From assembly GCA_021432655.1 (NCBI GenBank), contig MU271517.1, positions 3,887-51,040 on the forward strand: 47,154 nucleotides of DNA. The letters run 5' to 3'. This DNA comes from Atractiella rhizophila (lineage: Eukaryota). Every line of letters starts with the position of its first letter. Within the stretch, counting starts at the first letter, position 1. The translations under genes and the position numbers were made by a program. The notes beneath the pieces are model-generated. The model was not told where the DNA came from. It did no database searches and was given only the letters and a program-made list of their open reading frames with translations. Shown one piece after another: positions 1 through 47,154 of this stretch.

Positions 1-2677
1 GATTGAAGGCGGACAACAAAGTCTTCCCTTGTTGCATTCTCTTTATAAGAGGTATCGATGGCAATCGCTTGTAGTCGGTCCTTCTCTCTGATAAGCTATC
101 AGGATGAAAACTGGCGCGCAGCTTACCCCAACGGATTGAAGTGCTCTGGTGATATACCGTTTTCCATCGTCGACCGAAGCTATGCGAGCCAGGCAGCGAA
201 ACATCGAATTCCAGAGCGTTCTGTCGCCAAATTGATATCGTAAAGAAGGAGACGAAGATTCACGCACTTCAGAGTAGACTCGGGCAGTTGATCTGTTCGT
301 TCGACGATGGTGTGCATGAGTTGAAGGAAGATCTCATTTGATGTGCATGCTTCTGCCAGTCTTCGCGAGCCCTTTGACAGGAACGCTAGAGTAACAGCAA
401 ATTCATTTATCACATCCGCGTCGTTCAAAAAGTGTGTCAGCGTTGACGCCATCGCTTGTAGAATGACATGTAACGCTTTGACACCTGCCTCGCCATTGAA
501 CGCCGCGTCCAAGTTGGGGCTAAATATTGGGGTAGATTAGTCAATAAATAACTGGAAAAAAATAGCGCACTTACCCAGCTGATTCGTCGAGAAGTAAATA
601 AGATAGACCAAAGACGCGAACAAAGTAAAGAGCGCTCTGGACGACCTGCGGGCTTATTTGACCAGCCTGATAGTTACTTGAGGCGGGAAACAGCTAGCAG
701 GGGGAGACGAACTTGAGGCTTTGTGAGACAGTCGACAATCGATAAGGCCAAGTTGCAGAGCAGGATGACAGGATCTTCCTCAAATGGCTAAGTCATCGTC
801 AGCTACACTCTCCCCAACACTGGCGGAAATCAACCTGTTTCGTTGAAGTGTCGAGAATTTCAGGTGGGACGGTGGGCTACAAGCCTATTTAGCACCATTT
901 GTCAGGCGGAAGGGACTACGCACCGTCTCTCCTTCAGCTTCATCACCCAAAATCACAGTGGTGAACATCAGTCCCCAATGGATTTGTTCGCTCGCTGTCA
1001 CGTTTCCAGAAAATATTTTCTCGCACGGTGGAGCAAGAAGGGTAGAAAGTTGTTCGAGTATGGGTCCTGGTGATAATCGCGCGACTTGAGAAAACGCGAG
1101 GAGAAATGAGCGGTGAAGAACCTGTGCCATTCTTCGTGAGCATATACCTGCGAGGGATGGAAACAGGCATACCCTATCTTGGATGCCAGCCTTTGCTTCC
1201 TCATCTTCCATCTCGCCATCCTGCCCTAACAAACCTAAAAGCTGCTCTTTCATCAAGATTCCCTCAAACTTGCATTTCAGTATGGTCCGGCACACGCCTT
1301 CTCTCATTACGGTTGCGGGACTTCGATCGATGCTGCAATCTACCAACCCCAACGCCAGGTTTCCAAAAGCTTCCAAACCAATCTTCTCATATTCCTCGGC
1401 GCCATTTAGTGCCCAGGAAAGTGGCTCTCCTTCCGCCGGTGGAGGTGGACGAAGCCAATGTGATAGTTTTGAGGCGAAAGAGAGGACCAGTCTGACGACT
1501 GCAGGAGGGACTGAGGGGGATGTGGAGAGGTATATCTGGAGGAGGCGTGAGACGAAGAGGGAGAGCGATTGATAATACTCGATATGGTCAGGGCTCGTTG
1601 TCGGGTCTTTTGGAAGTCTACACACAAGCGTATTATAGATGGAAAGAACGGCGTGGCGCATAAACCTACAAGGAGTCCCATACACCGACCGCAATCTCCT
1701 TTGGATTCTTCCCATCTTTACCACAGTCAAATCGGAAGGCCAACTCTGTGCATTCTATGGCGCTCGCCATCCTATCCGCCCACTGAGCAGGCTGGAAGCC
1801 TTGTATCGATTCCTGGCCGATATTCCAGATCGTCTCCAAAAGGTCGGTCTCAAAAATCCATTGTAGGTGTTTGGGAAGATACCGGACATCACTATCCTTC
1901 GTTATCCCTTCGCTCGTTTCCACATCGTCGGTCATGAGTGGATAATACGTATCCCACACGTTGTCAATAGTCAGGCCAACTTGGGCTGGATCAAAATCAT
2001 GCCGTGGTCGAAGAAATCGAAAGCTGAGGAGGCCCTCCAAAGCCTCCATCGCTCCATCAGAATTCAGGGCTTCGATAACCTTTGGCAATATGGACGGGAG
2101 GGCGAATCGTTCCCAATCTAGTCTTGCCAATGCTTCCTCTTCTTCCGTTAAGAAAGCTCGGAAGTTTCTTGAGTCGTCGAACGCTTGAGAGAGGGCAACG
2201 AGATACATGAACGCCGTTGGACTTCGACCGTCGAGCATGGCAACGGCTTGAGTGACCAAACCTTGCTTCTCTTCACCAGTCCATCCTCCCACATTCGCCC
2301 ATCCCTGTACCACGAGTCCCGCGAGCGCGTCAAGGAGCTGACGCACCCAAACCTTCGTTTCCCGAGTAGGGTTGGACGTTAGATTTGAATGCGCTTGTGA
2401 GAGGAGGTCGGAGTGGAGCTGGAGAAGCGTCTCGCGAGGGAGGAAGGAAAGAGAAAGGGAGAGAGGGAAAAGGGTGCGCAGCACGGACGAGCAGTGGAAG
2501 GGGATGTGTGGATGGAGTTGTGCATTAGAGGATTCTGGAGCAGAGCTACGTCAGACAAGGGTCAGCTGTGATTAAGCTAATAATGGACAGACATGGTTCG
2601 AGTCTTCAGGTGCATGCGCGGAACGGTTTAAGCACGGACGAATAGCGTAAATCAAAATCAACAGATTCTTGCTTCAT
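1..2677 (-). CDS. Multi-exon helical (ARM/HEAT-like) protein, possibly a karyopherin-beta/exportin-like protein; 3' end lies outside the window
   Basis: Leu-rich helical ORFs 1666..2484, 885..1730 and 180..512 join through short GT-AG introns (e.g. WDSL|LPKDPTT). The start is uncertain; a candidate ATG at 2677 splices in frame. The family call is impressionistic. Confidence 0.5.
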
Positions 2678-3201
2678 TACTTTATCAAACGGGCATTCAT
2701 TGTTTAGTCCCGCGCAAGGTAGGTGTCAAGGCTAATCTTGACCATGTTCCTTGGCGCAAAATTGGGTGAGATACGGATAAATCAGGAGCAAGCTCTTTAC
2801 GATGCTTGTGTGCAATCCAAGCACAAACATGCGCCTCAACTATTTCTCACAAACTGCCAAACCAAGCCGTTCGACTCTGGTTTCGAGCTTCACGGCTAGA
2901 TTTAGCGAAAGCGACTTCTTTGGCCGAGAACAATGACTATCTCATCCTGAAGACTGTGACATCTCTTAAATTCAGACAGCTGTTTGAGTAAAACAGGGTA
3001 CGGACAGTAATTTGCCAACGTAAAAATATTATCGGAGAACGATTGAAGCTCCTGTGCTTTGGTCTCTAACGGCAATGACAGAACCGAAATTGAGAGCTAT
3101 TGTCACACTTACGGCTCCAAGCAAAAAAAAGAGGTTGCAAAGATACCGAAATTGAGACATATCATTATACAAACACCAAAGAAAGAGTGCATCCCACCCG
3201 T

Positions 3202-4073
3202 TCATTTGCCCAATGGAGATCGATCAAATGGGTGCTCACCTGCAATGCCCTTATAAGCAATCTCCACGCCTCCTGCTTGCAATTTTTCCACCTTATTCCT
3301 CCACTCCAACACCTGTTTGAGACTCTGCGACGCAGGAAGCCTCAAAATGCCATCAAGCACAGTAATCGCGTCCATTGTTGCACTTGATCGCAGGAGCTTG
3401 AGGGGCAAAGGATGAAAAGTGTGGGGGCTCACAAAAATGGGAAAGCGGTCGGATTTGCTCTTTGACAAGACCCAGCATCCAGCAAGACCATGGCCTCGCA
3501 CTTTTCAGTCCTAACGCGAGCTATAGCACGGGGTGCTCTGCGCAATGGAACCCAACGGCCATTCAGCAGCCAGACGGTATTTTCAGGAGCAGCAAACGTG
3601 CGGTGGCAGCAGGGCAAGTTTGCGAAGGCTGTAGGAGGGACTGCACTTGTTGTGGGAGGAGCAGGACTTAGTTTGTGGGCTGGGAGCGCTTTAGGTGAGC
3701 ATTTTCTGGGCTTTTGGGACACCTCTGGAGCGTGCGAGAGGGCGAGAGACACGTTTGCACGTCGTTTGAGCTCATGCGCACTCGCTCGGGTTGACGCGAG
3801 CTTCGGTTCGCTCACGGGCTGGGCAATGTCCCCTCGCTCGATACGAAGGCTTTCTTTGTTCCGTTGGAATATTTCGTTTTTCACCTTAACGTTCATTTGT
3901 GCTGTTCGGAACTGGCGGCCAATGACTGCCAGAAACAAAGCTGACATTGGCTGACCACAGAGCGGACCTGTTATTATGTAATGTCGAGGCGATTTTTTGG
4001 CTCTTACGCACGTTACAACGAATTGAATATTTCTTAATGAGCTTGATTCACATTGTTGCAGCTTGATTCGCAA
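3202..4073 (-). CDS. Possible spliced orphan gene (hypothetical protein)
   Basis: ORF 3429..4073 joins ORF 3202..3501 in frame through a GTGAGC...TCAAG intron (AFPFF-ATMDAITV...). No family recognised. Confidence 0.35.
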
Positions 4074-4430
4074 TGTTGCAGGAGCAGACGAAATCTCTAT
4101 TGAGAGTGCATTTTGGAGTGAACAGCTTGTTAATTTCTGATGGGTTCAAATTAGCCCAGTTCCAACATAACGTCATTGAGTGTTAAATTTGTTGTACTTT
4201 TTATGGCCTGCAACATAACTATACGTATGATAAGAGAATTTTGAGAGCTCTCATAGCGTACGCTAAAGACAGCAGAATATAGGTAAAGGCACTGTATTGT
4301 GGATATTGCCCTACAATTTCCTGTAATTGCTGTAGTAACAAGACTCTACGCCTCCTCGTTTAAGTTGGCTTCCCAACCCGGCAAAATATCCATGACAATA
4401 TTCATCTTCATAACTGACACGCATCCTTAG

Positions 4431-5510
4431 GTTTCCCAACCACAGCTTACGCGCTCTCAATCGAACCCGTCGCACCTATTTCAACGGACCGTCCAGCCGC
4501 GGCACCGCTAATGCGTCGTTTGTCGCTTGTCTCAGCCCTGCGTCCCTCCTAACGTCTCTTCTGCAGCGGACCCATCCACATCGATGCCATTTCCCACTTA
4601 CCTTTCAACAGCCTCGTCGCCTACAATTCGGTGCGACCTGATAGGACTTGGAGTGAGGACGGTTTCCTTCCTCGGCATACAAGTTTACGGTATGTCCGTT
4701 GCTTTTCATTGTCTGTCCTCTATTTTGATGACCTTTATTTCGCAGTTGCCGGTTTTTATGTCGATCAAGACGCCCTCGCCTGTCTCCAATACATGCCCGA
4801 ATGGGTGTCCTTTAAAGCGGACAAGCTACTCTCTGCATCTGTACCTTACCACCAGCAAATCACGGAGAATCTAGATTACGAAGGTTTACGGGGTCGGAAA
4901 GGGGAGACGCAGGGAGAGACTCGTGGCGAAGAACTTATACGCCGTCTTGTGGCACTGCCGGGTGAGTTCGTGGTGAGGATTGTCCCGACTAGAGGGACAG
5001 ATTTTGGACACCTTAGAGATGGGTTCACAAAGGCATTGATGGGAAGGATGAAAGTGGCAGAGAAGAAGGGGGAAATTGATCCGTCGTTAGGAGAGGTGCG
5101 TTCAATACCGCTACCAGGAGATTGGGAGACTGATGTTGGCACGTAGAGACTGGCAAATTCTTTGGTCGAGTTCAAAAACCTTTTCCCGCAAGCGAGGAAA
5201 CTGGGGAAAGGCAAAGAGATGCTGTTGATCAAGGATCGAGATGGAAATCTCAAAGTCGAGTGTGAAGGAGAACTCATCGGAATCTTGAAAGATGAGTGGA
5301 TTGCGAGGGAGATGATCGTTGCATATTTCGCTGATCAAAACGTTATCTCGCAAAAAGTACGCTGACACTCCCTCCATTCACGCCGATCTCTTTACTGACG
5401 TTGGATTGATCGGGAAGATGAAAGACTCTGTGGCTGCTGGCTTCGAATCCCTGATGCGCAACCCTCCGAAGCGACATATTCCGAAACAAGGATTCTTTGG
5501 CGCTAGTTAA
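4431..5510 (+). CDS. Chalcone-isomerase-fold mitochondrial protein (Aim18/Aim46-like); N-terminal exons unresolved
   Basis: Motifs LIGLGVRTVSFLGIQVY, VRIVPTRGTDFGHLRDGF and YFADQNVISQK across 4-5 exons with GT-AG introns; stop at 5508-5510. Confidence 0.8.
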
Positions 5511-6101
5511 ATTCCGTTGCCGCAGCTTTCTCTGTGAGAAGTAAGGCCCACAGTTGCCTATGGATTGTACATTTGTACGGAACATCGCATTTAATCTGCA
5601 GTTTACCATAATCAAGTTTTACCGCCTGCATTTTTTACCTCAGTTTTTGCGCTCCTACCTGATCTCGGTAATGGCAGCTGTTCTTATATTGAATAACAGT
5701 ACTGTCTTGAGTAAATCGCTCAAGCTTCAGCGTCGAGTCGCGCATCCGCGTCCTGCCGTGAACGATGGCAAGGGTTGCAATAACGAGAATGAAAAGGATA
5801 TTTTGGAGCCGCATATGCTGCTTTCGTTCGCCATGAGCTAATCAAGCTCACAATCATACAATGCACATCATCATACTTGGCGCCTTTGTTTGCTCTGAAT
5901 ATTCGACTACTAGTTCAATTGAGCGCAACCAACGCTGTTTGAGTGACTGCTTGAGAGAGGACTGTCATTTATCATACAAACAGCTGTAACAGCAACCGGC
6001 AATGGAGGTGCTCTTGCAAAGCAAGCATTATGTATTGATGGTAAGACATTGAACGTAAGTACTGGAATCAACCCCCAAAAATAAATTGCAGCTTGTCCCA
6101 T

Positions 6102-6770
6102 TTAAAATAGGCGGCGGATGTATTTAAGAGGTCCAGTACCAATCCTCGCTTCCCTCTCAGCAGCGAGCTGTTCAGCAGAGTCCCAACTATTGGTCCCGTT
6201 AGCTTGACCAGTTAAATCACAGGTAGATGCCAGACATACCATTTCCTTCCAGTGTCAAGATCAATCTCTGATGCTTTCCTGAACCCATCACGCTTGAAGA
6301 AGAATGCGATGGCCCAGAATGCAAGAACGATGGGGAAGGCAAGATCTAGAAAAACAAGGATCAGTGGGATACAACAGTCCTAGAAGATTAGACGGACAGC
6401 TCAAAAAGAATCCTTCAGCAGTGGGAGCGCTGCCATCGATGGGATCGACGGCGACGTAGAGTTGCAAGATAAGCACGAGGACGACGAGGAACAGTCCAAG
6501 GTAAGATCCGGGAACGCCAAAGGCAGCCTTGAAGGGGATCTCTCCAAGGTCCTTCCCTTGAGCCTTCCACGCAGCGCGGAACCTAATGTGAGCAACCTAC
6601 AATCACTGTCAGTCATCGATAATGTAGGTGGGACGACTACATACACAGATAGATCCCCAAGTGAAGAGAGTGGAAAGACCCGAAAGTGCTAGAAGCCAAT
6701 CGAAAGCAGTGAGACCTTTCTTTGCCAGGGAAACATAGGCGAGGGGTCCAAAGACAATGATCGTAGTGAC
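6102..6770 (-). CDS. Amino-acid permease (YAT/Gap1 family), C-terminal exons
   Basis: FGPLAYV...AFDWLLALSGLSTLFTWGSI, then DLDTGRK...SAEQLAAEREARIGTGPLKYIRRLF*. The reading frame runs into the N gap. Confidence 0.9.
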
Positions 6771-6795
6771 NNNNNNNNNNNNNNNNNNNNNNNNN
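6771..6795. other. Assembly gap (25 N)
   Basis: Run of N. Roughly 100 permease codons, between SAI and VTTIIVF, appear to be missing here. Confidence 0.99.
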
Positions 6796-9700
6796 GAAGA
6801 GTTACCATTTACAGTGCTAGAACATAGAGAGAAGAGAACAAGACCCAAAACAGCCAAATTTCGTCGAAAGACAGTAAGTAGGGAGAAGCAAGACTAACGT
6901 ATTATCTTCAGGCCAAGGTGGGAGAAGATAGCTAAGAAAGGAAACCAAGCGTTCCTCAACTAAGCGGCGAACATGACAAATGAGGTATTTATTACAAAAC
7001 AGAACACGATGACAAACTGAACAAAGCCATGATGCTACAAATTCGATGGGAGAAAGAGATGCATAAAAGACAGGATGAGCAAGGAAGGAGGAAGTTTGCC
7101 AGATAGAACGAGAACAAAACCAACCGCAGGAGCTAGGAAATACTTTTATTTAAGACACGTTTGCCAAAGTCTTAAAGTGGAGAGCGAATAGAAATACTAC
7201 ACAACAGGTATGGGGTAAGAAGTACTGAAGCCAGTACTGAAAGGACGAGTAACAGCAAGGATATGTGAAGGGAGTTCAATCCCTGCTGAAAGTTCTATAA
7301 CGAGACATTAAGAAATATTGACTTCGAAGAGAACATAAAATATTTAGATCCAACGTTAGGTACGGAACAGCGGAGATAACAACGACGAAGTTAAAGTCAA
7401 GCTCAAAGCTCAGACTTATAATGGTTTTTTTGTGGTTAAGAAACTTGACAGGTGGAAGCTTAGAACGAGATTCTAAAAGGCACGGTGGTACCGGTTTGTT
7501 ACTTTGCTTAGAGTTGCAGTGTAACGACCGCTTCCTTCTGACCAACGACCAATTGGTTGACTACCTATTAGCTCTCGATCCTACTGCCAATGATTTAGCA
7601 ACGTAGGTGCGTCTAACGTAGTTTGAGTTATGACGTCACATAGAGTCGATTTACTTTAAACGACCCTTGTACAACAAGCTATAGAATTCCACGCAAAAAC
7701 GGGTGACGTATCATCTCGGCTTGGGTGCTCGCAGGCTGGGCCGTTCGCTCGAGCACGAGGGAGTGAATGAGATAAAAACCTTGTGGAGCAACTAAATTTC
7801 GCCAGCTGGAAAGAAAGAACAAAGGACCAAACACCAAACACACTATTAACCACCTATTTACGTCCTCCTACCTTACCTTTACGACCTAGAAGTAACAACG
7901 ACTATAACTTAACACAAATCCCTTCTCCACATTTCCTTGCCATGCGTTTAGAGGAAACGGTCCAAAGTGTCTAACGGAACGTTAGCCCGAAAAGTCAGAT
8001 AGCAATTTCCTTTAAGCGTTATTTTAATGTCATTTGTAATTCCTCAACGGCTTTGATAATGCAGAGGAAGCTGGGCAAGCAACCTACACTGAAAACCTAA
8101 CCCTTTCATGTGTACAGGACCTACATCGACAAGTCCACTACGTCCGTCCTACCTCTGACCGTTTAGATCGGTGTAGGAAGCCCAACGGTAACAGTAGCAG
8201 CTCGAGACTGCCGTAAGGTAGCAATGGAAAACGAGGTAAACGATTTATTATTCCAGTTACCTTTCACCCTGAGAAGAGGAGTGCCAACTTTGCAGCTACT
8301 GGTCTCAGGCCGAAGCCGAAATGTGTAAGGTAACTCACCACGGAACGAGGACTGTAGCGGCAAGTTCAGCCAAGGACGATTTCCTGTTCATTTGGGACGT
8401 GTAAAACACACGATGCCCCTTGGCGGTCTCCCACACTTTTTTACGTCCCAACATCGAACCGCGTGTGCATAGGTCAAGTTATAGCTCAGCGGTTCTACAG
8501 TACACGTTAGAGGGAGGAACTCTAGAGTTTTGGAGTCGCGGGAGTCGAAGGAGAAGCGCAACGATAGAAACAAATGACCCGAGACTCTTAGAAGTCTGTC
8601 TACTACAACGGTTCAACGGAGCGCCAGTACGACTATGCATCTTGCGACAAAGGAGGAAGAGAGGTAAACGCCACTATGGTTCCGTAAGCCTAGAACCGTC
8701 ATGGCAACCGTTATTACTACGGCTTAAAGCCTTCGTCTAACAACTTTACAACCCCTTTCCTTGTTCCAGCACACGTTGACGAATGAGAGCGACAGAACTT
8801 TTGCTTGACAGAAGTAAGCTCACATGCTCGCTCCTCTCTCGTGCGAATACAGGACCACAGCAGGTGTCTGTACGTTACCGGTAGCCTCTTCCGGAGCCAT
8901 CATTAGACAACAGCAGAATAGTTCTCTATCTTGTCGTTACTTACTCGGTTCTGGGTTAGCGCACTATTGAGACAGTGACAGAACAGCGTGCGTCTAGTCC
9001 TGCAAGTCGAGACGAATTTTCCGAGCGGGGCGGGGACATTCCTAAAAATGGGAGTAGCTCTTGGTGAGGAAGGGAGGAAGAGCGAAGGGCGGTGAAGAGG
9101 AAGAAAGGGCTGTCGAAACAATCAAAGTCGGTGTTACAGCCTACTTTTCCGCATAAGGGGGGAGATTCCTCCTAGTGTGCCAGCAATGCTGGTTTCGACG
9201 AAGGATGCTACCTAACACCCTAGGGAGTGTACTCAGGTTCATTCGAAACAAGATGTGGGTGGGTTAGAACTCCGAATGTCTTGCACCACTTCTACCTGAG
9301 CGAACCCTAACTGGCACCTTAGGAAGTTCTCCCGAGGGTTACGTCAGTAGGTGTTTTAACTGCAGCTTCGACGACTCCGCTCGCCTTTCGGACAGCTGGT
9401 TTACCGACGTTTCCTCCCAAGACGTTACGTCGTAGTCAAGTTTTTGGCTGTAGAGGTCTACAACCGACAGCGACCAAGGTAACCTTGGCCAAGCAAAACA
9501 AGGGATGATCTGCGCCTGTTCGAACTATACTTGAGACGTCCAGAGAAATAACCATCACCTCCACGAGAGTGAGCGCCTCCTGGGCGACCACAGGAGTAAC
9601 GTACCGAGTAGTACCCATAGTACAACGAATACCAGTACGTTCGACGGCCTCCAATCAGAGAGGGGGGTCGTACCTTTGAAACAGTTACTAAACCTACGTC

Positions 9701-10375
9701 TTGACCGATAGTACATGGGACAGTGGCCACCTAAGATATGGAACAGGCTAGCGAAGTAAGTCGGCAGAACCCGTTACCGGTACCCTACCATTCAAAGCCG
9801 CAAGACGCAGTGCACTAGGAGTGGTTCACCCCTGTGTCCTTGATGCAGAACGTTACCCGACAGCACGAAGGAGAGCTTAACTAACGACGACGGCAATGGC
9901 ACAGCAAGACCTCCCTGCTATAGAGAGTTCGACAGACCTAATGGCACAAAAAGTAATGACAGTAGTAACAGTTGTATAAAGGCTAACCGAAGCGGCTTCT
10001 CCTTAAGACCTGGTCAACCTAGTTTGAGAACATTCAGACCGTGAGAAAGATAAAGAGAACGTACTGGAACTCTGGTCCTGACAATAACCTAAGGAGTAGA
10101 AGCGGGAGTAGTACCAAGAACCACCACCTTTTAGACCCAGGCTGATGCTAAGTATGCACCCTCCTTTCCATAACCTTGTCGGGACCGCGAAAGCGGTTGC
10201 CAAAGGGGCCACAAACGAGGCATAAGCAGTGGCCGTCGAAAGAGAAAGCGACCATGACTCCAAACAGATAAAGGTTAGGTACTTAGGTACTCGGGTGATT
10301 GGGTCTTTGTTTCTAGTAGCGCGAACGACGGAGCCTTTGTCGCGTTGGCTTCTTCGTATACGGAAGTCGCTATTT
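6796..10375. other. Reversed-but-not-complemented (mirror) sequence block
   Basis: Neither normal strand is interpretable. The complement read left to right gives permease exons with GT-AG introns and a T-rich UTR-like stretch. Right boundary is approximate (10375-10397). Confidence 0.95.
9135..10375. CDS. Amino-acid permease (YAT/Gap1 family), N-terminal exons, readable only as the complement left to right (minus strand once the block is reversed)
   Basis: Complement translation: MSDEKAYSP..., WTRLGLTVESFKRAP, KNRHLQMLAVAGSIGT|GLFIGSGGALTRGGPAGVLIAWLIMG, ELAIMYPVTGGFY, GVCSVFVT..FSFAGTE, LAASETAQPKKHMPSAI. Confidence 0.93.
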
Positions 10376-10397
10376 AAACTTTACTAACGAGGTTAGG

Positions 10398-12070
10398 TTA
10401 CAAGACCCTTGGATCAATCGTCGTTCCCCTTCCGTGGACGGGAACCGAGTCTTGTTCGGTTGGTGTAGCTTCGGCAGGAATAGCTGCTGTTGTAACAGGA
10501 ATATCGCCCCAATATGGTTGAGGTGGGACGTAGGAAGGGTATACGTTGGAACGAACTGGTTGAGGGGAGGCATCGTAAACTGGGGCAGAGGCAGAAGCGA
10601 GCGCATAAAGTTGGACTGGTTGATGCACTGGATATGAAGGATACAGGAGAGGTTGATGGTGAGAAGTGCCGACGTTCATGTAAAGAGCATTAACGCTGTC
10701 ATCAAACGTGTGGATAGCAGGATTTTGTGCAATGAAGTTGGAAGAAATCGGTCCTGGCGCATACTCGTATTGTTGAGTTGGAGGCGGAGCAGGGAATTGA
10801 TAATCGGCCATTGAGATTGAACCAGGGGTAGGTTGAGGAGGTTGTCCAGTTGAAAAGACATTCTGAATGTATCCCTCTTGATGCCTTTCGTCCGGAGTGA
10901 TGACTGGTGTAAGCGACATATCGGAAGGCGTAAAAGTCCCGTTGATGGAAGCAGTCGGCGGACAGACATAAATGTCAGGCGTTGGAGCGACGCTAGTCTG
11001 CTGATCCTGTCGGCTTCGCATTCGTTGGGCGCGGGTAATACGAGGGGCTGACTGAATGACTTCGACCAGCGAATTTCTGCGTGAGGTAGAGATATAGTCT
11101 TCGATGGAACGAGATTTCTTGAGTTTCGAGGCAGCAGCTCTCTTCTTGCGGCTTGTCGTTATTGAATGGTCTCCCGACTTTCCGCGTCGATGAGGAACGT
11201 AGACATACCCTTTAAGAAAATGTATTCATCAATCCCTCATGCATTCATCGAGAAAGGAAGAACGAACCGGGATGCTTCTCCTGGTGCAACTGTTTGATTG
11301 TTTCTTGGAGAGCCTCAAAAACCCTTCTTCCCTCAATATCCATCGACTTCCACTTCTGACCCAAGGTCTTGCTCCTATCTTTCTCTCTCCCTTCTGCCAT
11401 CAAGCCATGATGCCATTCCGCGGCTTGCTCCAGCAACAGTCCGACCCGACTACCTTTCGGAATGACTCCACCTTCGAAATACGGTTCAAATTCCTGTCGT
11501 CGACCTTCCACCGTCTTCCTATACAACATAAACTGATTCGGAGGCCGCTTTATCGTCCGTCTGCCTGGCAAAGAGCGAGCGGTAGGAATACGAGGAGAAT
11601 CTTCACCCTCCTCCTCGCCGGATCCGGAACCATCCATGTCAGCTCCCAAACAAGGGCTGGAAGATCTCCAGGATCCATTCCCTTGCACTTGGAGGTCTTG
11701 TGGTGATAGCGAACGGGCATCTCGAGCGATCGGAGGAATGGGGAAACCGTCGAGAGAGAGGTAAACGGGTTGAAAATGTGGATTTGACGCGAACTGTTTG
11801 TCATCCGTGTCAGACAGGATAAAACGTGTTCCAAATTCGCTATTTCATCAAACAACAAACAGCAATCCCCCCATCCACAGGAAAGAGAGAAAAAACAGCT
11901 CACTTTGTGTATATTTGAGATCCGGACACAGGTGAGTGTTTGCGCGAGCGAATTGGGGAAGGAGATCGTGAGATGGCGAGAGATTGAAGTGGTGTATGTT
12001 CGCGAGCGAACGTGGACGCAGGTGGCGGAGGATCGAAAAGAAGCGGTGACGGTGATCCAGAGGCGGTCAT
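10398..12070 (-). CDS. HMG-box transcription factor (sequence-specific MATA_HMG/SOX-like class)
   Basis: IKRPPNQFMLYRK...SKTLGQKWKSM...HQEKHP|GYVYVP followed by a basic tail and a P/Q/Y-rich C-terminus. Exons at about 12070-11904, 11791-11269 and 11210-10398 splice in frame. Confidence 0.88.
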
Positions 12071-14035
12071 ATTATAATAACGAGGTCTGATTAGCAAATT
12101 GTTCCTCGAATAAACTGTGTAATGATCAAATGATAAAGCGCGATGAATGGTGGTTCTGAAAGTCACGCTTGGACGTTTAAGTACAATGCAGATTCCGGAA
12201 AGGGAAGAGACGCGCTTCCACATTGTGTCGCAGATTTGAGCAAAACCCGTCCTTGTTGTCAAATCCGGACAAGTTGGACGCACTTCCATTGTTAATATTC
12301 ATTGTTGGATTTAGAAAGTCGAATTGAAGCACTGACTGCACTGATATCGGAGGGAAAAACATACCCCTTCCTGGTTGAACATTCTTTGCACTGCAGCGTG
12401 CGAAATGCTGATTAGAAGCAAAGTAAATTTGAAAAGTAGGCAAATAATATTAGGGAAAGACGAAGCCAAAGTGATCGCAGGGTTGAAAGGGAAAGAGAGA
12501 AGAAAAGGACCTGCCGCCTCTTTTCAAGAGTGGAGAGAACATGAAACTCGTAGTTTAAGGTTTGTGAAAAGTCAGATTTGTGCAGTTGAACAAAGAGAAG
12601 GTTCGGAGATTAAACATGAATCCACTCTGGTGGGCTTCCGTTGCACAAAGGGAAAGAAACAACCCTTTCAACCATTTTGAACATGTCATTCATGTCATTC
12701 AAATCTTTGAATTCATGCTGATTCGAATCCAAACAGTCCGTGCCATGCACCTTCTACGTTGAGGGACTCGAGCTCGTGCATCAGCCAAACTCTGAAAATC
12801 CCAAATGACAGGAGATGTCTTCAGCACATTAGCATTGGTGGACATCCCAACGGGCACGCATGGACCGGAAACCGACACCTCGAAGAGTAAGGAAGAATAG
12901 TCTGGTGTTGTTGGCAAGCCCCAAACTCAAGAATCTCAATGGGAAACATTTCCTGCAGAAAATCAACTTGCGAAAAAAAACCAGAATCGAGGACACAGCT
13001 CGAATTTTCGCCTCACTTGAGCAGGAAACGCGGGGTGAAGCACTTCTGTTCTCTTCCGTGTGGTCGCATGAATGTCAAGGTCTTTCAAGATAGACGGAGG
13101 CAGTCATCTCGGGCGAGTTGGTGAAGAGCTGTGGGATCGGGAACAATGGCATACGCACGGGCAAGAACACGGGGTGAGAGTAAACCGAGGGATCGCTCGA
13201 AAGAGCCAGTTGGATATTTGGATATGGTGCGTCTGCTGGATACCCATCAAGTCGTCCCCCACTGGAGTTTTGCCTATCGTAGAACCCAGTACTGTTCGTT
13301 AGCCAACTTTCAGGGGAAGCTTGCAAAGTGAGAGGTTGCGGACCGTCTGAACATCAAGATCGAATCATTCGTTGTCCTTGCTAGATCGACCAACTGCTAG
13401 CGTGAGCGGGACAAGTCAGACTCGATGACAGATGACACGGCCGACCATCCCCGCCGCTTCCTCACGACTCGGAGAGCAATGGGTCCCATGAAGAGACCAT
13501 CTCGTCTTCTCGTTATGAAAGCAGCGAAATTTAAGTTAGCAAAACGGGAAGATAAGCGAAAACGGTATGAAGATGACCAGACAGTGATGCTGAACAGAAT
13601 CTGAGCTTCGAGGGGAATAGCTTCGTTCGTTGTGAGGATGAATGGGACGCGTGCTCTATGAAACTTTCCCTCAGCTCAAGTTCTCAGCGCCATGCATACG
13701 AATTTGAGGGAAGGATCTTTGGAGTCGTTACGCTCGCTTAATCTAGCCCGACACAAAGGGGTCAGCAAACACGATCTTGGGGAAACGGTCGTTCCACACA
13801 CGGAAATCTCATCACATTCTGTCACCTAAGTCTTACTACACCATTCGCTTCTTAAGCTGAGTATCTGTTGCAGCTCACAGGAACAGAGGCACGGAGGGGA
13901 TCATCATGAACTGTATCGACCATTGATTGCACTTGCCCAACCAAATCAAGAATCAATCATTTTCCACGAATCTAAAAGCCGAAAGGCACGAGACAGAGGG
14001 AGTGGCGGCTCACAAATTACAATCTCCCAATTTCT

Positions 14036-16122
14036 CTAAGCAGTAGCAACATAAGGGGGGCCCAGGATCTTCCTAAAGCTTCCCAGGACGACTTCTACAA
14101 CCAGCAGGAGGACACCGCCGCCTGGGGCCAACCTGAGGACCTTTGGCACGAATCCCTTGTATAACGCCGCAGCACCCTCTTCACGAGCGATGGTAAGAAG
14201 GGCGGGATACGTCCAGTTATATTTCGGGGCTTGACCGCCAGCTGGGGTTGGGGAGTTTTGGATGCGGGACTTGACGACGTCGACTGTCGGATCCAACCCA
14301 GGTCATGATGAGTATTCAGCGTAGATTAGCAATGACGAGGAGGGGAGGAAACGAACATGGAGTGTTGAGCATCGTCCCTACCAATCCTCCGATAGAACCG
14401 GAGACGAAGTTGTTGCCCAGTTCTTGTGCCTTGCTCTGCTCCCATCACGACCATTCACCAGCTCAGCCCTCTCATAAATGCGGGAAGGAGGGGACAAGAG
14501 ACGCACCTTTGGCTTTGGAAGCAATGCGCGGACCTGGAAGATGCATCCAAAGTAACCGCCATTCCACCACTGTGCCACAGCCGCATCCATCAGCTTGATT
14601 CTGTTTAGAGGTGAAGGGAGACGATTGTGAGGTAAGGAGAGGGCGTAGGGAAATGCATGGTGGTAAGGAGGGAAACGCAGGTAGGAAAGAGACGCAAAGA
14701 AACACGAACAAGATGCCTCCAAAACGTGCTCTCGAACCCTTTATACATCCCCAATGCCCCATCAGCCGCGACGATCTTCTTGACGACGTCCAGGGGACCA
14801 CTATAAAGTCCAGCGGAGGCCTTATCCTGCAGACGGATCTTGACGAGTTCGAAGGGTACGACGACGACTAGCCAAAAAGAAGGAAAAAAAGAGTCAGTTC
14901 TCAGGTCGCAATTCCACTTCTTTGCCTGTGCGAGAGGTGGATGGGATGGTAGAAGGGAGAAGACGCACACGACTCGGTAGCTCCAGCCGAACATCCAGTG
15001 AGGACGGAGAGTCCCTGGGTCATCTTCCTATCAGAGGGAGGCACGGCGGAGCCGTACGCGAAGCCCATGTATGTCTTTCCCCAGAAGTCGTTCGCTGTTC
15101 ACCGTGCCACATCCACCATTAGCATATTATACATTAGCATATTATATAGATATTCCTCTGCTGTTTGGGGGGGGGATGTCGTACCCGAGAATTTGACTGC
15201 TCGTTTTGGGGCTTCGAGCATCAACGGAGCTGCTAGCCCGCGATAGAGACGTCCGAACCTGCATCCATGCACGCCCATCAACATCAATATAGTCTATGAA
15301 AAGGGAGGAAAGGACGAGGAGAGAGCAGAGGGGAGACGAACCCTTCAGCCTTGATGATCTTCCTGAACGCGTCCACCATCCCATTGTACTGCTCTCCAAC
15401 ACCTTTCGTCTGCAATTGCATCCGGGTCTTCACCTGTCGTTCACATTCCCAGCTTCAGTTAGTGCTTGTCCGATACGCGGGCACAGTCCCAATCAAATGG
15501 GTTGAAGATGGAAATGTGTGGATAGAGGCGAGATGGGTATCCAGGAAAGAGACGCACCACATCAAGCGGATACAGACACAATATCTCAGTTACTCCAGCA
15601 ATAGCTCCAGCTGCGAACTGCACATTTCACAATGAGTTGGATGAAGGGCAGGAGTGCAGGGAAGACGCACCTGGTAGACGAAGGGAAGGGGTGGGAGCGG
15701 CGCCACATTGGTTACGGTGGGAGATTTTGGGGAAGACCTGTGGGGTATCAAGAGATAAGAGGAGTGAGTGAGATAGCTAGAGCAGAAGGGGGCAGAAGTG
15801 GTGATGTTGGGGAGGATGGCATGCCGGTCGAGATGTGTTTTTCTCGTTGGGCTACATGGATCCACCTTCAAAACTTCAAGGAACACACCATCCTGGCCAT
15901 GATATTCGTGCGCAGTTTGACAGATTATTCTGCGAGGATGCACACGACAAGGTCGTCTACTCTATCCAGTCATGACCACTCTGAACACTCAACATGGATA
16001 GCAGAGCATCCATTTCAGAGCATGCTAACGAAACTACGCATGGCATAGTAAAATGATACAAGAACGGCAGCACAAAATGGAGTAAAAGGGAGGAGGGATG
16101 ATTTGGAAGAAGGAGCTTACAT
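14036..16122 (-). CDS. ODC1: Mitochondrial 2-oxodicarboxylate carrier (ODC1/ODC2-like, SLC25 family)
   Basis: LPFVYQ|FAAGAIAGVTEILCLYPL|DVVKTRMQLQ, LYRGLAAPLMLEAPKRAVKF, VPFELVKIRLQD and LYKGFVPKVLRLAPGGGVLLLV; three carrier repeats and several introns. Confidence 0.9.
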
Positions 16123-19075
16123 TTTTAGACTGTTGCCCGAAAGGCTCTGCAAAATAGGAATATGCTGAAGATTTGCGAATAACACGTATCTAGTGTTGCT
16201 CAGAGTGTGGATCTAGCTCTAGGTGACAACCGGTGACAGTAAGCGAGTGGCAGAATGGCAGGAGAAAAAGTTCAAAAGTCACGTGCTGAATTGTATTACC
16301 ATGATGACTCATCATGACAATCACTATCTTCGTCTTCGCATTCGTGACCTGTCTGCCTCATAGAATTTTCTCTTCGAACCTCCATCTCAGATTTCGCCGT
16401 GCGTTAAAGCCATTTCGAGGTTCTGTTCATTTGAGCGCGAAGAGGCAAGTTTGAAACAACACTTCAAGGAACAACTTTTGTTTTCGTGGCCGTTACTTGG
16501 TGGTCCGTTTTTCAATCTGTCTCCGGGGAGTAGCTTGAGATAATAGTCTCCGCGACTCCTCGTCGTTACCAGTATGTCTTACGATTTTATGTTTTAGTTA
16601 GACTCTGTCGACGAAGCGACGAACTTGAGCGTATTTATCCTGAGAAGGAGCCTTGCACGCGAGCATTAAACGAGAGCACAAGCCGTTTGATTTTACGTGA
16701 CGCAAGCTTGAAGACAAATTGTGACCTAGATATTGGCGTGTTGACGGAGGCGACGCGCTCAGCTGTATAACCGGTCACAGAACGAGGAAGCATCGTCTAT
16801 TCCCATGGTTGTGATATTGGTCTTGATAGTACAGCTGAGGGTCGCGATTCAGGAGACATCAATGGATCTCTTAGTTTTCGTTTTGGTTTTCTTGTTCGAA
16901 GCTTGCGATTATTACTCTGTGATTGTACCAACGGCTGCCCAGTCAATGGATTAGAGGAGCAATGGCACGAAAAGTCCATCCTCGCCTCCCAAATAGATCT
17001 GATAGATCAATTGACTTGCTGAATCCAACAAGTTGACAAATCTGTTACGGCTGAAAGGTCACACTTTTGGTGCGCATCTGTTCTCAGCTGCCACTATATA
17101 CCATTCACTACATTAATTCTCTCACTGATAGCGTTGATTCTGGAGTAGAAAGGATACAATTTTGTAGTAACGTGCGAAAGGACGGTCAGGGTCATCTTCA
17201 ACCTTTTGACCTGGGGTGTTGAATGGGAAACGAGTTTGTTTGCTGGGCTCTGGATCTGACCCATGCTTAGCATTTCAGTGTCCAGACCCGTTGAGCTACT
17301 CAGCCTCGTATTCCATCTAACTTCCCATTGTATGATTTCTTCTCGGTTTGTGGGTCGGCGCAGCTTAACTGACTCCCTTCCCCAGATCCCGCCCTGCATT
17401 GTGCTTGCATGGAGTGAAAATAGAAAGTTGTCAGATTACGGTGGGAGACATTGTTCAATTTTGTTGTAAAGCCTTCTGTTTGCCTTCTTTTAGTTCGAAT
17501 GGTTCGAATATATTCCTTCATGAACCACCATGAACGCCTCATTTTTCGACTTGCTTTAGGCTCCATGCATGTAGGCAGAACCTCACAATATAAAATTAAA
17601 AAAAATTTGAATGGGAACTGGGCAGAGAGAGAAGGCAACGCGTCTCCATTGAGCCCCTCTAAGTGCTTTAAAATTTGGGCTGTGGTCACTTCAATGATTG
17701 AACAAAGACATCATGATGCACTGAGCATCGGGAACCCTTTTAGGCTGAAGGTTTGCGAGGCTAATTATGACAATGGGGACAGATCGCAAAGGCACTTCCC
17801 ATTCCTCTCCCTTGGACACACACTGTCTGAAGACGTAGAACCCAGTGCTGAACCCGACCCACTCGCCGCCCCTCGCCGTCCCACCTTTGTCTCATGCGAT
17901 CAGAATCCCATTTTGACGATCCGACCCATCTCAGCCCCTCCATCTGCCCCAATGAACCGAAATGGAAGGATGAATTGATTGATTATCCGTGCAATTGATT
18001 GCTCCATTGGGTCGCAGTCGACGGGTTTGGGTGGCCATCTGGACTCTGGACTCTTGCATCGCATCGCGTTGGGGATCGAGGTTCTTGTTTTCTGTGACTT
18101 CTCTCTCCTTCGAGATTTGCATTTGCATTTCCATATCTCATCTCGCCGCTTTTGGAGCAACAGGGAGAAGATTTGGATCAAAGATCTCAAGACCTTCGTG
18201 AGTCCTGTCCCTCTGGCTCTGCATGCGATTCTGGGTTCGTTCAACGTTCAGAACGTTCAGTATGTTCAGTGGGGGAGAACTTGAGATGGAAGGCGTCCCG
18301 AGTTGGAAGGGAGTTTGTCGGCGGAAGGATTGGAAGAGAAGGGGGAGAAGACAGCGGATGTAAGGATTGCAAGAACCTGTAACAACACCTTCAAAAGTGT
18401 GGCACGTTCTTCTCTCCCAGCATGCCATGCAAGCTTCGACTTCCATTGCATTCGTACCGCACAAAGCTGTCGTGATTTCCGAAATAGAGTTGCACATGGA
18501 CAGAGATAGAGCTCCGAGTCGGCACAATTACCTTTTCATGGTCCGAATCAGTCGATTGAATCAAGACCGTGCTGGAACATGGCATCTCCGACGTTTTAGC
18601 ATCCAGAGCTTCTTACCCTTCGGGCTCGTGACCCTGTTCCATTCTTGCGTGCTGCGAAAGCTAAACGTTGAAATTTTGAAACGTTCAAGTTCAAATGGAA
18701 GTGGAGAGATTTCGATGACCGTCCCGTTAGGCTGGGATTAAAATGTTCGTTGTGTTGTTTCGAGAGCTTCCCCTCCATCAACACCTTATCGACAGACAAT
18801 CTCTCTTCCAGTTCCACTCCACTGTTCGAGCGACGGTGTCTCTGTAACACCAGGGAGAAGGTCGGCTCTCCCTCCCTCGCCGGGTGGTGGTTAATTGTGC
18901 GAGCGTATAAAATCCCCACTTCGTTCTTCGCAGCTTCTCCAGCTTCCTTCGATTGGAAGTCCCGTCAGGCTATAGCAGTAGCGAATTAGCCTTGCATATT
19001 GCATATTTTGCACTTCGCATACTCTTACATCACATCCACTTTCTCAGTCAACCGTAGGACAACCTTGCTGTGGAA

Positions 19076-21689
19076 ATGATTCGATCCGCTCCAATCCTCT
19101 CCCTTTCCCTCCTCTCTTCCGCTTACGGGTTCGCCATTCGAGAGGCGACCGACAGGTCGTGCGGGTATGGAGACGCTTGCTGGCCAACCAACGCGCAATG
19201 GCAGGTGCGTCATTCCCTCCCCTGCATTGAGCCTACCTTGAACAGCTGATTTGCTGAAGGCACTCAATACCTCCCTCTCTGGACGCCTCCGCTCCGTCCA
19301 CCCAATCGCGACCGTCTGTCACAACGCCTTTGGGGAATACAACGCTGCTGCGTGCGCTGAACTCACAGCGAATTGGGATGTCGGACAGTATGTGAGCCAA
19401 CAGGATGGGGGATACGTCGCCCATTGTGAGTCTTTCCACCCTTCTACCGTCGATGGAAAACCTAATGATGATGGAATGGGATACAGCCTGGGGTGATGGA
19501 TATGGAAACGACTTCTGCTCCGTTCATACCCCAGTCGACGGTCCATGTGGGCAGGGAAGGGTCTGTCTTCTCGCATCCTCTCTACATTCCATGTTGATGA
19601 TTTCTGCTTCTGAAGGTTCCACCCATGTTCGTGGATGTCCAGTCAGTCGCTGATCTTACGGCTTCTCTTGCATTCGTGAGGCAGTACAACCTGCGCGTCC
19701 GCATTAAATCCACTGGTCATTCCCTCACTGGAGGTTCGTCCATCCTCTTCCGTACATGTCAAGCAAGCAGTACTGAGTGTGACCTGGCAGGTTCTGGAGC
19801 AAAAGGCGCTTTTGGAATCTCCACCCATCGTCTGAAGGATATCACCTTCTTCAAGTACAAGAACAGCATTCCGGCGGTCAAGGTCGGCTCTGGCGTTCAG
19901 TTCTTCGGTATGTTCTTGCCTGTTTATGCTAGCGTGCTTGCATATGAGTGGATCGAGCTAAGTGCATTGGATTGTGGGTATAGAGTTGTACAAAGCGGCA
20001 AATGACCAGAACGTAGTGGTCGTTGGCGGTGGATGCGACTCAGTGTCTGTCTCCGGCTACACTCTCGTATGTTTCCATTCCACACTTTGCAATAGCGGAG
20101 GAATCTAACCTGGATGCTAATTAGGGCGGTGGTCATTCGCGCTACTCTCCATCCCTCGGTCTCTCAGTGGATCAAGTCTTGGAATTCGACATTGTCACTG
20201 CGGATGGAACCTTGTTGACATGTAACGAAGTGCGTCCCTTCATCCTACGAGAGCGAGGATGTGGTATTGATTCAATGCATTGTGTGATAGAATTCGAATT
20301 CCGACCTTTTCTGGGCTGTTAGGGGAGGAGGATCTGGGTTTGGTGTACGCGCCGCCTTTGAACCTCACTTGTGATAAGGCTTTATTGATGAGGATGATCT
20401 GATAGGTCGTGACCTCCTGGACGTTGAAGACGTACCCTCCGGTCCAGAATGAGCTCGTAAACAACTTCCAAGTCGTTGCTCCCAATCAAGCCGTACGTCC
20501 ACCTTTTAGTCCAACAACTCGTCATGGCCCCGCCTAACCGTAAAACGCTGTAGGCCTACCAACAAGCGCTGTACCAAGTCCTCAAACTCCAACCTTCCCT
20601 TCGCGCTCAGCGTTGGTCCGACCTCGTCGTGGGCCAGCAAGCAGGATTCGTTATCGTCGGTGCCGCCTTCAAGCCCAATATCACCTCTCAAGCGGACGAA
20701 GAGAAGCTCTGGGACCCTTTGAGGAATTGGGCCGCTACTGCTGGTGCAACAGTGACAACCAGCTTTAAGTTGTACAACAGCCAGTACGAAGTGTCTACTC
20801 AGGAGCCATTTGCGTGCGTCTTCCTTTTCTGCCTGGCTGTTCGAAGACATTGGTTGATGAATATTGTTGCTTGGATCGTGATGAAATAGGAACCAGCACT
20901 CAACCCCACTTGAGACTCAGAAGATGGCATCCAGGCTCATTCCTGCCGCCGTGTGGAATGACGACTCGAAGCTTCAAAAGATGACTGCTTTTTTCGCCAC
21001 ACTTCCCAGTATCAATTTCCTCGACGGTGCGTCCCTCCATTTCCTTCTCGTGCATGAATACAATAAGGACTGGGCGTTTTACAGTGCCAGGAGGTAAGGT
21101 CACCCAAGGATCGACCAACATGGCCCTCAATCCCGTGCGTTTGCATTTAGTCATTATTCCACTCTGACACAGAACCTACAGGCATGGCGGTCGGCTCTTT
21201 CTCATATCGTCTGGTCCGCCTCCCTTTCCCGCTAATTTGAGTAATGCCTGATTGCTCGAGTAGGTACGCGACCTGGCAGGAAGGTGCTAGGTATGAACAA
21301 CAAGCAGCCGCTCGACAAGTGGTAACGCAGCAACTTATCACCTTTACTGATCTCATCAAGTCCGATGCGGCATACATGTACGTTTTCCTCTACTTCCTAG
21401 CATTTGTGGCTGAGACCCTGTATGTAGCAACGAATCCGATCCTGATGGCAAGTCTTCCCTTCCCTTGAGAACCTACACTAACCCAAAACGACGACGCGTC
21501 TAGACGAACAATGGCCACACAACTACTTTGGAGACAACTGGGCAAGGTTGTTGAGCATCAAGAAGAAATACGATCCCAAACATTACTTCACTTGTGCGTC
21601 CCTTCCCCTCCCCCCGCCAATTGAAGCTGACATTTGTGGAAGGCACGGGTTGTATTGGGTCCGAGTCGCCAGCTGGTGTTCCCTTCTAG
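19076..21689 (+). CDS. Secreted FAD-linked oxidoreductase, berberine-bridge-enzyme (BBE)-like, VAO/PCMH superfamily
   Basis: Signal-peptide-like MIRSAPILSLSLLSSAYG, CWPTNAQW, FAD-binding IKSTGHSLTG, GGGHSRYSPSLGLSVDQV, and C-terminal NWARLLSIKKKYDP; many short introns. Confidence 0.9.
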
Positions 21690-22065
21690 GGTGTCCCATG
21701 CAATCAGAAAGAAGACTATGCATGGACTTTGTTCAATTTTCTGTAGCACTCCTTATACCGGTTATCGTCGCGCACGTTCTGCAGTGATCGAATCTTAACA
21801 GCATTCGTTGTTTGCTCTCCTTAACATATCTTAGGTATTCTGGATGTTACGTCCTTTCATGTGGTATTCCATCCATTGCATTATTAGAAGCACAAGCAGA
21901 ATGATATCTAATTCTTACGGTTCAAAAATCAGCTGACCAAAACTTAGCGTCTACAGTACTGACTGGAGGTTTAGTACAAAAGCTCAGGAAGAAGTAGGTA
22001 TCATGACGATATTTATTACTTTTCATACTTGTACATGAGATGTCAAGTTATAACCCAGGGAAAGT

Positions 22066-25000
22066 CTAAATCGCATTCTCCAACACCAATCGCGGAGCAA
22101 TGTTCATCGCCATTAGCTCCTGGAAGAGTAGTTTCGCAGCATAGGGCATCTTGATCTGCGTCACCTTCTTCCCGCTCTTGCAACGGACACACCATCCGTT
22201 GTATCCCATGAACCCGCACTCTTGACACACATCGACCTCAAAGGCGTCGCTGGAGATCATCAGTCGTTCAAGGAGGAGCTGAGAAGCGCCATGGGCGATG
22301 AGACAGTCGCGCTCCATCTCTCCCAGCCGTAGACCACCATCGCGGGATCGTCCTTCGGTTGGTTGACGAGTCAAAGTTGCTCGTGGACCTCTGCAAGATG
22401 ATTAGTAGAGGCATATGGGGTGGGGGAGATGAACGCTTACCGTGCTCGCGCATGCATTTTATCCAATACCATGTGTTCTACCAATCAGACCCGTCAGCCG
22501 CGACATTCAAATTGGAACGAAGAAGAGAGACGCACTGAGCTTCTGGTAGAAAATGGGACCGAAGAAAATGTATGCTTCCAACGGTAACCCTGTTATGCCG
22601 GAGTGAAGCATTTCTTTTGCGTGGTACGAATACCCAGCGTCAATCAGCACCTTACTCATATCCTCCAACTTGCTCCCTCCAAAAGCCGTTCCATATTCCA
22701 ACGTTCCCCTCACAACTCCCGCCTTTCCGCTAACAAGCTCAAGCATCTTCCCTACCGTCATTCGCGAAGGGAAACCGTGGGGGTTCATGATGATATCTGG
22801 ACACGTTCCCTGGTCATTAAACGGCATGTCTTCCTGGGGAACGATCAGTCCACAAACTCCCTTCTGCCCATGCCTCGACGAGAACTTGTCTCCAAGCTCC
22901 GGCCTCCTCGTCTGCCTCATGAGGACCTTCAACACCGTCACACCCTCGTTCTCCCCCTGCGAAATCATGACCTTGTCGACGTAACCGGGGATAGCTCCTC
23001 GGTAGCTCATGGTCGCATTCTTCCAGGTCGTGGAGGCGAGATCGGTGATGGCTTCGGTGGAGTTGGCATTGGAGGGTGTTTGCTTGTTGATGTAAGCTTG
23101 ACCTGGAAGGATTCTGGCACCGACGTGAGCGAGTCCATCACCTTCGATGGAGGTCCACTTTTCGAGATTCTTTCCATTTTCGTCCTTTGGGGGATCTGCA
23201 AGGCGATCGTGTCTACATTGTCCAAGTTATCAGCGTTGTTCCATTCAGAATGAAACTGAGAGAGAAGAGATGGCTGATGATAAGTGAGAAACGTACGTTC
23301 CATTGGGATACCTCTTCAGGATCGTACCATGCTTCCTGAACACTTGACACCTACCATACCCCCGATCCAAACTACTCTTGTTCAAAATGAGCGCATCCTC
23401 GATATCGTAACCCGAATAGCTCATGACGGCAACGATCGCATTCTGTCCTCCCGGCAATTTATCAAATCCAACCATCTCGATAGTCCGCGTCTTCACCATA
23501 GGTTGCTGAGGATAAACCATGAGGTACATCAGCGTATCGATCCTATTGAGCTGGTTGTATCCGATGCTCCCCATCGCCTGTTTGCCCATGGCGCATTGAT
23601 ATGTGTTTCGAGGAGACTGGTTGTGGTGTGGATAGGGGATCAAGCCGGCGACGGCGCCGAGGAGGGTGAAAGGCTCGATCTCGAGGTGGGTCGTGTGCAT
23701 GGTCAGCTCGTCCTCTCGGAGGGCGATGAATGAATCGTTTTCTTCGTTCACGTCCAGGTACTCGATGAGTCCGAGACGGAGGAAGTCGTCGAACACCAGC
23801 TTCTTCTCCTTCAACATCTGTTCCAGGTGAACAAGTCACTCCTCAGCTCCGTACAAGTCGAAATAGCAAAGGACGAACCATGATGTGCTCATCCGTAACT
23901 CTAGGCACGCCTGCTTCGACGATAATGAGCGGCCTACAGATCCTCCCTCCATCAGCGGAGACAAAGATGGAACGCTGGTGTTCGTTGACGTAGATGTTGA
24001 CGAATCCCTCGATCTTGCCAGCCCTTCTCAGCCGCCTAAACTCTCGCACAAACCTCTTCGGTAGACGGGTCAAGCCGAGAGCAGAACCGTTCAGGAAGAC
24101 AAGGTAGTTGCCCTCTGCGTAGATTTCCGTCCCGGTCAGCGTTTCGAGATCTGCCATAGGGATGAGCCATGTTTATTGTAGGCAGATAGAATGAAATGGA
24201 TCGGAATTGGCAAGTAGAAAACGTACCCTCTACCCCAATAACGGCCAACCAACGCGCGATAGGTTCTTCTTCGACATCTGTCGTGATGTGCGTCATGAGC
24301 GCTAAATTCTTTACGAGTCCACAAGCCTCTCCTTCCGGGGTATCAGACGGACAGAGCATTCCCCACTGGGACGGCTGGAGGGCTCTCGGGCCAGATACCT
24401 TTCTAGTCTTCTCGAATTGGGACGTGATACGGGTCATCATTCCCAACGCGGAGATGAACGATAGACGAGAAAGGACGTGGGTTATCCCCGCACGCTCCAT
24501 CTTGAAACGCTTGAGGCTCCAGTTGCCTGTTGAGATGGCGCGGACGAAGCCGGAGGTGATGGAGTCGGTGTGGAGGGAGAAGGTGGCCATGGCGTCGTAC
24601 GCTGAGGAGCGATTGGACTTTTTGAGGACCTTGTCGATGTTGGTTTTGAGGTCGTGATTGAATTTTTTGAAGAGATCCTCGAATAACAAACTCATCAATT
24701 GTCCCGCCAACTCGAGCCGCTTGTTCCCTACATAGTCCCTGTCGTCCGTCTCTCCTCCCTCCAAACATTCGAGGACGCGTCGAGCCATGATCCCGATCGC
24801 CAGTGCCTTCTTCCTCAGACCTAATCCTGGCCCTTCCACTTTGACGTGCGCCAATACCACGGACGCTAAGACCTCCAAGCCTTCTTCCACTTTATCCCTC
24901 CTCCCACTTCCCGCACCTCCCAACCTCCGCTTTATGCGAGATCCAATCCACTCCAAACAGCCTTTCCGCGTCTTGCAACCTTCCCAGCCCAGACACGCCA

Positions 25001-25820
25001 AATTGGGTTCAAACGCTCGCCTCAGGTTGTCGTTCGGTCCGCAGACGATGGAGACGATCTCGAAGGCGGAGGTCGCTCCGAGCGCGCGCAGGAGGAGAGG
25101 GATGGGCACGTCGTCTCCTATGCTGTTGTGTCGGAGATATAAGAGCGGAGGACTGCCAGCCTTGGAGGCGCTGACGACGTAAGTCTTGCTCTTCCTCTCG
25201 AGAGAAGAGCTGGTCACGCTCGCCAACACCGCACCCTTCTTCGCATCGTGCTCGACGATGATCCTGTTCTTGGACAGCTGCTCCTGCACGAGGATGACCT
25301 TTTCGGTGCCCTTGACGATAAAGTATCCGCCGGGGTCGAGGGGGCACTCTGTCATCCTTGCGAGTTCGGATTCGCTCTTTCCGTTGAGGATGCAATGCGA
25401 CGACTTGAGCATGATCGGTATCTTCCCAATCTTGACCCCGCGCATGATCACGTTCTTCCCGCCCCTAGTGTAGCGCACAGAGACGTATATGGGAGCCGCA
25501 TAGGTGATGTCCCGCAGACGACACTCGTGCGGCGTGATGCTCCGGTCCACGCTCTCGACGTCGGGGCGCTCGGGCTGGCCGACGGAGATGTCGAGGTACT
25601 GGAAGAGGAAGGAGGGGTCGACGTCGGAGGTGATGGTGGAGTTCGCGCGGAGGATGAGGGGCAGCTCGGTGTCGAGGAGGTAGTTGAACGAGTCGAGATG
25701 CTGCTTGACGAGTCCCTTGGTTGAGAGGAAGGAGGGCAGCAGCGTCCATTTGTCTGCCACTTCCTTCACTGGCGCATGCAGAGGAGGCAGCTTCGACGTC
25801 GACGGGACAGGGAGCGACAT
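22066..25820 (-). CDS. RPC2: DNA-directed RNA polymerase III second-largest subunit
   Basis: [87 protein letters not shown] and [12 protein letters not shown]. Confidence 0.97.
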
Positions 25821-26586
25821 AACACCAACGTATCCAACTCCCCGATGGCAAATTGCAAAGATTGCTGGTCAGAAGTTTTAGTTCTTTGTAAATGCGACCG
25901 CATTCCAGCAGACCAAACACAAAACGGCGATGAAAACAGAGGACAGATTTCTTCTCTTGAATATTATGCTCAGTACGCTGGAGGAACATTGATCAGATGT
26001 GCGCCATGTCGCTGCAATGTCGGCGCAGTTGGGAATTTTTGTGCGTATTTCCATCACGAGCGTCCAAGCCTTCCCTCGAAAGCCAAGCGAGCAACTCTTT
26101 CCTAAACTCATGCTCTTTCTCCATGGGGCTTCCAAAGAAGCTGGTAGGGTCCTCATTGGCTTCTGGTATGCTCGAAGGCGTGGGAGGATGTGACGAGACA
26201 GGGATCTATAAATGCGAACCCCAAAGTGCTGAGAATACATCTTAATCGTACTTAAATTGTAAGAAAACTATCACCATAGCGTGTTGCCATTCTTTGAGCC
26301 AATTATCAAGCAATACAAGCAAGAAAGAAGAAAGAGAAACTGCACTTCTTACTACCCATATTGCATTGTTGGGATGGACGACTTCTCGCACTTGTGGCAA
26401 ATAGTAGCTTTTGCTTCGCGTACAAGTTTCTGACAAAGCTCAATTCCCTTCCAGAATACACTAGATCCATTCAGAGTGTTTTCAATGTCATGCTTTAATA
26501 CAAATCCCAATTTACACGTCCCATCCCATTTCTATCATCGAGAATGACTAGTCATTCGATGTCGTCAGCAGTCTAATCTGCTCCAG

Positions 26587-29500
26587 TCAGTCTTCCTTCC
26601 AATCTTTCAAGTCCGTGCCTCCTGCAAGTAGGATTCCAGCAAGGGTAAACTTCCTGAGTCTTGTCCGGAGTTGGAAGACGACGATGAAGAGCGAGAGTAT
26701 GGCAAACATCACGCCGGAGGCCACGAGCTGAGGAAAAGAGACGTCGACTACATGGCGTTCTCCCACTGGAGCGGAGAGTGTGGTGGCGTTCTCAGAATTG
26801 ACTCCAGCCACGAATATCAGCTCGGACGTCATGATTCTGTTTAAGGACTTGGCTGCCTCATCTGCTCTTCGAAGTTTGATGGAATTCGCACCCGATGGGT
26901 TGGAGAGGGCGACCTCACCAGCACGAGATCCGATAAGTAAGTTATCACTGAAACGGCCGGCTTCAGATTCTGCCAGCATGGAGCCTCTAGCATAAACTTG
27001 AAACGCCACCTGTCCGAAATCGAGGTTCCCAATCTTATCCTGCTCTCGGTTCCTCTTGCGAATAGAAGCAGAGTTGTTATAAATTGTCACTTCAGAGCCG
27101 TACAGAACCTTGATATTTGGTTCACAAACAAGCGTTGTCAGTCTTGTTGGAGTGTCGTAAATCATGCATACTCTGGATTATAGCTAGAGTGATGTTGATG
27201 ATCCAATCTAGCCAGTCAGCCGAAAGTTTGCTAAAAGGCATGCGTTCAAGATTGATCCGAGAGCCTGCGAAAAGTGTCCAGGCAAAGAGGCCAGTGAAAA
27301 TGGGCTCTTCATTATCGATCCTTTGGGGTCGCTGGAGAGGATGGAACCAAGAATAACCGCGAGGAGCCTCTACGAGCCCTTGCAGATTGTGTTCTCTGAG
27401 CTGAATAGACACAAAAGAGGAACCATTGATGTCCGAAGTCCATGTCTGAAGCTGTGGAGCAGCCCACTGGCAAGACATCTTCCACACCCCGAGATCGGTC
27501 GAAAAACGAATGCTGGCACCGTAAACGTCCTCTTCGATGGGCTGCTGTACGAAATACCCTTCCTCGTTTGTTAGAGGCATCTTAACCCATGCGGAATAAC
27601 CTAGCTCAACCTAGCTCTTCCTCGACATAGTTTAACCCGCTCCAGAGCATATTTTCCTCATTCAACAACCCGAGGAATTTATCTGCAACAGGACTACCTA
27701 GTCCTAGACTTGTACGCCATGGTTCTCCTTGTGCAGTGATATTGCTGTACAGGGGGTCCTCCTGTTCAGAAAACCAATTGATTGGAACTGACTCGCTTGG
27801 GCCGATGGGCACCACGCGACGATGAAGTTGTATAGCTCCTTGAGATATGATGGAGCAAGCAGCGATGACAAGGAAGGAGAGAAATGCTAGGCGATAGTAC
27901 CATGACACGACGGACTTTGGCGTGAACAGGAATGAATGTCGAATTTGGCCAACGACAGATGTAGTGTTCGTCGATACCTCTTCAAATGCGCTTCTGACCC
28001 TCTCCTGTTCCATCGTTCCATTAGTGACGGCAGAATCCGACAGACGTGTCCATTCCTAACAGGCAGAAGCATCACTAACTTCAAGTCAGAGTGTCAGATG
28101 AAGAACAACGAACCTCCGATCGCACTTCACGCATGGAGCTCCTGGCTCCGCCGAGTGCTAAAGTCCTCCAGAACCCAATGGCAACCGTGAATATTGTTCC
28201 CAGGAGTACAAGGCGATTTTCTCCAACGTCTCCAGGTACAATCACATCGTGGGTGTATGCGTACGCTCCGAAAGCGATGAAAGTTGCTCCCACTCCAGGG
28301 GTGATGAATCCAACGTACTTCCTCAAGTTTCCCACTTCCGCCTCAACTTTTCCCATAGGGGATGATGTTGTCTGTCTACAATCAATCTGTAGCCTAGTCT
28401 GGAAATCTACCAGTCGCACCCCCGAATTTCGAAGCGCAAGATACACATTCTCCTCCTCCCCTTCCGTCATTCCATGTTCACCTGCCAGATCCTTCGCAAT
28501 CTCCGTCACGTTGTGCCCATCAATCCATTTCCTAGGATAACAGGATTCCTACCCCTACCCACAAGTCGCAAGACTGTTGAAGGGGAAAGATGTCTCTGAA
28601 TCCGCCTCTCCCGCCGCTGTAGCACAAGCACTAATGCTCCAGCTACAGCCAGAGAGAGAAAAAAAACAGCTACGACCCAAAGAAACTCGTTCTGAGAGTG
28701 AAGTACGAGGCCAAGTCTGTAACCGTAGCCTCGGACAACCATCGTACCAAATGGAGCACCATGAAAAAACGCGGTCAACCCGCCTTTCACCAGATCGGTG
28801 ATGCGCTTGGAGAGGTAACTCTCGTCGCGAGGATAGTAAACGATGGTGGTGGAATTTGAAGAATTCAGGGTTATGGTTTCTGAAAAAAAGAACTCGGCAA
28901 GAAAAAGGGTGGGCATGCTCTCTGCGTACTGGCGAAGAGAGTCGGACATGGCAATTTTCAGCTGAGTCTCGTCAATATTTCCTTTCCTTCGCGGCATTGG
29001 CTCGTCTGTCTTCCACAATGGGGCTGAGGATACGGCGACAACGTAGGACTGGATGGAGAATCGAGGAAGACAGAAGACTACCGAAACATCTGTTGGGATG
29101 TTGGTCTGCAGGGCAGCCCATTCTTCTTGATATGGACGCCAAGAGGAAGGTATCGCAGTTTGAGGGACTGAGGACATGTTGAATACCACGCCATCGATGC
29201 TCCTGTCGTACCACAGGGCCGTTTGAAAGGCAAGCATAATGGCCCCGTCAAAAGAGGGAATGAGCGATGTGGCATTTGAGTCTGATTTCAGAATAGGAGT
29301 AAGAAAATATAGAGCTGTAACAAGTTGGATCAGCATCAATACAAGAGCAAGTGGAACGCCTAGCGTACCATCGGGCTCGAAAGGAGCACTGCCAAAGCCA
29401 AAGAATCCACCAGTTTCATAGAATACTCCTCCGTCAAGCACTTCTGACAAATTATCTCCAATTGGATCCGAAATGTACGTAGGTGCCATCCACTTGCAGT

Positions 29501-30402
29501 CATACGTCACGGAAACGATGTCGGACGGATACATCTCCAAATTATTGGCTTTGAGGAGTGTGGGAACGGGTATCACAAAGTCAAGGCGGCCAGTTCCCCC
29601 TCGAACCGCCATGGAGGTGGTTAGAAGGGCAGCAGGGGTGAGGATGGTATCGATGCCGCGAAAAGGGTCAGACAAGTTGGCGTGGATGGAAAGAGGCGGG
29701 AGGGCGGAGATCGTGATATTGTGAAGGCCAACGGAATACCACTCTTTCCGAAGACAGATTAGGAAACACGTGAGGGTGGCGGATCAGAGGGACGCATACC
29801 AGAAACGACCTGCAGAAGGGACGGCGCTAATTCGTTAAGTCCTAAGCTGAGCAAGCACTGGCGAAAACCACCTTGAAAACTTTGGAGCTGCCAGGAAAAA
29901 AAGTGAAAAGGTCCACCGCATGCCAGAGCGTACCACCAAGGTTGGAGGAAATGTGATTTAGATGTGTGAAGATCAACCCATTCTCGTTCCCTGTGGTGTC
30001 AGAAGAAGCGATAGAAAGGCGCCTGTGCCACTCTTCTGACCTTATCCGATCTACCAAACTATCAACAAAGAGCAAGCAGATGAAGATCCATATATTCGCT
30101 AATGCTGTGACGAAGCCTCGGATTTCTGTAGTGTGCTCTGTGGAGTGGGAGACGATAATATTCTTCCCTGAATATGCGACGTAGATGCAAAAAATCAAGT
30201 ATATCAGTCCTAAAATGGACGGGAGGAAAGTATTCGCCAGTCTCCAGAAACTGGAGCGTGGTCGTTCCAGGGGCGAAGATAAAGGAACCACCGCTTCGTA
30301 CGTGGGATAATCACATTCTTCCTTCTCTTCCTCGCGCAAGATGTTCAGCCTAGGCGATGTGGGATGACGGTACGGATCAAGATTTGGCAGTGACTGATAC
30401 AT
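26587..30402 (-). pseudogene. Degenerate copy A of an uncharacterised multi-pass membrane protein
   Basis: Colinear with 32166..36034, but frameshifted at ~29853, ~28540, 27598-27617 (10-bp duplication) and ~27165-27190. Confidence 0.75.
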
Positions 30403-32165
30403 CCCTGTTCCACTACAAGTCCTTCGACGTCTTACAACAAGCCAACACCAAAGAGAAGGCAGAGTCTCTGAGGAGCTGAAACCGTCCTACTTATCTTAAA
30501 AGAATTTGAGAAAAAGCTGCCATCACTGTGAGACCCACAGACTATTGGTAGGACATCAGTGTGGGCAACTCCGCAAGAATTTAGGCTACGTTCCACCTGA
30601 CACTCAAGGTTGTTTAGCGCATAAAGGACTTTTGTGAGGAAGAACATTGACAGATTGTGAAGCTTGCGCAAATGCGGGATAGAGACCGAGTAACAACAAA
30701 CATCGAGTATGTGGCTCATCTCATCCGTCTGTTCTTCAATTTCAAAGAAAGCTTCCCGTAGTGTATGAAAATGAAACGAATAAAGCTGGCCAACAGCAGT
30801 TCCGCGGGGCTATACTGTAGCGTGCCAAGGTTGGAAGCATTAGACAATCACTTCTCGCTCATCCGATTTATCATAACTCGGAGGAAAGCTTGCGAGAGAG
30901 TCTGGCGCTGTCATCATAAGCAGGAGGATTGTAATCAGAGGAGCACTAAAGGACTTGCACCTCCGCACCTGTTTGTGGAATGAAAGTTTCCTCTTGGGAG
31001 TAATGGATTGCTTGATACCCCAAATCAACTGTTCACGACACCACTGTAGTTGACGAATTGCAATTTCTGCCACTACAGTACTCAATCCCAAGCGCTCTGA
31101 GCAACCTGCTGAGCCCTTCTGGGCGCTCGCATGATTCGTGAGATTTGAACTGATTTGAACGCACCTTTCGTTGCCCCACATGATTTGTAGCATCAAGGAA
31201 GGAAGACGTGATGCACTAGTTCGACCACAGGGACAATCTGTCGACCTTCTCCCCCGATATCTCACCCGTTCTTTCTGTGCTGTGTTGCTCCAAATCCCAC
31301 AGAGATTAGCCTCTTCCATAAAGGACAGGTGGTGCGCAGCAACTCGAGACTCTCGAGACTACAGAGCCTGCATCGTCCAGGTAGTATTGAGACTACGTTT
31401 GACACAACGTAAATAAGGCAGAAACGGCAGAATACGCTCAGTGGCATGACAGCTCGACAAATCTGAGGTGTACGCCATGGTTGAATTTATTGTAACGAAT
31501 TCGCTATGGATCCAGGTCGCACTCAGAGTTTCCTGTCTCTTGCCAAGAATGCTTGACTTGTGCAAGTACACAAGAAAGTCCAATAACTCGTCCAATTTCT
31601 TTAATGCAAGCCTCCCGAGGAAATGTTGCTATGTGCAAGCTTGCCTTCTGCAGCCGAGTTCTGTCGCCTTCTGCTATAAAATTTTTACGCAAGAGAAAGA
31701 ATGTCTTGAAAATTGACATGTTTGCGCTGTTGGTTGTGCTTTGTGCCTAGTTTTTAAACACGGATGATGATGAGAGGATGAGAGCGTGTCAATTACTTGA
31801 AGTCCCTATGCGATATTGATGTCTCCCCGAGCCAGAGTCCCAACAGATGTGTATATCGGTGCGCCATTCTTCTTGCCACCGCCTTTATGATTGCTCCCGA
31901 ACGTTTGCTGCAACAACCCATATTGAGACATCGCGATCTCTCATGAGGTCTCGCCGTCTAGTGACCCGATGGGAGGGAAAAGCGCGAACGCAAATGCCTC
32001 ACAGTGTGGCGTCAACAGGCATAGTCCCAACTCCATACGTTCTTCCTACCGTGACCTCGATCTTCTGGATAATGGTTGGCATTGTCAAAATTTACTGTTA
32101 CATCGTCATGGCATGTAATAGTACACATTGAATCTATCATTAGAATTGCAGACCATTTGGAGTTC

Positions 32166-35100
32166 TCAATCGTCAGTCATTCTATTCCAGTCCTGCAAGT
32201 CCGTGCCTCCTGCCAGTAATATTCCGGCAAGAGTGAACTTTCTCAACCTCGTTCTGACTTGGAAGACAAGTAAAAGTAGTGAAAGTATTGCAAACATCAC
32301 GCCAGAGGCCACGAGCTGAGGAAGAGAGACGTCGACTACATAGCGTTCTCCCACTGGAGCAGACAGGGTGGTGACATTGTGAATATTCACTGTTGCAACC
32401 AATTTGAGCTCCGATGTCAGGATACTGTTCAACGACCGTGCTGCTTCAGCTCCCGTTCGAAGCACGATAGAATTCGCATCAGATGAGTTGGAGAGGGCGA
32501 CATGACCAGCACGAGAGCCGATAAGTAAGTTGTCACTGAAGCGACCTAGTTCTGATTCGCCCAGCATGGATCCCATAGCATAAACTTGGAATGCCAGCTG
32601 TCCGAATTCAAGGTTTCCGACCTTTTCTGATTCACGGTTCCTCTTGCGGATAGAAGCAGTGTTGTTATAGATTGTCACTTCAGAGTTATAAAAAATCTTG
32701 ATATTCGGTTCGCAAACAAGCGTCGTCAGTCTTGTGGGAATCTCGTAAAACGATCCAAAATCCGGATTATAGTGAGCCATCTCGCTAGTGAGCCAATCTC
32801 GCCAATCAGCCGAAAGATCGGAGAAAGGCACATTATCGACATTGATCCGTGAGCCTGCGAAAAGCGTCCAGGCGAAGAGGCCGCTGGAGATAAACTCTTC
32901 GTTGTCCATGCGTTGAGGCATCTGAAGCGGAGTAAACCAGGAAAACGGAAAAGGAACCGCTACAACCCCTTGTAAATTGTGCTCCATGAGCTGGATGGAG
33001 ACAAAGGAGGAACTATTGATGTCCGCGCTCCACGGTTGAAGTCTTGGAGCAGCCCATTCGCAAGACGTTTTCCACACTCCGAGGTCAGTCAAGAAGCGAA
33101 TGCTGATACCCTTTAAGTCTTCCGTCCCGGCAGGCTGCAGAAGAAAGTATCCTTCCGCGTTGGTCGAAGGCATTTGGACCGCCACTGGGATATCTAGCTC
33201 TTCCTCAATATAACCAACCCCACTCGAGATCAGAAATTCCTGGCGCCAGCCATTGACGGCAAAATCTAAATCACTGTTACCTATGCCTTGACTTGTGCGC
33301 CATGGTTCTCGAGATGCACACAAAATAGTGTATAAGCTGCTAACGTTTGTCGAGTATGCATTGATAGCAACTGGTTCGCTTGAACCAATGGATACTACGC
33401 GACGGCGTAGTTGGATCGCTCCTTGAGAAGTGATGGAGCAAACAGACATGATGAGGAATGAAAGCACTGCAAGCCGATAATACTTGGATATGAGGGAGTG
33501 AGGTGTAAACAGGACGGAACGTCGAAGTTGATCAACAATTGACGTAGTATTTGTCGACACGTCCCCGATTGCGGTTCTGACATTTTCTTGCGCCATTATT
33601 CCCTGCGTGGTTGCCCGACTTGACAAACGTGTCCATTCCTAGATAACAGAAATGTTAGCCTGAATATCGCTATACGGGCGTCCTTAAAACGTCCGTAATG
33701 AAGGCGTACCTCAGATCGCACTTCACGAATAGAGCTCCTAGTTCCACCCAGAGCCAGAGTTCTCCACAACCCAATGACGACGGTGAAAGTCGTTCCTAGG
33801 AGCACTGGTCGAACATCTCCGATATCTTCGGGAATAATCACGTCGTGGGTATATGCGTATGCTCCAAAGGCGATGAACGCTCCTCCCACCACTGGTGTGA
33901 TAAACCCAACGAGTTTCCTCAAACTTCTTCCTTCTATCTTGAATTTCCTCGTTGGGACCGGCGTCATCTGCAAGCGGACAGTCGGCCCCGTTCCGCTCGC
34001 AGCTCGAAAGTCATCTATTCGCACCATGGAATTTCGGAAAGCAAAATGCACCTTCTCCTCCTCTTCATCAGTCATTCCGCATCCAGGTGTCAGGTCGGTT
34101 GCAAACTCCATCAGCCCCCGTCCATTAAGCCATTTTTCGCCAACCAGAGACGTCTCCTTATCCCAACGCACGAGCCGCAAGACTCCTGCAATAGAAAGCT
34201 GTCTCTCAAGGCGCTTCTCTCGATGCTGGAGAACAAGCACGAGTCCGCCGGCTACAGCCAGACAGAAAAAGGAAGCAGCCACGATCCAAAGAAATTCGTT
34301 CTGTGCACGCAGCACAAGACCCATCCTGTAACCATGGCTTTGGATTACCGTCGTACCAAACGGACCGCCAGTCAGATATGCAGATAGTGCGCCGCGGACC
34401 ATGTCGGTAATGCTCTCGGAGAGGGCATTCGCGTCGACAGGAGTGTCAACGAGAGTAGAATTTGAAAGATTTGTGGCTCTGCGTTCTTGATCCACGAACT
34501 CCGTCGTAAAAATGGAAGGGGCGGTGCGTGCAAGCTCGTGCAGAGAGTCGGACAGAGCAATTTTCAGTTGAGTCTCGTCAATATTCCCGACTCGATAGGG
34601 AAGCGGATTCTCCAGCTGCCCCCCTACTTGAGCTGAGTCGACGGCGACAGAGTAAGAGTGCACGGAGAACTGAGGAAGACAGAAGAGTATTGACACTTCT
34701 TTCGCGATCGGGCCGTTCCCCATGAGTAGCCACTCCTCTTGATACGTGCGCCACGAGGGAGGGATCGAGAGCTGAGGAACAGAAGAAAAGTTGAACCACG
34801 AGGTTTCAGCAAAAATAGCGTCCAATGGAGCCGTCTGAACGGCAACCATTATAACACCATCGAAAGAAGGAATGATGGAGGTGTTGTCAGGGGCGAGTTT
34901 GAAAATAGATGAGAGGAAATCTGCACCTATAACAGGTTGGATAACAGTCAATCCTACGGAATGGCAAGTGAGATGCAATAACTCACTATTAGGGTGGAAA
35001 GGAGCTTTCCCAAACCCGAAAAAATCGACCCGCTCCGTAAGTCGCTCCTCCATCATACACTTCTTGAGCATTGTCACCATTTGGGTCTGAGACGTATGTA

Positions 35101-36034
35101 GGCGCCACCCATGCACAGTCATATGTCAAGGAAACGACATCGGTGGGATACACCTCGTAACTGTTGGGAATGTGGATCACTGGAATCGGTACCACGACTT
35201 TCGATGATAACCCCACACTCAAGAAAGGGGTTAATCCCGTAGCAGGTGTGCGGAGGGAATCTGTGCCAGCAAAAGGCTGCGACAAGTTGGCGTGGATGGA
35301 AAGCGGAGGCAAGGAGGGAATCGTAATGTTGTGATTACCAATGGAAAACCATTCTTTCCGAAACCAGATCAGAATGCTTTGAGAGGCGGGGGCGGTTGGT
35401 GAAGAGACTTACCGGGAATTACTTGCAGAAGGGAAGGTGCCAATTCGTTAAGCCCCAAGCTGAGCAAAGCGCTGACAAAAACAAATTTGAAAACTCTAGA
35501 ACTGCCGGGAAAGAAGGTAAACAAGTCCACTGCGTGTCGGAAAGTACCTCCCAGGTTGGAGGAAACATGATTCACGTGCGCAAAGGTCAATCCAGTCTCC
35601 TCCTCAGTGGCATCAGCAGAAGAACAAGAAGAAGCTCTAGAAAGGCGTCGATACCACTCTTCTGACCGTATGCGGTCCACCAAAGTATCAACAAAGAGCA
35701 GGCAGAAGAAGATCCATATATTCGCCAATGTTGTGACGGCACCTCGAATTTCTGTAATGTGGTCCGTAGAATGGGAGATAATGACGTTTTTGCGCGAATA
35801 GGCAACGTAAATGCAAAACACTACATATATCAGTCCTAAAATGGACGGGAGGAAAGTATCAGCCAGTGTCCTGAAGCTAGAGCGTGGTCGTTCCAGAGGT
35901 GATGATGTTGGAGCCTCTGTTTTATAGATGGGATAATCACATTCTTCCTTGTCTTTCTCGTCCGAGGTACTGAGCCAAGGCGATGTGGGATGACGATACG
36001 GATCTGGATCTGGCTCTGGAAGCGACTGATACAT
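32166..36034 (-). CDS. Uncharacterised multi-pass membrane protein, copy B (~1200 aa, internally duplicated)
   Basis: Long ORFs 35369..36034, 34989..35312, 33596..35122 and 32166..33626 joined by introns, plus one +1 shift in a homopolymer at 35019-35024. Hydrophobic helices flank N-glycosylation-rich regions. Confidence 0.82.
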
Positions 36035-37471
36035 CCCTGTTCCTCTTCAACGTCTTAAAAGGCCACCTCCAAGAAGAAGGCAGAGTTGCTGAAGAGCTGA
36101 AACAATACCCTACTTAACAGGATCTGAGGGAAAGGCAGTCAACCTACAGACTACCGCTCTGACCAACAGTGTTGGCAACTCCAGCTATCTTCTAACGAGA
36201 GGCAAGATGGGCTGGGCTTAGAACCACAGAACTTCCAGCTTATCTACTCCTCAGACAACCTCACCAAATGCACCACGGGGTCAGATGGAGAACAAAGGGG
36301 TGGAATTAGTGAGAAGAGGCTGGGTAACGGCATAAATCAAGTGCCAGTTTGCCATTCATCTCATCCACTTCAAGGCGAGCTTCCCGTGCGCATGAAACAA
36401 AACAAAGTGAAGCTCGTTCTCGTAGTTCCGCGAAGTCCTAGCGCGCATGCGTTCTCTCTGACTTTCATCTTCCACACGTCAGAATATAACAATCACTTCC
36501 CGCTCATGTGATTATCACAGAACTGCAGGGGAAATGCCGAGTATGAGTACGGTGTGACCGTGCTGGACAATGAGGCCTCCTGCAATGGGATGCTGCTGAA
36601 TTGTACCCAATCTTGTTGCAAGCTCTACGACTACTGAGCCGTGAGCGCATGAGCACCGACTGATCCCTTTCATCCTCTAGCTTAATTCAGATTGAACACA
36701 CCTTCCTTGCAAACCTTTCCCCGCCTGATTTGTAGCCACCAAGGCGTGATACACTAGCTCCACCACAGCTGTCCAACCTTGACGCCTCCCCTTTCATCTG
36801 TCACTTGTGCCTTCGTGGCTACAATGCATGATCGATATGATCGTAGACACAATCCAATCTGGAGGACGTCGCCGATCGAGACCTTCCCAACAGACTTGCA
36901 CGTGCTTTTCAGAATCCGATAGTAGATACCTGGAAGCCGTACAGAGTGAGGGAAGTTACTGTGACGAATTTGGGGTGCGTCGAGGTGCGTCAAGGTCAGA
37001 TTGCTCTCCGTCTCTTACTTTGTGCCTTTCTTGCCACGAGCGCCTGAAGTGAAGTGGTATAGGAAAGTCTGGAAAGCCATGCAACATTGCAATAAAGGAG
37101 TGCTATCAAAGAAATGTTGATTGTGCAGATTGCCTTTGGGGCTGAGTCTGTCACTCACTTCCTTGCTTTCTGACAGCAAAAGACTGCCGGCGATATCTTT
37201 TCATTCTGAGATCTGTCGAGTTGCATCGTTTTAACCACGGACGGCCATGGTGTAGGTCGATTGCGTGGACGTGAGCGCCTTGTGCGATTTCGAGCTACTG
37301 GCGAGATACTAGTGCGCAATAAACATTGGCTTTAACCGCTCTTGGATTCGCTTGCCTTTGCTCATTTACTCTTCCTTTACAGCAGGATCCAGACTTGCAT
37401 TCACTTCTTAAGTGGTTATAGAACCCTCCTTTCTCTGCCCGAGTAGGCTGCAAGTCCATAATCTCAACACA

Positions 37472-40190
37472 ATGTCAACCCTTCTCTCCCTCCTTCTGAT
37501 CACCAAGTCGTCCGGTCATGCCACCCTGCTCCTCGCTGTGCCGGAACACCCAGCACCTATCCCTCGAACGACGCGTCCGATCTACTCCAAGCCGGTGTTG
37601 AAGAAAACAGGGGGAGGATCCAAAAGGACAACCAATCATTATAGCGATTCGGACGAGCCAGATTCGGAAGACGATAAGTTCTACAGACCTGTCCAGAAGG
37701 AGGGACAGTACCTCAATCTCCCAAGGAAGGTGTTAGCCGATGCGTGTGCGCCGGAGAGCGAGATGTGCGACAAGAAGTTTGAAATGGTCATTAATCATTT
37801 GGCGTTCATTGGGCACCCGGTAACCTTGAAGAAGAAGCGAGAGGCGAAGAGTAAGAGCAGAGAAGATGGAAGGCAGAAGGGTGCGAGTGTGAGGCGGGTG
37901 GCTGATTCGTTGGAGCGTAGGGGGAGGACGAGAACGAGCACGAGATTGATGGAAGCCTCGAGTAGCTCGAGTCCGGAGGATCAGCGCTTTCCTCGTTCTG
38001 GAGTGAGTGCAGCTGGGCCGTCTACCTTCGCCAAGACAACGGGACTTGGTGGCGTGTTGTCCTCTTCCCCAACGCATAGCGACATACCGCGAATAGCTAC
38101 GATGGAGAGCCTTCCGGACTATAGAGGACCTTCTCCTCCTCCTCCCATGTCTCCCCGACATGAGGAGCAGACTCTTCCGGAAGAAGGACAGAAGGCAGAG
38201 AGGAAGAATTCGACGACGACGACTTCCTTTGAAGGGACAGAAGAAGACGACGAGCAGGAGATGGGCTCGGCAAAGCTCACCATGTTCAATCTCGTCCTTG
38301 TCATCGATACCCCACCTGATTCAGATTTGAGCGAACATCTGGATGCTTACTACAGGTACAGCCTTCTTTAGGCTGACTGTCTGTTGTGATTGTGAGACTT
38401 CGGCGGCTAGGGACATAATACTTCCTGTAACAGCGGCGCTGAAGCAAGAAGAGAAGGCGTCGAGTTGGTTGACTGAGGAAAAGGTAGCGATAGTACGGCA
38501 GAGGGAAGAACTGGCTGAAAAAGGCAATCTGTTCCCCTTTCCACATATGTGCGATAAGCTCATAGAAGAACAGGCAAACCATACAGCTTTTCTATGGCCC
38601 ATAGCACATCTCCTCTGGTCAGAGCGCTAACGGATGTGTATATCGGTATATTGCTCTTCTGCCGTCGTCTTTGTAATTACTCACGAATAGGTGGTGGAAG
38701 GTCTCAAGAATGCAACAACCCCGATGATATCTTTAAGACATCGCGATCTTTCTGTCGTCCTTCACGAGGTCTCAACATCCACTAATCCGATGGGCGGGGC
38801 AAGTGCGAACGAGAATGCCATCACAGAATGGGGACGACATTCATTTTGGGGAGTTCAAGGCTTACCCGCCGTTGAGGGCGAGGAAGAAAGGTTGTCATCT
38901 TTTCCAGTCATGAAACAAGACACTGATTTGGTGAGAATGCAATAGGAGCAGGAGTGTCGATATTGCGATGGCGTATGACCGTGTAAAGGACGAGGCGGAG
39001 GAATGGGCAAACTTCAGACCTTGGAATAGGTGGCAGACCCTCCTCCCCATCGTGGAGGCCGATAAGTTATCCAACTTGACGAGTGATGAGACTCTCAAGG
39101 CATTTTTGGACTATTTGAGCCCAGTTATCAAGTTCGTGCCCGTGCTCCTTTACACTCGAACAGGGAGGGAGTTGACTGAGAGAATAGCTTCGTTTCATAT
39201 GCCACGCTCCTCAATATCTCACCCGAGAGCATGAAGAAGATTGTAGAGCATATGATTAAATGGAAGAAGGGGAGAGTGATCGAAGTGATCAGCTTCAAGA
39301 ACACGTATTTGGTGTCGCCAAAAATTGACATGCGCACGTAAGTTGATCCAATCTGGTTACCTGTCCAAGTATGCTGAAACCAAAAAAGGCTGGCGGCCTT
39401 GACCAAACTCTTTGCTGAAAACAAAGGGTTTTCAAAGGTTCCCCCTCTTCCTGCCATCCTTTCCTCTCTCTCTCCAGCCCGTCCATTCTCCACAATCATA
39501 CCGAGAGTGCCCCCACTCGGAGTTGCACTCAACGAGCACAAATCCACCTATCTAGACGTCTTGACGTGGCTTCTTCAGAAAGAGTTGGTCGTCCAGGCTC
39601 ACTTCTACATCCGCTTGGTGGCACGTCCTGAAATCAAGAGAAGAGCCAGAGACAATCATTTCAGGTTGAAGAGAGAGAGGCGGAAGGCACGCGCAGAAGA
39701 CGGGGGAAGTGCAAGTGGAGAAGTGTCTCCGAATTATCTCACTCGTACGACGTCGAGCTCGTCCATTTCCTCCTCACTCTCCATCCACGGCCCTCAACCT
39801 CCTATCTCTCCATCTCATTTTCCCTCCTCACCTGCTTCCATCCTCGCTCGCTCCGCTGGCAACCTCACCCGCTCCGGCAATGACGGCGGTTCCAACGCAT
39901 CTGAAAGCGATTGGGAAGAAGACATGTTGAAGCTTTCGGAAGATGTGGACACCCCTTCGATTATTGTGGAGCCGGCGCGCTTGACAAGGGTCGAAAGAAA
40001 GTGGTTGGAGGAGATATACGCAGAAAAGACGGAGGAGCTTGCAGGAGTTTTGAAGAGTATTGTCCATTTGTGTAATGGGAAACATGGGGACTATGAGATA
40101 ATGCAGAGGACTGGCGTGACAAGGAGAGGGATGAGAGCTATAAGGAGGGAGTTCGAGGAAGATTTAATTGTCACTTTACATGTACCGTAG
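37472..40190 (+). CDS. NPR3: Nitrogen permease regulator 3 (SEACIT/GATOR1 subunit)
   Basis: N-terminal longin-like LLLITKSSGHA, MCDKKFEMVINHLAFIGHPV, MFNLVLVID, TAALKQEE and WQTLLP, then a C-terminal YLDVLTWLLQKELVVQ...CNGKH region. Confidence 0.88.
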
Positions 40191-40349
40191 GTTCAAGAAT
40201 TTGTGATGTAGGGCTTTGCCACCGTGATCGAGGGCTTGAGATTCAAAGCAATCACTTCACATAATCCGACACTCTAACATAGAGAAACGTTGTCCTCGAC
40301 CTGTCCGATACTTTGGGTTGCCTGTTCGAATATGGCAAACGTGGTATAG

Positions 40350-40755
40350 CAGAAACTACTGGAAGAGAATAAAGGTTGCAAGTGAAGAGCATGCCATTTT
40401 CTCTCAAATACCTGCCCCGCTAGAGAGCATTTCAACAAATCGATCGCAGCTATACGGAACGACAGCAAGCATCTTTGTAAACTGTAAGAACTGATGAGAA
40501 GTGGCTGATGAAAGAGTAAAAAGACTCACTTCCTCGAACTCGGGTAGAAAGGCTGCATATTCCTAATCAACAACTCCAGTCACATTCCCAGCCCTGCTAT
40601 CGGCTAAGATGAAAGTTGAGGTCGTTTGTGTGTGAAGACCGTAATACGCTCCGCATAATCATCGCAAAACTTCTGCAACCCGGAGTCTTTTCTGTCTGTG
40701 AACTGGATCTTGCAGTCATAGAGCTTTCTAAGGAATTGCCCGGCAGTCTCACACG
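40350..40755 (-). pseudogene. Truncated pseudogene paralog of the adjacent APH-like kinase
   Basis: CETAGQFLRKLY...VFTH/NDLNF/ILADSRAGNVTGVVD*EYAAFLPEFEE|FTKML aligns to 42052..42956, with frameshifts, a W-to-stop change and the same intron position. Confidence 0.85.
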
Positions 40756-41963
40756 AAATTGGGGAAAGAAGTCACTGAGCAGGAAATTGGTAAAAGGCTT
40801 AGATAGCGTAAGGATGCGGGTTTAGCAACTGAAAGTTGTCACAAAGTTTGCGCTTGCACTGGCACCTAGAGGTGTTCAATAGGTTTATCCAATAAACTAT
40901 TAGTAGATTAGAAAATAAAAATGTGCCAGTCACTCACTTTCTTTATTATTATTTCCTTTCCAGTTAGATTCTGGATGTGGAAGTGCTGAGAGAGTTTTTG
41001 CCAGGGTTTGCACGGAATGATACCTGTAGCTCCAGATCCTAGACTCGCATGGTGGAGACTTTTCAGCGTCGCTCGCTCAGACACAACTACAGAGGTCCGT
41101 TCATTGTCGTTCCAGCTTCATTGGGATTTGACCTTCCCGTTTGACTTTTGCCCCTGCTTTTGTACCTCAATGAAACCTTTGTGCAAAGAAAACTTTCTAC
41201 CCTTGAGAGAACCATTCTCCCTTCTATGATAATGCGATGTAGGACGAAACTGCTTATTTACTGATAGTAAACCCAAATATTATGAAGGCGTCCCTTTTTC
41301 AGCTCGGTGACGGAGATCAAAAAACATCTGCCAAAAAAAATTGTCTATTACATCCCTTTTCTGGACTCGAGGGACGTTAATCCTTGGTGTCAGTCTTCAA
41401 TCTGTTGGTTGAAATTCTCTCTGACTATTTCCTTCACAGTGTACCCAAGTTTCCATGCACTGTGTGCTCTGACTTCCAGTTGATTGAAGAGTTTTCGCCA
41501 CCTCGGTGGAGTTGTTCACAATGTAGTCTTTCTTTACATGTTCAAGGGTTCCTGAGTATCATCAAATCTGAATATAAAGAGTTGATGGCCAACTAAATAG
41601 GAAACAATCAACATTATAAATTTCGCGAGGGTTGCATATGACACTGAGCGTCGCAAAAAAAAGGGCCACCACAGCAACCGCGTGTCGTTGCCCTTGAGAA
41701 AGCGCAGAGCTATAAAAATCTGCGCTGTCAGAATGCAAAAGGACTTTTGTCCAACAGCGCGCACCATACCCGTCAGAGATCTTGTATGTGCTGTTACTTG
41801 CCGTTACTCCATAAAAGGGGTTTACAGAGGCTAGAACCTCCCCACAGCTTGAGGGACCACCACGACATATGAACAACTACAATTCGTACAACTAGTACTC
41901 CGTGAACTCAAACGATCCCAACTTGCGAGAGTAGGACCTTCCACCCGCGAATATACTAGTCTC

Positions 41964-42033
41964 TGGATTGCCATCCTCAAATATACAAAGAGACGGATGG
42001 ATTGCCATCCTCAAACATACAAAGAGACGGATG
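41964..42033. repeat. 34-bp tandem direct repeat, 2 copies, 1 mismatch
   Basis: tggattgccatcctcaaa(t/c)atacaaagagacgga occurs twice. Confidence 0.95.
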
Positions 42034-42051
42034 ATATCAACACAAACTGCT

Positions 42052-42956
42052 CTACGAAATAGGGACTTCTGGAACGTTAAAGTCCCTCAGGCGGTTGAAA
42101 AACAGGCGTTCCCTCTGAAACCTGCCCTGCCAGAGCATCTCGACCCATCGATCACACCCTCGTGGGACGACATAAAGCATCTTTGTAAACTAGAAAGCAC
42201 ATAAGCGTCCGGATTAAGATATGCCGGAACGCTCACCTCCCAGAACTCGGGCAAAAAAGCTGCACATTCCCAGTCCACAACGGCGGTCACATTCCCAGTC
42301 CGACTATCAGCTAGAATGTTTTCAAAGCTGAGATCGTTGTGCGTAAGCACCGTATTGCGCTCCCCATAATTATCGCAGAACCGCTGCAACTCCAAATCTT
42401 CCCTGCTCGTGTATTTGAGGTTGTATTTATAAAGCTTCGAGAGGAATTGTCCAGCGGTGTCACAAGGAGGCTGGACATCGAAATTATTGAGTCTGTAATC
42501 CATGAAAGGTTTTCCGCCGACTGAACAAACCGCGTAGGGATGTATATTGTGAATGTTTCGGATTGCCTGAACGAAACTACGAAAACTCTGCACAAAATTC
42601 GCGCGTTGTACTTGGTCAAACGAACCAAGTAACTTCATGGAAAGTTGCTCTCCGGGAATGAAAGTCGTGACCATCCAGAAAGTTGTATCCTCTCTGGCAA
42701 CAACATCGAGACAACGTGGAACCGACGTAATGCTTTGCATTTCGAGAAATCTGAGTGTGTTCGCTTCAACGTCGTTACCGCACAATTTTATGCAAATTCC
42801 AAGAGAAGGTAACAAAGTCACCGATTTTACACAGTAGTTTGGCCCTAGTTTGTGTTCTCGTAACACTAAATAATGATAGAGCTTGATCCTCAGGCACCGC
42901 GGAAGTCGAGAGATGCATGAAAACAGAACTCGGACGAGGAAGCCGAACCAATGCAT
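42052..42956 (-). CDS. Aminoglycoside-phosphotransferase/choline-kinase-like (APH) protein
   Basis: EANTLRFL...VPRCLD and LTHNDLSFENIL...VVDWECAAFLPEFWE. A 47-nt intron at 42190-42236 gives WE|FTKML...VPIS*. Confidence 0.88.
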
Positions 42957-43830
42957 GTCGTCAGCCTCATGCAGACGTATCACACCCTAGGCGCACAATT
43001 CGCCGGACTTTGGTAGTGAGTCGAACTTCAGGACAGGAATTGAAAGCGTTTCAGAATGAGGACATCAACCTAACAGGTCAAGATAGCGGGCAAAACGTTC
43101 TACGGTCAGGTCTTCGCAGAATCTCCTTTGAACACCCGAGGTCTATAAAGTCTTGCTGAGACAACAAAAGGATGAACCCAGTGATGAAATGTCGCAATGC
43201 TTTGTCACGAGAATCGCTTGCGGCCGCAAAGGGATGTCCAAGCAGATCGCGGCCAAGGTTAGGAAAGGACGCCACAAAAATGTCAAAGAGGCTGAACACT
43301 GAGATATGTGAGATGGCCGAGAGATTGTGAAAGCCAAGTTACATGTCACGTGCAACGTTTTCTTTGTTTTCTTTCTCGTCCTCCCGGAGACACAGATACA
43401 ATAATCCCGACGGTAACCACTTATTGTAACCACTGGCAGCCCATGGATGCAGATGATCATCAGCTCAGATTGATAGCTCATGGTGCTCAGGAGACATCAA
43501 GTTTCAAGATAATAAGGCCATGAGCTTGGTGTGTACTTCAGTGCATTTTACCATTTTCTTTATTGAGTGGTTGACTTGCGAGTAATAACGAGGGCAATGC
43601 ACTGAGGAATGATATTCGCGACCCTTTCAAATCTAAAGACCAGTTTCGCCCCTTGTCATCGCGTGCTCCGCCAGATAACGCTGACAAACCGGTCTGTGCT
43701 TTCTTAGTGTCCTTGTTTGCGTTTGAATGTCAAGACCTTGTGCCCTTCAAAGAATCTCTAGGTCCTGGTTTACCCCATAAAAGGCTTCGTAGTTGCCGTC
43801 TCATCCCACAACGCGAAGGACATCCAAAGT

Positions 43831-44541
43831 ATGAACAACCAGAATTCAGAAGAGTGGAACTTTCGATTAGATGATCCAGCTTACTACACTCAGATGGATC
43901 TCTGGCCGACAACATCTGGAGGAGCTGGCGCTGCTCCTACCACTGGCCATTCTTCTCAAGCGGAACAAAATGTCCTCCCTGCTAAGCGGTTTCTCGAACT
44001 TAAAACTCTCTATCTCATGCTATTTGGGCTGGATCAGCATAATGCTAGCAATGGCCTGTTTCATTGGGGCCTTTTGGCCACTTCATTGCCTTTTAACGGT
44101 GTCCTGTTCCATGCCGTCGACTCTCTGGACGACGCGACGAACCCTTGGGCTGTTCAGATCCGGGAGGCGTATGACATTACAAACTCCAACAGCGTTGTCC
44201 TAGTGTTGAAGATCGGCCGCATGTCGCCCGTACAATTGCTGGATCAGTTGAAAACCATGGGCTTACAGAGTAAAGATGGAAAATATCATATCGATTTTGC
44301 GACACTTGTCAAAAGATTCTCTCACCACATCCAGCCCAAGGACAAGCGACTTACCTGCAGGGTATTCACGCTAATGGTCGTTTCCTACCTTTGTTCTGAA
44401 AAATTACTTCCTGCCTACAACATGGACGAGCTTGAAAAAGAAGCAATCAGCCTAGCAAAAAGGAATGTGGATTTCATTAATAGAGGCAACAAGGATTTCG
44501 AGCTCCGTCTAGCAGAGTCTCAATTTTTGCGTGGCTACTAG
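43831..44541 (+). CDS. Hypothetical 236-aa protein, intronless, with His...His...Cys motifs
   Basis: Clean ATG-to-stop ORF with globular composition; motifs FHWGLL, LFHAVD and LTCRVF. Confidence 0.7.
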   Translation: MNNQNSEEWNFRLDDPAYYTQMDLWPTTSGGAGAAPTTGHSSQAEQNVLPAKRFLELKTLYLMLFGLDQHNASNGLFHWGLLATSLPFNGVLFHAVDSLDDATNPWAVQIREAYDITNSNSVVLVLKIGRMSPVQLLDQLKTMGLQSKDGKYHIDFATLVKRFSHHIQPKDKRLTCRVFTLMVVSYLCSEKLLPAYNMDELEKEAISLAKRNVDFINRGNKDFELRLAESQFLRGY

Positions 44542-45267
44542 GCAGCACAATTTTTCACTTCCTACGTTAAGACTTCTGTAGTTTACTTTCGATTTCCCGG
44601 TCTTTCTCCAGCTTCTTTCTTTATTTCGCATCTACTGGATGTGGTCTCCTGAGGGGGGATTCAGTTCCTTGCTGTCTGTTTCATACCCATACCTTTGACT
44701 ACCTGTTGCTCATGACTCGTCAGCATAGTAATGTTCTGCAAAATACTATGATGTGCTGGTCATAATCTTGGGCAGATGCTACCAGCCAGCTCGTTGATGC
44801 GGAGCGGGCTTAATCGAGTAGAATTGTACAGCATAAACTGGACGACCTAATTACTAATAGCACTCCTCGTCCATTTCAGTGATTTGAGTGTCATTCTAGC
44901 CGCAAAGCCGCAGCGTCATGTGGCTAAACTGTTGCTCGTAAAGTTCCTCAACGCCGTACATGATGACACGAACACTAGTAGATGTAGGTTGTGAAAGGGA
45001 CTGCTGACATAAGTTAATGATCTCTTTGCCAAGCGTTTACGCTGCCCCGCTGTTCGGACAAAATCATTTCGATGCCAAAGGTGTACCAAGGTACCCAAGA
45101 GTGGATTGCAACAGGGAGTGTAAAACAACGATGGGGTTACATGCTAGTACGGAAAGGAGTCCACTGACTCAATGGCATCCAAATATCTGCTTCGCTGATA
45201 CTCACTCGACCTTCCTCACAATAACAAGAAACAGAATACAGTCCGTCTTCAAAGTTCTATGATTGCT

Positions 45268-47154
45268 TTAAAATGCGACGCCAGCAGGGTACTCAGATCC
45301 AACGCAAGCCGCTGTCATTCCGTCAGCTCCCATTAACGAATGGGGAAGCGATGGACTTACTGCATGTAAAATAATGCTGAGGGTCATATTTTTTCTTAAT
45401 TGAAAGAAGCCTCGAGTAATGATTTCCCCAGAATGAGGATGGCCAACTCAGATCTAGTTCGAATTAAACCAATTCTGCAAAGAGAATGAAGAAAGAGCTC
45501 ACCATCCGGATCTGCTTCGTTGCTTCATTATAAATCGAAGTTCGTGAGCTAAACGTTCGCTTGGAAAAACAAGACACGAACACATAAGAATTGGCAGAGC
45601 CAATGATAGAAGATAAATTGGCTTGTTGTTGAGCACCAATTTCACGAGCCGCCGTCTGCTCAGCTAGAGTAGCTCCCTCGGACCAAGTCGCGTACCTAGA
45701 CGCCGAAGCGTGAGCTAACACCGCCTTCAAGGGAACATGACTATTGGACGCACCAGGCGATGTGAGAAATTGCCGATCGCCAAGCCTAGATGTTGCAGTC
45801 AGCGAGGAACTCAAAAGTAAGGGTAAGACTTACGGGGTTGAGCGCCATGTCTGTTGATCCATTCATAACCTAATTGATGTCAATCGACTTTGCTCTTTAC
45901 AAGCTCTAAAAAGGTGACCAACCTGACCTCCAGGAACTGTTTACAACCCAGTTAGCAATCATCGGTTACAGCTTGGAAAGCCTACCATCAAGGTATTGAA
46001 TTACTGGAAGTGTGGCGAAAAAGGAAGCCATCGCTTCCAACGTGGAGTCATCGTTGAAAGCTGACGCAGGGATAAGCCGCGTGATCATGACTTCAGTTTC
46101 GAGTGGGGTTTCGTGTTGGTTCCTAAGGTCAAGGCCAATTCAGTGGTTTGCGAAACGCTGAACAATAGGGGTTCTGCGTACGCAAAAGGCTCTGTCGTCG
46201 AAACTTCGTACTGACTCGCATACAGAGTAAATGTAACGGCTACGGTGAGTCCGTTTGCGGCCCCCCAGTCCTTTAACGGTTGCCAAAGAGCCTCTTCATC
46301 AGCCTGAGATGTGACATTCGGCTTGAAGGCTGCTCCCACGAGGAGGAATACGGATTGTGTCCCGACCATGAGATCTGACCATCGGTTCTGTTCGAGAGTT
46401 GGGATGAACTTCAAGTATTCCAGCAACGCTGCTTCGTATGTCTTTTTCACTCATAAGTACCTCTATCTAGGGCAAAGAAAAGTGTTACCTCCTGCGAGGT
46501 GGCCACGATCTGGAAGTTGGCGACCAGTTCATTTGTGACTGGAGGATGTGTCTTGAGAGTCCAAGATACGATGACCTATTCGACAAGTTGTTATAAGAAG
46601 AGCAACCACAAAGAAAGAAAGCGTACGCCAAAACCTGAACCACCTCCACGGATAGCCCACCAAAGATCTGTGTGGGAATTCTGCAGTTTGAAGTAAGCAC
46701 TGGGCCCTAAAACAACGATGCAAAGGAATTGCAGACCTCATTGACCGTGAGCAGCACACCAGCGGCGGTGACAATCTGAAATTCCAACACCTGATCTACG
46801 GAGAGCCCCAAGCTTCGAGAATAACGGGAATGTCCACCGCCCTATGAATATAGGCGTTATTCTCTGATGGCTCTCTGCGAAGGTGAAGACGAACCAGTGT
46901 GTATCCAGAGACGGAGACGGAGTCACATCCACCCCCAATCACGACGACACCAGCTTCATTGGCAGCTGCGTATAACTCTAGGGGAAGCAGTTTAGAAAGG
47001 AAGGGCAGACAAATGAGGACGCACCAAAGAATTGGACACCGGCTCCAACAGTGACAGCACTGCCTTTGCCGTTGAAGTCATCGTGGAACTCAATGTCTTT
47101 GAGGCTATGGATCGAAATGGCGAAAGCACCCTTCGCGCTCGAACCTGTCTTTAT
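45268..47154 (-). CDS. Second BBE-like FAD-linked oxidoreductase, 5' part outside the window
   Basis: GSSAKGAFAISIHSLKDI, GGGHSRYSRSLGLSVDQVLEF, WAIRGGGSGFG, GAAFKPNVTSQADEE and CVGSEYPAGVAF*; close paralog of 19076..21689. Confidence 0.9.

Follow-up and report, generated by a model that had tools for sequence, protein, structure and literature searches.

INTRODUCTION

Mis-oriented contigs are common beside gaps in draft scaffolds. A block of this kind, like a true chromosomal inversion, is the reverse complement of the real order and can be read by a six-frame search. Gaps may also be altered by tools that extend sequence into them. Passages of PMC3504050 describe PBJelly as treating 25 or more N as a gap, extending flanks into gaps and leaving N where a gap was only reduced, and passages of PMC12923307 state that other fungal genomes, assembled with AllPathsLG at a sequencing centre, were patched with PBJelly. 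A further system comes from titles and abstract openings in the regulatory and synthetic genomics literature, in which DNA that is reversed but not complemented serves as a designed control, purposeful and labelled, with base composition kept and function destroyed.

Here, we describe a block of DNA from Atractiella rhizophila that adjoins an assembly gap and in which the 5' half of an ordinary gene for an amino-acid permease lies hidden. We refer to the whole stretch of DNA that we analyzed, 47,154 bases in length, as the window. The letter order of the block is reversed without complementing, which is equivalent to saying that the opposite strand has been complemented but not reversed. Like a mis-oriented contig or an inversion, the block lies next to a gap, breaks a gene and ends in a sharp junction; unlike them, it becomes readable only after complementing without reversing. 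Its likeness to a PBJelly flank extension, judged from the described behavior of the tool, is that it is contiguous with one flank and that the residual N run equals the tool's minimum of 25. However, a correct gap-filler patch is written in the strand of the scaffold, whereas the strand flip of this block is only half done. The string operation is the same as that of the designed controls, although the block sits unlabelled at a gap edge in a genome contig and appears to carry an error profile of its own. The hidden gene is an ordinary member of the fungal PF00324 permeases and has nothing unusual in itself, but the copy on this contig differs from them in being without residues 314-417 and in having three extra bases.

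RESULTS

Half of a permease gene is readable only in the complement

We complemented the whole window without reversing it and ran tblastn against this complement-only copy and against the window as written, on both strands. The protein query, P0001, was a 588-aa Atractiella rhizophila permease (NCBI KAH8919227.1, named "amino-acid permease inda1"). Residues 1-313 of P0001 matched the complement-only window at 9135-10379 (375 bits, E 2e-117), in keeping with the original prediction that the complemented string would align to a permease, whereas both strands of the unaltered window lacked any match to them and gave a hit to residues 418-588 only (6770-6105, 243 bits). Exact mapping of these residues to the minus strand agrees with the earlier placement of the C-terminal half, in normal orientation, at 6102-6770. 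The features of the block and its surroundings are as follows.

Permease 3' half: 6102..6770, minus strand, four exons (6770-6642, 6593-6399, 6343-6242 and 6185-6105, by exact mapping of P0001) encoding residues 418-588 of P0001 and followed by the stop codon (6102-6104)
N run: 6771..6795, no strand, 25 N, the sole N run in the 47,154-base window
Mirror block: 6796..10380, no strand, 3585 bases, letter order reversed without complementing
Mirrored non-coding part: 6796..9134, no strand, in true order the HMG-box 3' UTR and downstream region, the spacer and the permease upstream region
Permease 5' half: 9135..10380, read only as the complement of the plus strand from left to right, encoding residues 1-313 and including one base of codon 314, its first
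Single extra bases: 9162, 10166 and 10233, complement-only reading, breaking the frame relative to P0001
HMG-box gene in the right flank: 10381..12071, minus strand, stop codon of the last exon at 10398-10400, with 10381-10397 the first part of the 3' UTR

Exact mapping recovered 313 of the 313 N-terminal residues of P0001 in the complement-only reading, in ten segments. The nine breaks between these segments correspond to six introns and three single extra bases. The 5' half therefore comprises seven exons, and its introns, of 53, 51, 49, 50, 47 and 53 nt, each run from GT to AG in the mirrored reading, as had been proposed from the letters of the sequence. The limits of the block are exact: base 6796 belongs next to 10381, codon 314 opens with base 10380, and from 10381 onward the mirrored reading breaks down. 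Thus, the original prediction of a mirrored block at 6796..10375 was right about the mirroring and short by five bases at its right end. The point at which it had the coding sequence stop was also mistaken, as coding continues through N-L plus one base.

Permeases of other fungi behaved in the same way as P0001. For all 11 of the 11 proteins used, the N-terminal half matched the mirrored window only (tblastn, E 1e-17 to 1e-43), and the C-terminal half matched the window as written only. An unrelated control protein, P0019, found nothing in the mirrored window (tblastn, best E 0.92). We conclude that the mirror claim is correct, far beyond chance.

P0001 itself matched the AA_permease profile PF00324 at 460.9 bits, over profile positions 1-467 of 470 (cut-off 24.6), and its relatives in other fungi are 550-615 aa long. 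On the minus strand of the window as written, the exon at 6399-6593 scored 37.2 bits on PF00324, above the 24.6 cut-off, and the exon at 6642-6770 scored 23.9 bits, slightly below it. The N-terminal half of the family was present in the complement-only reading alone.

A possible indel-type error profile in the block

The three extra bases all fall in homopolymer contexts, which in the complement-only reading, with the extra base in brackets, are attccccc[C]tct, ggagga[A]agg and tcacc[G]gca. Compared with P0001, the 939 coding bases of the block show no residue change and three +1 bases, and such indel-type differences in homopolymers may be a point of likeness to long-read gap filling. The right flank, compared over 1280 bases with a contig from one of the public sequencing runs described below (X1), has 7 substitutions but no indel. 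The indel-type profile of the block, against the substitution-only profile of the flank, would suit a long-read patch. The extra bases would then be errors of the long reads; the alternative is that they are real frameshifts of the window allele.

The mirrored signal covers the non-coding part and is confined to the block

Protein matches bear on the coding part of the block, and we also scored the window as a whole. A fourth-order strand-symmetric Markov model was trained on the rest of the window, and the score as written minus the score letter-reversed was taken in nats per 500 nt. Inside the block the mean was -12.5 (sd 4.2), and the mirrored reading was preferred in 6/6 of the bins that lie wholly inside it; the bins of 7001-9000, which lie in the non-coding part, were negative. 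Outside the block the mean was +14.2 (sd 6.5, 86 bins). For each 500 nt, the ratio sets the block apart by some 4 standard deviations.

We found no other mirrored stretch in the window by this measure. Only the bin 4501-5000 was marginally negative (-1.5), and it contains a normally read Chalcone_2 ORF. Weak flags by ORF length at 13001, 16001 and 43001, considered as candidate mirrored stretches, were not borne out by the Markov test. Within the mirrored stretch 6796-9134, a search for a further gene gave longest open frames of 162 and 121 aa, none of them recognizable by eye, and inspection by eye likewise found no conspicuous long exon on either mirrored strand. Several genes elsewhere in the window read normally.

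Chalcone-isomerase-like protein: 4553-5143, plus strand
RNA polymerase III second-largest subunit (P0019): 22069-25820, minus strand, six exons mapped
NPR3/NPRL3-type GATOR1 subunit: 37412-40187, plus strand
APH/choline-kinase-like protein: 42090-42986, minus strand

The gene that borders the block on the right matched the PF00505 HMG_box profile at 33.4 bits (cut-off 25.4), and the left end of the block as written is really part of its 3' UTR. A search with its last exon (10401-11000, minus strand) against proteins of 351-2000 aa gave no hit, which would mean that the gene model falls below this size range or that the low-complexity tail is lineage-specific.

Independent contigs leave the window at both junctions

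We aligned contigs from four public sequencing runs to the window at 5300-11900. Two of the runs (X1 and X2) are from one sample and the other two (X3 and X4) are from others. The best run reached a word share of 0.49, a value consistent with the flanks only (6001/9611 bases), and we did not count it as evidence. None of the four runs covers 6847-10161; this coverage hole proves nothing, and our argument rests instead on the loose contig ends.

At the right junction, the match between the window and contigs of X1, X2 and X3 starts at exactly 10381 and extends rightward, and the further 509, 509 and 82 letters, respectively, that these contigs carry on the left do not fit the window. The first 30 of these leftward letters before 10381 are identical in the three runs, which represent two samples, and they equal the reverse of 6796-6825 at 30/30 positions. 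The artefact explanation in the original prediction had been staked on there being no reads that fit the block as written and span its right junction; what we saw was the opposite of such a fit, in that the contigs of X1-X3 leave the window at 10381. In X1 this position is crossed by one contig with a depth of 204, and other single-contig stretches of the flanks have depths mostly of 175-240, with one of 97. No second form at 10381 is evident from the X1 depth.

At the left junction, contigs of 4/4 runs fit to exactly 6770 and then continue into coding DNA that is absent from the window. The 30-letter consensus past 6770, reverse-complemented and translated, reads VDKAGRPLVA, which is P0001 residues 408-417 and directly precedes V418, encoded at 6770-6768. 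Residues 314-417 of P0001 (104 residues) map nowhere in the window by exact mapping, and the N run stands in for at least 311 real bases that encode them. The mirror block begins at the first base after this run, the only one in the window, a position that is expected for a gap-reducing patch and very unlikely for a randomly placed change.

Because the contigs continue past both 10381 and 6770 with true sequence, the true order is the left flank, at least 311 bases, the block reversed, and then 10381 onward. Reversing the block restores a colinear minus-strand locus, as had been proposed: the HMG-box stop at 10398-10400, the 3' UTR, the spacer, the permease 5' half, the missing piece and the 3' half. 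Independent data therefore contradict the written order at the junctions of a block that adjoins a scaffold gap.

The same contigs allowed some observations on the flanking genes. Contigs of X3 and X4, for which the kind of run is not on record, skip 6186-6240, 6345-6398 and 6594-6643. These stretches are the introns of the permease 3' half as derived from P0001, and they are bounded by CT..AC, corresponding to GT..AG on the minus strand. In the HMG-box gene, an intron at 11209-11266 with ends of this kind is skipped by an X3 contig, and an X4 contig skips a GT..AG stretch on the plus strand at 5357-5417. No RNA run was among the public runs listed as matching. Just downstream of the permease stop codon, the contigs of X1, X2 and X3 all lack one base at 6077, and at 6084 they have T for A; these differences reflect either allelic variation or an error in the window.

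Allelic twin contigs and annotation

P0001 is encoded on a separate twin contig of 59,228 bases and not on the 51,040-base contig of the window. The protein of 43831-44538 (plus strand) is present in NCBI on the 51,040-base contig, and P0019, encoded on a contig of this length, maps to the window with 1140/1141 residues. On this evidence, the flanks of the block are genuine public sequence. The window gene at 43695-44538 has a twin, about 98 % alike, in a partial protein of 283 aa encoded on a third contig (105,987 bases). At 6321-6492, X1 and X2 each yield two contigs, representing alleles at a depth ratio of about 2:1, which differ from the window at 8 and 4 places; given that both differ from it, the window is a mosaic of both alleles there. 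As both X1 alleles depart from the window at this place, the runs may come from samples other than the one assembled into it. Taken together, the location of P0001 on another contig, the 98 % twin and the two alleles indicate that the source assembly seems to contain allelic twin contigs. The permease is annotated on the twin, and the copy on the window contig is broken by the gap and the mirror.

We also looked up predicted proteins in the NCBI protein collection by exact match. Nine of the 10 ATG-to-stop ORFs of the window were absent, as expected for spliced genes. The argument that an intact P0001 in NCBI proves the window to have been altered was considered and rejected, as P0001 lies on a different contig.

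DISCUSSION

Given that the contigs of independent runs contradict the written order, we consider the block to be a sequence-handling artefact from the building of the scaffold or the record, with a probability of about 0.85, and the real minus-strand order to be the HMG-box gene, the spacer and an intact permease gene. The original prediction had named a gap-filling error, a file-processing error or a deliberate manipulation. Its view of the block as an artefact holds, and the choice among these three options is only partly settled by our results.

We propose that a hole of roughly 4 kb probably lay between 6770 and 10381, and that it would have been partly filled by a 3585-base piece extending the right flank leftward. 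Such a piece would have been built on the opposite strand and then, on reinsertion, complemented but not reversed, amounting to a half-done strand flip. The base belonging beside 10381 would thereby have come to lie beside the residual 25-N gap. The block is the un-reversed complement of the minus strand read away from 10381, and this is what a half-done flip of an opposite-strand piece would yield. We infer that error-prone long reads supplied the piece as an extension of the gap flank, and that the public record itself contains the error, as opposed to a later addition. The involvement of PBJelly would fit this picture, and we regard it as a lead only. We found no assembly description for the Atractiella rhizophila genome in the literature, including the species passages of PMC13347111, and the titles and abstract openings that we consulted contained no report of a released gap filler with such a bug, nor of non-complemented reversals as assembly errors.

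It is also conceivable, although unlikely, that the block was reversed after deposit, while the window was being prepared, through a slip or as a deliberate control or spike-in, and that the record itself is correct or merely gapped. The existence of designed controls made by this very operation lends the idea some plausibility. In addition, a gap-truncated permease model (residues 418-588) on the window contig has no exact match in the protein collection, and the annotation shows no sign of a broken record. However, the odds that a blind manipulation would start exactly where the only N run of the 47-kb window ends are about 1 in 10^4, and a later reversal would have to accommodate a block that seems to carry its own indel-type error profile, next to an N run that replaces at least 311 real bases rather than masking an equal number. 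The intact P0001, which might have argued for a later alteration, ceased to do so when it was placed on another contig.

The other two explanations take the block to be real DNA or an ordinary error of orientation, and both are extremely improbable. One haplotype of the sequenced isolate could physically contain the mirrored block, the normal allele being that of the twin contig and of the public runs. Chemically, DNA with a reversed string of letters is ordinary, and the runs X1-X4 may not include the source sample of the window, but nothing we found gives this idea positive support, and we know of no polymerase or recombinase that makes a non-complemented reversal. If it were true, a physically mirrored haplotype would mean that cells can write DNA backwards by some mechanism not yet described. 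The normal order was seen at 10381 in three runs from two samples, with normal coding DNA behind 6770 in four runs and no second form evident at 10381 from the X1 depth. Moreover, mirroring would destroy introns, codons and promoter order, and yet the 313/313 intact residues show no decay. Physically mirrored DNA is refuted for X1-X3. A true chromosomal inversion or a mis-oriented contig is marginally less probable still. The frequency of such contigs beside gaps speaks for it, but a reverse complement would have matched the N-terminal halves of P0001 or of the 11 other permeases on one strand or the other of the window as written, and neither strand did; given that tblastn reads both strands, an ordinary inversion is excluded.

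The artefact that we favor is of a kind that can escape notice. Neither six-frame searches nor checks of composition reveal a half-done strand flip, and it drops a gene from the annotation; a block flipped in this way could pass for orphan or novel DNA. Detection is cheap, by tblastn on complement-only sequence and by the Markov ratio of the sequence as written versus letter-reversed. For the biology of Atractiella rhizophila, the block is not a real genomic feature: the gene is ordinary, the real locus is colinear, and the block is biologically unimportant. If the cause is a pipeline fault and not a single slip, however, genes may be similarly hidden in other gap-adjacent patches, both of the same assembly and of its sister assemblies.
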